Shown piece after piece: positions 1 through 64,000 of a DNA stretch of 64,000 nt. The stretch's first letter is position 1; every line of letters starts with the position of its first letter. The translations under genes were made by a program, and so were the position numbers. Origin of the DNA: Candidatus Eiseniibacteriota bacterium (GTDB lineage Bacteria > Eisenbacteria > RBG-16-71-46); the NCBI GenBank assembly GCA_963725865.1, contig CAVSAC010000014.1:485422-549421 (forward strand), written 5' to 3'. Below the pieces are notes generated by a model. The model was not told the origin of the DNA and did not search any database. It saw only the letters and a list, made by a program, of their open reading frames with translations.

Positions 1-621
1 CAGCAGCGCCTTCTCGAACGCAGCGCGGGCGGCGGTGACGTGCCCCAGCCGCGACTGCGCCACGCCCAGCGCCATCTCGCACTGGGCCATCAGAAGCGTG
101 TCCGGTGGCGACGACGCTCCGAGCACCCGCAGCGCCTCTTCGCCGTGCGCGCACGCCTCGTCCACCCGGCCGCCGTCGGTGTAGAGCACCGCGGCGGTGA
201 CGTGGGCCGCCGCGAGGACGCGATCGCCCGCGGGCGCGCGCCGGGCGCGGATCGCGATCCCGCGCTCGAGCGCCTCGTAGCCCTGGCCGTCCACGTACAG
301 GTTGCGCTTGAGCCGCGAGGTCCCGATCGCGATCAGGGCACGCGCGTACTCCATCGAGTCCGGCGCCGGAGCCTGGGCGAACCGCCCGACGATCACGTGC
401 GCGAGGCTCTCGGACGCCGCCCAGCGGAATCGCGACTCGAGTCCCTGCAGCGTGTCCCAGACCGCGGCGGTCGGCGCGGGGACGATGAGCGTGGCGGACG
501 AGAGCGCGGCGGACACCGCGGCGGAGCCCCTCGCAGCACGCGGCGGGGCCGCGCCCGCGGAGACGGTCATCGTCACCCCAACGGCCATCCAGCATGCGAG
601 CGCGAGCATCGTCCGTCGCAT
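1..621 (-). CDS. TPR-repeat protein, N-terminal part only (runs off window; possibly a TPR-CHAT protein)
   Basis: ATG at 621, 3 nt after the kinase stop. The frame is open to the window edge: MRRTMLALACW... (signal-like), then TPR-like helices (YEALERGIAIR, LGVAQSRLGHVTAARAAFEKAL). Absent from the ORF track because it has no stop. Confidence 0.7.
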   Translation of the reverse strand, partial: MRRTMLALACWMAVGVTMTVSAGAAPPRAARGSAAVSAALSSATLIVPAPTAAVWDTLQGLESRFRWAASESLAHVIVGRFAQAPAPDSMEYARALIAIGTSRLKRNLYVDGQGYEALERGIAIRARRAPAGDRVLAAAHVTAAVLYTDGGRVDEACAHGEEALRVLGASSPPDTLLMAQCEMALGVAQSRLGHVTAARAAFEKALL

Positions 622-624
622 CGC

Positions 625-2337
625 TCAGCGCAGCGGATTCTCGAGGACCACCTGGCGCACCCAGGTCCCGCGCACCGCCTGCTCGCCACCGGCGAGCGAT
701 CGGATGTGCTCGAACAGCAGCGCCGGCCGCTGGGGAGTCCCGCCCGTCTCGATCTCGCTGAGCCCCGCCATCCCGCGCAGGCGGTCCATGGTGCTGGATT
801 CGACGCGCGCGTACTGGATCGGGTGGCCGGGCACCGGCGCGGGCAGCCGGCGCAGCTCCGCCTCGAGCTCCGGCAGGGGTTCCGGAGTCGCCACCACGAG
901 CAGGTGCTCGCGGCCGCCGCGACTCGTCACCGTCCAGGCGTTCTCGCGACCATCGCGCGTGCCCGGCAGCAGGACCGTCGAATCGCCGGGAACGGGATTC
1001 CCGCGATCGAACATGGGCTGCGGGAAGAGCAGGTAGTTCTCGCCGCGTTCGTCGGCGTCGAGCACGTAGACCCACACCTCTCGCGTCGACCGGAACTCGA
1101 GCGAGACGCGATCGCCCGGTGCGACCCGGTCGCCCGATTCGAGGTGCACGCGACCATCGCGGCCGTGCCGCAGGAAGCCGGCGGACACGTCGTACGCGAC
1201 CGATGCCGGTGCGACCGCCGCGGGGGGCGCGCGGCGGGGAGCCCGCTGCGTCGCCACCCACGCCGCGATCAACGCCACCAGCAGCACCGCGAGCCCGAGG
1301 CCCGCGCGTGCCCGCAGCGTGGACGGGGCGGGCGTGCGCGACGCGGCACCGGCGGCTTCGAACTCCGCGGCGAGCGCGGCCGCGTCCGCGAATCGCTCGC
1401 GCGGGTCGGACGCCATCGCCCGCTCGATCGCGTCGGTCAGTCGCACGGGAGCGTCGGGTCGCACGGCTCGCAGCGGGCGGCGCGCTCCCGCGGCCACCGC
1501 CGCCCGCAGCTGCTCGAGCGTCTCGGCGCGGTACGGCGGCTCGCCGGCGAGCGCGCAGAACAGGGTGACGCCGAGCGCGTAGAGGTCGTCGGTCGGCTTC
1601 GCGGCCGCGCCCGCGAGGCGCTGCGGCGACATGTACAGCGGCGTGCCCGAGAACGGCGCCGGATCGCGCTCCACGGAGGGTCGCTGGCCGAGTCCGAAGT
1701 CCGTCAGCACCGCGCGGCCATCGCTCTCGAGGACGATGTTCGCGGGCTTCACGTCGCGGTGGACGGTGGCGGACGCGTGCACCGCCCGCAGCGCCCGCCC
1801 GAGCTGGGCGCCGAGTCCCGCGACCTCGTGCGCGGGGAGCGGACCGCGGCGGGCGAGCTCGTGTTCGAGCGTCGGGCCGTGCAGGAATTCCATCCACAGT
1901 CCCGCGCGCGCCTCGTGCTCGGCCGCGCCGAACACCGTCACCACGTGGGGGTCGCGCAGCCGCGCCAACGCGCGTGCCTCCTCGAGCCAGCGGGTCGGTT
2001 CGCCGGCGCCCGGTTGGCGAGGACGCATCAGCTTGAGCGCCACCTCGCGCTGGAGCGTGGTGTCCCAGGCACGGAACACCTCGCCATCGGCGCCGGCACC
2101 CACCCGCTCGAGGAGCAGCAACTCGCCCCAGCGACCGAGGTCGCCGGGATCGGCGCCCGGCCGGGATTCCTGCTGCAGCCGCTGGTGGAACTCGGCCACT
2201 CGCGCCACGTCGCGCAGCGCGCGCACCTGGGTGCGCTGTTCGGCGCTTTCCACGCCCGCCTCGACCAGTTCCCAGTCGACGGGCTCGCCCTCCGCGACCG
2301 ACTCGATCACGGGATCGAACTTGGAGTCGTCAGTCAT
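625..2337 (-). CDS. Membrane-anchored Ser/Thr protein kinase with C-terminal DUF4384-like domain
   Basis: GAGADG loop, VALK, HRDVKPAN, DFG and GTPLYMSP motifs; TM segment; C-terminal 'GDRVSLEF...VYVLDADERGE..LLFP' resembles DUF4384. Confidence 0.9.
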   Translation of the reverse strand: MTDDSKFDPVIESVAEGEPVDWELVEAGVESAEQRTQVRALRDVARVAEFHQRLQQESRPGADPGDLGRWGELLLLERVGAGADGEVFRAWDTTLQREVALKLMRPRQPGAGEPTRWLEEARALARLRDPHVVTVFGAAEHEARAGLWMEFLHGPTLEHELARRGPLPAHEVAGLGAQLGRALRAVHASATVHRDVKPANIVLESDGRAVLTDFGLGQRPSVERDPAPFSGTPLYMSPQRLAGAAAKPTDDLYALGVTLFCALAGEPPYRAETLEQLRAAVAAGARRPLRAVRPDAPVRLTDAIERAMASDPRERFADAAALAAEFEAAGAASRTPAPSTLRARAGLGLAVLLVALIAAWVATQRAPRRAPPAAVAPASVAYDVSAGFLRHGRDGRVHLESGDRVAPGDRVSLEFRSTREVWVYVLDADERGENYLLFPQPMFDRGNPVPGDSTVLLPGTRDGRENAWTVTSRGGREHLLVVATPEPLPELEAELRRLPAPVPGHPIQYARVESSTMDRLRGMAGLSEIETGGTPQRPALLFEHIRSLAGGEQAVRGTWVRQVVLENPLR

Positions 2338-2932
2338 GCGTGCCCATCGCTTCCGCGAGCCGCCGGAGCGCGCGCGTCACCGCCACCCGGGCCGCGTCGC
2401 GGCTCGGACGATCGGCGATCGCCGCGATCTCGTCGAAGTCGTAGTCGAGCTCGATCCGCAGATGCAGCAATTGCTGCTCCTCGACCCGGAGGGTCGCAAG
2501 CGCGCGTTCGTAGCGTGCCGCCACGTCGGCGCCGATCGCCAACTCGAGCGGCGAGGGGGCCGCGCTCGCGAGGGACTCCGGGACGCCGTCCGGTCCCGGG
2601 CGGCGGTCCGCCCATCGGACCGCATCCCGGATACGGTTGAGCACCGCAGATCGAACATAGCCCTGGAATCCGCCCGGCCCCATGACCTCGATATGATCCA
2701 GCCGCTCGAGGGTGCGAAGCAGCGTCTCCTGCACGAGATCCGCGGTATCGAGCAGGCTGCGCGCGCGCATCGGAAGGCGGCCGCTGGCCCAGGCACGCAG
2801 CCTCGGCAGGTAGCGCGCCATGAGGGCGTCGAGCGCGACTCGATCACCCTCTTTGGCGCGCCGCAGGAGCTGCGTGGTGGCGGCCAGGGCATGCTCCGGT
2901 GCCGGTGATCCCGCGGTGACGGGCCTACTCAA
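2330..2932 (-). CDS. ECF-type RNA polymerase sigma-70 factor (start approximate, TTG)
   Basis: Region 2 'LLDTADLVQETLLRTL..L' and region 4 'YDFDEIAAIA..SRDAARVAVTRALRRL'. Overlaps the kinase start. GGAGG lies just upstream of the TTG at 2932. Confidence 0.88.
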   Translation of the reverse strand: MSRPVTAGSPAPEHALAATTQLLRRAKEGDRVALDALMARYLPRLRAWASGRLPMRARSLLDTADLVQETLLRTLERLDHIEVMGPGGFQGYVRSAVLNRIRDAVRWADRRPGPDGVPESLASAAPSPLELAIGADVAARYERALATLRVEEQQLLHLRIELDYDFDEIAAIADRPSRDAARVAVTRALRRLAEAMGTHD

Positions 2933-3283
2933 ACTCCCTCCGGATGCGGCCGGAAGCGCTTTCGCAACCGGTCGAGTATAGCCGCGTCGCCGCGCGAGCG
3001 GCGGATGAATCGGGCGCCTCCGACGTTCGGATGGGCGTCGCGACCCGCCCCCCATCTCCGAGCTCGCGAGGAGCTGCGCAGGGCGCGAGGAACGGTGCTC
3101 CGCCGGGCGAGGGCGGGTGAGCCCGCGGCGTCCTTGCGGCGGGAAACCCCGCCTGAGTATCGTGCCGGCGCCGACGCTTCCGAGGACTTCGGCAGCCCGT
3201 GTCGCGCCCGCTTCACGCAGGGCTCGAGGGCCCAAGCTCGGGGAGCGAACCCCGCGCGGTCCCGGAACCGGAAGGAGTGCCGC

Positions 3284-3877
3284 TTGATCCTCTTCCCCAT
3301 CCTGGCGCTCGTCGCCGTCGTGGTCGCGGTCCTGTTCGCCGCGGGCATCTACAACTCCATGGTCTCCGCGCGCAATCGCTTCAAGAACGCCTTCGCGCAG
3401 ATCGACGTGCAGCTCACGCGCCGTTACGACCTGATCCCCAACCTGGTCGAGACGGCGAAGGGCTACCTGGCGCACGAACGCGAGACGCTCGAAGCGGTCG
3501 TCCGCGCCCGCGCGGCCGCGGTCTCGGGCCTGGCGGCGGCCAAGGCGGACCCCTCGAGCGCGAGCAACATCCAGGCGCTGGGCGGCGCCGACGCCGCACT
3601 CACCGGAGCGCTCGGGCGCCTGCTCGCGGTCGCCGAAGCGTATCCGGATCTCAAGGCGAACCAGACCATGATGCAGCTCTCCGAGGAGCTCACCAGCACC
3701 GAGAACAAGGTGGCGTTCTCGCGCCAGGCGTTCAACGATGCGGTCATGAGCTACAACAACGCCTGCCAGGTGTTCCCGAACAACCTGTTCGCGGGCATGT
3801 TCGGATTCCTGCCGGCCGAGATGCTGCCGATCGAAGACGCGGCCAAGCGCGAGGCGCCCAAGGTCTCGTTCCGCTGA
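3284..3877 (+). CDS. lemA: LemA family protein
   Basis: AAGGAG then TTG start; 'NAFAQIDVQLTRRYDLIPNLVETAKGY', 'EAYPDLKAN', 'ENKVAFSRQAFND'. Confidence 0.95.
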   Translation: MILFPILALVAVVVAVLFAAGIYNSMVSARNRFKNAFAQIDVQLTRRYDLIPNLVETAKGYLAHERETLEAVVRARAAAVSGLAAAKADPSSASNIQALGGADAALTGALGRLLAVAEAYPDLKANQTMMQLSEELTSTENKVAFSRQAFNDAVMSYNNACQVFPNNLFAGMFGFLPAEMLPIEDAAKREAPKVSFR

Positions 3878-3878
3878 C

Positions 3879-6401
3879 ATGGACTTCTTCGCGCGGCAGG
3901 AGACCGCCCGCGCGCAGACGCGCTGGCTGATCGCGCTGTTCGTGCTGGCGGTGATCGTCGTGGACCTCGCGGTGACGGTCGTGCTCGTGGTGCTGCTCGC
4001 GGGCGGGCTGGGTCGCCAGGCCGCGCTCGCCGATCCCGCCCGCTGGCTGGCCAGCAACGCGCCCGAGCTCGCGCTGTGCGCGCTGGCGGTGCTCGCGATC
4101 GTCCTCGGCGGTGCGGCCGCCAAGTCGCTCCAGCTGCAGGGCGGCGGCGCCGTGGTGGCGCGCCTGATGGGCGCCGACCTGGTGGACCGCAACACGACCG
4201 ACCCGGCCAAGAAGCGGCTGCTGAACGTGGTCGAGGAGATGGCGCTGGCCTCCGGCGTGCCGGTGCCGGCGGTCTACGTCATGGAGGGCGAGGGCGGCAT
4301 CAACGCGTTCGCGGCGGGTCACACCGCGGCCGATTCGGTGGTCACGGTCACGCGCGGCGCGCTCGACCGCTTCGACCGCGACCGAGCTCCAGGGCGTCGT
4401 CGCCCACGAGTTCAGCCACATCCTGAACGGCGACATGCGGCTCAACCTGCGGCTCATCGGGCTGGTCGCGGGGCTGTTCGCGATCGCGACCGTCGGGCGC
4501 CTGCTGCTGCGCGGCGGCTCCCGCAGCCGCAAGGGCGGCGGGATCGCGCTGGCCGGTCTCGCCATCGTGGTGCTCGGCTACGTGGGCGTGATGTTCGGCC
4601 GCATGATCCAGGCGGCGATCTCGCGCCAGCGCGAGTTCCTGGCCGACGCCTCGGCGGTGCAGTTCACGCGCGACCCGCAGGGGCTGCGCGACGCGCTGGT
4701 CCTGGTGGGCGCCTCGCGAGACGGGCTCGCGCGTGCCACGCCGACGAAGCGCATGAGGTCGCGCACATGTTCTTCGCCTCCGGATTGTCGGGCGCTGTTC
4801 GCCACCCACCCGCCGCTGGCGGATCGCATCCGCGCGCTCGACCCGTCGTTCCGAGCCCGAGGAGTTCGAGCGCGTCGCCGAGCGCCTGCAGGCCCGCGCG
4901 CCGGCATCCGCCGCGGCGCCCGCGCACGCCGTCGCGGGCGCGGACTTCGTCGACGCCGCGACCCGCATCGTGCTGGGTTCCGCCGCCGTCGCCGCGAGCG
5001 TGGGGAATCCGCGCGCGCCCCACGTGCGCCACGCCGCACTTCTGCGCGATGCGATGCCCGCGGGGCTGGCGGCCGACGCGGCCGATCCCGCGACCGCGCG
5101 CGCGCTGCTGGTCGCGCTGGTCGGCGCCGCGACCGGCACGTCCCCCGAGCGCCGCACCGAAGCGCTCGCGAGCGCGTTTGGCGCCGACGTGGCCGCCGCG
5201 GCCGCGCAGCGGTCCGACCTCGACACGCTGGCGGAGGATCAGCGTCTGCCGCTGCTGCTCCAGCTCATCCCCGCGCTCGGGCGCCTGCCGCTCGCCGACC
5301 GCCAGGCCCTGATCGCAGGCATCGACCAGATGATGCGCGCCGACGGCACCATCACGCTCCCTGAGTACGCGCTCGCCCGGCTCGCGCGCGTGCACCTCGG
5401 CGAGCAGGCCGCGCCGCGCACAGGCGCCTCGCAGGCCACGCTGCTCCAGCTCGAGGCGGACCTCCAGGTGCTGTTCTCGACGCTCGCCCGGTGCGGACAC
5501 GCGCGCGAGGAGGATGCGAGGAACGCCTATGAGCGCGGCCTCACGCGGGCGCTGCCCGGGCGCCGCGCGCCCTTCCAGCCGCTGGCGGACTGGGTGCCGG
5601 CGATGGACGCCGCGCTCGACCGGCTCGACCGCCTGCGGCCGGCGGACAAGCAGCGACTGATCGACGCGCTGGCGATCATCGTGGCGCACGACGGCGCGCT
5701 CGAGCTGGCCGAGGCGGAGATGCTGCGCGCGGTGTGCGGTTCGCTCCACTGCCCACTGCCACCGTTCGATGGGCATCGGGACCGCGACGGCCCCCGGCGG
5801 CCTCGCCGCGGGGATCGGGATGCTGGCGGCCGACCAGCGGCTGCCGCTGCTGCTGCAGGCGATCCCGGCGCTCGGGCGCCTGCCGCTCGCCGACCGCCAG
5901 GAGCTGATCGCCGGCATCGATCGCGCGGTGCGTGCCGACGGGGTCATCACGCTCTCGGAGTACGCGCTCGCCCGCCTCGCGCGCGTACACCTGGGCGAGC
6001 AGATCGCGCCGCCCGCGGGCGCCTCGCAGGCCACGCTGCTCCAGCTCGAATCCGAGATCCAGGTGGTGTTCTCGACGCTCGCGCACGGCGGCCATGCCCG
6101 TGAGGCCGACGCGAAGGACGCCTATGAGCGCGGCCTCATGCGCGCGCTGCCGGGGCGGCGCGCGCCCTACCAGCCGGTGGCGGACTGGGTGCCCGCGATG
6201 GACGCGGCCCTCGACCGGCTCGACCGCCTGCGTCCGGCCGACAAGGAGCGGCTGGTCGACGCGCTGGGGATCATCGTGTCGCACGACGGCGAGCTGGAGC
6301 TGGTCGAGGCGGAGCTGCTGCGCGCGATGTGCGGCTCGCTCCACTGTCCGCTGCCGCCGTTCGTGGATGCCGACGAGGCGTCGGCCCGCGAGCGGGCGTG
6401 A
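3879..6401 (+). CDS. M48 (HtpX-like) zinc metalloprotease with duplicated C-terminal TerB-like region; broken by several frameshifts
   Basis: 'MDFFARQE' start, 'INAFAAG', HEFSH zincin motif (~4405), 'SRQREFLADASAVQFTR', 'ATHPPL'. Pieces are split over ORFs 3879, 4435, 4970 and 5769. Confidence 0.85.
5228..6363 (+). repeat. Diverged tandem duplication of a ~541 bp coding unit (5228-5768 and 5823-6363)
   Basis: Both units translate as LA.DQRLPLLLQ.IPALGRLPLADRQ ... LRA.CGSLHCPLPPF, with many substitutions between them. Confidence 0.95.
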
Positions 6402-6432
6402 GCGGGCGGACGCTTCGGTCTCAACGGCGGGA

Positions 6433-6530
6433 TCAGAGCCCGCTGGCGCCCTCCAGCAGCTCGGTGAGCCGCCGCAGGAAGCGCGCTACCGGGACGCCGT
6501 CCACCACATCGTGGTCGAACTGACTCAAAC
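6433..6530 (-). pseudogene. 3' remnant of a 2-oxoacid dehydrogenase E2 (acyltransferase catalytic domain)-like gene
   Basis: Translates FDHDVVDGVPVARFLRRLTELLEGASGL*, matching the E2 DH.xxDG active-site motif. No 5' part is present; it abuts the IS end motif. Confidence 0.7.
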
Positions 6531-6533
6531 TCA

Positions 6534-6566
6534 ATAGGGATTTCCTTTCGCGGGCCCGCGAGCCTA
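6534..6566. mobile_element. Putative IS91-family oriIS end, copy 1
   Basis: ATAGGGATTTCCTTTCGCGGGCCCGCGAGCCTA, ~230 bp downstream of the transposase stop. Contains the perfect palindrome TCGCGGGCCCGCGA. The reverse strand GGAAATCCCTAT resembles IS91-type ori ends (recalled, not searched). Confidence 0.55.
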
Positions 6567-6792
6567 GCCCCGTCCCGACCGCCGCCGAAGGGCTAACTCC
6601 CCTCCCGAGACCCTCGCCGGCGCGCTTCCACCTGCCCACCGCACCTCGAACGGCACCTCCCACCGCGCGCACCGTGCCCGAGGCCTCAGGCCCGGCGGCC
6701 TTCCGGTCTCGTGGCGCGCACCTCGCCCAGCGCCGGCCCGGCGACTGTTCGCTCCGACCGCTCCCCGGGAGCTTCCCGCGCGTGACCCGCGC

Positions 6793-7480
6793 CTACGCCG
6801 TCGCTGCTCCCGCCCACGGCCCAGCGCGAGCATCGACCCCGCGCTGCTCGAGGTGCGCGAGGAGGCGCGTGACCACCGCGTGCTCGGTCACGAACGCCAT
6901 GATGCGCATCGCGCCGCCACAGCGAGGACACACCTCGACGTCCACCGCGAACACCCGCCGCAGCAGTTCCGCCCAGCGCCGCCGCCGCGCCCGCAGCGCC
7001 GGCCACGGAGCCACCTCGCGCTCAGCCTTGTGCGTGACCTCATGCCCCGCACCCGCGAGCACCACGCCGCGTCGCCGCCACCAGCCGCGCCGCCGGCTGG
7101 CGTACGCCCCGTAGTAGCGCACCCGCACCTCGCCCTTCGCCGGGATGTGCTGCACCAGTCGCGCCAGGAACTCCACCGCGGCGAACCGGTGCACGCCCAC
7201 ATACGGACCCTCGCTCGCGTCCGACACCAGCTCGACTTCGGCGCGCTCGGCGTCGTAGTGCAACCGCGACTCGGCCACCGGCGCGCGCGCCCCGTAGCGC
7301 GCCACGCGCAGCACGGCCGCGCGATCGTCCGCGGGAATCGCCGCTCCCACGTGCGCGCTGAACCCCGAGTGCGGCCACCCGAGCATCGCCGCCGCCGCGT
7401 TCTCGTCGAGCCAGCCCTGGCGCACGAACAGCGCGAGCACGGCGCGTTGCCACGCCCCCGCGAGCACTGCCGCGTCGTGC
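6793..7480 (-). mobile_element. IS91-family (Y2/HUH rolling-circle) transposase, C-terminal half only
   Basis: 'WPHSGFSAH', 'RYGARAPVAESRL', 'EFLARLVQHIP..GEVRVRYYGAYASR', 'WAELLRRVFAVDVEVCPRCGGAMRIMAFVT'. The N-terminal half is replaced by kinase sequence. Confidence 0.88.
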
Positions 7481-8306
7481 GAGCGCCGCGGTTGCTGGAC
7501 CTGCGGCTCCCGGGACGCTCCGGCCGCTGGGAAGTGCGCCGCGGCACCTACCGCCACGGCGGACGGCCGCACGAGCTGGTCGTGTTGTCCGACCTCGGCC
7601 GCTCGCTGTGCGAGGAGGAGCGCCAGGCGTGGCAGCGGCTGATTCGCGTCCTCAGCCACGAGATCAACAACTCGCTCGCGCCGATCCAGTCGATCGCCGG
7701 CAGCGCTGCGGATCCGCGCTCGAGCGCGCGCGGCCGCGAACGAGGGCCCCGACGAAGACGTGCGCGAAGGACTGCGCGTGATCGAGTCGCGCTCGCAAGC
7801 GCTCGCGCGGTTCATGCACGCGTACGCGCGCTCGCGCGCCTGCCGCAGCCCGAGCCCGAGGCGGTCGACGTCGGACGCAGGCGGTGCGCCGCGCGGTCGA
7901 CGCTGGAGACGCGGCTCTCCCGTCGCGGTGCGCGACGGACCGCGGTCTGACCGTGAGCGCCGACGCCGACCAGCTCGACCAGCTGCTCATCAACCTCGTG
8001 CGCAACGCCGCCGACGCGGCGCTCGAGACCGGCGGCGGCGCGTGGATCGGCTGGGGCGTCGCGGCGAGCGGGCTCGAGCTGGAGGTGGAGGACGAAGGGC
8101 CCGGTCTCGCCGACACCGGCAACCTGTTCGTGCCGTTCTTCACCACCAAGCCCGGCGGCTCCGGCATCGGCCTCGCGCTCAGCCGCCAGATCGCCGAGGC
8201 GCACGGCGGCACGCTGACGCTGGAGAATCGCAAGGGTGCACGCGGCTGCGTGGCGACGCTGCACTTGCCCCTGTCGGCCGGGGACGAGCGAGCGCCGCGC
8301 CACTGA
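7480..8306 (+). pseudogene. Sensor histidine kinase, 5'-truncated and frameshifted
   Basis: H-box 'LIRVLSHEINNSLAPIQSIA', N-box 'LLINLVRNA', 'DEGPG', 'LFVPFFTTKPGGSGIGL'. No start or sensor domain. Confidence 0.88.
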
Positions 8307-11106
8307 CCGGCGCGTCGGCGTCACTTCAGAAGACTGGCATCCCAATTCTGCACGAGGTGGAGCGAGGTGTGGGGGAGACCAGGGCCCGGAGTCGCGACCA
8401 GGAAACGAGTGCCGTCGGGCGAGGGGCACGTCCCTCGGCTCTCGTCCGGCAAGCGAAAGAGCGTGGTGGTGGGTCCGGGGCGGTAGCCGCCGGGTGCCGG
8501 CAGGAGCGCCATGGAGCGCAAAGTCTGATTGTCCGTGGCGACGAAGATCAGTTGGTTCCCGACCGCCCAGACAGAGTGCCGACTGGAGGGGGCATACCCG
8601 CAGCCGTCGCTGGTCAGGCGTACCGCGTGGTGACGCTCCGGGAAATCGTCGAGGTAGAGTTCCTTTCGTCCGCTGGCGTCCGAGACGAAGACGGCGTGGT
8701 GCCCGTCCGGAAGGATCGCCAGATCCGACTCGTCGGCTGAGCTCGCCGCGTAGGCCCGTTCGAGCCTCGGTCTCGCGGCGTTGTACAGCATCAGGTCCCC
8801 CCGGCCGTTCGAAGCTCCGCGCACGAGCACGAACAGCTTGCCGCCCGGAGCCGCCACGATTAGGTCGCCGAATTGGGCTCCGGATATCAGCACCCCGTAT
8901 GCCGACGGGTCATCCGGGCTCATGATGCGATTCTCCCGCCCACCCTCCTCTCCCGAGGCGTAGAGGATCCTGGTGCCATCGGCGGACCAGATGGGCCAAC
9001 TGTTCCATGCCTTGGGATCGGTGAGCCTCGCAACCGCACCCGTTCCCAGGTCTGCCAGCCAAAGGCACGTCTCGTATCCCTCGATCCGCCGGGTGATAAG
9101 TTGCCGCCCCGTCGCATCGAGGCTGTGGGCGATGCACGGCCCCTCCAGTCGCACGACCACGCCTCCCGGAAGGCCTGCACGCGTGTACCAGCGGTATTCC
9201 GTTGCACGCTGATCCTCAGGGTAATAGACCATCGTGGGTCCGGCGACCAGCGCGATCGGGGTGGCGGGGAACGGCACCTGCAACGCGGGACTCTCGGCCA
9301 AGGCCGCGGGTTCGCCGATCAGTCGGCGGCCCTGCAAGTCGACCTGCTGCGTCAGCAGGGCATCGTCTCGCAGGAAGACGAGCCGGCCGCGTCCGTCAGA
9401 TCTCGGCGAGCTCTGCGCCAGCAGCAGCACCCTGTCTGATCGGCCGACCAGGTCGCCCACATGGATGCTGTAGAGGTTCGGTTGAACGGGGGGGTAGGCC
9501 GCGAAGAGAAAGTGACGCCCATCGGGAAGCAGTTCGGGGAAGATGTGGCCCACCTCGTGCCGGCCTTCGTCGAGCATCGTTGCTGGCTCCGGCGTCCCTC
9601 CGCTTGCTCGAACACGCATCAGGGGGCCACCGGATTCTCGGCCGTACACGATCCACCCGTCCGGTGTCCAAAAGCCGCCGACGTAGCCCGTGGCATCGCA
9701 TATCACCTGAACGGTGCCATCGGCGACCTTGATGCGGACCAGCTTGTTGTCCCCCGAGCGGAAGGCAATTTCGCGCGAGTCCGGGGACCAGATCGGATAC
9801 TCCACGTTTCGACTGGTTCCGATCAGGCGAGGCCGGACCTCATCGAGGCGTCGTACAAAGATGGCCGAATCGCCGCGTGTCAGCGCTACGGACCTTCCGT
9901 CTGGCGAAAGCGCATACTCATTCTGCCAAGGTGCCCACTCGAAGGTGAGTTGCGTCTTGATCGGGGCCGCGCCCCGCTGCGTGGCCCATGGTCGAAGCGC
10001 GAGCGCGCCGGCTCCGAGCGAAACCAGTCCCGCCAGCGTTCCGATCAGGAGCGGCGCCAGGAGCGCACGCCGGTTCGCCCTTCCCACGACCGTGTCGCTC
10101 GCGGCGCCTCCCGGCGCTGCCAGGCGGCGGAGTTCCCGCGCCAGGTCCGCCGCATTCTGCCAGCGCAGGTCGGGGTCCTTGGACAAACACGTTCGGATGA
10201 GACTTTCGAACGCGCTGAAGCCCGCCGTGCCCACGTTTGGGAGCGGTGGCGGTTCGGCGGTGAGGATGGCCGCCGCCAGGCTCGCCGTGGATCCCGCTTC
10301 AAAGGCACGACGGCCCGCGACCATTTCGAACATCGTCGCGCCCAGAGCCCAGAGATCCGAGCGCGCGTCGGCGGATTGACCCTGCAACAGTTCGGGCGCC
10401 GTGTAGGGCAGCGTGCCGACCAGCGTGTTCGAGGCCGAGAGGGCGGCGGGCTCGGTCGGCGACTGAGAGAGTCTCTCTTCCGCCCCGCCGGCGTCGCGAA
10501 GCAATCGCGCGAGTCCGAAGTCCATGAGCTTGACCCCGGTCTTCGTGATCATGATGTTGCCGGGCTTCAGGTCGCGGTGGAGGATCCCGGCGCGGTGCGC
10601 CCGGGCGAGTGCCTCGGCCGTCTGAGCGCTGAACTCCAGCGCTTCGGCGAGCCTCAGCGGTCCTCTCTCGATCCGCGCGGCGAGCGTCTCGCCCTCCACA
10701 AGTTCGAGGACGAGGTAGTCGATGCCCTCCGCCTGCCCGACGTCGTGAAGCACGCAGATGTGCGGGTGGCTGAGCGACGCGACAGCGCGCGCCTCGCGCT
10801 CGAAGCGGGCGCGCGCATCGGGGCTCGACACAAGGTGGCCGGCCAGCACCTTGAGGGCGACGTCCCGCCCCAGGCGGCTGTCGCGCGCCCGGTAGACCTC
10901 GCCCATGCCTCCGGCGCCGAGCGCTGAAAGGATCTGGTATGGGCCAAGTGTGGTTCCGACCTTGATTGGCACTGTGCGCCTCGCAGTCACGGCCGCCGCG
11001 ATGGACCCGATACCCGCAAGCGTCAGGCAGCATAGCAACGATTCCGTGGGCCCCACCACGGCTTCCCGGGGGCGCCCGGCCACGCTGCACTTGCCGCTGT
11101 CGGCCG
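8253..11106 (+). repeat. 28-bp direct repeat pair (8253-8280 and 11079-11106) flanking the kinase cargo gene
   Basis: GCGACGCTGCACTTGCCCCTGTCGGCCG vs GCCACGCTGCACTTGCCGCTGTCGGCCG: 26/28 identical, both differences at codon third positions, both encoding ATLHLPLSA. Confidence 0.85.
8321..10972 (-). CDS. Ser/Thr protein kinase with C-terminal TolB/PD40-like beta-propeller
   Basis: GTG start after GAGG; 'LGPYQILSALGAGGMGEVYRARD', HRDLKPGN, DFG, TM helix, then 'LSPDGRSVA', 'PIWSPDSREIAF' and 'PDGRHFLF' repeats. Lower GC than the flanks. Confidence 0.93.
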   Translation of the reverse strand: MPIKVGTTLGPYQILSALGAGGMGEVYRARDSRLGRDVALKVLAGHLVSSPDARARFEREARAVASLSHPHICVLHDVGQAEGIDYLVLELVEGETLAARIERGPLRLAEALEFSAQTAEALARAHRAGILHRDLKPGNIMITKTGVKLMDFGLARLLRDAGGAEERLSQSPTEPAALSASNTLVGTLPYTAPELLQGQSADARSDLWALGATMFEMVAGRRAFEAGSTASLAAAILTAEPPPLPNVGTAGFSAFESLIRTCLSKDPDLRWQNAADLARELRRLAAPGGAASDTVVGRANRRALLAPLLIGTLAGLVSLGAGALALRPWATQRGAAPIKTQLTFEWAPWQNEYALSPDGRSVALTRGDSAIFVRRLDEVRPRLIGTSRNVEYPIWSPDSREIAFRSGDNKLVRIKVADGTVQVICDATGYVGGFWTPDGWIVYGRESGGPLMRVRASGGTPEPATMLDEGRHEVGHIFPELLPDGRHFLFAAYPPVQPNLYSIHVGDLVGRSDRVLLLAQSSPRSDGRGRLVFLRDDALLTQQVDLQGRRLIGEPAALAESPALQVPFPATPIALVAGPTMVYYPEDQRATEYRWYTRAGLPGGVVVRLEGPCIAHSLDATGRQLITRRIEGYETCLWLADLGTGAVARLTDPKAWNSWPIWSADGTRILYASGEEGGRENRIMSPDDPSAYGVLISGAQFGDLIVAAPGGKLFVLVRGASNGRGDLMLYNAARPRLERAYAASSADESDLAILPDGHHAVFVSDASGRKELYLDDFPERHHAVRLTSDGCGYAPSSRHSVWAVGNQLIFVATDNQTLRSMALLPAPGGYRPGPTTTLFRLPDESRGTCPSPDGTRFLVATPGPGLPHTSLHLVQNWDASLLK

Positions 11107-11176
11107 CCGCGGACCGGGGCTAGACTCCGGAGCATCCTCGCAGCCCTTCTGATTCAACCCCCTTCGGAGGTGTGCC

Positions 11177-11278
11177 ATGTCCAGCCGCGAACACGCGATG
11201 TTCATTGCTTCGTGGGAGCACGAGGCCAAGTCCACGGTCAAGCTCCTGAACGCCCTTCCCGCCGACAAGTACGACTTC
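11177..11278 (+). pseudogene. DinB-family gene, 5' fragment
   Basis: GGAGGT RBS plus MSSREHAMFIASWEHEAKSTVKLLNALPADKYDF, typical of DinB/YfiT N-termini; then the sequence switches to IS DNA. Confidence 0.6.
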
Positions 11279-11294
11279 CCGCCGCGGTGCGCGC

Positions 11295-11470
11295 CTACCC
11301 CGCCGCCGCTTCCGCCCACGGTCCCGCGCGCGCCTCCACCCGGCGCCGCTCGAGGTGCGCGAGGATGCGCGTGACCACCACCGGCTCGGTCCAGCCGCGC
11401 CGCCGGCTGGCGTACGCCCCGTAGTGGCGCACCCGTACCTCGCCCTTCGCCGGGATGTGCCGCACCAGTC
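11295..11470 (-). mobile_element. Second IS91-family transposase remnant with internal deletion
   Basis: Homologous to 6793-6889 (..RILAHLERRRVEARAGPWAEAAAG*) joined directly to sequence homologous to 7081-7160 (..HIPAKGEVRV..YGAYASRRRGW). Confidence 0.85.
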
Positions 11471-11598
11471 TCTCACTCGCGGTACAGCGTCCACGGCGTG
11501 GTCACGTCGTACACGCCAGCGACACCGCGCAGTCCCCCAACGACCGCGGGCGCGAGGCTCGCGCCCCGCGCCCGCTCCATGCCGCTCCGGCTCCGCGT

Positions 11599-11892
11599 CT
11601 AAGCGTCGCTCTTCGGCCTGAGCCCCTCCGGCACCTCGCCGACCGCGTCGGCGAGCACCGTGGCCTGGTTGTTCGAGACCTCGAAGAACCCCCCGCTCAC
11701 CTGCATCGTGAACTCGGCGCCGTCCGGCCGCCGCAGCATGAGCGCGCCCTGCGCGAGTGCCGTCACCAGCGCGGCGTGATGCGCCAGCACCCCGAGCGAG
11801 CCCTCGGTGCCCGGCACCTGCACGTACTCCACCGGGCCCTCGAACACCGAGCGCTCGGGCGTCAGGATCGACAGCTGGAAGCTCGTCCCCAT
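11599..11892 (-). CDS. atpC: ATP synthase epsilon subunit, second copy with a different C-terminus
   Basis: Near-identical to 15455-15745 except the tail (GLRPKSDA vs GLTTEPR). Confidence 0.85.
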   Translation of the reverse strand: MGTSFQLSILTPERSVFEGPVEYVQVPGTEGSLGVLAHHAALVTALAQGALMLRRPDGAEFTMQVSGGFFEVSNNQATVLADAVGEVPEGLRPKSDA

Positions 11893-11896
11893 CGGC

Positions 11897-12655
<759 letters not shown>

Positions 12656-12658
12656 CTA

Positions 12659-15055
12659 CTAGGGCAAGAGGAGCAGCCTGCGTACCGACGTCGCGGCGAC
12701 GGATCGCGCTCTCAGGAAGTAGAGGCCTGCAGCGGCGGGCTCACCGCCGGCCGCGCTCCCATCCCACGAGAGTGAGTGGAGGCCAGCACTAAAGCTACGG
12801 CTCGCCAGCGCCGCGACGCGCCGGCCTTGCGTATCGAACACGTCCAGCGAGACGTCGGCCGGTTCCGCGAGCTCGAGCACGAAACGGCTGGAACCCCGCG
12901 TGGGATTCGGCGATGGCGACGAGAGACGCAGTGCGGCGGTCGGGATCCGCGATGGCCCTACGGCGGCCGGTTCCGGGGGTGTGAAGCGAAGTGCCCAAAA
13001 GCTGGTTGCCCCGTCCGTGCACACCACCAGACGATCGCCGACGGGGTCGTAGATCGCGGCGCCGCTCAGCAACTCCCACGGCTGGGTCGGGCCCGTCCCT
13101 AGGATCTGAAGGCGCGACCAGGTCGGCGCGGATCCGAGTGAGAGCGCCCATTCGCGATTCACCACAACACGGTGGCGGTGGGGATCGAAGATGGCTTCGA
13201 TCGCGGTGCCGGAATTGGGCCCGGTCCCGGTGGTCGAGAGATGCGCCCACACTCCGATCGGATCCAACGGCAGCATCCAGACGTCGCCGGCGCCCAGGTC
13301 ACCAATGAAGATGAGCCGACGGCAATCGGCATCCAGAACTACCGTAGGGTAGCCATTCAAGCCGAACGGACTCGTGGAGAACCTCTGCGTCCACTCAGGT
13401 ACCGGCCCGAACTTGAGGGACCACAGCGACCGATCTGGATCCTGGCCGTAGTAGGGGTCGCCGCCGACAACGAACATCTGGTCCGTGAGCGGGTCGAAGA
13501 CCGCGCTATGACCCCACCTCGCCGCGGGTGGAATACCGGTCGGCCACAACTCCTCCCAAGGAGTCCCGAAATCCAGGTCGGCGACCCAGGTGTCATTGGC
13601 GAGGTCGCCAGGTATGCCGACATATGGCTTGTCCATGCCACCAAACAGCACCAGGTGGTTCCGGCCAACGTCAAGCACGATCGACCCACCGAGTCGCCAC
13701 GGACGCATATAAGGGTTCCCCCCCGTGACGGTCTCGGCCTTCAGGTCATAGCTCACCCGATCTCCGATCCCATACTGTCCATATCGGTAAAGATTCCCGT
13801 ATCCTCCGTGGACGAGCATGCGACGATTGGACGGATCGTAGGCGGCTCTCGAACCGCTGATGTGCTCGGGCGGCGCCCCGACGGCTACAGATTGCCAGGA
13901 TGAATCCGCATCAAAGACGAGCGAAGTCGCGTCGCTGAAGTCAAAGGTCGGTTGGTTGCTCCAGTCAACGTAGTTATCGTACCAGCCGCCGCAGATCACC
14001 ATTCGATCGCGCACCGGATCATAGACCGCGGAGTGTCCAGCGCGGTCATGCGGCTCATCAACGGTGACGAGCTTCGTCCAGGTCGGCTCCGGTGACAATG
14101 AAAGTGCCCAGCAGCCAACCTCGTTGAAGGCTGGCTCCTGAAAGCAGTCCCAATTGCAGTCTGGAGTGATACCACAATGATAGAGTATCCAATCGTGCCC
14201 GCCGAAGATCACCATGCGGTCGCGCACGGGATCGTAGATCGCGCTGTGCTGCCCGGTGGAGGGACCGGACGGAAGGGATAGCTGCTGCCACATTGAGCCC
14301 GCGGCAAGGGATAGCGTCCAAACTTCGTTCACGGCCATGAGGTGTTCGTCACATGGCGGCGGCATGTGGACGTACCCGCCATACACCAACACTTGATCAC
14401 GCGCCTTGTCGTGAATCACGGAGAACCCGGTCCTAGGCCCGGCTGGCGCAGCGGATGTCGGCAAAGCGGTCCATTCGAGTGGGCACACGAGCAGGAGCTG
14501 CCACACTTCCAGCTGCGCGGTGAAGGCGAGCAACCGATCGCGCACCGGGTCGTAGAGCAGAGCGAGGTAGTCCGGCGGCGAGCCCGAGGTTGGCAACGTC
14601 TTCCACGCGGCATCAGCGCCCAGCGACAGGCTCCACAGCGAGGCGCCCGAGCCCACCAACATTCGTTGGCGCACGGGGTCATAGATCGCGAGACCGCCCG
14701 GAGGTGGAGCCCCCTCGGGGTTCACGCGCGACCACCAGCCACCGGCTCCCAACCCAAGGCCCCACATCTGGCCTCCGCCGAACACCAACATGCGATCCCC
14801 GACCGGATCGAGAATCGCACTGTGATCCCGACGCACGGGTGGTGCGAGCTCGATCCACTCGGCATCGAACTCGGATGTGTCGAGACACGTCGGAGTCCCA
14901 AGGAACGCACCACCGGGGGCTACGGGCGTCGGGGTCGGCACGGGTGCGACGGGGATCGATGTCGCAGCGACCGCAGAGCTCGCGGGCAACAGGATCGCCC
15001 CGATCCCCCAAAGCACAACGGGGAATGCCCATCGGATCAGAAGCAGCGGCCTCAT
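12659..15055 (-). CDS. Secreted Kelch-like beta-propeller protein with C-terminal FlgD-Ig/T9SS-type domain
   Basis: Signal peptide; repeated 'HSAxYDPVRDRMxxFGG' blades; 'SPSPNPTRGS...LDVFDTQGRRVA..WDG...AAGLYFLR'. Lower GC than host genes. Confidence 0.85.
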   Translation of the reverse strand: MRPLLLIRWAFPVVLWGIGAILLPASSAVAATSIPVAPVPTPTPVAPGGAFLGTPTCLDTSEFDAEWIELAPPVRRDHSAILDPVGDRMLVFGGGQMWGLGLGAGGWWSRVNPEGAPPPGGLAIYDPVRQRMLVGSGASLWSLSLGADAAWKTLPTSGSPPDYLALLYDPVRDRLLAFTAQLEVWQLLLVCPLEWTALPTSAAPAGPRTGFSVIHDKARDQVLVYGGYVHMPPPCDEHLMAVNEVWTLSLAAGSMWQQLSLPSGPSTGQHSAIYDPVRDRMVIFGGHDWILYHCGITPDCNWDCFQEPAFNEVGCWALSLSPEPTWTKLVTVDEPHDRAGHSAVYDPVRDRMVICGGWYDNYVDWSNQPTFDFSDATSLVFDADSSWQSVAVGAPPEHISGSRAAYDPSNRRMLVHGGYGNLYRYGQYGIGDRVSYDLKAETVTGGNPYMRPWRLGGSIVLDVGRNHLVLFGGMDKPYVGIPGDLANDTWVADLDFGTPWEELWPTGIPPAARWGHSAVFDPLTDQMFVVGGDPYYGQDPDRSLWSLKFGPVPEWTQRFSTSPFGLNGYPTVVLDADCRRLIFIGDLGAGDVWMLPLDPIGVWAHLSTTGTGPNSGTAIEAIFDPHRHRVVVNREWALSLGSAPTWSRLQILGTGPTQPWELLSGAAIYDPVGDRLVVCTDGATSFWALRFTPPEPAAVGPSRIPTAALRLSSPSPNPTRGSSRFVLELAEPADVSLDVFDTQGRRVAALASRSFSAGLHSLSWDGSAAGGEPAAAGLYFLRARSVAATSVRRLLLLP

Positions 15056-15193
15056 GGCGTGCCTCGATTTGCCCTCCCTCGCGAGTCATGAAGGAGGATC
15101 CTGTTTCATGCGACGTACGGTACTACCCGCCCTGTCACCTACAAAGGGGTTTGGCGGCTCCCGGTATGCACGCCCAGGGCATTGCGGTTACGG

Positions 15194-15225
15194 ATAGGGA
15201 TCTCCCTTTCGCGCTGGCGAGCCTA
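15194..15225. mobile_element. Putative IS91-family oriIS end, copy 2 (no transposase attached)
   Basis: ATAGGGATCTCCCTTTCGCGCTGGCGAGCCTA aligns with 6534-6566 in the same orientation. Confidence 0.55.
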
Positions 15226-15454
15226 CCGTGGCCCGGACAGTGGCCGAATGGCCGTCTCGCCCCCTGCGGGCGGGTCGGCGGGCACCACCGCCGCCGCTGG
15301 CGGCGCGCGGCGCGGTCCGGTCGCTCATCGCATCGCCTGACTCCGCCGCTCGCCGACCCTCAGGCATCGCGGCAGCAACACCACGCGGCCCCACAACGAC
15401 CACGGGCGCGAGGCTCGTGCCCCCGCGCCCGCTCCATGCCGCTCCGGCGCCGCC

Positions 15455-15745
15455 TCAACGCGGTTCGGTCGTCAGCCCCTCCGGCACCTCGCCGACCGCG
15501 TCGGCGAGCACCGTGGCCTGGTTGTTCGAGACCTCGAAGAACCCCCCGCTCACCTGCATCGTGAACTCGGCGCCGTCCGGCCGCCGCAGCATGAGCGCGC
15601 CCTGCGCGAGTGCCGTCACCAGCGCGGCGTGGTGCGCCAGCACCCCGAGCGAGCCCTCGGTGCCCGGCACCTGCACGTACTCCACCGGGCCCTCGAACAC
15701 CGAGCGCTCGGGCGTCAGGATCGACAGCTGGAAGCTCGTCCCCAT
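15455..15745 (-). CDS. atpC: ATP synthase F1 epsilon subunit (short, 96 aa)
   Basis: 'LSILTPERSVFEGPV..VQVPG.EGSLGVLAHHA', 'VSGGFFEV'. Confidence 0.95.
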   Translation of the reverse strand: MGTSFQLSILTPERSVFEGPVEYVQVPGTEGSLGVLAHHAALVTALAQGALMLRRPDGAEFTMQVSGGFFEVSNNQATVLADAVGEVPEGLTTEPR

Positions 15746-15749
15746 CGGC

Positions 15750-17220
<1,471 letters not shown>

Positions 17221-18078
17221 CTAGGTCAGCGCGTCCGCGCCAGCCACGATCTCGGACAGCTCCTTGGTGATGGCGGCCTGGCGCAGGCGGTTCCGTTTCA
17301 GGACCAGCATGTCGATCATCTCGCCGGCATTCTTGCGCGCCGAGCCCATCGCCACCATGCGCGCGCCGTGCTCGCTGGCGAGCGAGTCGGCCATCGCGGC
17401 GAACAGCTTGGCGGTCGCGTAGCGCGGGAGCAGCTCGGCGAAGATCGTCTCGGCATCGGGCTCGAAGATCGCGTTCGCGTCTCCGCCGGCCGCGTGCGCG
17501 CCCCCGGTGCCCACCGGCAGGAACGGCTCGGTCACGATGCGCCGCACGAGCGCGTTCACGAACTGGGTGTAGAGCACCTCGACGCGGTCGACCTCGCCGG
17601 ACACGTAGCGCTCGATCAGGTCCTGCGTCAGGGTCCGCACGAACTCCAGGCTGACCTCGGCTGGCTGCTCGGTGTAGGTGGCGAGGATCGGGTATCTGCG
17701 GCGCTTGAAGTAGTCGCGCGGCTTGCGGCCCACGAGCACCAGCCGCAGCGTGCCCGGCGCGGCCTCGCGCAGGCGCTGCTCGGCGGCGCGGATGATGTTC
17801 GCGTTGTAGGCGCCGGCGAGTCCGCGGTCCGAGCCCACCACGACCAGCACGGAGGTCTTCACCGCGCGCGCCTGCAACAGCGGGTGCTCGAGCTCGGCTC
17901 CGGCGGCCGCCAGGTTGGCGAGCATCGCGGTGATCTTGGCGGCGTACGGCCGCGCGGCGGCGGCACGCGCCTGCGCACGGCGCAGTTTCGCGGCGGCCAC
18001 CATCTCCATGGCCTTCGTGATCTGCTGCGCGCTCCGGGTCGAGCGGATGCGCTTGCGGATGTCCTTCAGCGACGCCAT
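17221..18078 (-). CDS. atpG: ATP synthase F1 gamma subunit
   Basis: 'QQITKAMEMVAAAKL', 'SEHGARMVAM', 'RQAAITKELSEIVAGA'. Confidence 0.98.
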   Translation of the reverse strand: MASLKDIRKRIRSTRSAQQITKAMEMVAAAKLRRAQARAAAARPYAAKITAMLANLAAAGAELEHPLLQARAVKTSVLVVVGSDRGLAGAYNANIIRAAEQRLREAAPGTLRLVLVGRKPRDYFKRRRYPILATYTEQPAEVSLEFVRTLTQDLIERYVSGEVDRVEVLYTQFVNALVRRIVTEPFLPVGTGGAHAAGGDANAIFEPDAETIFAELLPRYATAKLFAAMADSLASEHGARMVAMGSARKNAGEMIDMLVLKRNRLRQAAITKELSEIVAGADALT

Positions 18079-18088
18079 GCGGCTCCGT

Positions 18089-19597
<1,509 letters not shown>

Positions 19598-19639
19598 GGG
19601 TGCGAACCCCGATCGTTGGGTGTGGTCAGACCTGCTCGC

Positions 19640-20185
19640 TCACACGGTCGCTTCGGACAGCCGATGCTCCACGGCCTCGAGCAGGCTCTTCACGGTGCGG
19701 TCGATGACGCGGTCGCCGATGCGGACGTAGACGCCGCCCAGCACCGACGCATCCACCGTCGTCGTCAGCTTGATGGTCTTCCGGGTCAGGCGCTCGATCT
19801 CGGTGTGCAGGCGCTGGAGCTCGTCGGGCAGCAGCGGCACCGCGCTCACGGCCTCCGCGCGCTGGATCCCTTGCCACGCCTCCAGCAGCAGCTCGTACTC
19901 GGCCACCACGCCGCGGAACACGCTCAGGCGCTTCTTGCGCAGCAGCAGGTCGACGAGTTCGCGCACGTACGGCCGCACCCGCGTGTCGAGGCTCGCGTGC
20001 AGCAGCTGGCGCTTGGCCTCGTTGCGCACCAACGGCGACCGGAAGAAGCGCCCGACCCGGGAGTCGGCGTTGATCACCGCCAGCAGCCCGTTGAGGTCCT
20101 CGAGGACCCCCGGGGCGTCCTGCTTGCGCTGCGCCACCATGAACAGCGCGTGCGCGTAGCGGTGCGCGACGGTGTCGTGGCTCAT
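19640..20185 (-). CDS. atpH: ATP synthase delta subunit
   Basis: 'VAHRYAHALF', 'VDASVLGGVYVRIGDRVID.TV'. Confidence 0.95.
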   Translation of the reverse strand: MSHDTVAHRYAHALFMVAQRKQDAPGVLEDLNGLLAVINADSRVGRFFRSPLVRNEAKRQLLHASLDTRVRPYVRELVDLLLRKKRLSVFRGVVAEYELLLEAWQGIQRAEAVSAVPLLPDELQRLHTEIERLTRKTIKLTTTVDASVLGGVYVRIGDRVIDRTVKSLLEAVEHRLSEATV

Positions 20186-20673
20186 GACAGGTCGCCGACC
20201 TCGTCGATGTAGGCGTTCACGAGCCGCCGCTGGTTCGCATCGTCGAGCCGGGCGCGCAGGATCTTCTCGGCGGTGAGGATCGACAGGTGCGCGACGCGCT
20301 CCTTGAGCAGCACCTTGGCCTTCTCGCGCTCGCGCACGATCTCCTCGTCGGCGCGCTCCAGGCGCGCCATGGCGTCGGACTGCGCCTGCTGCTTGATCTC
20401 GCCCGCGACCTTCTGGCCCTCGGCGATTGCCTCCTGCATCCGCGCGCGCGCCCGGGCCTCGATGCCACGCAGCTCCTGCTCGAACTTCGCCTTCAGCTCG
20501 TTCGCCTCGCGTCCCGCGCGATCGGCGGCCTCGAACTGATCGGCGATCCGCTTCCGCCGATCCTCGAGCATGGCGACGATCGGCCCCCACGCATAGCGTC
20601 CCAGGACCCACACCAGCAGGAGGAAGCCCAGGACCTGGGTGAGGACCAACCGGATGTCGATGAGACCGTTCAT
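20182..20673 (-). CDS. atpF: ATP synthase F0 subunit b
   Basis: GAGGAG RBS; TM helix 'QVLGFLLLVWVLGRYAWGPI' followed by a coiled coil. Confidence 0.95.
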   Translation of the reverse strand: MNGLIDIRLVLTQVLGFLLLVWVLGRYAWGPIVAMLEDRRKRIADQFEAADRAGREANELKAKFEQELRGIEARARARMQEAIAEGQKVAGEIKQQAQSDAMARLERADEEIVREREKAKVLLKERVAHLSILTAEKILRARLDDANQRRLVNAYIDEVGDLS

Positions 20674-20743
20674 GAGACTCCTCAAGGCCCGGCGGACGTG
20701 GACCGGAGGTCCCCGCCGCGCGGCGTCCCGTGGGGGACTTCGA

Positions 20744-20977
20744 CTATCCGATCTTGCTCATGAGGACGAGCGCGATCACGAACGCGTAGATCGTCAGCGC
20801 TTCGGCGAACGCGCCGATGATGATCATCGCGGTCTGCAGCTTGGCGATCGCCTCGGGCTGGCGGCCCATCGCCTGCAGCGCGCCGTTGCCGATCATGCCG
20901 AGTCCGATGCCTGAGCCGACGGCGGCGAGGCCGATGCCGAGCGGGAGCGCGAGCGAGAGTGCGGACTGGAAATTCAT
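20744..20977 (-). CDS. atpE: ATP synthase F0 subunit c (H+-type: AEA, no Na+ E-S/T motif)
   Basis: 'GIGLGMIG', 'RQPE', 'FAEALTIY'. Confidence 0.97.
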   Translation of the reverse strand: MNFQSALSLALPLGIGLAAVGSGIGLGMIGNGALQAMGRQPEAIAKLQTAMIIIGAFAEALTIYAFVIALVLMSKIG

Positions 20978-20997
20978 GGGTCTCCTCCTGGGGGTTC

Positions 20998-22365
20998 TCA
21001 GTGGGCGTGATGCGCTTCGACCTCGTGCCCATGATCGTGCGGCAGCATGAGGAGGAAGTAGATCGTGCTGAGCAGGCTGAACACCAGGGCCTGTACGACA
21101 CTCGTCAGCAGGGCGAGGAACAGGAACGGGAACTGGAGCGGCAGGCCGAACGGCAACGCGTGCAGCCCCATCGCGGCGAGCGTGGTGATGCCGAGGCCGG
21201 CGAAGCCCACCAGCAGCATGTCCTCGCCGAAGATGTTGCCGAACAGACGGCAGGAGAGCGACACCGGCTTCGCCAGCTCCCCGATCACGTGGATCGGGAA
21301 CATCAGGATCACCAGCCCCCACTCCATGCCGGAGTGCGGGCTGCCGGCCAGATGGTGGAGCCAGCCGCCGAGCCCCAGCTCGCGGATCGCGGTGTAGTGC
21401 ACGTAGACCACGACGGTGATGGCGAGCGCGAACGTGACGTTCAGGCTGGAGGTCGGCGATTCCATCATCGGGATGATGCCGAACAGGTTCATCGCGAGGA
21501 TGTAGATGAACAGGCTGCCGAGGAACGGCACGTAGCGCGGCCCGTAGACCGGACCGAGCACGTCCACCACCTGGTTGTAGACCGTCTCGACCGTCGCCTC
21601 GACCGCGTTCTGGAGCGGGCGCGGGATCGGCGTGGCGCCGCGCATCGCGACCACCGCGACCACCGCGAGCAGCACCGCGACCAGCAGCGAGAACAGGATC
21701 ACCTCGTAGCGGTGCACCACGTGCGCCCATGGCCGGCCCTCGTTCGCGTGCACCAGCAGCGAGAGCACGGTGTCGAACTTCTTCGGCCCGCTCTCCGCGG
21801 CGTGCTGGGTGGCGGCGTGCTCCGAGGCGGCGCTCTCGCCTTGGGGCGCGCCCGCCGCGGCCTCCGTGGTGGCCGCGCCGTGCCCGCCCGGCGTCTCGGC
21901 ATCGGCGCGGGTCAGCGCGCTGATGCCCAGCCCCAGCAGCGCGGCGACCGCGACCACCGTGATCGCGGCACGCCAGCGGCTCCGCGTGAAGCGCGCCCAG
22001 GCCGCCGACTCGAGCAGCACGCGCGAGACCGCCTTGAGCGTCAGGACCGCGAACGGAATCGCGAATCCGCTCATCAGGGCCGCCACCGGCAGCCGCGTCA
22101 GCAGCGCGGCGCCGGCCGCGAACAGCGCGAGGTTGCCGAGCCCGGCGAGGCCGGCCTGCCGCAGCGCGTCCCACCCGCGGGGCCCCGGTCGCACGACGGC
22201 GACCACGATGCGCTCGAGCAGCCACAGGTTCGCGATCGAGAACGCGGCGCCGGCGGCCAACCCGAGGCCCGCGGCGTACGACACGTACGCCCCGACGAAG
22301 AGGGCGGCGAGCAGCGCGAACCACAGCGAGGACTGGCGGACGCGGACGAGGAATTCGAAGCCCAT
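20998..22365 (-). CDS. atpB: ATP synthase F0 subunit a with N-terminal AtpI-like domain (apparent fusion)
   Basis: C-terminal subunit a motifs 'PTSSLNVT' and 'KPVSLSCRLFGN', 'VQALVFSLL..IY'. The N-terminal ~120 aa are hydrophobic helices 'GLAAGAAFSIANLWLL', in the same frame. Confidence 0.88.
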   Translation of the reverse strand: MGFEFLVRVRQSSLWFALLAALFVGAYVSYAAGLGLAAGAAFSIANLWLLERIVVAVVRPGPRGWDALRQAGLAGLGNLALFAAGAALLTRLPVAALMSGFAIPFAVLTLKAVSRVLLESAAWARFTRSRWRAAITVVAVAALLGLGISALTRADAETPGGHGAATTEAAAGAPQGESAASEHAATQHAAESGPKKFDTVLSLLVHANEGRPWAHVVHRYEVILFSLLVAVLLAVVAVVAMRGATPIPRPLQNAVEATVETVYNQVVDVLGPVYGPRYVPFLGSLFIYILAMNLFGIIPMMESPTSSLNVTFALAITVVVYVHYTAIRELGLGGWLHHLAGSPHSGMEWGLVILMFPIHVIGELAKPVSLSCRLFGNIFGEDMLLVGFAGLGITTLAAMGLHALPFGLPLQFPFLFLALLTSVVQALVFSLLSTIYFLLMLPHDHGHEVEAHHAH

Positions 22366-22388
22366 GGTCGGCAGCGGCGCGTGCGGAT

Positions 22389-22679
22389 TCAGCGCCGTGG
22401 TTTGCGCTCCTTTGGTTCGTCTTCGGACTGGACGCGACGGATGATGAGATAGGTCTCGCGGCCGGCGGCGACGAATCCCAGCACCACACCCACGACGGTG
22501 AGCCAGGGCTCGGTGTGGAATCGCCGATCCCCCCACTTGCCCAGGAAGACGCCCACCAGAGGACCGGCGACGAGCAAGGAAGGAATGGCGAGCAGCAGGC
22601 CGGCGGACCGAAGGCCTGAGTCCTCAGTCTTCGGCTTCCGTGGATCGACCACGCTGCGCGCTCCGGTGAAACTTTTCAC
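22389..22679 (-). CDS. atpZ: AtpZ/AtpI (ATPase gene 1) family protein; start may be the GTG at 22652
   Basis: 'LVGVFLGKWGDRRFHTEPWLTVVGVVLGFVAAG' signature; first gene of the operon. Confidence 0.88.
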   Translation of the reverse strand: MKSFTGARSVVDPRKPKTEDSGLRSAGLLLAIPSLLVAGPLVGVFLGKWGDRRFHTEPWLTVVGVVLGFVAAGRETYLIIRRVQSEDEPKERKPRR

Positions 22680-22851
22680 AAGCCCCGCGTGGTGGCCGAG
22701 CTGCGGCCAACGACGGCGTAGGCGCGCGGGAATCTACGGAAACGACTGCACCGGGTCAAACGGAAACTGCTCGTAGCGCGTCAGTTGGTATGGCGGCAGC
22801 GAACCGCGGCGAGTTTGGCGGGGATCCACCCGCGCCCTATCCTGCCGGCCC

Positions 22852-23364
22852 ATGCCGATCCTCCGCCGCACCCACATCGAGGTCTACGTGCTCCGCCGTC
22901 GCGCACGGCAGGCGGAGTTCCTGTGCCTGCGACGTTCCCCGGGCAAGTGGCTGCCGGGGGCGTGGCAGCCGGTGACCGGCCGCATCGAGCGCGGCGAGTC
23001 CGCGCTGGCGGCCGCGGTCCGCGAGGTGCGCGAGGAGACCGGGCTGAGCCCGCGCCGCTGGTGGGCGCTGGAGACCGTCACCGTCTACTTCGACCCCGCC
23101 GCCGACGTGGTGCATGCGTTGCCGCTGTTCGTCGCCGAGGTCGGCGCGCGCGATCGCGTGCGCCTGTCCGCCGAGCACACCGCGCTCGCGTGGCTGCCGG
23201 CCGCGCTCGCCGGCCGGCGCTTCGTGTGGCAGGCCCAGCGCGCCGGACTCGCCGCCGTGCGGCGCGAGGTCCTGCGCGGAGGCCCGCTCGCTCGCGCGCT
23301 CGAATGCACGTCGCTCGTCTCGGCCCTCGCGGCGCGCCCGCGGCGCGCCGGCCCGGGGTCGTGA
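22852..23364 (+). CDS. NUDIX hydrolase
   Basis: Nudix box 'GRIERGESALAAAVREVREETGL'. Confidence 0.92.
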   Translation: MPILRRTHIEVYVLRRRARQAEFLCLRRSPGKWLPGAWQPVTGRIERGESALAAAVREVREETGLSPRRWWALETVTVYFDPAADVVHALPLFVAEVGARDRVRLSAEHTALAWLPAALAGRRFVWQAQRAGLAAVRREVLRGGPLARALECTSLVSALAARPRRAGPGS

Positions 23365-23379
23365 GGAAGGAGGAGTCCG

Positions 23380-23886
23380 TTGGCCAGCACCAGTTCGTTC
23401 GATGTCACCACCGGGGTGGACTACATGGAGGTCACCAACGCCGTCGACCAGGCGACCAAGGAGATCACGCAGCGCTTCGACTTCAAGGGCGTGAAGGCCA
23501 CCTTCGAGCTGAACCAGAAGGACAAGAAGATCCTGCTCGCCGCGCCCGACGAGTTCCGGCTCAAGGCGATGTGGGATTCGCTGCAGGGCAAGCTGGTGCG
23601 GCGCGGCGTGGCGCTCAAGAACCTCGCGCCGGGCAAGGTGGAGCCCGCCGCCAGCTCGACGGTGCGCCAGGAGATCGCGATCCAGGACGGACTCACCGCC
23701 GACATGGCGCGCGCGATCGCCAAGACCATCAAGGACGCCAAGCTCAAGAAGGTGCAGGCCGCGATCCAGGGCGACACCGTGCGGGTCTCCTCGCCGGACA
23801 AGGATGCGCTGCAGGGCGTGATCGCGCTGCTCAAGCAGGAGGACTACGGCGTCGAGCTGAAGTTCGGTAACTTCCGCAGCAACTGA
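23380..23886 (+). CDS. yajQ: YajQ family cyclic di-GMP-binding protein
   Basis: 'SFDV...EVTNAVDQA.KEI.QRFDFKG', 'KVQAAIQGDTVRVS', 'NFR'. Confidence 0.95.
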   Translation: MASTSSFDVTTGVDYMEVTNAVDQATKEITQRFDFKGVKATFELNQKDKKILLAAPDEFRLKAMWDSLQGKLVRRGVALKNLAPGKVEPAASSTVRQEIAIQDGLTADMARAIAKTIKDAKLKKVQAAIQGDTVRVSSPDKDALQGVIALLKQEDYGVELKFGNFRSN

Positions 23887-24012
23887 CGCCCGTATCCGGC
23901 GACCCGCCACGCTCCGGCGCCGGAGGCGGTCGCGATGGGCATTGCCTCGGCACGGGCGCTGTCGGACACTGCCGCGCGTCCGCGGTCCCGCCGTCCCTTC
24001 CCGGAGGGCTTC

Positions 24013-26352
24013 ATGCCGAAGCGAGCGATCCGACCCGTGCGCACCACGCGCGCCGCAACCCCGAGGAAGGCACCCGCGCGCCACGCCCGCCCCGCGACGA
24101 AGCGCGCGGGCGGCTATCCCGTCACGCTGCGCACCGCCGATCGCACGCTGCGCTTCACGGCGCCGCCGGCGCTCGCGCGCGAGGCGATGCAGTGGACCTA
24201 CCGCCTGCGCAACCGACTCCGTTGGAAGGACAGCACCGAGTCGCGGCGGCGCCTCGCGCAGCAGAGCGTCGATTCGCTGGTCTCGCTCGGGATCTCGGAG
24301 GCGGACCTCACGGTGCTGGCGCAGGCCTCGCTGATCGAGGTCACGGTGCCGTGGCTCCCGAAGGGTGATCCGTGGGAGGCGCGCGTCTTCCCGTGGGAGT
24401 TCATGCTCGCGAGCGCCACGCGCCGCAAGGGCCGCTCCGGCCCGCTCCTGGTCGTGCGCCGTCTCGAGCGGCGCGGCGCGCCCGCCGCGCCGCCTCCGCT
24501 CGGCAGGCGCGCGCCGGTGGTGCTGTTCGTCGAGAGCGCGCCGGGGGCGCTGCGCGACCTGTACGACTTCGATTCCGAGCGCGAGCTGGTGCGCAGCGCG
24601 CTCGCGCCGTGCGCGTTCCAGGTCTGCGTGGATCCCTCGCCGGAACAGTTGGCCGCTGCCGCGGCAAAGCACCAGCCGGACCTCGTGCACCTCGCCGGCT
24701 TCGACACCCATCAGGGCCGCGAGCTGCTGCTCGAACAAGATCCCGCCGGGCTCCCGGATGCGGCGAACGATGCGGAGGCCGCGAAGGCGTTCGAGCGCGA
24801 CGGCTATCTGCTCGGACGCGGCCGCCAGGCGGTGGCGCTGCCCGCCGAGGCGCTCGCCGAGGCGCTCAACTCGGGCCGGCGGCCGCTGCGGATGGTGGGC
24901 TGCAATCTCTACAGCTCGGCGGCCCGCATCGCGTCGATGCTGATCGCCCGCGGCGCGGGCACGGCGCTCGGCTTCCAGGACCTGCAGGACGACGCGCTCA
25001 TGGAGCTGTTCTTTGGGCGCTTCTACCGCGCATGGCGCAGCGGGGCCGGCGACGCGCTCGCCGGCTTCCACGCCGGCTGGGACGCGCTGCGCGCCCAGCC
25101 CCGCGACCTGCAGGGCACCAGCGTGACGCTGTGGAGCGCCGCCTCGGTGGTCGCGAGGGCGCGCACCGCGCAGTCCGTGGTGCGGCGCCTGGCGGGCGAG
25201 GAACAGCGGGTGCTCGCGCCGCCGCGCACCGGAGCGCTCGACTGGGTGCAGGTCGAGGTGGAGCCGCGCGAGGTCATCAACTACGCGCTGCTCCACAACC
25301 ATCGCAGCCTGTTCGATCGCTTCCTGCTCCACTGGACGCGGCCCGGGCGCCTCACCGACGTCTCGGTCGAGGTCGAGCTGATGGTGGGCGCCGAGCGGCT
25401 GAGCTACCGCAGCACCATCGCTCCCGAGCGCAGCCCGCACGATCTGTCGCGCGACGTGCGCGTGCCGCTCGCCTGGTCGCTGGCGCGCACGCTGCACGAG
25501 TCGGTGCGCACCACGCTCTACGTGGACGTGCGCTGGCAGGGCCGCGTGCTGCGCCGCGACACGCTCGACGTCACGCTGCTGCCGGTGAGCGAGTGGCACG
25601 ACACGCCCGAGGACGATCCGTGGCTGCCTTCGTTCGTGCTGCCGCGCGATCCGGCGGTGCTGCGCATCGTCGATCACGCGCAGCGCTACCTGGTGGCGCT
25701 CGACGACGACCCGACGGCGGGGTTCGACGGCTACCAGAGCTACGACCGCGCCGACCACGGCGCCGCGGTGGATCGACGCGTGCAGGCGCTGTGGTACGCG
25801 CTCACGCAGGACCTGATGCTCGGCTACATCGACCCGCCGCCCACCTACAGTGCCGAGTCCCAGCGGCTGCGCACGCCCTCCGAGGTCCTGAACGGCAGGC
25901 GCGGCACGTGCATCGACCTCGCGCTGCTGTTCGCGTCGTGCCTCGAGTTCGTCGACATCTACCCGGTGATCTTCCTGCGCGACGATCACGCCTTCCCGGG
26001 CTACTGGCGCGATCCGGAGGCCCACGACGAGCGATTCGCGCGCATGTACGAGTCCGACGACGGGGGCACCGCCCAGGGCGACGACGCCCGCGGCCAGTCC
26101 GAGGCGTGGACGCTCGGGCCCGACAACTACGACGAGGTGCATCGCCTCGTGCACTCGGGACGCATCGTCCCGCTCGAGACCGTCGACCTCACCTCGCGCA
26201 CCAGCTTCGAGCAGGCGTGCAAGGACGGCCGCGCGGACGTCAACCAGCGCGAGGGGTTCGCGTCGATGCTCGACATCGCGCTCGCGCGCGCCCACAACGT
26301 GACACCGCTGCCGTTCCCGGAGGGCCCGACGCTTGAGCGCCGCCCGGGATGA
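24013..26352 (+). CDS. CHAT/caspase-like domain (apparently inactive) fused to a transglutaminase-like Cys-His domain
   Basis: 'RVFPWEFM', 'VLFVESAP', 'PDLVHLAGF', 'MVGCNLYSS' are CHAT-like. 'QRLRTPSEVL...GTCIDLALLFASCLE...DHAFPGYW...PLET' is transglutaminase-like. Confidence 0.7.
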   Translation: MPKRAIRPVRTTRAATPRKAPARHARPATKRAGGYPVTLRTADRTLRFTAPPALAREAMQWTYRLRNRLRWKDSTESRRRLAQQSVDSLVSLGISEADLTVLAQASLIEVTVPWLPKGDPWEARVFPWEFMLASATRRKGRSGPLLVVRRLERRGAPAAPPPLGRRAPVVLFVESAPGALRDLYDFDSERELVRSALAPCAFQVCVDPSPEQLAAAAAKHQPDLVHLAGFDTHQGRELLLEQDPAGLPDAANDAEAAKAFERDGYLLGRGRQAVALPAEALAEALNSGRRPLRMVGCNLYSSAARIASMLIARGAGTALGFQDLQDDALMELFFGRFYRAWRSGAGDALAGFHAGWDALRAQPRDLQGTSVTLWSAASVVARARTAQSVVRRLAGEEQRVLAPPRTGALDWVQVEVEPREVINYALLHNHRSLFDRFLLHWTRPGRLTDVSVEVELMVGAERLSYRSTIAPERSPHDLSRDVRVPLAWSLARTLHESVRTTLYVDVRWQGRVLRRDTLDVTLLPVSEWHDTPEDDPWLPSFVLPRDPAVLRIVDHAQRYLVALDDDPTAGFDGYQSYDRADHGAAVDRRVQALWYALTQDLMLGYIDPPPTYSAESQRLRTPSEVLNGRRGTCIDLALLFASCLEFVDIYPVIFLRDDHAFPGYWRDPEAHDERFARMYESDDGGTAQGDDARGQSEAWTLGPDNYDEVHRLVHSGRIVPLETVDLTSRTSFEQACKDGRADVNQREGFASMLDIALARAHNVTPLPFPEGPTLERRPG

Positions 26353-27656
26353 GCGGATCGAGCGCCTGCGCGAGGTCGCGCGGTCGTCGACGCACGGACT
26401 GGGACGGAGCGGGAGCGCGCGGCGCGCCGGGGCCGGCGCGGGGCCGCGGCGCGCGCGCCGCGGGCCCGCCGAGCCGCCCCTGCTGCGGCTCACGTTGGTG
26501 GACGAGGACGGCGTGCTCGCGTGGGTCGAGGACGGGCCGCCGCAGCCGCGCGTGACGCGGCGGCGCATGCGCCGCGGCCGGCTCGGCGCCGAGCCGAGCG
26601 GGCCCGGTCGAGATCCACGCGATCGAGTTCGAGCGCCTCGCCCCGAGCGAGATCACGAGCCACCTCGACACGCTCGACCTCAAGCTCACGCCGCAGCGCG
26701 GGCTGCGGCGCCTGCAGGGCGGCGCGCTGGTGCCGGTGAAGCGCCCCAGCGCCCGCGCCGGGCAGCGCGTGCTGTTGATCGTGCACGGCACGTTCAGCCA
26801 CGGCGAGGCGATCACCGACGACCTCGCGGCGGCGCCCGGCGGGCCCGAGTTCCTCGCGGCGCTGGCGGCGACCTACGCCGAAGTGCTGACGTTCGACCAT
26901 CCCACGCTCGCCGTGAGCCCGCTGCTCAACGCGTTCGACCTCGAGCGCGCGCTCGCCGGCTGCCCGGCCACGTTCGACGTGGTGGCGCACAGTCGCGGCG
27001 GGCTGGTGGCGCGCGCGTGGGCGGAGGCGTTCCGTGGCGGCACGCGCGGCGTGCGGCGGCTGGTGCTGGTGGGCTCGCCGCTCGCGGGCACCAGCCTCGC
27101 CGCGCCACCGCGGCTGCGCGAGGCGCTCCAGTACGTCTCGAACGTGGGCGGGGCGCTCGCGGGGCTGTTGGGCGCGGCCAACCCGTTCCTCGCGCTGGGC
27201 GCCGGCCTGATGCAGATCGTGACCTCGATCACCTCGCTGGTGGCGCACACGCCGCTGCTCGACGCGGCGGTCGCCCTGGTCCCGGGCCTCGCCGCGCAGT
27301 CGCGGGTGGGCAATGCGCCCGAGATCCTGCGCATGCGCGCGGCCGGCGCGCTGCCGACCGCGCGCGTGTTCGCGGTGCGCGCGGACTTCGAGCCGCCGCC
27401 GGTGGGCTGGGCGTTCTGGAAGCTGTTCGTGCAGGCGAAGCAGCGGCTCGCCGACGTGGGCGCGGACCTGCTGTTCCCGGGCGCGAACGATCTGGTGGTG
27501 GACTACGACTCGGTGGTGAGCCTCGCCGACGATCGCAGCGTCCCGGCCGCGCAGTGCCGGGACTTCGGCACCCAGAACACGGTCCACCACTGCAACTACT
27601 TCCGCCAGCGCGAGACCGTGAAGTTCCTGTCCGAGGTGCTGCTGCGCGAGCCGTGA
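26333..27656 (+). CDS. Alpha/beta-hydrolase (lipase-like) with N-terminal extension; one frameshift near 26605
   Basis: 'IVHGTFS', 'FDHPTL', nucleophile elbow 'VAHSRGGLVAR', 'NDLVVD', 'VHHCNYF'. TTG start overlaps the upstream stop. Confidence 0.8.
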
Positions 27657-27705
27657 GGCGGCGCGGCACGCCGCCCGCTCCGGCCGCCCGCGCGGATGGC
27701 GCGGC

Positions 27706-28176
27706 TCAGCCGGTGCCCCGGCCCTCGCCGAGCAGGTGCGCGATCGCGCCGCGGCGATACGCGAAGATCCGCTGGATCGTGGGACGCACGTAGAACGCGT
27801 GCACCGGGCGCGACAGCGGGTCGAACGCCAGCGCGTAGTCGACGCGGTCGCGCACCCAGGTGCCGCCGCGGCCCGCCTCGAAGCGATGGCGGTGCACCCA
27901 GTGCGGGTACGGCCCGCTCAACTGGCGGTCCACGAACCCCTGTCCGGGCGACCACTCCTCGATCCGCGTGACCCAGCGCGCCGGCATCCCGTGCAGGCGC
28001 AGCCGGTAGTCGATCAGCACGCCCTCTCCCATCGTGATCGGGAGCTGGGTGAGGACGCGGAAGTGGAGGAACGGCGGAGTGATGGCCTCGAGGTTCTCGG
28101 CGTCGGCGAAGAACGCGAACGTCTCGTCCAGTCCGGCTCCGACCCACTGCTCGGTCTCGAAGAAGTAAGTGCGCAT
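27706..28176 (-). CDS. SRPBCC family protein
   Basis: 'FFADAENLEAITPP', 'FVDRQLSGPY..WVHRHRFE...GTWVRDRVDY'. Confidence 0.92.
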   Translation of the reverse strand: MRTYFFETEQWVGAGLDETFAFFADAENLEAITPPFLHFRVLTQLPITMGEGVLIDYRLRLHGMPARWVTRIEEWSPGQGFVDRQLSGPYPHWVHRHRFEAGRGGTWVRDRVDYALAFDPLSRPVHAFYVRPTIQRIFAYRRGAIAHLLGEGRGTG

Positions 28177-28222
28177 GGTGAGGTTCGGGGTAGGGGTTGG
28201 GAGGAGAGGTCGCGGCCGCTCG

Positions 28223-29509
28223 TCACTTCACCTGGAGCACCAGCCGCCACTGGCTGGGCCGCGACGGCACGCAGGTGAATCCCGCGAACGCCGCCGGCGG
28301 GCCCGCGACGTAGCGCTGCAGGCGCGGCTCCACGTGCATCGCGAGCCGGTGCGGGCCGCAGGGCGCGAGCATCTCGAACGGCCGCGGCACACCCATGAAC
28401 AGCTCGACCGAGTCGCGCGACGCCGGGTGATCGTCGATCCACAGCGTGATCTTGAGATACTCGGGGATGCGCCGCTCGGAGCGCGCCTCGAGCGTGCCCT
28501 TGACCACGCACGCGCAGGTGTCGCTCGCCACCGGCGGCGCTGCGACCGGGGGCGCGGTCGCGCGCGGCGCGGCCACCGGGGCGCGCGACGGCGCGACCTC
28601 CGGCGCCGGGCGCGCGGTCGCGGGCGGACGGTCGGACACCTTCGGCCCCCGCGCCCCGGCCGACGGGAGCGAATCCGCGCGCGTGGTCCGCGCCTCCGCC
28701 GCGAGCGCGCGCAGCGAATCCTCGCGAGCCGTCCGCGCCCGCGCCTGGGCGACGCGCAGCGAATCCTCGCGGGCCCTGCGCGCGCGCGTGTCGGCCACCC
28801 GCAGCGACTCCGCGCGCGCCTTCGCGACGCGCGCCGCCAGCTGCTGCGCGGCCCGCTCGGTCGGCGCGGCCGTCCTGGTGCGGACGTGCGCCGAGTCCGC
28901 GGCGACGTGCGACGCCGGCGGGGTCGGACGCGGCGCGGGCGATCGCGCGGCGTCCGGACGCGCCACCACTTTCACGCCGGTCACCGGCACGACGACCTCG
29001 GCGAGCATCTCGACCGGCGCGTCGCCGACCTCCATGGACACCTGCGCGCCGGTGAAGTCGAGGTCGGCGAACACCACCGAGACGCTGCGGGCGGTCAGCG
29101 CGCCGGCGACCGCGTTCGCGAACGCGGCGTCGGGGGCCCGCACCCGCGCGCGCGCCGGCGGCCCCACGATCTCGATCTCGAGCCCCGCGGCGCCCTTGCC
29201 TCCCGCACGAACGAACGTCCAGCCGGCGCGCACCGGCGCCAACCGCAACGCGAGCGGAGTGCGCGCGAGCTCGTCGAGGCTCGGCAGCGGCAGGTAGAGC
29301 GCGTAGTTCCCGTGGGCATCGGTAACCGCGCGGGCCGCGCGGGTGCCCCCCGCGGCGACGGTGACGCCGCTCACCGCCCAGCCATCGGGTCCGGTGACGC
29401 GGCCTCGCACGAGCAGGGTGCGGGGCTCCGCGGCGCGGGCCGGCGCCACGGCCATCAACAGGAACGCGCACACGAGCGAGCGGGCGAACAGGGACGAGTG
29501 TGGAGACAT
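28223..29509 (-). CDS. Secreted hypothetical protein (carboxypeptidase-regulatory-like N-domain, Ala/Arg/Pro-rich middle)
   Basis: Signal peptide; 'VRGRVTGPDG..VSGVTV...TDAHGNYAL'; low-complexity linker. Confidence 0.6.
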   Translation of the reverse strand: MSPHSSLFARSLVCAFLLMAVAPARAAEPRTLLVRGRVTGPDGWAVSGVTVAAGGTRAARAVTDAHGNYALYLPLPSLDELARTPLALRLAPVRAGWTFVRAGGKGAAGLEIEIVGPPARARVRAPDAAFANAVAGALTARSVSVVFADLDFTGAQVSMEVGDAPVEMLAEVVVPVTGVKVVARPDAARSPAPRPTPPASHVAADSAHVRTRTAAPTERAAQQLAARVAKARAESLRVADTRARRAREDSLRVAQARARTAREDSLRALAAEARTTRADSLPSAGARGPKVSDRPPATARPAPEVAPSRAPVAAPRATAPPVAAPPVASDTCACVVKGTLEARSERRIPEYLKITLWIDDHPASRDSVELFMGVPRPFEMLAPCGPHRLAMHVEPRLQRYVAGPPAAFAGFTCVPSRPSQWRLVLQVK

Positions 29510-29523
29510 GGCGTGCGCAAGCA

Positions 29524-31560
29524 CTATAGCATCGGCTCGATGGGCGCCCGCAGGCGCTGGAACGCGCGGTCCATCTCCACGTGCGTGCCGGTCAGCACCA
29601 GGGTGTCGCCGATCCGCAGCTCGAAGCCGGGCTCGAACGCGGTGATCGCCACGCCTCCACGCACGATCGCGATCGCGCGCGGCCCGCCGGGCCCCGCGAG
29701 CCCGAGCGCCTCCAGGGTGGAGCCGACCGCCGGCGAGTGCTGCAGCAGCAGAAAGGTGTCGGTGGTCCCCTCCGCGAGCAGCGTGTCGAGCTGCGCGATC
29801 ACGTCCACCGGCAGCTTGCGGCCGCGCAGCAGGCTGTAGCGCTCCTGGCGCAGCAGGCGGATCTGCGCGTGGAGGATGTTGGTGGGCACGTGGAACTCGC
29901 GCAGCACCGCCGTGAAGATCTCGATCGAGGTCTCGAACTCCTCGGGCACCACCTGGTCGGCGCCCGCGGCGTAGAGCCCGTCGATCTCGTTCACGTAGCG
30001 CGTGCGCACGATGATGAACACGTCGCGCGAGATCCCGCGGGCGACGCGGCAGACCTGGCGCGTCGCGGTCGGGTCGCTGAGGGCCACCACCAGCACGCGC
30101 GCCCGCGCCACCCCCGCCTCGCGCAGGATGTCCACCTTGGTCACGTCGCCGGCGAACGCGCGGCTGCCTTCCTGGAGGGCGTCGCGGAGCGCGAGCGCGT
30201 CGAGGTCCACGACCACGTGCTTCACGCGGGTGGCGCGCAGCACGCGCGCGACGTTGTGGCCGTTGAGCCCGAAGCCCGCGATCACGACGTGATCGGCGAG
30301 CGGCGCGGCATGCGGCCCGCCGGCACCGCCGCCGGCCGCGGGTTCGTCCGCAGCGGCGGCCGCGCGTCCGGCGAAACGCCGCTCGAGCGCGAGCGCCCAC
30401 TGCGGCGCGCGCGCGATCAGCAGCGGCGCCGCCAGCAGCGAGAACACCGCGCCGGTGAGAAACGCCTGCCCGCCCGCCACGCCCAGCAACCCAGCCGCAC
30501 CGCCCGCCTGGGCGAGCACGAACGAGAACTCGCCGACCTGCGCGAGCACCACGCCGGCCGCGCCCGCGATCCGCCACGGCATTCCCGTGAGCCGCAGCGC
30601 CAGCACCGCGAGGGCGCCCTTGACGACCACCAGCCCCACCGTGCTGGCCGCCAGCACCAGCGGGGAGCCCAGCAGCGCGCGCGGCTCGAACGACATCCCG
30701 ATCGCGACGAAGAACACGCTCGCGAGCGTGTCGCGGAACGGCAGCACGTCGCTCGTGATGCGATGCCGCAGATCGCTCTCCGCGAGCATCAGGCCAGCGA
30801 GGAACGCGCCGATCGCCAGCGAGACCCCGGCGAGCGACGCGAGCCAGGCGCTGCCGAGCGCGACGAGCAGCACCGCGAACAGGAACGCCTCGCGCGAGGT
30901 GCCACGCGCCGCGCGCCCGATCAGCCACGGGATGCCGCGGCGTGCGACGGCGAGCACCGCCACCGCCGCCACCACCAGCGCGAGCGCCCGGAGCGCGGAA
31001 TCGAGCCTCAGCACGGGCGTGCTGAGCGTGCCGTTCTGCCAGCGCCCGAGCAGCGGTGTGACGAGCGCGATCGGCAGCACCATCAGGTCCTGGAACAGGC
31101 ACACCCCGGTGGCGGCGCGCCCGTGGGGCGCGTTCAGCTCGACGCGATCGGCGAGGGTCTTCAGGACCACCGCGGTGCTCGAGATCGAGACCAGCAGCCC
31201 GAAGAACACGGCCCGTGCGGGATGCAGACCGAACGCCACGAGCACCGCCGCCACCGCGCCGGTCGTGAGCACCGCCTGCAGCGCGCCCCCGACCAGCGCC
31301 GCGCGACCGAGGCGGCGCAGGTCGGCGAGCGAGAATTCGAGCCCGACCGTGAACAGCAGCAGCACCACGCCGAGGTCGGCCAGCGTGTGCACCAGCCGCT
31401 CGTCGCGGACCAGCCCGAACCCGCCCGGGCCGATCAGGATGCCCGTGACGATGAACCCGATCAGCGCTGGAACCCGCAGCCGCTGGAACAGCAGCAGCAC
31501 CGCGAGCGAGGCGCCGGCCAGCAGCAGCAGCTCGCGCAGCACCGGAAGGTCGTGAGTCAT
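29524..31560 (-). CDS. CPA2-family cation:proton antiporter (KefC-like) with TrkA-N and TrkA-C domains
   Basis: 'GVVLLLFTVGLEFS', 'SISSTAVVLK', 'FQD', 'VVIAGFGLNG', C-terminal RCK_C. Confidence 0.93.
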   Translation of the reverse strand: MTHDLPVLRELLLLAGASLAVLLLFQRLRVPALIGFIVTGILIGPGGFGLVRDERLVHTLADLGVVLLLFTVGLEFSLADLRRLGRAALVGGALQAVLTTGAVAAVLVAFGLHPARAVFFGLLVSISSTAVVLKTLADRVELNAPHGRAATGVCLFQDLMVLPIALVTPLLGRWQNGTLSTPVLRLDSALRALALVVAAVAVLAVARRGIPWLIGRAARGTSREAFLFAVLLVALGSAWLASLAGVSLAIGAFLAGLMLAESDLRHRITSDVLPFRDTLASVFFVAIGMSFEPRALLGSPLVLAASTVGLVVVKGALAVLALRLTGMPWRIAGAAGVVLAQVGEFSFVLAQAGGAAGLLGVAGGQAFLTGAVFSLLAAPLLIARAPQWALALERRFAGRAAAAADEPAAGGGAGGPHAAPLADHVVIAGFGLNGHNVARVLRATRVKHVVVDLDALALRDALQEGSRAFAGDVTKVDILREAGVARARVLVVALSDPTATRQVCRVARGISRDVFIIVRTRYVNEIDGLYAAGADQVVPEEFETSIEIFTAVLREFHVPTNILHAQIRLLRQERYSLLRGRKLPVDVIAQLDTLLAEGTTDTFLLLQHSPAVGSTLEALGLAGPGGPRAIAIVRGGVAITAFEPGFELRIGDTLVLTGTHVEMDRAFQRLRAPIEPML

Positions 31561-31807
31561 GGCGTGCCGCAGCATATCCCCGAGCCGACATCGCAAGCGA
31601 GCCGCCCGCGGCCGAAGGGATAGAGCCGCGCGAACGGCACGCTCTCGAGCTCCGCGGGGGTGGGTGCCGGCGGCTCAGCAGGAAGCGATCGTGAGCCGCG
31701 GCGCGGCAGGATGCCGCGCCGCGCGCGAACGCAGCGAAGTCGAGGGCAGGATGCCCGAGACGAAGCGACGCTTCCGGAAGAGCCGCCGGCACCCACCCCC
31801 GCCGCCC

Positions 31808-31860
31808 GCTCGTGCACGAGCCGCGCCAGCTCGTGCACGAGCCGCGCCCGCTCGAGCACC
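31808..31860. repeat. Intergenic 21-bp tandem repeat, each unit carrying the palindrome GCTCGTGCACGAGC
   Basis: GCTCGTGCACGAGCCGCGCCA / GCTCGTGCACGAGCCGCGCCC / degenerate third unit. Confidence 0.8.
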
Positions 31861-31899
31861 CGCCCGTTCACCCGCGCCCAAGCGCCCGTGCACCAGCGG

Positions 31900-33264
31900 C
31901 TACTTCGCCAGCTCCTCGTACAGATACGCGCACGACTTCGTCCCGCCATGGAACGACGTCAGCGAGAACTTCTCGTTCGGCGCGTGGATCTGGTCGTCGG
32001 CGAGACCGAAGCCCATCAGGATGCTCGGCAGCCCGTGGGTCTTCTGGAACGTGGTCATCACCGGGATCGAGCCGCCCTCGCGGATCATCGCCGCCGGCTT
32101 GCTCCAGGCGCGGTCGAGCGCGCGCTTGGCCTTGAGCAGCATCGGCTCGTCGTAGGCGGTGATGAACGGCGGGGCGCCGTGCATGTCGATGACCTTCACC
32201 GTCACGCCCGGAGGCGCCACCTGCTTCACGTACGCCGCGTACTTCGGGAACAGCGCGGCGGGGTCCTGGCCCGGCACCAGGCGGAAGCTCACCTTGGCGG
32301 CGGCGAACGAGGGCAGCACGGTCTTGGCGCCCTCGCCGATGTAGCCGCTCCACATGCCGTTCACGTCGCAGGTGGGCCGGCACCAGATGCGCTCGAGCGT
32401 GCTCCAGCCCTTCTCGCCGAATGCCTGGGGGGCACCGCTCTCCTGGATGAAGCCGGCCTCGTCGAAGGGCGCCCGCGCGATGACCTTGCGTTCGTCCTCC
32501 GACACCGCGAGCACGCCGTCATAGAAGCCCGGCACGCGGATGCGCCCGTCGGCGTCCTTGAGCGCGGCGACGATGGTGGCGAGTGCGTTGGCGGGGTTCA
32601 TCACGGAGCCGCCGAACTCGCCCGAGTGCAGGTCGCGCGCCGGACCGGTGACCTCGATCTGCGTGTACATGAGCCCGCGCAGCGCGTAGCAGAGCGCCGG
32701 CTGGTCGGGCCCCAGCATCCCGGTGTCCGAGACCACGATGACGTCGGCGTCGAGCATCTGGCGGTGCTTCACCAGGAACTTCTCGAGGTTGTCGCTGCCG
32801 ACCTCCTCTTCGCCTTCGATCACCATCCGGAGGTTGACCGGCAGGCCGCCGTTCACCTGCATGTGCGCCTCGATCGCGCTCAGGTGCATGTAGACCTGTC
32901 CCTTGTCGTCGCACGCGCCGCGCGCGTAGAGCTTGCCGTCGCGCAACGTCGGCTCGAACGGCGGACTGGTCCATAGCTCGAGCGGCTCCGGCGGCTGCAC
33001 GTCGTAGTGCCCGTACAGCAGCACCGTGGGCTTGCCGGGCGCACCCATCCACTCCGCGAACACGACCGGGTGGCCGTCGGTGGGCATCACCTCGGCGCGC
33101 GTCATGCCGATGCGCTTGAGGTGCGCGACCAGGTGCTCGGCGCAACGCAGCATGTCGGGCCGGTGCTCGGCCTTCGCGCTCACGCTCGGGATCCGCAGCA
33201 CGGTCTTGAGGTTCTCGAGGAAGCGATCGCGGTTTTGTTCGAGATAGGTATCCAACGCGGACAT
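31900..33264 (-). CDS. M20 family dipeptidase
   Basis: 'LLYGHYDVQP', 'ARGACDDKGQ', 'EGEEEVGS', 'DLHSG', 'IHAPNE'. Confidence 0.95.
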   Translation of the reverse strand: MSALDTYLEQNRDRFLENLKTVLRIPSVSAKAEHRPDMLRCAEHLVAHLKRIGMTRAEVMPTDGHPVVFAEWMGAPGKPTVLLYGHYDVQPPEPLELWTSPPFEPTLRDGKLYARGACDDKGQVYMHLSAIEAHMQVNGGLPVNLRMVIEGEEEVGSDNLEKFLVKHRQMLDADVIVVSDTGMLGPDQPALCYALRGLMYTQIEVTGPARDLHSGEFGGSVMNPANALATIVAALKDADGRIRVPGFYDGVLAVSEDERKVIARAPFDEAGFIQESGAPQAFGEKGWSTLERIWCRPTCDVNGMWSGYIGEGAKTVLPSFAAAKVSFRLVPGQDPAALFPKYAAYVKQVAPPGVTVKVIDMHGAPPFITAYDEPMLLKAKRALDRAWSKPAAMIREGGSIPVMTTFQKTHGLPSILMGFGLADDQIHAPNEKFSLTSFHGGTKSCAYLYEELAK

Positions 33265-33445
33265 GGCTGACTCCGGGATGAGAGGTGGAGTGGAACGACG
33301 CGCGCGACTCTACCGCCCGGCCGGTGCAGGTGCCAGCACCGGCACCGCGCGGCGCGCGGCGGACCGCGGCGCGGGCTCTTGTCAGGGCCCGCATCATCTG
33401 CCACCATCGCGGCCGCTTCCTTTCCAGACCCCCTGCACGAGGACC

Positions 33446-33655
33446 ATGCACATCCGCATCCTGCGCAACGAGTGCTGCGGCAATGGCGAGTGCGTCGCCA
33501 TCGCGCCCGACGTGTTCGCGCTCGACAGCAAGAACAAGGTGGTCGTCCTCGACGCCAATGCCGCCACGCCCGACGTGGTGCTCGAAGCGGCGGTGGCCTG
33601 CCCCTGCCAGGCGATCGTGCTCGAGGACGACGACGGCAAAGCGGTTCATCCCTAG
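33446..33655 (+). CDS. Ferredoxin (single cluster)
   Basis: 'CCGNGECVAIAPDVF ... AAVACPCQAI'. Confidence 0.9.
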   Translation: MHIRILRNECCGNGECVAIAPDVFALDSKNKVVVLDANAATPDVVLEAAVACPCQAIVLEDDDGKAVHP

Positions 33656-33674
33656 CCGCGGCGCCGCTTCCCCG

Positions 33675-34076
33675 ATGACGGTCGCACTCCACCTCACCCT
33701 GCTGCCCGCGCGGTTCGCGGTCTGCCGGCTGGCGCCCGAGGCCCCGATCCCGGCGTGGGTGTTCGCGGCCGACGCGGCACTCTGGTCGATCACGCGCACC
33801 CGCGCGGAGACCTCGATCGTGGTCGAAGAGGCCGGCGTGCCCCCGAGCGTGGAGGTGGTCGAGCCGGGCTGGCGGGCGCTGGCGCTGCGCGGGCCGATCC
33901 CGTTCGCCACCACCGGGGTGATCGCCGGGCTGGCGGCCCCGCTGGCCGCCGCCGGGGTGCCGGTGTTCGTGCTGTCGACCTACGACACCGATCTGATCCT
34001 GGTGAAGCAGACCGACTTCGAGCGGGCGGCGGCGGCGTTGCGGAGCGCCGGAGTCACGGTCGCCGATTCCGTCTGA
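33675..34076 (+). CDS. ACT-domain protein
   Basis: 'SITRTRAETSIV', 'GVIAGLAAPLAAAGVPVFVLSTYDTDLILVK'. Confidence 0.9.
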   Translation: MTVALHLTLLPARFAVCRLAPEAPIPAWVFAADAALWSITRTRAETSIVVEEAGVPPSVEVVEPGWRALALRGPIPFATTGVIAGLAAPLAAAGVPVFVLSTYDTDLILVKQTDFERAAAALRSAGVTVADSV

Positions 34077-34276
34077 AGCCTCCGCCGGGGCCGGGGGCGG
34101 CCCGGCGCGCGGCCGCCGCCCGGGAGTCCCGGAACCACCGGCACCCCAGACTTCCCACGACAGGCCGCCGCGGGCGGGTTACTCTCCTGAGGCGCCGGAC
34201 CCCATCCGGCAACCCCACGTCGGGCGCGACCCCGCGCGCCCCGCATCCTCGGACCGTTTCGCCTGCCGGAGGCATC

Positions 34277-35221
34277 ATGCGTCCCCGCGGCTCGCTCTTC
34301 TGCTTCGCCCTGCTCCTCGCGCTCGCGGCGGCGCCCGCGTTCGCGGCGCCCGGTTCCGGCGACCTCTACGTCATCTCGCAGTCGGCGACCGCTCAGCGCG
34401 TGGTGCGCATCGATCCCACCACCGGGGCGCAGCAGCTGGTTTCGGCCAACGGCCTGCTGACGCTGGTCGAGACCATCGCGCAGGGGCCCGACGGCTATCT
34501 CTACGTGCAGAACCCGACCGAGATCATCCGCATCGACCCGTGCAGCGGCGCCCAGAGCCTGCTGGCTCCCAACCTCTCGACCGTGACCGGCTTCAACGCC
34601 ATGGCCGCGCACTCGGACGGCTTCCTCTACTACACGTCCAACGGCGGCGGGGTCGGCAAGGTGGTGCGGCTGGACGTCGGCAGCGGCGCACAGACGATCG
34701 TCTCGAGCGGCGGCCAGTTCGCGACGCTGTACGGGATCGTGGAGGGACCCGATCACGCGCTCTACATCGCCAGCTACAGCAGCACCGCGACGCCGTGCGT
34801 GATCCGCGTCGACCGCAGCTCCGGGGCGCAGACCGTCGTCACCACCTCGCCGCCGGGCCTCAAGCCGTGGGGCGTGACGTTCGACGTGCGCGACACCCTC
34901 TACACCCTCTCGACCGCCGACCGTCGCGTGTTCCGCGTCGACGGCCTGTCGGGCGCGAGCGGGCCGCTGACGTCGCCGGACGGCTATCCGGTGTTCTGGC
35001 TGGTCGCGCACGCGGACGGCGCGCTCTACTACACTCACGGCAACACGGTGCTGCTGCAGGGCGAGGTGATGCGCGTGGACCCGCTCACCGGCGCCACCAC
35101 GCTGTGCTCGAGCGCCGGCCTGCTGGGCCTCTCCGGATTCAACCTCACGGTCGCGCACGCCGCGTGCGCGACGCCGGCCGAGCGGCCGACGTGGGGCGAG
35201 TTGAAGTCGCGCTACCGTTAG
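34277..35221 (+). CDS. Secreted beta-propeller protein ending in the motif TWGELKSRYR
   Basis: Signal peptide; repeated 'V.RxDPxTGAQ' and 'GPDGxLY' blades. Confidence 0.75.
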   Translation: MRPRGSLFCFALLLALAAAPAFAAPGSGDLYVISQSATAQRVVRIDPTTGAQQLVSANGLLTLVETIAQGPDGYLYVQNPTEIIRIDPCSGAQSLLAPNLSTVTGFNAMAAHSDGFLYYTSNGGGVGKVVRLDVGSGAQTIVSSGGQFATLYGIVEGPDHALYIASYSSTATPCVIRVDRSSGAQTVVTTSPPGLKPWGVTFDVRDTLYTLSTADRRVFRVDGLSGASGPLTSPDGYPVFWLVAHADGALYYTHGNTVLLQGEVMRVDPLTGATTLCSSAGLLGLSGFNLTVAHAACATPAERPTWGELKSRYR

Positions 35222-35252
35222 GCGCGCGGGGCGCGGCCGGGCCGCGCCCTCC

Positions 35253-36320
35253 TCAACCGCCGCCGCTCGGGGCCGCGAGCCCCTTGCCGGTGCGCAACTG
35301 CTCGAGGATCGACTCCAGCACCGCGCGGCTCGGGCGCACGCGCTCGAGCGGCAGCCGGGCGAGCGGGGTCTCGACCAGTTGCATCTCCTCGGTGAACGGG
35401 CGGCTCGCGGGATCCACGTAGAGCAGCCCGGTCACCAGCCGCCCCTCGCGGCGCGCCTCGTGCAGCGTTTCGATCGCGTGGTCGCGGTCGGTGGGGTCAT
35501 AGTCCTCGGCCAGCTTCTTCAGCACGATGTTGGACCCGTCGGGCATGGTGACTTCGCGGCTCTCGCCGGGCGCGTACTCGACGTGGATGTCCTCGAAGTA
35601 CGGGACGTAGTCGATGTCGTGCAGCGGCGCGTCGTGCTCCTTCACGTGGGCGTACGACTTGGTCGAGCCCTCGTGGTCGGCGAACGTGACGCACGGGCTG
35701 ATCACGTCGAGCACCGCGGTGCCGCGGTGCGCGAACGCGGCCTTGAGCAGCGGCCGCAGCTGCTTCTGGTCGCCCGAGAACGAGCGCGCGACGAACGAGC
35801 AGCCGAGCTCGATCGCGAGCGCGCACAGGTCGATCGGCATGAGGCGGTTCGCCTCGCCGCCTTTGCGGGTGCTGCCGATGTCGGCGGTGGCGGAGAACTG
35901 GCCCTTGGTCAGGCCGTACACGCCGTTGTTCTCGACGATGTACACCACCGGCACGTTGCGGCGCACCAGGTGCACGAAGTGGCCCATGCCGATGCTGGCC
36001 GTGTCGCCGTCGCCGGAGACGCCGATGAGCAGCAGGTCGCGCTGCGCGACGTGGACGCCGGTCGCGATGGTGGGCATGCGCCCGTGCACGGCGTTGAAGC
36101 CGTGCGACGTGCCGAGGAAGTAGGCGGGCGTCTTGCTCGAGCAGCCGATGCCCGAGAGCTTCGCGACGCGGTGGGGTTCGAGCCCGGCCTCGAACGCGGC
36201 CTGGATGATCCCCGACGTGATCGCGTTGTGCCCGCAGCCCGGACACAGCGTGGTCTTCGAGCCGTCGTAGTCGGCCCGGGTCAGCCCGACGCGGTTGCGC
36301 GGGACGGTCGGCTCGCTCAT
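35253..36320 (-). CDS. korB: 2-oxoacid:ferredoxin oxidoreductase beta subunit
   Basis: 'LCPGCGH', 'SGIGCSS', 'VSGDGD', 'NNGVYGLTKGQFS'. Substrate specificity not determined. Confidence 0.93.
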   Translation of the reverse strand: MSEPTVPRNRVGLTRADYDGSKTTLCPGCGHNAITSGIIQAAFEAGLEPHRVAKLSGIGCSSKTPAYFLGTSHGFNAVHGRMPTIATGVHVAQRDLLLIGVSGDGDTASIGMGHFVHLVRRNVPVVYIVENNGVYGLTKGQFSATADIGSTRKGGEANRLMPIDLCALAIELGCSFVARSFSGDQKQLRPLLKAAFAHRGTAVLDVISPCVTFADHEGSTKSYAHVKEHDAPLHDIDYVPYFEDIHVEYAPGESREVTMPDGSNIVLKKLAEDYDPTDRDHAIETLHEARREGRLVTGLLYVDPASRPFTEEMQLVETPLARLPLERVRPSRAVLESILEQLRTGKGLAAPSGGG

Positions 36321-38143
36321 CGCACCACTCCTTCCGCGGCCGCGGCCCCGGCCACCGTGCGCCCTTCGGCCCGCAGGATCTGTTCGGTCACGCTCGCGGC
36401 GTCGATCGGCAGCCCGTCGTAGTGCCGCACCGAGCGCACGCGCGGTGCGTGCGCGCCGGCCTCGAGCGCGACCAGTTGCGCCATCTGGCCGTCGCGGTTC
36501 TGCTCCACCACGTACACGCGCGGGTACTTCGCGAGGAAGGCCGCGAGGTGCGAGGTGAACGGCAGCGCCTTCACCAGCAGGTAGCCAGTCGGCAGGCCCG
36601 CGGCGCGCAGTTGGTCGCGCGCCTCGACCATCGCCCAATGCGTGGACCCCCACGCGATCAGTCCGATCCCGGCGCCCTCGTCCTCGTCCAGCAGCGGCGG
36701 CGGCACCAGCGTGCGCGCGGTCTCCAGCTTCCGCGCGAGCCGGTCCATGACACGCACGTAGGCCTCGGGGCTCTCGGTGTAGTGCGCCGCCTCGTCGTGG
36801 CCCGAGCCGCGCGTGAAGTAGGCGCCTTTGGAGTCCTTCACCCCCGGCAGCGTGCGGAACGGGATCGCGTCGCCGTCGACGTCGCGATAGCGCTCGAATT
36901 TCGGCAGCGCGGCGAGCTGTTCGTCGGTGAGCACCTTGCCGCGGTCCCACGGGCGCTCCGGATACGCGAACGGCTCGGCCACCCAGTTGTTCATGCCGAG
37001 GTCGAGGTCGGAGAGCACGAACACCGGGGTCTGCAGGCGCTCGGCCAGGTCGAACGCCCGGTACCCGAACTCGAAGCAGTCCTCGACCGACGACGGCAGC
37101 AGCACCGGGTGCCGCGTGTCGCCGTGCGAGAGGCCGTGGACGAACGTCAGGTCGGCCTGCGAGGTGCGCGTCGGCAGGCCGGTGCTGGGACCGATGCGCT
37201 GGATGTCCCACACCACGGCCGGGATCTCGGCGTAGTAGCCGTAGCCGGTGAACTCGGCCATCAGCGAGATGCCGGGGCCCGACGTGGAGGTCATCGCTCG
37301 CGCGCCCGCCCAGCCGGCGCCCAGCACCATGCCGATCGCGGCGATCTCGTCCTCGGCCTGCACGACGGCGTAGGTGGCGCGGCCCGTCGCGGGGTCGCGC
37401 CGATGGCGATCGAGGTAGCCCGCGAGCGCCTCGACCAGGCTGGAGGAGGGCGTGATCGGGTACCACGTCACGACCGTCACGCCGCCGAACATCGCGCCGA
37501 GCGCGGCCGCGGTGTTGCCGTCGACCAGGATCCGGCCCGCGGTGCGGTCCATGCGCTCGAGCACGTAGGGATCGCGCTTCGGCAGGTTCGCCTGCGACCA
37601 CTCCCAGCCCGCGCGCACCGCGGCGTGGTTGAGCGCGATCGCCTTGGGCTTGCCCCCGAGCGCGGCGTCGAGCGCGCGCTCGAGCTCCGCCTCCTCGATG
37701 CCGAGTTTTTCCGCCAGCACCCCGACGTACACCATGTTCGCCACCAGCCGGCGCAGGCGCACCTCGGTGGTGATGGGCTCGACCAGTTTCGCGACCGGCA
37801 CGCGGTACACCGTGCGGTCCGCCGGTGGATCCGGGAGCTGGATCGCGTCGTTGAGCACGATCATCGAGCCCGGCGGCATCGCGTTCACGTCGGCGGCGGC
37901 GGTCTCGGGGTTCATCACCACGAGGATCTCGTGCTCGCGGCGGCGCGCCACGTAGCCGGCGCGGCTCACGCGGATCGTGAACCACGTCGGCAGCCCGGCG
38001 ATGTTCGAGGGGAACAGGTTCTTGCCGCTGACCGGGATGCCCATCTGGAGGATGGCGCGCAGCAGCACGCTGTTCGCGGTCTGGCTCCCGGAGCCGTTCA
38101 CGGTGGCGACCTGGATGCTGAAGTCGTTGACGACGCGGTTCAC
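36317..38143 (-). CDS. korA: 2-oxoacid:ferredoxin oxidoreductase alpha subunit (gamma-alpha fusion type)
   Basis: GTG start; 'NGSGSQ', 'YPITPSS', 'QAEDEIAA', 'TSGPGISLM', 'GPSTGLPTR'. Confidence 0.93.
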   Translation of the reverse strand: MNRVVNDFSIQVATVNGSGSQTANSVLLRAILQMGIPVSGKNLFPSNIAGLPTWFTIRVSRAGYVARRREHEILVVMNPETAAADVNAMPPGSMIVLNDAIQLPDPPADRTVYRVPVAKLVEPITTEVRLRRLVANMVYVGVLAEKLGIEEAELERALDAALGGKPKAIALNHAAVRAGWEWSQANLPKRDPYVLERMDRTAGRILVDGNTAAALGAMFGGVTVVTWYPITPSSSLVEALAGYLDRHRRDPATGRATYAVVQAEDEIAAIGMVLGAGWAGARAMTSTSGPGISLMAEFTGYGYYAEIPAVVWDIQRIGPSTGLPTRTSQADLTFVHGLSHGDTRHPVLLPSSVEDCFEFGYRAFDLAERLQTPVFVLSDLDLGMNNWVAEPFAYPERPWDRGKVLTDEQLAALPKFERYRDVDGDAIPFRTLPGVKDSKGAYFTRGSGHDEAAHYTESPEAYVRVMDRLARKLETARTLVPPPLLDEDEGAGIGLIAWGSTHWAMVEARDQLRAAGLPTGYLLVKALPFTSHLAAFLAKYPRVYVVEQNRDGQMAQLVALEAGAHAPRVRSVRHYDGLPIDAASVTEQILRAEGRTVAGAAAAEGVVR

Positions 38144-39180
38144 GCTGGGTTCTCTCCGTCGGCGCCGCCCGTCGGGCGGCCGCCGGCACTCGGGGGGGCC
38201 GTGTAGAGGTCGGTCATGGTCACGCGCTGGGGCCGCCGCACGTGGAGGTAGGCGGAGTTCGCCGCCACCGCTCCCTCGCCGGAAGCCGTGATGAGCAGCT
38301 TGTACTTGCCGGGATACGTCACGATGTCGCCGCAGGCGAACACGCCCGCCAGCGAAGTGCCCATCGAGGCGTCGACCGGGATTTGATTGCCCTCGACCGC
38401 GATGCCCCAGCGCTTCACCGCGTCGAGGTTCACCGCCGCCCCGATGTTGACCACCAGCACGTCGCACGGGATGCGCCGGGGCTCGGCGTCGCCCTTGGTC
38501 TGGACGGTCACCGACTGCAGCACGCCGTCCTGGTGCTCGATCGACTTCACGCGCGTCTCGAGCAGCGCCGGGATCCCGAGCGCCTGGACCGCCTCGAGGT
38601 TCTTCTCCATCCCGGTCAGATGGTCGAGCACCTGCACCAGGTGCACGGTGGCGCCCGCCGCGTGCGCCGCCTGGGCGCTCTCGAGGCCGGAGTCGCCGCC
38701 GCCCACGACCACGACGCGCCGGCCGGCGACCCGCGCGGCCTCCGCCATGCGGTACGTGACGCTCGCCTCCCCCAGCTGCTCCTCGCCCGGCACCCGCAGC
38801 CGCCGGGGCTCGAACGCCCCGCCCCCGATCGCGACGATCACCGCGCCCGCCTCGTGGGTGCGCTGGGTGTCGCTGCCGATGTCGAGGGACGTGAGCTCGA
38901 ACGTGCCGTCGGCGCGCGGCACCAGGTCGAGCACCTTGTGTTCCGGGAGGATCTCGACCCCGAGCCCCAGGGCGTGCTCCACCAGCCGCTCGGCGAGCGC
39001 GCGCGCGACGATGAGGTCGTCGCCGGGCCAGTCGTGAACCGGCTTCTCGCCGTAGACCGAGATCAGCTGTCCGCCGGGACGCGAGGCGTCGAACACCAGC
39101 ACCGACATCCGCCGCATGCGCAGGAACATGCCGGCGGTCAGCCCCGCGGGCCCGCCGCCGATGATCACCACCTCGTGCAA
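38140..39180 (-). CDS. TrxB-fold NAD(P)/FAD oxidoreductase, probable ferredoxin-NADP+ reductase (start approximate)
   Basis: 'IIGGGPAG', 'VYGEKPVHD', 'VGGGDSG', 'GVFACGDI..YPGK'; no CxxC. Confidence 0.85.
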   Translation of the reverse strand: MHEVVIIGGGPAGLTAGMFLRMRRMSVLVFDASRPGGQLISVYGEKPVHDWPGDDLIVARALAERLVEHALGLGVEILPEHKVLDLVPRADGTFELTSLDIGSDTQRTHEAGAVIVAIGGGAFEPRRLRVPGEEQLGEASVTYRMAEAARVAGRRVVVVGGGDSGLESAQAAHAAGATVHLVQVLDHLTGMEKNLEAVQALGIPALLETRVKSIEHQDGVLQSVTVQTKGDAEPRRIPCDVLVVNIGAAVNLDAVKRWGIAVEGNQIPVDASMGTSLAGVFACGDIVTYPGKYKLLITASGEGAVAANSAYLHVRRPQRVTMTDLYTAPPSAGGRPTGGADGENPA

Positions 39181-39475
39181 CCGGCCCGTCCTTTCGAGCA
39201 GCGCTGATGCGGGCGGGGACCATCGGCCGGAGTGTGCCTCCGGCGCGGGCGAAGGGGTCCAGCGCATCCGCGGGAAGTGCCTCCGGCACGGTAAGGGCGC
39301 GCTCGGCGGGCGGTCAAGGCGAGCGGGCGAGCGGCTCCGCGGGCGCCCCGGGCGGGCCCGCGAGCCCCAGGAGCCGGTCCCAGAAGGCCCTCAAGCCCAT
39401 GCCGGATCGTGCCGATGACAGCGGGGTACGGGCCCCGATCCCGGTCCCCCCCGGCCCGAGCAGGGACGCGTCCGA

Positions 39476-39928
39476 ATGACGCCGGCGCAGCGCGCACGAC
39501 GCGCCCGCATCGGCTTGCCGCCATCGGAGACGCATATGGCCGCCGCCGCGCCGCGACCCTCGCTGTCGCACGAATGCCGGGCGCCGTACGACCCCGAGTG
39601 TCTGCGTGCGCTCTCGACCGCCTGCGCGGGCTACGAACGCGAGATGGTGCTCGAGCTGTTGCTGCGCGTGCCATGGCTCATGCAGGAGATCGATCGTGCC
39701 GTGATCCTGCGCGACCCGGAGCGGCTCGCGCTGCTCGCTCACGACCTCCAGCGTTGCTGCGTGCTGCTGGGCGCCGAGCCGCTCGGTGACGCGAGCACCG
39801 CGCTCGAGCACATGGGAGAGCGCGCCGACTTCCGGATCGCGCGCACGCTGCTCGAGTGCGCGCACGCGGAGCGCACGCGGCTGGAGCAGGCGCTCGCCGC
39901 CCACCTGGCCGAGCTGCGCGGCCGCTGA
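39476..39928 (+). CDS. Stand-alone Hpt-like protein (alternative start 39536)
   Basis: Helical bundle 'D.ERLALLAHDLQ....LLGAEPL...STALE'. Confidence 0.65.
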   Translation: MTPAQRARRARIGLPPSETHMAAAAPRPSLSHECRAPYDPECLRALSTACAGYEREMVLELLLRVPWLMQEIDRAVILRDPERLALLAHDLQRCCVLLGAEPLGDASTALEHMGERADFRIARTLLECAHAERTRLEQALAAHLAELRGR

Positions 39929-40021
39929 GCCGCGACGGCCGCCGCGCCGGCCCGCGCGAGGTGTCGCGCGAGCGGCGCTCGCTTGACCCCCCCGGGGGTC
40001 CGGCGTAGCGTCGCCGCCGTC

Positions 40022-40777
40022 ATGAACACCCACAGCGTGATGCGGGCGGAGCCGGCGCCCGCGACCCTCGCGGGCGTACGGCGGTGGCTCACGCCGGTGC
40101 GGGCCGCCCTCGGTCCCGACTTCCTCGCCGCCTATCTGACCGGCAGCGTGCTCAACACCGAGTGGAACCCGAAGCGCTCGGCGGTCAACCTGCTGGTGGT
40201 GGCGCGCGCCATCGACACCACGCGTGTCGACGCGCTGGCCGTCGCGATCCCGAAGCCCGACCCGGTCGTGCGCATCGAGCCGTTGTTCCTCTCGCTCCGG
40301 CAGATCGAGCACTCGCTCGACGTGTTCCCGATCGAGTGGACCGAGATCCTCGAGCGCCACCTGTTGCTCGAGGGCGAGGACGTGATCGGGACGCTCGCGG
40401 TGCCGCCGCAGGCCCTGCGCTCCCAGCTCGAGCACGAGCTGCGCAGCAAGCATCTGCGCCTGCGCCACGCGTACCTGCTCTCGCACGCCCACCCGCACGA
40501 GCTGGAGCGCGAACTGCGCGGCGTCGCATCGTCGTTCGCGGCGCTGTTCCGCACCCTGCTGCGACTGCAGGGCGAGCCGGTGCCGGCGGAGCTGGCGCAG
40601 GTCATCGAGCGAGTCTGCGATCTCTATCGCATCGACGCGCAAGGCCTGCTGGGCGCCCACATGGTGCGCTACGGCGAGCGGGGCTGGAAGCCCGGCGAGA
40701 TCGTGCCGCTCTTCCGCGGCTTCCTGGCCGGGGTCGATCGCCTCATCGAGGCGATCGACGACTTGCGTCTGCCATGA
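40022..40777 (+). CDS. Nucleotidyltransferase-fold hypothetical protein (TPM/LemA-associated)
   Basis: 'AAYLTGS...SAVNLLVV', 'DVFPIEW..I'; overlaps the TPM gene start. Confidence 0.6.
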   Translation: MNTHSVMRAEPAPATLAGVRRWLTPVRAALGPDFLAAYLTGSVLNTEWNPKRSAVNLLVVARAIDTTRVDALAVAIPKPDPVVRIEPLFLSLRQIEHSLDVFPIEWTEILERHLLLEGEDVIGTLAVPPQALRSQLEHELRSKHLRLRHAYLLSHAHPHELERELRGVASSFAALFRTLLRLQGEPVPAELAQVIERVCDLYRIDAQGLLGAHMVRYGERGWKPGEIVPLFRGFLAGVDRLIEAIDDLRLP

Positions 40778-41589
40778 GGCGCCGGCGCGCCACCGCGCGC
40801 GTCGCCGCTCTGCTGATCGCGATCCTCGCCCTTGCACCCGCGCGGGCCGGTCGCACGCAGGACGGGAGCACGGCGCCCGCGATCCCGCCGGCGGTCGGGA
40901 ACGTCAACGACTTCGCCGGCGTGTTCGACGAGTCCGCGCGCGCCCGGCTCGAGGGCTTCCTCGACCAGGTGCATCGCAAGACCGGCGCCCAGTTCTGGGT
41001 GATGACCGTCGACTCCTGCCCGACCCCACCGGATGAGTTCAAGACCACGGTCTTCAAGACGTGGGGGATCGGGCGCAAGGGCGTCGACGACGGGCTGCTG
41101 ATGCTGGTCGCACTGCGCCAGCGGCGCGTCGAGTTCGAGACCGGCTACGGGCTCGAGGGCACGCTCACCGACGCGTTCGAGTCGCGGGTGGTACGCGAGG
41201 TGATGGCGCCACGGATGCGTGCCGGCGACCTGCCCGGCGGAATCACGCAGGGCGCGCTCGCGGTGTCGGCGAAGATCGCCGCCGCGCATCACGTAACGCT
41301 CGAGTGGGACGGCCGCGAGCTGCGCTATCGCGACCGTGCGGCCGGCCTGCCGACGTGGGTGGTGGTGCTGCTGGTGATCTTCGTCCTGCTGATGGTCGCC
41401 TTGGGCGGCGGCTTCGGCGGCCAGCCCCGTCGCCGCTGGCGCAGCGGCTACGATGACGGCCTCGGCGGCTGGGGCGGCTGGGGTGGCGGCTTCGGCGGTG
41501 GCGGTGGCGGCTTCGGCGGTGGCGGTGGCGGCTTCGGCGGCGGGGGTGGCGGTGCGAGCGGCGGCGGTGGTGGCGGAGGTTCGTGGTAG
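40774..41589 (+). CDS. TPM domain protein with Gly-rich C-terminus
   Basis: 'VNDFAGV', 'WGIGRKGVDDGLL', 'GYGLEG.L.D', GGGFGGG repeats. Confidence 0.92.
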   Translation: MRRRRATARVAALLIAILALAPARAGRTQDGSTAPAIPPAVGNVNDFAGVFDESARARLEGFLDQVHRKTGAQFWVMTVDSCPTPPDEFKTTVFKTWGIGRKGVDDGLLMLVALRQRRVEFETGYGLEGTLTDAFESRVVREVMAPRMRAGDLPGGITQGALAVSAKIAAAHHVTLEWDGRELRYRDRAAGLPTWVVVLLVIFVLLMVALGGGFGGQPRRRWRSGYDDGLGGWGGWGGGFGGGGGGFGGGGGGFGGGGGGASGGGGGGGSW

Positions 41590-41639
41590 CGTTCCCGCGC
41601 GCGCGGCGTGCGCGCGCTCGTTCGAGAGGAGAGGGATCG

Positions 41640-42221
41640 ATGCGTCGTGGACTGTGGATCGGGATCGCCGTCGTGGCCGTGCTGCTGATGATGGTCGGCG
41701 GCTGTCTGACCGGGAGCTACAACCGCCTCGTCACCACGCGCGAGTCGGTGACCAACCGCTGGGAGCAGGTCAACAGCCAGTTGCAGCGACGCAACGACCT
41801 GATCGGCAACCTGGTCGAGTCGGTGAAGGGCACCGCGACCCAGGAGCAGGTGGTGTTCGGCGAGATCGCCGACGCGCGCGCGCGCATGAGCGGCGCGCAG
41901 ACGCCGCAGCAGAGCATCGCCGCCGGACAGGCCATGGACGGGGCCATCGGACGGCTGCTGGTGGTGGTGGAGAACTACCCGCAGCTCAAGAGCAACGAGG
42001 CGTTCCTCGGGCTGATGGACGAGCTGACCGGCACCGAGAACCGGCTCGCCACCGAGCGCATGCGGTACAACGACGAGGTGCGGGGCTTCAACGTCATGAT
42101 CAAGCGCTTCCCCACCAACCTCTACGCCTCGCTGTTCAAGTTCACCGAAGCGCCCTACTACCCGGTGACCGAGCAGGCGAAGGTCGCGCCCAAGGTGGAT
42201 TTCAGCGGGCTGAAGAAGTAG
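41640..42221 (+). CDS. lemA: LemA family protein (second copy)
   Basis: 'QLQRRNDLIGNLV', 'ENYPQLKSN', 'ENRLATERMRYN'. Confidence 0.95.
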   Translation: MRRGLWIGIAVVAVLLMMVGGCLTGSYNRLVTTRESVTNRWEQVNSQLQRRNDLIGNLVESVKGTATQEQVVFGEIADARARMSGAQTPQQSIAAGQAMDGAIGRLLVVVENYPQLKSNEAFLGLMDELTGTENRLATERMRYNDEVRGFNVMIKRFPTNLYASLFKFTEAPYYPVTEQAKVAPKVDFSGLKK

Positions 42222-42272
42222 CGCGCGCCGCTCCGCGGGAGCGCCGGGGCCACGGCGCCGGCGCTCCCCGCG

Positions 42273-43079
42273 TCATGCGGCCCCGTCCCCGCCGATGCGC
42301 TCGCGCCACTCGCGGGCGAGCCACTCGAGGAACCACACCACCTCGCGCGGCGACGCGACCACGTACTCGGCGCGCGAGAACGGGCGGCCGACCACCACGG
42401 CGACCCCGCCGCGGGCGCGCGCCCGCTCGAACGCGGGCTCGTCGTGGGTGTCGTCGCCGAGGTACACCACCAGCGCGCCACGCCGCGGCCGCAGCCAGCG
42501 CTCGAGCGCGGAACCCTTGTCCCAGCGCACCGGCGGCATCACCTCGAACACCATCTTGCCGTGCACCAGCGTCGCCCGCCCGCGGAGCGGCCGCACCCGC
42601 CGCCGCACGCCCGCGCCGAAGGCGGGGCGGAATCGCGCCGGCACGCTGCGGTAGTGGAGGGCGATCGCGTGGCGCTTGTCCTCGAGCCACGCGCCGGGAA
42701 AGCGCCGGCACCACGCCTCCAGCTCCGCCCACAGCTCCCGCGGCAGCTCGGCGCCGGGCGCCAGATGCAGGCGCCGTCGTCCACCCGGCTCCTGGGTCTC
42801 GAGTCCGGCCGAGCCGCTCAGGAACACGTTCGGCAGCGCGAGGCGCTCGCGCAGGTCGTCGAGCGAGCGGCCCGAGAGCACGGCCACCGAGACGCGGGCG
42901 AGCCGTCCCAGCCGGTGCAGGGCGCGGCGCGCGCGCGCCGAGAGCACCGCGTGCTCGGGACGCTCCACGATCGGCGTGAGCGTGCCGTCGAAGTCGGCGG
43001 CGACGGCGAGTGACGGCGCCCGCGTCACGCGGGCGGCGAGTCCCTCGAGCGACAGCCACAGGGGACGCAGGCGAGCCAT
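42273..43079 (-). CDS. otsB: Trehalose-6-phosphate phosphatase
   Basis: HAD motif 'DFDGTL', 'VLSGR', 'DKG', 'YLGDDTHDE'. Confidence 0.92.
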   Translation of the reverse strand: MARLRPLWLSLEGLAARVTRAPSLAVAADFDGTLTPIVERPEHAVLSARARRALHRLGRLARVSVAVLSGRSLDDLRERLALPNVFLSGSAGLETQEPGGRRRLHLAPGAELPRELWAELEAWCRRFPGAWLEDKRHAIALHYRSVPARFRPAFGAGVRRRVRPLRGRATLVHGKMVFEVMPPVRWDKGSALERWLRPRRGALVVYLGDDTHDEPAFERARARGGVAVVVGRPFSRAEYVVASPREVVWFLEWLAREWRERIGGDGAA

Positions 43080-43356
43080 GGGGTCCTCCGGGTTGCGTAC
43101 ACGGCCATTCTGGATCCGCGGTCCCGCGGCCCGGGCAGCCTAGCGCCCGGCCTCGCATTCCTCTACCCCGCCAGGTGTCGCGCGGTGCCGAACCGATTCT
43201 GGACAGGTCGAGGTCAAGTCGCTAGCGTCCATGAGCGTCCACTCCATGGGGACCACCCGACGTTCTCGCCGTTCGGAGCCCGTTTCGGCCCCGCGCCGGT
43301 GTATAGCTTGGACCAGCCGATCCCGGAGCCGAGGCCCCCACCCGAGGAGGCTCAGC

Positions 43357-44940
43357 GTGGAACAGCGTGAACGCGTGCGTGGCGCCCTCAATCGCGCCGC
43401 GATCCGAACCCGCCAGCGCAGCGGGGCGCCACCGCGCCGCGGACGGGAGCACCTGCAGGAGTGGGGCCGGGCGCACCTGCGCGACCGGCGGTTCGTGGTG
43501 ATCTCCAACCGCGAGCCCTATTCCCACCACGCCGAGGGCGGACTGCACTGGGTGCGCAACGCCGGCGGCCTGACGGTGGCGCTCGACGCGGTGGCGCGCG
43601 CGCTCGGCGGGACCTGGGTGGCTCACGGTTCCGGCAGCGCCGATCGCGAGACCGCGGACGAGCGCGGCCACGTGCCGTGCCCGCCGGGGCATCCGGCGTA
43701 CACGCTGCGCCGCGTCTGGCTCGACGCCGAGGACCACGAGCGCTTCTACGCCGGGTTCTCGAACTCCGCGCTGTGGCCGCTCTGCCACATCGTGTTCGTC
43801 CGGCCGACGTTCCGGCTCGCGGACTGGGAGCGTTACCGCGACGTGAACCGGCGCTTCGCCGAGGCGGCCCTCGAGGAGATCGGCGACGCGCCAGCGGTGG
43901 TCTTCATCCAGGATTACCACCTGGCGCTGGCGGCGAAGTACCTCAAGGCCGCGCGGCCCGACCTCCAGGTCGCGCTGTTCTGGCACATCCCGTGGCCCAA
44001 CGCCGAGGTGTTCCGCCGGCTGCCCTGGGGCGAGGAGTTGCTCGACGGCCTGCTCGCGAACGACCTGCTCGGCTTCCACACCCACCAGCACGCGCTGAAC
44101 TTCCTCGACTCGGTGGCGGACACGCTCGAGGCGCGCGTGGATTCCGGCCGGCTGGCGGTCGACCGCGCGGGACGCCGCACCTGGGTGCGGCACTTCCCGA
44201 TCGGCGTCGACGCCGAGGAGATCGCGATGCTCGCCGAGTCGACCGAGGCGCGCGCCCAGGAGCAGGCGCTGCGCGAGCGGCTCGGACTGAACGGAGTGCG
44301 CCTGGGCCTCGGGGTGGACCGGCTCGACTACACCAAGGGCATCCCCGAGCGACTCGAGGCCGTCGAGCGGCTGTTCGAGTCGCATCCCGAGTGGGTGGGG
44401 CGCCTGGCGTTCGTGCAGATCGGCGTGCCGTCGCGGATCGAGCTGGCGGAGTATCGCGCGGTGCGGGACCGGACGCGTGCCCTGGTGGAGCGCATCGAAG
44501 CCCGCTTCCCCCGCCGCGACGGCCCCACCATCCACCTGATCGAGGAGAACCTCGACTTCCGCGAGCTGGTGCCGTGGTACCGCGCGGCCGACCTGTGCGC
44601 GGTCACCGCGCTTCACGACGGGATGAACCTGGTCGCCAAGGAGTACCTGGCGGCCTCCCCGGATCACGCGGGTGCCCTGGTGCTGTCCCCGTTCACCGGC
44701 GCCGCGCGCGAGTTGGAACGCGCGTGGATCGCCAGCCCTTACGACCGCGAGGGACTCGCGGAGACGATGCACGCCGCGCTGTCGGAGCCCGACGAGGAGC
44801 GCCGGGTGCGCATGCAGGCGCTGCGCGAGACGGTGCTGCGCTGGAACATCTACGACTGGGCCATCGGCGTCCTCGATGGCCTCATGGACCTCAACCTGCG
44901 CACGCCGGCCGGCGCGCCGGCATCCGTTCCATCGCCCTGA
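43357..44940 (+). CDS. otsA: Trehalose-6-phosphate synthase (GT20)
   Basis: 'ISNREP', 'AGGL', 'IQDYHL', 'FWHIPWP', 'VDRLDYTKGI', 'DGMNLVAKEY'. Confidence 0.95.
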   Translation: MEQRERVRGALNRAAIRTRQRSGAPPRRGREHLQEWGRAHLRDRRFVVISNREPYSHHAEGGLHWVRNAGGLTVALDAVARALGGTWVAHGSGSADRETADERGHVPCPPGHPAYTLRRVWLDAEDHERFYAGFSNSALWPLCHIVFVRPTFRLADWERYRDVNRRFAEAALEEIGDAPAVVFIQDYHLALAAKYLKAARPDLQVALFWHIPWPNAEVFRRLPWGEELLDGLLANDLLGFHTHQHALNFLDSVADTLEARVDSGRLAVDRAGRRTWVRHFPIGVDAEEIAMLAESTEARAQEQALRERLGLNGVRLGLGVDRLDYTKGIPERLEAVERLFESHPEWVGRLAFVQIGVPSRIELAEYRAVRDRTRALVERIEARFPRRDGPTIHLIEENLDFRELVPWYRAADLCAVTALHDGMNLVAKEYLAASPDHAGALVLSPFTGAARELERAWIASPYDREGLAETMHAALSEPDEERRVRMQALRETVLRWNIYDWAIGVLDGLMDLNLRTPAGAPASVPSP

Positions 44941-44977
44941 TCCCGCCGGCGAGCGGGCCACGCCCCGGAGGTGACCG

Positions 44978-45676
44978 ATGCCGTTCGCACTGCTGATGCA
45001 GTCCGTCGTCTGGCAGGAGACACTCGATCGTCTGAGGTCGCAGGCCATCGACGCCGAGCGCGGCGCGCTCGCGCTGGCGCTGGCCGCGGCGGTCGCGCTG
45101 GTGGGCTGGGGGCTCGCGGCGCTGGTGTCGCGGCTGCTGCTCGCGCTGCTGCGCGCCGGGCGCTTCAATGCCGCCATGCGCCGGCTCGTCGGCCACGAGC
45201 CGATGCGCGAGCCGGCGGTGCTCACGGCGCGCGCGGTGTTCGCCGTGCTGGTGGTGGCCGGCGTGGTGCTGGGGCTCGACACGCTCGGCTTCGGACTCGG
45301 CGCCTCGCTCGCCGACCGCCTGCGCGACGTGCTGCCCCGCGTGCTCACCGCCGCGCTGCTGCTGGCGGCCGGCGTGATCGGCGCGATGGCGCTCGGCTCC
45401 GCGACCCGGCGCTTCTTCGACAGCGCCGGCCTGCGCGGCGGGCGGCTGCGCGGACAGATCGTGACGGCGGTCTTCACGCTCTTCGCCGCGCTGCTGGCGC
45501 TCGAGCAGCTGGGATTCGCGGCGCAGTTCGTGGCGGCGGTCGGGGTGGTGGCGGTGAGCGCGCTCGGTCTCGCGGCGGGGCTGGCGTTCGGGCTCGGCTG
45601 TCGCGACCTGGCGCGCGATTTCGTGGTGGAGTACCTGCGCTCGCTCGACGAGGAGCGGCCTGCGCGGCCGCTGTGA
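44978..45676 (+). CDS. Membrane protein, mechanosensitive-channel TM-helix (CmpX-like) family
   Basis: Multiple TM helices; 'AAGLAFGLG.RD.AR..V'. Confidence 0.75.
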   Translation: MPFALLMQSVVWQETLDRLRSQAIDAERGALALALAAAVALVGWGLAALVSRLLLALLRAGRFNAAMRRLVGHEPMREPAVLTARAVFAVLVVAGVVLGLDTLGFGLGASLADRLRDVLPRVLTAALLLAAGVIGAMALGSATRRFFDSAGLRGGRLRGQIVTAVFTLFAALLALEQLGFAAQFVAAVGVVAVSALGLAAGLAFGLGCRDLARDFVVEYLRSLDEERPARPL

Positions 45677-45683
45677 GGCGCCG

Positions 45684-46424
45684 ATGAGCACGCTCGCGCT
45701 CACGAGCGTCGTGCACCTCGTGCGGCCCACCGGCGTGGTCGCGAACGACCTCGAGGAACTGCGCGCCGGGATCGCGACGGCGCCCAACGAGGCGCTGTTC
45801 CTGCACGTGCCGCTGGTGCGGCTGCGCGCCGGCGGCGACGACGCGCCGCAGGACGACTTCAGCGACTGGGTGTTCGGCGTGGTGCAGGACCGCGAGACCG
45901 CCGAGCGCCTGGCGTTCGCCGCCCAGACCGCGGCCGGTTCCGCCGCGGACCTGCGCGCGGCCCTGCTCGCGGTGCTCGACGCGCACGCGCCGGCGACGCG
46001 CGCGGCCCGGCGCGCGCCCGCGGGCGGCGGCTTCCACTTCCTCGCCGCGGAATCCGTGCGGCTCGACACCGGGCTCTTCGCCGAGGATCCCGAGGTCCTG
46101 TTGCGCCTGCTGACGGTCGCCGACACCAGCGCGTGGTTCTACCACCTCGTCGAGCAGCCCTGGCGCGCGGACGGGACGGAGACGCTGTGCGGCTGGCTGC
46201 GCGCGCGGGGGGCCGCGACCGTCGCCGCGCGCATCGAGGAGGTGGTGGGCTCGGGTCTCCCGCTCGAGGCCGTGCGCTCGCGCCTGATCCGACGGTGGCG
46301 CCGCGGCCGACTCGTGCAGCGCCTGTCCGAGGCGTCGCAGCGGCCCGAGACGGTGCAGCGGGTGCTGGCGCGGGCGGCGGCGGCGGGCCTCGCGCGCCGG
46401 CTGGCGCGCGGCGACGCCGGCTGA
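45684..46424 (+). CDS. DUF5752-like protein
   Basis: 'GIATAPNEALFLH', 'DDFSDWV', 'FHF...S', 'SAWFYH'; context is a treT/otsA cluster. Confidence 0.7.
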   Translation: MSTLALTSVVHLVRPTGVVANDLEELRAGIATAPNEALFLHVPLVRLRAGGDDAPQDDFSDWVFGVVQDRETAERLAFAAQTAAGSAADLRAALLAVLDAHAPATRAARRAPAGGGFHFLAAESVRLDTGLFAEDPEVLLRLLTVADTSAWFYHLVEQPWRADGTETLCGWLRARGAATVAARIEEVVGSGLPLEAVRSRLIRRWRRGRLVQRLSEASQRPETVQRVLARAAAAGLARRLARGDAG

Positions 46425-46437
46425 GCGGCGGCCGCGC

Positions 46438-47670
46438 ATGGACACCGTGCTGCCATCCACCACCGGCTCGCTGCTCGAACGCTATCGCGCGATCGCGGGC
46501 GACGGCCCGGTGCGGGCGCTCGAGGCGCTCGCGCGGCGCCTGCGAGGCCACCGCGTGGTCATGGTGAACTCCACCGCGACCGGCGGGGGCGTCGCCGAGA
46601 TCCTGCACCGGCTCGTCGCGTTGCTGCAGGAGCTGGGGGTGCCCACCCGCTGGGAGGTGATGCCGGGCGACGAGCGCTTCTACGGCATCACGAAGACGCT
46701 GCACAACACCCTGCACGGGCTGCCCGGCACGCTCAGCGCTGGCGACCGCGAGCACTTCGTCGAGGTGAGCCGGCGCGCCGCGCAGGCGCTCGACCTCGAG
46801 GGCGACCTGGTGATGATCCACGACCCGCAGCCGGTGGCGCTCGCCGGGCTGCGGCGGGTGCCGGGCCAGCACTGGGTGTGGCGCTGCCACATCGACCTCT
46901 CGCACGCCGATGCGGATGCGTGGTCGTTCCTCGCCCCCGAGGTGTCGCGCTACGACGCGACGGTGTTCTCGCACCAGGCGTTCGTGCCGCCGCTCGCGGT
47001 GCCCGCCTATCTCGTGCCGCCCTCGATCGACCCGTTCTCCGACAAGAACCGCGAGCTGACCGACGACGAGCAGCAGGAGCTGCTGGCGCCTCTCGGGCTG
47101 CCAGAGGCGCGTCCGTGGGTGACCCAGGTCTCGCGCTTCGACCGCCTCAAGGACCCGCTCGGGGTGATCGAGGCGTTCGCGCTGGCGACCCGCCACGAGC
47201 GCGCGCACCTGGTGCTCGCGGGCGGGAGCGCCGACGACGATCCCGAGGGCGCCGCGGTGCTGGCCGAGGTGCAGGCCCGCGCCGCGCAGGTCCGCGACGT
47301 CTCGGTGCTGCTGCTGCCGCCCGACGCGCATCGCACCATCAACGCGCTGCAGCGGCGCTCGACCGTGGTGGTGCAGAAGTCGCTGCGCGAGGGCTTCGCG
47401 CTCACCGTCGCGGAGGCGCTGTGGAAGCGGCGTGCGGTGGTCGCGTCGGCGGTCGGCGGGATCCCGCTGCAGGTCCGCCACGAGGAGACCGGGCTGCTGG
47501 TGCGCTCGATCGAGGGGACGGCCCTGGGGATCACCCGCATGCTGCGCGCGCCCGACCTCCGGCGGCGGCTCGGGAGCGCCGGCCACGAGCACGTGCGGCG
47601 CCACTTCCTGAACGTCCGCGAGGCCAGCGACTACCTGGCGGTGTTCGTGCGCCGACTCGACGGCGGCTGA
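46438..47670 (+). CDS. treT: GT4 glycosyltransferase, trehalose synthase TreT-like
   Basis: 'NSTATGGGVAEIL', 'IHDPQP', 'WRCHID', 'QVSRFD..KDP', 'QKSLREGFALTV.EALWK'. Confidence 0.9.
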   Translation: MDTVLPSTTGSLLERYRAIAGDGPVRALEALARRLRGHRVVMVNSTATGGGVAEILHRLVALLQELGVPTRWEVMPGDERFYGITKTLHNTLHGLPGTLSAGDREHFVEVSRRAAQALDLEGDLVMIHDPQPVALAGLRRVPGQHWVWRCHIDLSHADADAWSFLAPEVSRYDATVFSHQAFVPPLAVPAYLVPPSIDPFSDKNRELTDDEQQELLAPLGLPEARPWVTQVSRFDRLKDPLGVIEAFALATRHERAHLVLAGGSADDDPEGAAVLAEVQARAAQVRDVSVLLLPPDAHRTINALQRRSTVVVQKSLREGFALTVAEALWKRRAVVASAVGGIPLQVRHEETGLLVRSIEGTALGITRMLRAPDLRRRLGSAGHEHVRRHFLNVREASDYLAVFVRRLDGG

Positions 47671-47685
47671 GCGCCGCGGCCGGCG

Positions 47686-49164
47686 TCAGGCCGCGGTGCG
47701 CTCCAGCGCGAGCGTCTCGTGGACCGCGGCCTCGAGCGCCTCGCGCGTGGTGGAATCCAGCGCCTCCTCCAGCGAGCCCAGCGCGCGGCGGGCCGCGTCC
47801 GCGAGCGGCTCGCCGCCGGCGCGCGCGATCACCAGGCGACGCGCGAACGCCCCGCACAGCGCCGCGCGAGCGGTCGTCGGATCGACCGACTGGTGCGGCG
47901 CGAGCGGCATGCGCGCGGCCGCGGCCAGCGCGCACAGCTCGCTGATCCACCCGGTGGAATCGCCGCCGGCCAGCTGGACGAGCGCCTCGCGGGTGCGCGC
48001 CTCGTCCGCGGTCGCTCCGAGCAGCGCGACGTGGCGCAGCAGCCCGCGCATGCGGGGCGGGAGCAGCGTGGCGCGCCCCGCGCGCTCGACCAGCGCCGCG
48101 GCCTCCGCGCGCAGCGCGGTCTCGGCCGTGACCGCGGTGACGGAGGCGAGCACCACGATCGCGCGCTCGAGCGGCAGACGGTAGCGGCGCGCGTTGCGCA
48201 GCGCGCCCGCCACCAGCTCGCAGAGACCCGCCACCAGCTCGAGGTCGCGCGGCTCGGGCTCGAGGCCGTCGCCGCGCTCGTCCGCCAGCAGCACCCCCTC
48301 GAGCCCGTCGGGACCGCTCAGCGGCGCCGCCAGCGTGAAGCCGCCCGCGACCAGCGTCGGCAGCTCGTCCGCCAGCTCGCTCAGCCGCTCCATCTCGCGC
48401 CTCAGCACCGGTCGTCCGAGCGCCGCCAGCGTGCTCACGAGCGGACCGTCGGTGGCGAGCGCGCACCCCGCGAGGCGATCGAGCGCGTCCCCGCGCACCG
48501 CCACCGGCTCGAGCGTCCGGCCATCGGGCGCCGGCGCCAGCAGCGCCACGGTCGCCACGCCGAGGCGGGTCTGCGCCGCGGCCAGGAAGCGCCGCGCCAG
48601 CGTGTCGAAGTCGAGCGTGCAGTGGAGGTCGCGTCCGACCCCGAACGCCAGCTCGCGCAGGCGCTGCTCGCGCCGCGTCTCGACCTGCGAGCGCCGCACC
48701 TCGTCGCGCGCGCGCGCCAGCTCGCGCTCCAGCTCGACGCCGCGCTGCCGCAGCGCGCGCGCGTCGGCGACCCGCGCGAGCAGCCGGCGCGAGCGGGCGA
48801 TCAGCTCCTTCGGCGAGAACGGCTTCGCCAGGAAGTCGTCGGCGCCGGAGGCGAGCCCGTGCACGCGCGCCTCGGTCTCGCCGGCCGCCGAGACCATGAT
48901 GACCGGGGCGGCCCGCTCGCCACGCTCGCGCCGCAGCGCCTCGCACACCTCGAACCCGCTGCGCTTGGGCAGCCGCACGTCGAGCACGATCAGGTCCGGC
49001 TGCTCGCCGATCGCTTTGCGGTAGGCGTCGTCGCCGTCGATCGCGGTCAGCACCTCGAACCCCTGCGTCGAGAAAGCGACCTGGAGCAGCTCGAGCACGC
49101 GGCGGTCGTCGTCGACCACCAGCACGCGCGGCACCGGCGCCGCAGGACGGAGCGCGCCGCTCAC
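47686..49164 (-). CDS. Response regulator: REC + coiled coil + GAF + degenerate C-terminal domain
   Basis: 'LVVDDD', 'LDVRLP', 'KPFS'; GAF-like 'FTLAAPL..PDGLEGVLL'. Confidence 0.85.
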   Translation of the reverse strand: MSGALRPAAPVPRVLVVDDDRRVLELLQVAFSTQGFEVLTAIDGDDAYRKAIGEQPDLIVLDVRLPKRSGFEVCEALRRERGERAAPVIMVSAAGETEARVHGLASGADDFLAKPFSPKELIARSRRLLARVADARALRQRGVELERELARARDEVRRSQVETRREQRLRELAFGVGRDLHCTLDFDTLARRFLAAAQTRLGVATVALLAPAPDGRTLEPVAVRGDALDRLAGCALATDGPLVSTLAALGRPVLRREMERLSELADELPTLVAGGFTLAAPLSGPDGLEGVLLADERGDGLEPEPRDLELVAGLCELVAGALRNARRYRLPLERAIVVLASVTAVTAETALRAEAAALVERAGRATLLPPRMRGLLRHVALLGATADEARTREALVQLAGGDSTGWISELCALAAAARMPLAPHQSVDPTTARAALCGAFARRLVIARAGGEPLADAARRALGSLEEALDSTTREALEAAVHETLALERTAA

Positions 49165-51284
49165 CAGCGGGCCTCCAGTCCGAGCCGCGTCACCAGTCCG
49201 TCGACCTCGATCTCGGCGAACGGCTTGCGGAGCGTGTACACGATGCCCGCCTCGCGCGCGAGCGCGAGGTCGTCGGTGTCACGCACCAGCGCGACCAGCG
49301 CCGCCGGCGAACCGCGGCGCGCGAGCTGGTCGCGCACGCCGTTCACGAGCGCCCGGCCGCGCGCGTCCGGAAGCTCCACGTCGAGGCACACGACGCCCCA
49401 GGGCCCGCGCGCGAGCGCGTCGGCCAGCGCGGCCGCGCGGTCCACCGTGTCGACCACGAAGCCGTGCTTCTGGAGCAGGCGCACCAGGAACAGCCGCGCC
49501 ATCATCGAGTCCTCGGCGATGAGCGCACGGCGGGGACGCGCCGACTCGGACTCCGTGGCCGGTGCGACGGGGGTCGCGGGCCGCGATTCCGCGCGGACGG
49601 GCGGCGGCGGTGCGACGGCGGCCGGCGCGGCGATCGGCGATTCCTCACGCGGCGGCGGCGCGACAGTGGGTGCCTCCGCCGGCGGCGCTTCGCGCGGCGG
49701 CGCGGGCGCGACCGACGGCGGCCCGGACGACGTTTCGGGCAGCGACTCCACGTCGCGGCGCGCGAGCAGTCGCAGCGACGGCCGCGCACCGGGGACGCGG
49801 ATCGTGCGCGGCGGCGCCACGACGTCCGGCGGCGCGGGTGCGATCAGCTCGACCCTGGGCGGCGCGACCGTCGCGCTCTCGTGCGGCACGCGTGGGTGCC
49901 AGTGACGTGCGGGACCGCTGCCGAACTCGAATGCCGGGGCCGGCGTCGGCTCGGCGTCCGGCGCGATCTCGGCCGGCATGGCCGGGGCGGCAGCCGCGGG
50001 CGGCGCCTCCACCGTCGGCTCCGCCGCTCCGCCCGCGGGCGCAGAGTCGTCCGCGCGCGCGGGTCCGGGAACGGTCGCCTCGTCCGCGGCCTCGATGTCG
50101 GAGGCCGCCAACTCGCGGATCGGCGCGGCCTGGCCGCGCAGTTCCTCGAGCGCCTGGTGCGCCACCCGCGCCAGCCGCTCGGACTCCGCCTCGTCGACGC
50201 TCGCGGGCGGCTGCCCGCCGTCCGGGACCGGCAGGGGCGCCACGCCGGCGAGCAGGCGCGCGACGTCCACGCGCCACCACGATTCGCCCTCGTCGGTGCG
50301 GACCATGCCGGTCAGCGCCACCGCGGGCGACTCGCTGATCGGCGGGCAGGGGTCCGCCGGGAATCGCCACACCAGCCGGTCGGCCACCAGCCAGGCGCGG
50401 CGCAGTCCGTGCGCGAGCATCACCACCGGGCGCTCCGCGTCGGTCCCGGTCAGCGGCGCCAGCGGCGCGATCGTGGGCGCGGCCGGCTGCGCCAGCTCGA
50501 TCTCCTCCGCTGGCATCAGGTGCACGTGGAGCACCGCGTGCCACGGCAGCGCCAGCGACAGCCCGCCCTGCATCACCATCAGGAAGGTCTCGCGCCCCAC
50601 GTGGGCCGGTACGCGCACCCGCCAGGTGCCGGGCGGCGCGCCGACTCCGGCCGGTCCGAGGTTGCCGTCGACGGTCGCGAGCACTTCGCTCGCCGCGTGC
50701 AGCCCCAGCGGATCGATGTCCGACACCCACACCTCGAACATCGAATCCTCGGCGCTCACGCGCGACGGACGGCGCGGGCCCTCGCTCCCCGCCAGCCAGT
50801 CCAATGCCGCGCGCAGCGCGGCGGCGACCGGCGCGCTGAACCGAACCCGCTGCAGCGCGCGCGCCTCTTCGCCGGCGAGCGCCGGAAGTTCCTCGAGCAC
50901 GTCCGCCAGCGGCAGCGTCGGCACCGCCGGCTCCTGGTCGCCGACACCGGGCGACCATTCCACCGCCTCCAGCTCGGCCGCGAGCGCGGCCAGCTCCGGA
51001 TCGGCGCGCTCGAACGGCGCGATCGAGCCGGCCTCCTCGGCGGCGGCGGACAGTCGCGCCAGTCGCTGCAGCACGCTCGTCAGGGTGGCCGGCCACGGCC
51101 CGCCGACGTGCGGCTCGCACGCGGCCAGCACGCGGTCGAGCCCCTCGAGCGCCAGCATCTGCGCCACTTCGCGCGCGACCGCGACGGCGTCTCGCGACGC
51201 CTGCGGTGCGACCACCGGCGCCAGCGAGCCGATCAGCACGCGCGCGATCTCGCGCGCTTCCTCCGCGGGACCGGGCTGGCTCAC
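49161..51284 (-). CDS. Degenerate CheA-like protein (CheW-like domain, Pro/Ala linker, C-terminal REC)
   Basis: 'GTWRVRVP...FLMVMQGGLSLALPWHAV' (CheW-like); 'LIAEDS...CLDVELPD...KPF' (REC). Confidence 0.6.
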   Translation of the reverse strand: MSQPGPAEEAREIARVLIGSLAPVVAPQASRDAVAVAREVAQMLALEGLDRVLAACEPHVGGPWPATLTSVLQRLARLSAAAEEAGSIAPFERADPELAALAAELEAVEWSPGVGDQEPAVPTLPLADVLEELPALAGEEARALQRVRFSAPVAAALRAALDWLAGSEGPRRPSRVSAEDSMFEVWVSDIDPLGLHAASEVLATVDGNLGPAGVGAPPGTWRVRVPAHVGRETFLMVMQGGLSLALPWHAVLHVHLMPAEEIELAQPAAPTIAPLAPLTGTDAERPVVMLAHGLRRAWLVADRLVWRFPADPCPPISESPAVALTGMVRTDEGESWWRVDVARLLAGVAPLPVPDGGQPPASVDEAESERLARVAHQALEELRGQAAPIRELAASDIEAADEATVPGPARADDSAPAGGAAEPTVEAPPAAAAPAMPAEIAPDAEPTPAPAFEFGSGPARHWHPRVPHESATVAPPRVELIAPAPPDVVAPPRTIRVPGARPSLRLLARRDVESLPETSSGPPSVAPAPPREAPPAEAPTVAPPPREESPIAAPAAVAPPPPVRAESRPATPVAPATESESARPRRALIAEDSMMARLFLVRLLQKHGFVVDTVDRAAALADALARGPWGVVCLDVELPDARGRALVNGVRDQLARRGSPAALVALVRDTDDLALAREAGIVYTLRKPFAEIEVDGLVTRLGLEARW

Positions 51285-52798
51285 GGCGCCTCCTCGCCGC
51301 GCGCGCGCGGCGGCTCGGCGGGCTTGCCGCCCTCGCGTCCCAGCAGGCGCAACGAGCCGGAGCTGGCCGGGTGCGCGCGTGACTCGCCCTCGCGCGCAGG
51401 CGCGGTCGGCACTGGCGACCCGGGCGCGACGGTCGGCGCCGGCGCCGCGGCGCCGGTGACCGGCTCGAGCCGCACGATCAGACCGTCCAACTCGCGCGCC
51501 TCGTCGTCGAGCCGGCGCGTCAGCCGCTGCGCGGCGCGCGAGGCGCGCTCGCCGGCCGATGAGAGGCGCTCACCCTTGCGGGTCGCGTCGTTGATCATCT
51601 CGCGCACGCGCTCGAGCAGGCGCGCGGCGTCCTCGGGCAGCGCGGCCGGCGCCGACTCGGCGATCGCTCCGGTGGCCGGCAGCGCCTCGAGCCGCGCGGC
51701 GATCTCGGCGCGCACACGCGCCATCCGCTCGGTGGCGGCCGCGACCTCGCTCTCGACCTCGGTCGCCAGCCCGGTGGTGCGCTCGGTCGCCTCGCGCACG
51801 TCGCGCGCGAGCCGCTTGAGCTGCTCCGCCTGCGGCTCGCGTCCCGCTCCGGCCGCGACCACGTTGAGCGCGATCAGCGTCGCGCGGTTCGCGAGCCGCT
51901 GCACGTGGTCGGTGATCTCCTGCACGCGCTGCATGCCCGTGCCGAGGTGCTCGACGCTTTCGACCGACGCGGTCACCAGGTCACCGATCGCTGCGGCCGC
52001 GGTGGCGCGGATCGACCCCACTGCCTCGACCTGCGCGGCGGTCGCCGGCGGCAGCGTGAGGCGACCGAGGTTCGCGGTCAGGTCCCCGCCGAGCCGGTGC
52101 AGCTCGCGCACCGTGGTGAGCAGGGCAGTCGCTTCGACGAACCCGCGCTCGGCCTGCTCGGCGGACTCGCGCGCGTCGGCGACCGCCTCGTGGATCTCGT
52201 CGCGCACCTGGCGGGCGGCGACCGCATTCTCGTCGCGGATGCCCTGGTCGCGGCCCATCGAACGGTTGAGCAGGCTGATCACGGGCGCGAGCGCCGCGCT
52301 GTCGACGGTGAGCGGCTCCCAGCGCTCGGTGCGATTCCAGCGGTCGAGCGCCACCCGCACGTGCGCGAGCTGTCCGTGCAGCGCCTCGAGCTCCCCGATG
52401 GATCGCTGCGCCGCGCGCTGCCGCACCAGCAGGACCTGCGTCTGATGGGTGAGCTCGGACAGCTCGCCCCAGCCGGTCGCCGAGGGCAACCCGCGCAGGT
52501 CGGTCACGCGCCCGGCCTGCAGGCCACGCAGCAGGCCGCCGAGGTGCCCGACCACGTGGCGATCGATCCACAGTGCGGCGACGATCGCGATTACCACGCC
52601 CAGACCGCCGATCGCCGGCAACCACAGCCACACCAGCGCGGGGTCGAGCAGGCCCGAGGCCCGAGTGGTCACCACCCAGGCGAGCAGTCCGCCTGCGAGC
52701 AGCGGGGGTACCAGGCACGCGAGCCACAGACGCACGCGGAGTCCCGCACCCGGATCGGGTGCGGAGACGGGGGGCTCGGGAGGCGTGCGATCAGCCAT
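51281..52798 (-). CDS. Degenerate methyl-accepting chemotaxis-like protein
   Basis: Two TM helices, HAMP-like 'WGELSELT', tip-like 'LANRATLIALN...LARDVREATERT'. Confidence 0.7.
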   Translation of the reverse strand: MADRTPPEPPVSAPDPGAGLRVRLWLACLVPPLLAGGLLAWVVTTRASGLLDPALVWLWLPAIGGLGVVIAIVAALWIDRHVVGHLGGLLRGLQAGRVTDLRGLPSATGWGELSELTHQTQVLLVRQRAAQRSIGELEALHGQLAHVRVALDRWNRTERWEPLTVDSAALAPVISLLNRSMGRDQGIRDENAVAARQVRDEIHEAVADARESAEQAERGFVEATALLTTVRELHRLGGDLTANLGRLTLPPATAAQVEAVGSIRATAAAAIGDLVTASVESVEHLGTGMQRVQEITDHVQRLANRATLIALNVVAAGAGREPQAEQLKRLARDVREATERTTGLATEVESEVAAATERMARVRAEIAARLEALPATGAIAESAPAALPEDAARLLERVREMINDATRKGERLSSAGERASRAAQRLTRRLDDEARELDGLIVRLEPVTGAAAPAPTVAPGSPVPTAPAREGESRAHPASSGSLRLLGREGGKPAEPPRARGEEAP

Positions 52799-53289
52799 GG
52801 CGGCGCGACCGGTCTGGAAGCGGGAGCGGCGTGTCAGCGCAGAGGTTCACGACCAGATGCTCCGCAAGTCACATGCCTCGAATCGGGCGGGCGGGCGGAC
52901 ACCGCGGCGGGCCCGGAGTCGGTCACCGTCCGGGCCCGGAGCGCGCCCGGATGCCGTGCCTACCAGTCCGCCGTGCGGCTTGCACGAGCCGCGCTATCGC
53001 GCGCGCGGACTTCTCGCTGCGCGCGCGCGGCGGCGCCGTGCGGCGGCCGGACGCGGCGGCGGATTGCGAAACAGCATAGCGGGCGCGACCGCCGGCGCCT
53101 ACCTCGGGAAGCGGGACGGGCCGGCCGGCGTGCGTGCGGCGCCTGGGTGGGAAGCCCCGGCCGCTGCGCCTTCGCGCGCGAAATCCCGGTCCCCGCGCGG
53201 CTTCCGGACCCTCCCGCGGGGCGGCCGTGGCCCCGCGTGCGCGCGTCGCCCGCGCCGGATGCGGGCGCGATGACCCGCGGGGGGCTGCG

Positions 53290-53305
53290 TGGCACGGAGA
53301 CTGCA
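53290..53305 (+). promoter_or_regulatory. Putative sigma54 (-24/-12) promoter
   Basis: TGGCACGGAGACTGCA has exact GG-N10-GC spacing and one mismatch to TGGCACG-N4-TTGCW; ~80 nt upstream of the ATG at 53384. Confidence 0.7.
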
Positions 53306-53383
53306 CTGACTCGTGCACGAGCGCGGCGGGCCGCCTCCGGACCCGCACGCCGACGGAAGGACACCGCACGCACGAGGCGCCCG

Positions 53384-54145
53384 ATGAATCCGCGTCACTA
53401 CGTCGACCTCAAGGAATCGAGCCGGGACCTCCAGCCCACCTATTACTTCATGATCAACTGTCTCCTCTACAGCCGCATGGAGACAGGGCTGGTCTCGAAC
53501 CAGGAATGCTACGACGAGGACGTGAATGTCTACCTCGCCCACCTGCTCCACTCGTTCATCAACCCCGAGTTCGTGGACCAGTCGCGGCGCTTCCTCTCCA
53601 AGTACGACACCGACGTGTTCCGGCGCCTGTCCACCTCCACCGATGCGCGCCTGAAGTACCAGATCTACAAGACGAACGCGGACTTCCTCCTGGTATCGAT
53701 CGGCATCTTCGACAATCCGCACGGTGCGACAGCCAGTCGCCGAGCGCAGCCGAGCGAGGAGGCCTACGTCGGCCGCGGCAAGACCTACTACCACTTCGCG
53801 TACACGTACGCGCAGCAGGTGCACCGCAAGAACGCCGGGGTCGCCGAGGTGCTCGAGAAGCTCTCGGTCGGCTTCGACAAGTACATCAAGATCCTCTCTC
53901 ACATGCGTGGCGAGTATCTCGACCTGATGAAGCGGCTGTCCCAGGGCGAGGTCTATCACCTCGAGCGCTCCGTCGACGAGCAAGCGCAGCAAGAGCTGCT
54001 CCGCCTGAAACAGGACGAGCTCCTCGAGTTGTACTCCGCCTGGAAGACGCAGCCGGATCCGCAAACCACGGAGGACCTCGAGCGAGTCGTGAGTGAGATC
54101 AAGCAGCTGAACCCCGCCTTCAAGTTCGAGCTTCCGAAGCGCTGA
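53384..54145 (+). CDS. Conserved hypothetical protein
   Basis: Clean 253-aa ORF with normal amino-acid composition: 'DEDVNVYLAHLL', 'ADFLLVSIGIF', 'YVGRGKTYY'. Confidence 0.8.
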   Translation: MNPRHYVDLKESSRDLQPTYYFMINCLLYSRMETGLVSNQECYDEDVNVYLAHLLHSFINPEFVDQSRRFLSKYDTDVFRRLSTSTDARLKYQIYKTNADFLLVSIGIFDNPHGATASRRAQPSEEAYVGRGKTYYHFAYTYAQQVHRKNAGVAEVLEKLSVGFDKYIKILSHMRGEYLDLMKRLSQGEVYHLERSVDEQAQQELLRLKQDELLELYSAWKTQPDPQTTEDLERVVSEIKQLNPAFKFELPKR

Positions 54146-54236
54146 CGAGTTCAGTCGCGGCGCTTGCACACGACGACCCCGCCGTTGGAGGACGGCGGGG
54201 TCGCTCGTCTTCGATCCGGGCGCGAGACGTGCGCGG

Positions 54237-56198
54237 CTAACCGCGTGGCTCGCGCGCCGCGACTTGCGCGGAGGCGACCGGCGCCGCGCCGCTCACCCAG
54301 CGCTCCGCCCACATCTGCAGGCTCAGCACCGTCCACAGCGTGCGCCCGCGCTCGACGCGGCCGGCGAGATGGTCCGCCAGCAGCGCTCGCACCGCGACCG
54401 GATCGAGCACGCCGACGCGCCGCAGTCGCTCCGGCGCCAGGTGCGCCTCCACCACCGACCGCAGCGGACCGCGCGACCAGACGGTGAATGGCGGCGAGAA
54501 GCCCTGCTTGCGCCGCGTGAGCACCTCGCGCGGCAGCAGGTCGCGCGCCACCTGCTTGAGCACCCACTTGCCGGTCGTGCCGCGCAGCTTGAGCGCCGCC
54601 GGCATGCGCATCGCGTGCTCGATCAGCGCGTGGCGCAGGAACGGCGCGCGCGACTCGAGCCCGTGCGCCATGGTGCTGCGGTCCACCTTCGTGAGCAGTC
54701 CGCTCAGGTAGGTCTCGAAGTCGAACAGCTGGTACGCCACCAGCCGCGGGTCGCGCTCGAGGTCGCCGACCGGCGCCCCGCGCAGGTCGTGGCTGACGCG
54801 GTCGAGGTGCGCGAGCGGGTCGTCTTCGTCGAGGCGCACGCGCAGCGCCGGGGCCAGCAGCGCGCGCGACTCGGCGGCGGTCGCGGTGCCGAACCAGGCG
54901 AGGTGCCGCTCGAACGGCCGCAGCGTCGCCGACGCCAGGAAGCGCTCGGCGAGCCCGGCGATCGAGACGTGCGTGTGGCGCGGTCGCAGCCGCCGCGCCA
55001 CCGCGAGCAGCGCGCCGCGCACGAATGGCGACAGGGTGCGCGCGCGGGTGGCGAGCGCGTGGCCGAGGTAAGTCGGATAGCCGGCGAACAGCTCGTCGCC
55101 GCCCTCGCCGGTCAGCACGACCGGCACGTGGCGCGCCGCCAGCCGCGCGACCGCCCACGTCGGCAGCACGCTGGGGTCGCCGAGCGGCTGGTCCATGCGC
55201 GCCGCCCAGCCGTCGAGCACCTCCGCACCGCCCGCCGCGTCGAGGGTCTCCTCGTGGTGGTCGGCGCCGATGTGGCGCGCGACCGCGCGCGCGTACATCG
55301 ACTCGTCGTAGCCGCGCCCCTCGAGGCGCAGGCTGAACGTGGGCACGTGGGTGTGGTGGGCACGCGCGGCGAGGGCGGCGACCAGCGACGAATCGAGGCC
55401 GCCCGAGAGGAACAGCCCGAACGGCACCTCGTCCGGGGTGCGCGAGCGCACCGCGGCGTCGAGCGCCTCGCGGGTGGACTCGACGGTCGCCTCCGCGCCC
55501 TCGGGGCGCGCGTCCGCGAGGCCGTCCCACGGCCGCCAGTAGCGCACCAGCCGCTCGCCGCCGTCGTGCCGCACCAGCACGTGCGCGGGCGGCAGCTGGC
55601 GCACCGCGTCGAACGCGCAGTCGGCGCCGATGAAGAATCCGTGCACCAGGTAGCGCGCGAGCGATCCCGGCGACGGATCGCGCGACACCCACGGCAGCGC
55701 GAGCAGCGCGCCGGGTTCCGAGGCGAACGCGAACATGCCGTCGTGGGCGGCGACGAACAGCGGCTTCTCCCCCGCGCGGTCGCGCGCCAGCACCAGCGTG
55801 CGCGTGGAGGCGTCCCACACCGCCGCCGCGAACATGCCGTCGAGGTGGAGCGGGAAGTCGGCGCCCTGCTCCTCGTACAGGTGGGTGACCACCGCGGTGT
55901 CGATCCCGGTCTCGACCACGTGCCCGCGCGCGCGCAGCCCGTCGCGCAGCTCGGCGTGGTTGTAGACCTCGCCGTTCACCAGCGCGTGGCGGGTGTCGCT
56001 CTCGTCGTGGAACAGGTGCGCGGGCTCGTGCGGCGCCACGATCGCCAGCCGCGCGATGCCGAGCGCCACCTGGTCGTCGCCCCACAGGGCGCGACCGCTG
56101 GGGCCCCGGTGCGCGAGCCGATCCACCATCGCGCCGACCCGCACGTGGCGTTCTTCACTCGAGAGGCGTGGGGCCCACAGGCCCGCGATGCCGCACAT
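54237..56198 (-). CDS. asnB: Asparagine synthase (glutamine-hydrolysing) family amidotransferase
   Basis: MCGIAG N-terminus, 'HRGP', 'NGEVYN', 'LSGGLDSS', 'TGEGGDELFAGY'. Confidence 0.95.
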   Translation of the reverse strand: MCGIAGLWAPRLSSEERHVRVGAMVDRLAHRGPSGRALWGDDQVALGIARLAIVAPHEPAHLFHDESDTRHALVNGEVYNHAELRDGLRARGHVVETGIDTAVVTHLYEEQGADFPLHLDGMFAAAVWDASTRTLVLARDRAGEKPLFVAAHDGMFAFASEPGALLALPWVSRDPSPGSLARYLVHGFFIGADCAFDAVRQLPPAHVLVRHDGGERLVRYWRPWDGLADARPEGAEATVESTREALDAAVRSRTPDEVPFGLFLSGGLDSSLVAALAARAHHTHVPTFSLRLEGRGYDESMYARAVARHIGADHHEETLDAAGGAEVLDGWAARMDQPLGDPSVLPTWAVARLAARHVPVVLTGEGGDELFAGYPTYLGHALATRARTLSPFVRGALLAVARRLRPRHTHVSIAGLAERFLASATLRPFERHLAWFGTATAAESRALLAPALRVRLDEDDPLAHLDRVSHDLRGAPVGDLERDPRLVAYQLFDFETYLSGLLTKVDRSTMAHGLESRAPFLRHALIEHAMRMPAALKLRGTTGKWVLKQVARDLLPREVLTRRKQGFSPPFTVWSRGPLRSVVEAHLAPERLRRVGVLDPVAVRALLADHLAGRVERGRTLWTVLSLQMWAERWVSGAAPVASAQVAAREPRG

Positions 56199-56231
56199 GA
56201 TCGATTAGGTCTCGGTCCGCGCGGGGCGCGG

Positions 56232-57648
56232 TCAGGGTCGGACGGCGGCGCGGTACGCGACGAAGCGCGCATCGCGATGGAATTCGACGAAGCCCGCCGG
56301 TGGGGCGCCGGTGTCCTTCGTCGCGCGCACCACCACCTCGGCGGCCGCGCCGGGTGCCGCGTCGAGCGCGGTCCACAGGCCGCGCCGGCGCAGCAGCGTT
56401 GCGTATCGTACCTGATAGTTGCTCGTGGTCTCCTGTCCCCGCTCGCTCACCAGGGTCGAGATGCGGCCCAGCAGGTAGTCGGTGCCGGCGCTGTAGCAGC
56501 GCTCGTAGCGCACGCTTCGGGCCCCGGTCGTGCGGATCGCGGCGGCCAGCGGGGCGCCCGAGGAGGCGCGGGCGAGATCGCGCAGCCGCGAGTGGCCGAA
56601 GCCGAGCAGCAGGGGCACGAACGCCAGGGTCGCAGCGAACACGAGCGCCCGCCGCCGCCCCGGCGCCGCGTGCGACCAGCACAGCGCGGCGAGCCACGCG
56701 AGCGGCGGCAGCGCGGGCAGCAGGTAGGTGACGAGCTTCGAGCGCGACAGCGTGAAGAACACGAGCGCGAACAGCACGAACCCGAGCGCGACCGCGATCC
56801 CGGGCCGGGCTCCCGCCGGCGCCTCGCGCAGGCGGCGCTCGCTCCACGGCGTGGCGAGCGACCACGGCAGCGTGCCGCCCACCAGCACCGCGGGCACGAA
56901 CCACCACGGCTGCTGGCGGCGGAACGAGCCGCTGGTCATGCGCTCGAGCGACTCCTCGAGGAACGCGTAGCGCGGGTACTCGGGGTGCCGCGCGCACGCG
57001 AGCGCGAACCAGGCGCCCGCTACGCCGAGCGCGAGCAGCCAGCCGGGCCACCACGCGAGCCACGCGAGCGGGCGCCGCGAGCGCATCAGGAGCGCGGTCG
57101 CCGCACTGCCCACCCACCACCCACGCCAGCATCACCGGACCCTTGAGCAGCAGCCCGAGACCGACGCACGCGAACATCCACGCGCGCCGCCGCGACGACG
57201 GACCGTCGCGCAGCTCGTCGGCGAGCGCGGTCCACACCACGGTGACGCACAGCGCCAGCGGCACGTCGAAGATGACGTACGCGCTCATGGTGGCGAACAG
57301 CGGCGCGGCCGCGAGCAGCGCGGCGGCGCGCCACGCGACGCGGGCGTCCGCCGCGCGGCGCGCGTAGCCCCCCAGCACCAGCAGCGTGGCGAGCCCGGCG
57401 AGGATCGCGGGCAGCCGGGCCGCGAGGGGCACCGGGCCGAGCACCCGGATGCACACCGCCGCGGCCCAGAACAACGCCGGCGGCTTGTCGAGGTAGGGCA
57501 TCCCGGCGAGGTGCGGGATCACCAGGTCGCCGCCCGCGGCCATCTCGCGCGCGACCTCCGCGTTGCGGCCCTCGTCCGGATCCACCAGCGGGATCGTGGT
57601 CGCGAGCCACAGCGAGAGCGCGAGTGCCGCGAGCGCCACCGCCAGCAC
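56232..57648 (-). CDS. GT39/ArnT-like membrane glycosyltransferase; one frameshift near 57115; start uncertain
   Basis: 'DPDEGRNAEVAREM', 'YLDKPP', 'LLKGPV', 'QQPWWF', 'SKLVTYLLP'. Confidence 0.85.
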
Positions 57649-57727
57649 GCCGCGGGGGACGCCGCGCGCGGCGGCACGCGCCTGCGCCGCGGGTTCGCCG
57701 GGCGGGCTCGCACCGCCCGCCGTCGCG

Positions 57728-59221
<1,494 letters not shown>

Positions 59222-59279
59222 GCCGTTCCATCCTCTCCCAAACGAAGAAGCCGCAGCGTCTCGCGCTGCGGCTCCCGGT

Positions 59280-60080
59280 TCAGTGTCCCGGCGGCGGCGC
59301 CGTGCCGGGGAGCGTCGTCGTCTTCTTGGGCTTGTTCGTGAGGCTGAAGTGGTAGTTGGCGCCGAAGCGCAGCTCGACCATCCCGAGCGCGCTGTTGTAC
59401 CCCGAGGGGAAGTCGACGTCGTCCTTCGCCAGCGCGTAGTGGGAGGTCGCCGAGCCCTCGACGCTCACCGCGGGCAGCGACTTCAGGTAGCGCTCGGCAC
59501 CCACCTCGCCCGAGATGCCCGGGTAGAGGCCGCGGTGCAGCTTCAGGCTGCTCGGGTCCTTGACCACCTTGCGGTGGTTCTCGAGCCACACGCGATACAC
59601 GCCGGAGCCGACCCCCGCGTGGAAGAGCCACGCGCCATGCGCCGAGAGCAGCTGGAGCTGCACGGTCGACGGCAGCAGCAGCGCGAGGTGATGGTCCTTG
59701 GTGCGCTCGGTGGGGTACGCGGGATCGCGGAACGGGACCGGTTCGGTGTTCGTGTACGCCGCCCACGCGAACCCCGGGCTGACCTGCCAGCGCAGCCACG
59801 GACGCATGGTGTAGCGGAACGCGGCGCTGAACGACATGCGCGGCTGGGCGCCGTGCGCGTAGTCATCCGCGGCGTAGAGGTACGACCCCCCGAGCATGCC
59901 GCCGATCGAGCCCGTCCCGGGCGTGGCGCCCATGGGTCGGGCCACCGGCGGGCGCGCGGCCGGCAATTTGACCGAATCGGGAGCCGCTGGCGGTGGAGTC
60001 GCATCCTGCGCCAGACACGCCGACGCGACCGTGAGCAACGCTGCGGCCGCGATGCTCACCCAGACGTAACGCGAGTTCAT
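59280..60080 (-). CDS. Outer-membrane beta-barrel protein
   Basis: Signal peptide, alternating aromatic beta-strands, terminal 'LRFGANYHF'. Confidence 0.7.
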
Positions 60081-60504
60081 GCGGTGGAGACTCCCCTTCC
60101 GGTAGGGAAGGCAAGAGGGTAGGCCCGGTACGGACGAGGCGCGGAGTATAGGAATGGCCTTTCGACCGGTCAAGGCACGCGGGCCGCGGCCCGCGCGAGC
60201 CCGTGCGCGCGTGGGCCGCGCACGCTCCGGCGGCATCGCGCGACGCTCTCCACGGTGGCGTCACGGTGTCGCCGCGGGTGTCGCGACGCGGGCCGGACGC
60301 GCGCCGCCGCCGCCGCTCGGCGGCACGCCGCACGCGCATCACGGAGTGGAACACCGCTTGCGGTGGGTGCTCAGTCCCCGGCCGGGATCCCGCATCCCCG
60401 CTCGCCAGCACCGCCCGCACCCCGGCCTTCCTCTCGACGCAGGCAGTCCTTCCGGGGCCGGCCGCCAACCGGCCCCTGTCCCGGCCCGCGCAACGCTGGC
60501 ACGC

Positions 60505-63500
60505 TCAGCGCGCCAGCACCACGCGTCGCTCCGCGCGGAAACGCGCGGAGGGCGCCTCGACTCGCACGAAGTAGATGCCGGCCGCCGCGTGACCGCCGTG
60601 CATGCGGCCGTCCCACGCCAGGCTCACGCGCCCCACGACCGTCGCGAGCGGCCCGGCCGCCAGCGTGGCGACGCGGCGGCCGGTGATGTCGTAGATCGTG
60701 ACATCCAGATCCGCCGGCGCGCGACCGGCCGCGTCGGTGGGCGCGACGAATGCGAGCCGCACCGGCTCGCCGCCATGCGCGGGTACCGGCCACACCACCA
60801 GCCCGCCGATCGCCACCTCGATCGCGACCTGGCCGACCGCGGTCTCCTCGCCGAGTCCGCTCAGCGCGCGCAACGCGTAGGTGCTGCCGGGCACGCCGGT
60901 GGCATCGAGGTAGGTCGTCGCCGCGATCGGATCGGGTCCCACGCGTTCGCCGTCGCCGCTCGCGCCCGGCGGGCGGCGGTACACGCGGTAGCCCGCGATC
61001 CCGGCCGGACCGAACGGCGGATCGGTGGCCCAGGCGAGCGCCACGCCGTCGGGCGTCGGGCGGGCGGTGAAACTCACGAGCGCGACCGCGCGATCGATCG
61101 CGAAGGACTCCGACCGCACGGCGCCGGCGAGGCCCGCACGACTCGGCGCGACGCGCACCCGTGCCACGCCTGCCGCGGAGGGCACGCGGATCGTCGCCTC
61201 GGTGGTGTCCGCGCCCCCCACGGCATGCGCGACCTCGGTCCAGCTCACGCCCTCGTCGGTCGACAGCGCGACGTCGGCGGGCTCGGCGCCGCGCCAGCTC
61301 ACACGCTGCAGCGAGCCGGCGGGCCAGCGCGCGCCTGCGCGCGGACTCAGCACGCGATAGCGCGCCCAGTCCACCACCCGCACCATGCCGTCCTCGGGCC
61401 CCCCCGTGCTCGCGTGCGGCGCGCCCAGCAGCGCGTCGGCGAGACCGTCCGAGTCGGGCGCGGTCGCGAGCGCGGCGCCGAGGTGCGCGGCCGGTGCGGT
61501 GCCGATCCAGGCGGTGATCACCCGCGCGTCGGGGGCGAGCCCGCCGCGATAGAGTCGCACCGCGCCCTCGCCGGTGGGGCCCTCGAGCGGGGAGCCCACC
61601 AGCAGGTCGTCGAAGCCGTCCCCATCGAGGTCGCCGCCCGCGAGCGACGTTCCGCACCACGCGCCGGGCTCCGTGCCGAGGATGCTCACATCCGCGTGCG
61701 GATCGAAGGTCGCGGCTCCCAGGTAGACCGCGACGCGCCCGGCGTCCACCGCCCCCGCCGCGTCGTACAGCGGCGCCCCCACCGCCAGGTCGGCGCGGCC
61801 GTCGCCGTCCAGGTCGCCCGGGAACGCGACCGTGCTTCCGAACGCGGCACCCGGCTGGTCGCCATCGATGCGCAGCGTGGGTCGCGTCGCGATGCTCGCG
61901 CCGCCGCGAAAGACCTGCACCTCCCCGGAGCCGGCGCCCCCGACCGCCGCGCCCGGCGCGCCCACCACGAGGTCGGCCCGGCCATCGCCGTCGAGATCGC
62001 CGATCGCCACGGCCGCGCCGAAGCGGCTGCCCGACTGCGAGCCGGTGAGCACCGCGTACGGCGCGCTCGGCACCGACCCGCGGAAGACGTACACGCGGCC
62101 GCGACTGGCGAAGATGGTGTCGTCGGGTGCGCCCACCGCGATTTCGGCGCGGCCGTCGCCATCGAGGTCGCCGCAGGCGACCGCGGCCCCGAACGAGCCT
62201 CCGGCGGCCGGCCACGCCAGCACGGTGGTCGGGGTCGAATCGGGCGGGGTGCCGCCGCGCCAGATCCGCACCGCGCCAGGCGCGCCATCGTCGCGCGGAT
62301 CGCCGACCACGAGATCGTCGAAGTGGTCGCCATCCACGTCCGCGCCGGTCGCCAGCGCGGCGCCGAGCCGCGGGCCGGCGCCGGGCGCGAGGAGCGCGTG
62401 CCGGACGCGACCGTCGATAGCGACCCGCAGGAGCCGCGGAGGTGTGGCCGCCGGCTCGGCGACCACCAACAGTTCGGGCACGCCATCGTGATCCCAGCCG
62501 CCGATCGCGCCCAATCGGGTGCCGAAGCGCTCGCCGGGCGCCGCGCCGCGCAGGGGATCGCGCTCGTCCGCGACCGCGGCCGCGGGCGGGACCGGCCGCG
62601 CGACGCGGATCGGCGCGCGGGTCGAGGTCTGGCTCCACGACTGCGGGAAGAGCCCGGAGCGGCTCAGGCGCACCCGCGCGTCGAGGGTGGGCGCGTCGGG
62701 CACCGTGAGCGTGATCGCGTTCTGCGGGGCACCGCCGACGCCGGTGGCGAGCGGTTCCCAGCTCGCGCCGCCGTCGAGCGAGAGCGAGACGTCGACGAGC
62801 GGAGTTCCGCTCCAGCGGATCGCGCGCTGCTCGCCGACCAGCCACGTCTCGGGCGGTGTCGGCGCGAGCAGATGCGGGCGCTCGATCGTGTGGACACGCG
62901 CCTCGCCGCTGTTGAACGCGACCGAGTCGCGCCCGGGGATGCCGACTGCGAACTCCGAGAAGCCGTCGCCGTCGCGATCGCCGGCGGACGCCACGCTGAC
63001 GCCGAGGTTGTCGTTGGCGCCGCGGCCCTCGAGGACGAGCAGCGGCGTGGCGGCCGGCTGTGCGCCGCCCGAATAGAGGTACGCGCGCCCCACCAACGAC
63101 TGCGTGCTGGAGGTGCGGTAGGCGCCGACGATCAGATCGTCGACGCCATCGCCGTCGACATCGCCGGCATCCGCGACCGCGCTGCCGAACAGTCCCGCGG
63201 AGACCGGCCCGCTCAGGAGCGTGAACGGCTGCGGGCTCACGACGGCGCCCCCGCGGTAGAGGTACACGCGTCCCGGTCCGGCGGCGCCGCCCGGCTCGAG
63301 CGGCGCGCCGATCGCGAAGTCGTCGTAGCCGTCGCCGTCCTGGTCGCCGAGGCCCGTGACGGCGGTGCCGAAATAGGTCGGCGGCGTCGTGGGCGAGGGA
63401 ATGAAGAGGCTGGACGGTCGGGTGCCCGGACCTCCGAAGTACAGGACCACGCACGCGACCGGTGCGGGCGCACCGACGAGCAGGTCGTCGTAGCCGTCGC

Positions 63501-64000
63501 CGTTCACGTCGCCGACCCGCGCCAGCGCGGTACCGAACGACGCGAGCGTGCTCGTGAGCTCGATATCGGGGCGCCCATCGGGACGGATGCCGCCGAAGTA
63601 GATGTTGACGCGCTGGGCCGTCAGGGTGGGGCTGCTGGTGCCGACGGCGATGTCGTCGAAGCCGTCGCCATTGAAGTCCCCGATGCCGGCCACCGAGGAT
63701 CCGAAGTTCGCCGTCAGCTCGTTGCTCGGCCGGGCGGCGTAGGACAGCGTGAGGTCCTCGAGCGAATCCGCGTCGGGCCAGCCGAAGTAGACCGCCGCGC
63801 GCCCCACCGGCCCGAAGTTCCCGTAGACGGAGTGCGGGGCACCCACCACGATGTCGGGCGAGCCGTCGCCGTTGAAGTCGCCGCCGCCGGCCACCGACTG
63901 GCCGAACCCCTCCGACGGGAGGTTGTCGAGCACGCGCCGCGGACCGCCGGAGCCGGGCAGCACGTACGCGCGCCCGCGCGTCAGCCCGCTGAGGTAGTTG
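60505..64000 (-). CDS. Large FG-GAP (integrin-alpha-like) repeat protein with C-terminal FlgD-Ig-like domain; 5' end beyond window
   Basis: Many 'GDxxGDGxxDLxVGAP' repeats, two Ig-like inserts, 'YDITGRRV...WDG...AGIYFVR'. The frame stays open to base 64000. Confidence 0.92.
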   Translation of the reverse strand, partial: NYLSGLTRGRAYVLPGSGGPRRVLDNLPSEGFGQSVAGGGDFNGDGSPDIVVGAPHSVYGNFGPVGRAAVYFGWPDADSLEDLTLSYAARPSNELTANFGSSVAGIGDFNGDGFDDIAVGTSSPTLTAQRVNIYFGGIRPDGRPDIELTSTLASFGTALARVGDVNGDGYDDLLVGAPAPVACVVLYFGGPGTRPSSLFIPSPTTPPTYFGTAVTGLGDQDGDGYDDFAIGAPLEPGGAAGPGRVYLYRGGAVVSPQPFTLLSGPVSAGLFGSAVADAGDVDGDGVDDLIVGAYRTSSTQSLVGRAYLYSGGAQPAATPLLVLEGRGANDNLGVSVASAGDRDGDGFSEFAVGIPGRDSVAFNSGEARVHTIERPHLLAPTPPETWLVGEQRAIRWSGTPLVDVSLSLDGGASWEPLATGVGGAPQNAITLTVPDAPTLDARVRLSRSGLFPQSWSQTSTRAPIRVARPVPPAAAVADERDPLRGAAPGERFGTRLGAIGGWDHDGVPELLVVAEPAATPPRLLRVAIDGRVRHALLAPGAGPRLGAALATGADVDGDHFDDLVVGDPRDDGAPGAVRIWRGGTPPDSTPTTVLAWPAAGGSFGAAVACGDLDGDGRAEIAVGAPDDTIFASRGRVYVFRGSVPSAPYAVLTGSQSGSRFGAAVAIGDLDGDGRADLVVGAPGAAVGGAGSGEVQVFRGGASIATRPTLRIDGDQPGAAFGSTVAFPGDLDGDGRADLAVGAPLYDAAGAVDAGRVAVYLGAATFDPHADVSILGTEPGAWCGTSLAGGDLDGDGFDDLLVGSPLEGPTGEGAVRLYRGGLAPDARVITAWIGTAPAAHLGAALATAPDSDGLADALLGAPHASTGGPEDGMVRVVDWARYRVLSPRAGARWPAGSLQRVSWRGAEPADVALSTDEGVSWTEVAHAVGGADTTEATIRVPSAAGVARVRVAPSRAGLAGAVRSESFAIDRAVALVSFTARPTPDGVALAWATDPPFGPAGIAGYRVYRRPPGASGDGERVGPDPIAATTYLDATGVPGSTYALRALSGLGEETAVGQVAIEVAIGGLVVWPVPAHGGEPVRLAFVAPTDAAGRAPADLDVTIYDITGRRVATLAAGPLATVVGRVSLAWDGRMHGGHAAAGIYFVRVEAPSARFRAERRVVLAR

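What the first reader, a model, noticed from the sequence alone, without database searches (positions are those of the whole stretch)
24013..27656. Two-gene module: pseudo-caspase (CHAT) + transglutaminase-like protein coupled to a lipase-like hydrolase
Seen: gene 1 has CHAT-like motifs, but the catalytic positions look substituted (H-x-A-G-H-G > HLAGFD; N-A-C > NLY). Its C-terminal domain keeps an intact Cys-His set (GTCIDL...DHAFPG...LET) like the transglutaminase-fold domains of DUF4011-type helicases. Gene 2 overlaps it by 20 bp and has a full Ser-Asp-His triad plus a ~130-aa N-terminal extension. The pair sits between housekeeping genes (yajQ, SRPBCC). Known: caspase-like proteases activate effectors in bacterial defence, and lipases act as cell-death effectors. 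Inference: a possible undescribed conflict or programmed-death system in which a dead-caspase scaffold and a papain-fold enzyme control a membrane-damaging hydrolase.
Basis: partly seen in the sequence, partly recalled or inferred. Interest (0 to 1): 0.68.

Follow-up and report, generated by a model that had tools for sequence, protein, structure and literature searches.

The report
Dead-caspase/transglutaminase protein paired with latent lipase
This is a widespread but uncharacterised two-gene bacterial module, in which a large protein (a catalytically dead caspase-like domain plus an intact transglutaminase-like cysteine enzyme domain also found in the ProA anti-phage protein) sits next to a lipase-like hydrolase carrying an arginine-rich pro-domain; it probably works as a licensed cell-damaging effector, but in this window the lipase gene is broken by a 1-base frameshift.

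Summary
The domain calls are confirmed. Gene 1 (24013-26352, 779 aa) has a CHAT/caspase fold in which both catalytic residues are replaced in every relative examined. It is followed by a beta-sandwich and a transglutaminase/PNGase-like domain with invariant Cys633-His659-Glu722. That C-terminal module is homologous to the N-terminus of the ~1900-aa anti-phage helicase-nuclease ProA (NCBIfam E 2e-52). Gene 2 is a DUF7379 lipase-like alpha/beta hydrolase with an intact Ser-Asp-His triad.

It is not one ORF here. The ~90 N-terminal codons (26333-~26600) and the rest (26601-27656) lie in different frames. Removing one G restores a 440-aa protein like its relatives. Another gene in the window needs at least four frame switches, so an assembly error is likely.

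The pair is a real unit. Gene 2 follows gene 1 in 70 of 82 loci across several phyla, often with an ATGA overlap, and no third gene is conserved. A zincin or an active caspase sometimes replaces it.

The best reading, which is an inference, is a protease-effector-type module. The latent lipase would be licensed at two Arg-rich loops of its pro-domain. There is no consistent defence-island context and no PADLOC hit. I rate it a new variant of a known kind.

The parts
24013..26352 (+). Gene 1, 779 aa: pseudo-CHAT + beta-sandwich + transglutaminase-like protein
   Evidence: ORF. Full-length relatives of 56-62% identity and lower. AF2 model with pLDDT 86.6.
24013..24105 (+). Basic (K/R/P/A-rich) disordered N-terminal tail, aa 1-31
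   Evidence: pLDDT below 50. Variable in length and composition across relatives.
24118..24432 (+). N-terminal domain, aa 36-140, with near-invariant RNRxRW and FPWE motifs
   Evidence: Alignment A1. AF2 secondary structure.
24448..25137 (+). CHAT/caspase-fold domain, aa 146-375, with the catalytic dyad replaced (F230 at the His position, 24700-24702; Y300 at the Cys position, 24910-24912)
   Evidence: Pfam CHAT E 0.004 for the window and 27 of 40 relatives at E<=0.01. 8tl0 alignment. Foldseek: SAVED-CHAT E 1e-8, Csx29, separase, caspase-11. The His position is never H and the Cys position never C in 81 + 145 sequences.
25246..25602 (+). Ig-like beta-sandwich, aa 412-530
   Evidence: AF2 strands. 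Part of the stretch that matches ProA positions 1-244.
25615..26307 (+). Transglutaminase/PNGase-like papain-fold domain, aa 535-765; Cys633 (25909-25911), His659 (25987-25989), Glu722 (26176-26178)
   Evidence: C633 and H659 are invariant and E722 is invariant or nearly so. Foldseek hits PNGase 2f4m/3esw and TG2/TG3. DUF553 in 7 of 40 relatives. ProA keeps the same Cys, His and Glu.
26333..26602 (+). Gene 2, 5' part (frame 2): first part of the pro-domain, with two Arg-rich loops (RRARRG, RRRMRRG) flanking the hairpin LLRLTLVDEDGVLAWV
   Evidence: Frame-2 translation matches L081/L082 and P0042-P0045. Loop composition.
26596..26607 (+). Frameshift site (one extra base in or next to GGGCCCGG)
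   Evidence: Frames 2 and 0 both read G-P here. Homologues read AEGPVEVH.
26601..27656 (+). Gene 2, 3' part (frame 0): end of the pro-domain plus the DUF7379 lipase-like alpha/beta hydrolase; Ser 26991-26993, Asp 27489-27491, His 27588-27590. The called ORF is only 26730-27656.
   Evidence: PF24096, 114 bits against a cut-off of 33. Alignment A2. AF2 of relative P0043 and Foldseek to family I.5/I.1 lipases.

Best explanation
The locus encodes a conserved, translationally coupled two-gene module of the 'regulator plus latent effector' kind.

Gene 1 is a cytoplasmic multidomain protein. Its caspase-like (CHAT) domain has lost both catalytic residues and probably serves as a docking or regulatory scaffold. 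Its C-terminal beta-sandwich plus transglutaminase-like domain keeps an invariant Cys-His-Glu centre and is the same module that heads the anti-phage helicase-nuclease ProA.

Gene 2 is a lipase-like Ser-Asp-His hydrolase held behind a ~135-aa N-terminal pro-domain. That pro-domain has two disordered Arg-rich loops, often with R-G.

Proposed mechanism: on a trigger, possibly infection or envelope stress, gene 1 licenses the hydrolase. The most likely route is cutting at the Arg-rich loops with its papain-fold Cys-His centre. The freed lipase then attacks membrane lipids and stops or kills the cell.

Shown: domain identities, loss of the dyad, conservation of the triads, synteny, gene overlap and co-variation.

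Inferred: cleavage, which domain does the cutting, the trigger, the lipid substrate and any defence role.

The frameshift in the window copy is probably an assembly error.
For: - Synteny: gene 2 lies directly downstream in 66 of 80 species-level loci by tblastn, and in 70 of 82 by clustering. No other gene is conserved.
- Coupling: the start of gene 2 overlaps the stop of gene 1 as ATGA in 33 of 64 loci with a start near the gene 1 stop.
- Co-variation: pairwise identities of the two genes correlate, r = 0.90 over 64 loci.
- Effector swapping: in four loci the downstream slot holds a zincin (HExxH) or a C14 caspase with an intact dyad instead.
- The fold and motif evidence for both proteins is given under parts.
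- Link to defence: the ProA N-terminal module is homologous and keeps Cys, His and Glu.
- Pro-domain: the loops are 21-23% Arg against 8.9% overall.
- Precedent: a caspase-associated alpha/beta-hydrolase zymogen is activated by two R|G cuts (PMC12642450).
- Distribution: the family is patchy across Gemmatimonadota, Acidobacteriota, Planctomycetota, Burkholderiales, Xanthomonadales and Rhizobiales. There are 1192 clusters at E<=1e-30.
Against: - Neither protein hits PADLOC.
- Flanking genes are heterogeneous and mostly housekeeping. Only scattered single hits to defence models were found. The window context is also housekeeping.
- No relatives were found in 2.9 million viral contigs.
- The only caspase-like domain present is catalytically dead, so the published caspase-cleavage mechanism cannot apply as such.
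- Peptidase activity of the transglutaminase-like domain is unproven. It could instead be a sensor, a deamidase or a transamidase.
- R-G is present in only 43 of 91 and 62 of 91 loops.
- Homology of DUF7379 to the published LcHydrolase could not be tested.
- In Pelomonas/Roseateles the locus is stably syntenic, which also fits an ordinary physiological role.
- The window copy is frameshifted.
Confidence: 0.45

Rival explanations
1. The architecture is the same but there is no proteolysis. The transglutaminase-like module acts as a sensor or protein-modifying enzyme (deamidase, transamidase or ligand binder, as it may in ProA). Gene 1 then activates or tethers the hydrolase allosterically through its pro-domain.
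For: - The module sits at the N-terminus of ProA, where a sensing or regulatory role is plausible.
- Its structural neighbours are PNGase and transglutaminases, which are not peptidases.
- R-G is not universal in the loops.
Against: - An invariant Cys-His-Glu centre argues for catalysis.
- Many bacterial transglutaminase-like domains are annotated as peptidases (established knowledge).
- The closest functional precedent is activation by cleavage.
Confidence: 0.2
2. This is an ordinary physiological enzyme pair, for example regulated lipid or envelope remodelling or a stress response, and not a conflict or cell-death system.
For: - The neighbourhoods are housekeeping or heterogeneous.
- There are no PADLOC hits.
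- The locus is stably syntenic across Pelomonas/Roseateles species.
- It is absent from viral contigs.
Against: - The distribution is patchy across phyla, with about 245 of 185,579 species genomes carrying a relative.
- In L016 the pair has a GC3 of 0.72 against 0.46-0.66 for its neighbours, which suggests transfer.
- Protease effectors sometimes fill the same slot.
- The module is shared with an anti-phage protein.
Confidence: 0.25
3. The window copy is a decaying pseudogene. The frameshift is real and only gene 1, or neither gene, is functional in this organism.
For: - The frameshift is present in the deposited assembly, and the database gene call is 308 aa.
- No reads could be laid on the site.
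Against: - Both halves keep strong similarity to relatives (74-78% identity) and all catalytic residues.
- There is a single 1-nt indel in a G3C3G2 run.
- The M48-like peptidase gene at 3879-6103 needs at least four frame switches while its motifs are kept. This points to an indel-prone assembly.
- Another long-contig MAG, L051, has a split gene 2 as well.
Confidence: 0.15

Closest known systems
Protease-associated alpha/beta-hydrolase zymogen modules (LcCaspase/LcHydrolase of Lysobacter capsici; Evans et al. 2025, PMC12642450)
   Same: An adjacent caspase-like protein and a lipase-like alpha/beta hydrolase. The hydrolase carries two Arg-containing sites (R|G) whose cleavage unleashes toxicity. 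Sensors and effectors are exchanged in a modular way.
   Different: Here the caspase-like domain has lost His and Cys in every member. The Arg-rich loops lie in a separate ~135-aa N-terminal pro-domain and not inside the hydrolase core. The hydrolase is ~440 aa (DUF7379) against ~295 aa. A transglutaminase-like domain is fused to the partner. Sequence homology to LcHydrolase could not be tested.
ProA anti-phage helicase-nuclease (NCBIfam NF058533; for example WP_302074231.1 on Klebsiella plasmid pLY161)
   Same: The beta-sandwich plus transglutaminase-like module is shared, with LPSFxxPxDPAV, DGYxS, TC[IL]D, HAFxGxW and the xET motif. It shows 28% identity over ~350 aa with Cys, His and Glu conserved.
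   Different: ProA continues into DUF4011, an SF1 helicase, an MTES_1575 nuclease and DUF3320. Gene 1 has none of these and carries a pseudo-CHAT domain instead. Gene 1 scores 178 bits against a cut-off of 1500.
CHAT proteases (SAVED-CHAT 8tl0, Csx29/Craspase, separase, DdvA)
   Same: The same fold and the same motif positions.
   Different: The catalytic dyad is absent, so the domain is not a protease. In this respect it is comparable to pseudo-caspases such as cFLIP (established knowledge).
Bacterial true lipases, families I.5 and I.1 (Geobacillus T1/L1, Pseudomonas and Burkholderia lipases), and PlaF
   Same: An alpha/beta fold with a helical lid, an AHSxG-type nucleophile elbow and a Ser-Asp-His triad.
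   Different: Only 12-16% identity. Gene 2 is cytoplasmic, has no signal peptide and carries an N-terminal pro-domain. Its substrate is unknown.

Membership tests
CHAT domain (PF12770, clan CD caspase-like peptidases) | Caspase/haemoglobinase fold | tested here: met
   AF2 plus Foldseek: 8tl0 E 1e-8, Csx29, separase and caspase-11, all with probability ~1.0.
CHAT domain (PF12770, clan CD caspase-like peptidases) | Pfam gathering score | tested here: not met
   The window protein scores 17 bits against a cut-off of 24. 27 of 40 relatives match at E<=0.01, the best at 1e-9.
CHAT domain (PF12770, clan CD caspase-like peptidases) | Catalytic His-Cys dyad | tested here: not met
   The His position holds F, V, I, M, L, C, A or Y. 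The Cys position holds Y, W, F, H, E, Q, G, N or S. Neither is ever His or Cys in 81 + 145 sequences.
Transglutaminase-like / PNGase papain-fold superfamily | Cys at a helix N-terminus, His on the next strand and an acidic third residue | tested here: met
   C633 and H659 are 100% conserved and E722 at least 99%. The secondary-structure positions fit. The third residue is Glu, not Asp.
Transglutaminase-like / PNGase papain-fold superfamily | Fold or profile match | tested here: inconclusive
   Foldseek hits PNGase 2f4m and 3esw at probability 0.98-1.0 but E ~6e-3 and low TM-scores for the multidomain query. Pfam DUF553 scores 13.6 bits against a cut-off of 20.5 for the window, and 7 of 40 relatives match, down to E 5e-6.
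ProA anti-phage protein (NF058533) | Equivalog score over the whole 1903-position model, including the helicase and nuclease parts | tested here: not met
   178 bits against a cut-off of 1500. Only model positions 1-244 are matched. A true ProA scores 2224 bits.
ProA anti-phage protein (NF058533) | Shared N-terminal beta-sandwich plus TGase-like module | tested here: met
   E 2e-52 to the model. BLASTP E 1e-25 with Cys, His and Glu aligned. 82 plasmid records match.
DUF7379 (PF24096) | Pfam gathering score | tested here: met
   114 bits against a cut-off of 33. All listed relatives carry PF24096.
Alpha/beta-hydrolase lipases and esterases | Nucleophile elbow, Ser-Asp-His triad and fold with a lid | tested here: met
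   AHSRGG, NDLVVD and VHHCNY are conserved. Foldseek hits family I.5 lipases at E 4e-8, using close relative P0043.
Alpha/beta-hydrolase lipases and esterases | Lipolytic activity | not testable with these tools
   Needs an enzyme assay.
Protease-activated alpha/beta-hydrolase defence module (PMC12642450) | A catalytically active adjacent protease | tested here: inconclusive
   The caspase-like domain is dead. A papain-fold Cys-His-Glu centre is present, but its peptidase activity is unproven.
Protease-activated alpha/beta-hydrolase defence module (PMC12642450) | Two conserved R|G cleavage sites | tested here: inconclusive
   There are two Arg-rich loops. RR or RxR occurs in 89 of 91 and RR in 81 of 91; RG in 43 of 91 and 62 of 91. 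The window has RRARRG and RRRMRRG.
Protease-activated alpha/beta-hydrolase defence module (PMC12642450) | Homology to LcHydrolase; toxicity after cleavage; phage defence | not testable with these tools
   The sequence is not in the held text and no supplement is held. The phenotypes need experiments.
Catalogued anti-phage systems (PADLOC-DB 2.0) | A match to any system model | tested here: not met
   No family at E<=1 for either protein.

The most novel reading that the evidence does not exclude
This would be a new licensing logic for bacterial death effectors. A papain-fold transglutaminase-like enzyme, scaffolded by a pseudo-caspase, takes over the role that active caspases play elsewhere. 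It activates a latent cytoplasmic lipase, or in some lineages a caspase or a zincin. The same beta-sandwich/TGase module would act as a transferable trigger-sensing head in ProA helicase-nucleases.
Probability: 0.3. Interest if true: 0.8.

Novelty: new variant of a known kind. Interest (0 to 1): 0.6.

Why it matters
If the proposed mechanism is right, the module extends the newly recognised 'proteolysis-gated effector' logic of prokaryotic immunity to a system whose caspase has become a pseudo-enzyme. It would be a bacterial parallel to cFLIP-type pseudo-caspases.

It would also assign a first function to a family with more than 1,000 clusters at 50% identity, to Pfam DUF7379, and to the unannotated N-terminal module of ProA.

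The pair is present in cultivable strains, so it is directly testable. These include Stieleria neptunia Enr13x, Pelomonas/Roseateles species, Tahibacter soli, Bradyrhizobium sp. and Rhizobacter sp. OV335.

Tried and rejected
- Reads and contigs from four public runs were laid on 25800-27700. None covered 26504-26695, so the frameshift could not be settled.
- PADLOC models on both proteins gave nothing.
- Rfam and the promoter/terminator scans on 22-29 kb gave nothing.
- A scan of viral contigs for gene 1 relatives found none.
- Literature searches for DUF7379, for CHAT + transglutaminase + lipase, and for ProA found no description of this pair and no primary ProA paper in the library.
- The LcHydrolase sequence was sought in the preprint's supplements, but none is held.
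- H233 (HQG), shifted by three residues, was considered as a replacement catalytic His, and S302 as a replacement nucleophile. H233 is absent in 15 of 81 and 44 of 145 sequences, so it is rejected as a general catalytic residue. S302 is conserved but sits two residues past the Cys position, more likely as a helix cap. This remains open.
- The alternative downstream partners were checked for the gene 2 pro-domain. They do not share it.
- The ATG at 26349, which would give the canonical ATGA overlap, was considered as the gene 2 start. It is in frame 0, but the frame-0 translation up to the stop near 26553 looks non-coding, while the frame-2 translation matches relatives. It is rejected in favour of TTG 26333.
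- The GC3 frame scan gave many shadow-frame flags. Only two places were interpretable: the gene 2 site and the M48 gene.
Full report
**What is in the window.**
Gene 1 is an intact ORF at 24013-26352 on the + strand, 779 aa. The longer ORF from 23935 adds 26 residues that relatives lack.

- From TTG 26333 the frame-2 translation reads LSAARDERIERLREV...RRARRGPAEPPLLRLTLVDEDGVLAWVEDG...RRRMRRGRLGAEPSG. This matches the N-termini of the closest relatives.
- From about 26601 the similarity continues in frame 0 as GPVEIHAIEFERLAPSEITSHLDTLDLKLTP....
- The switch lies in or beside GGGCCCGG at 26600-26607. Removing one G yields a 440-aa ORF, against 438-451 aa in the four closest relatives.
- The database gene call for this contig is the truncated 308-aa ORF from GTG 26730.

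No public read or contig covered the site, so the frameshift could not be tested directly. However, an M48-like peptidase gene at 3879-6103 in the same window needs at least four frame switches, while its motifs (GINAFA, AHEFSHILNGD, SRQREFLADASAVQFTRDP, THPPLADRI) stay intact. A gene 2 homologue in another MAG assembled into very long contigs (L051) is also split across frames. An indel-prone assembly is therefore the likelier cause. A genuine pseudogene is not excluded.

**Gene 1.**
The AlphaFold2 model from 40 relatives is confident (mean pLDDT 86.6, pTM 0.76). It shows the following parts:
- a disordered basic tail (aa 1-31);
- a small N-terminal domain (aa 36-140) with near-invariant RNRxRW and FPWE motifs;
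- a caspase-fold domain (aa 146-375);
- a beta-sandwich (aa 412-530);
- an alpha+beta domain (aa 535-765).

*Caspase-like domain.* Foldseek against the PDB puts the N-terminal half with CHAT and caspase proteases. The hits are SAVED-CHAT 8tl0 (E 1e-8), Csx29, separase, caspase-11, DdvA and C11 peptidases. Sequence evidence is weak for the window protein alone: Pfam CHAT E 0.004 at 17 bits against a cut-off of 24, and 8tl0 at E 0.005. It holds at family level, with 27 of 40 relatives hitting CHAT, the best at 1e-9.

The HMMER alignment to 8tl0 places HLAGFD on HFIGHG and NLY on NAC. Across 81 species-level sequences and 145 independent 50%-identity representatives:
- the catalytic His position is always hydrophobic (F, V, I, L, M, C, A or Y);
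- the catalytic Cys position is Y, W, F, H, E, Q, G, N or S;
- neither is ever His or Cys.

H226, G229 and D231 stay invariant or nearly so, which suggests a retained, non-catalytic site.

*Transglutaminase-like domain.* Foldseek puts the C-terminal part with PNGase and transglutaminases. Cys633 and His659 are conserved in all 226 sequences, and Glu722 in all but two.

**Link to ProA.**
NCBIfam matches gene 1 residues 423-673 to positions 1-244 of NF058533, 'anti-phage protein ProA' (E 2e-52). The score is 178 bits, far below the equivalog cut-off of 1500.

A tblastn search with aa 412-779 found 82 plasmid records. Nearly all listed hits are at the N-termini of genes annotated as DUF3320-domain proteins or DNA helicase; a few lack annotation.

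One of them, on Klebsiella variicola pLY161, is a bona fide ProA (2224 bits). It has DUF4011, an SF1 helicase, an MTES_1575 nuclease and DUF3320 downstream of this module. BLASTP gives 28% identity over about 350 residues, with the Cys, His and Glu aligned.

It is also the only direct tie to anti-phage defence. I could not find the primary ProA paper in the library, so that name rests on NCBIfam.

**Gene 2.**
The frame-0 part is a strong DUF7379 match (114 bits against a cut-off of 33). Relatives are 420-460 aa, and more than 1,800 were found.

Conserved motifs are VHGTFS, [AC]HSRGG (an AHSxG-type nucleophile elbow), NDLVVD and VHHxNYF. All are present in the window.

The model of the 74%-identical relative P0043 (pLDDT 85, pTM 0.88) resembles true bacterial lipases of families I.5 and I.1, and PlaF. 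The top hit is E 4e-8, at 12-16% identity.

The first ~135 residues form a separate small domain made of two helices, a hairpin, a strand, a helix and two strands. The hairpin is flanked by two poorly ordered loops that are 23% and 21% Arg, against 8.9% overall. RR or RxR occurs in 89 of 91 first loops and RR in 81 of 91 second loops. R-G occurs in 43 of 91 and 62 of 91. The window has RRARRG and RRRMRRG.

**Is the pair a unit?**
The evidence says yes.
- A scan of one genome per species found 245 relatives of gene 1. They come from Gemmatimonadota, Acidobacteriota, Planctomycetota, Burkholderiales, Xanthomonadales/Lysobacterales, Rhizobiales and others.
- In the best 80 loci, a gene 2 homologue lies immediately downstream on the same strand in 66.
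- By clustering of all ORFs, gene 1 and gene 2 are the only families conserved across loci, gene 2 in 70 of 82. The next real families belong to Pelomonas/Roseateles synteny only.
- The gene 2 start overlaps the gene 1 stop as ATGA in 33 of 64 loci with a start near the gene 1 stop. The closest relatives overlap by 14-17 nt.
- Pairwise identities of the two proteins correlate over 64 loci (Pearson 0.90, Spearman 0.73). This is not corrected for species phylogeny.
- Looked up from the gene 2 side, Stieleria neptunia and a Blastocatellia genome again show a 754-812-aa gene directly upstream.

In a few loci with room downstream the slot is filled differently. Two Acidobacteria (L005, L013) have an HExxH zincin. 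Two Gemmatimonas (L026, L027) have a C14 caspase with intact YFSGHG and SDACR motifs. These partners lack the gene 2 pro-domain. L003, L033 and L068 have no obvious partner.

**Context.**
In the window the pair sits between NUDIX and yajQ on one side, and an SRPBCC gene, a secreted CarboxypepD_reg protein, a Kef-type transporter and an M20 peptidase on the other. There is no compositional break.

Across 34 loci the two genes on each side are heterogeneous: GNAT acetyltransferases, HTH regulators, transporters and metabolic enzymes. Only scattered single hits to defence models were found.

Neither protein hits PADLOC. No relative occurs in viral contigs. The defence-island criterion is therefore not met.

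**Mechanism.**
The closest functional precedent is the caspase-associated alpha/beta-hydrolase zymogen of Lysobacter capsici. It is cut twice after Arg (R|G) by its neighbouring caspase, and this unleashes toxicity (PMC12642450).

The present pair has the same cast with a twist. The caspase-like domain is dead, an invariant papain-fold Cys-His-Glu centre is fused to it, and the Arg-rich loops lie in a detachable pro-domain.

I therefore favour licensing of a latent lipase by gene 1. Most probably the transglutaminase-like domain cleaves at the Arg loops, with the pseudo-CHAT domain acting as docking scaffold (confidence 0.45).

The rivals are:
- non-proteolytic activation or modification (0.2);
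- an ordinary physiological lipid or envelope function (0.25);
- as a separate question, that this particular copy is a pseudogene (0.15).

None of the steps from trigger to lipid hydrolysis is shown.

**Novelty.**
Both families are catalogued only as CHAT-like hypothetical proteins and as DUF7379. I found no paper on the pair. It is best described as a new variant of the protease-effector kind, not as categorically new.

Noticed in passing
window 3879-6103 (+): An M48-like (HtpX-type) peptidase gene is readable only by switching frame at least four times, near 4380, 4760, 4830 and 4880. Conserved motifs, including AHEFSHILNGD, are intact in each piece. This suggests an indel-prone assembly.
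   Followed up: partly
window 4970-6401 (+): Two overlapping ORFs (4970-6103 and 5769-6401) carry near-duplicate ~190-aa segments (DQRLPLLLQxIPALGRLPLADRQxLIAGID ... LHCPLPPF). This is a tandem domain or gene duplication downstream of the M48 gene.
   Followed up: no
L005:10225-11859, L013:10348-11904, L026:10100-12256, L027:10171-12060: In these relatives the slot downstream of gene 1 holds an HExxH zincin (weak M36 match) or a C14 caspase with an intact His/Cys dyad, instead of the DUF7379 hydrolase. The caspase shows a weak NCBIfam similarity to 'caspase, EACC1-associated type'.
   Followed up: partly
L084:1-4460: In a Blastocatellia genome the pair is preceded by a patatin gene, a Peptidase_C14 gene, a Y4kD_C gene and a faint MBL-fold gene. 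This may be a neighbouring protease-effector cluster.
   Followed up: no
L016:7944-11482: In a Candidatus Thiodiazotropha MAG the pair has a GC3 of 0.72 while neighbouring genes have 0.46-0.66. This is consistent with horizontal acquisition.
   Followed up: no
L051:10625-11648: The gene 2 homologue in another long-contig MAG is also split into two frames (10625-11242 and 11247-11648).
   Followed up: no
L081:1-1532: The closest relative with genomic context (a Candidatus Eisenbacteria MAG) has RHS/YD-shell repeat genes directly upstream of the pair.
   Followed up: no
L085:2695-14808: The bona fide ProA gene on Klebsiella variicola plasmid pLY161 lies among IS1 and IS110 transposases and an AbiJ-NTD4 gene.
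   Followed up: no
window 26349-26352: An ATGA (ATG overlapping the gene 1 stop) is present, as in many relatives. Here it is in the frame of the hydrolase part (frame 0), while the homologous N-terminal sequence is in frame 2. A second compensating indel upstream cannot be excluded.
   Followed up: partly
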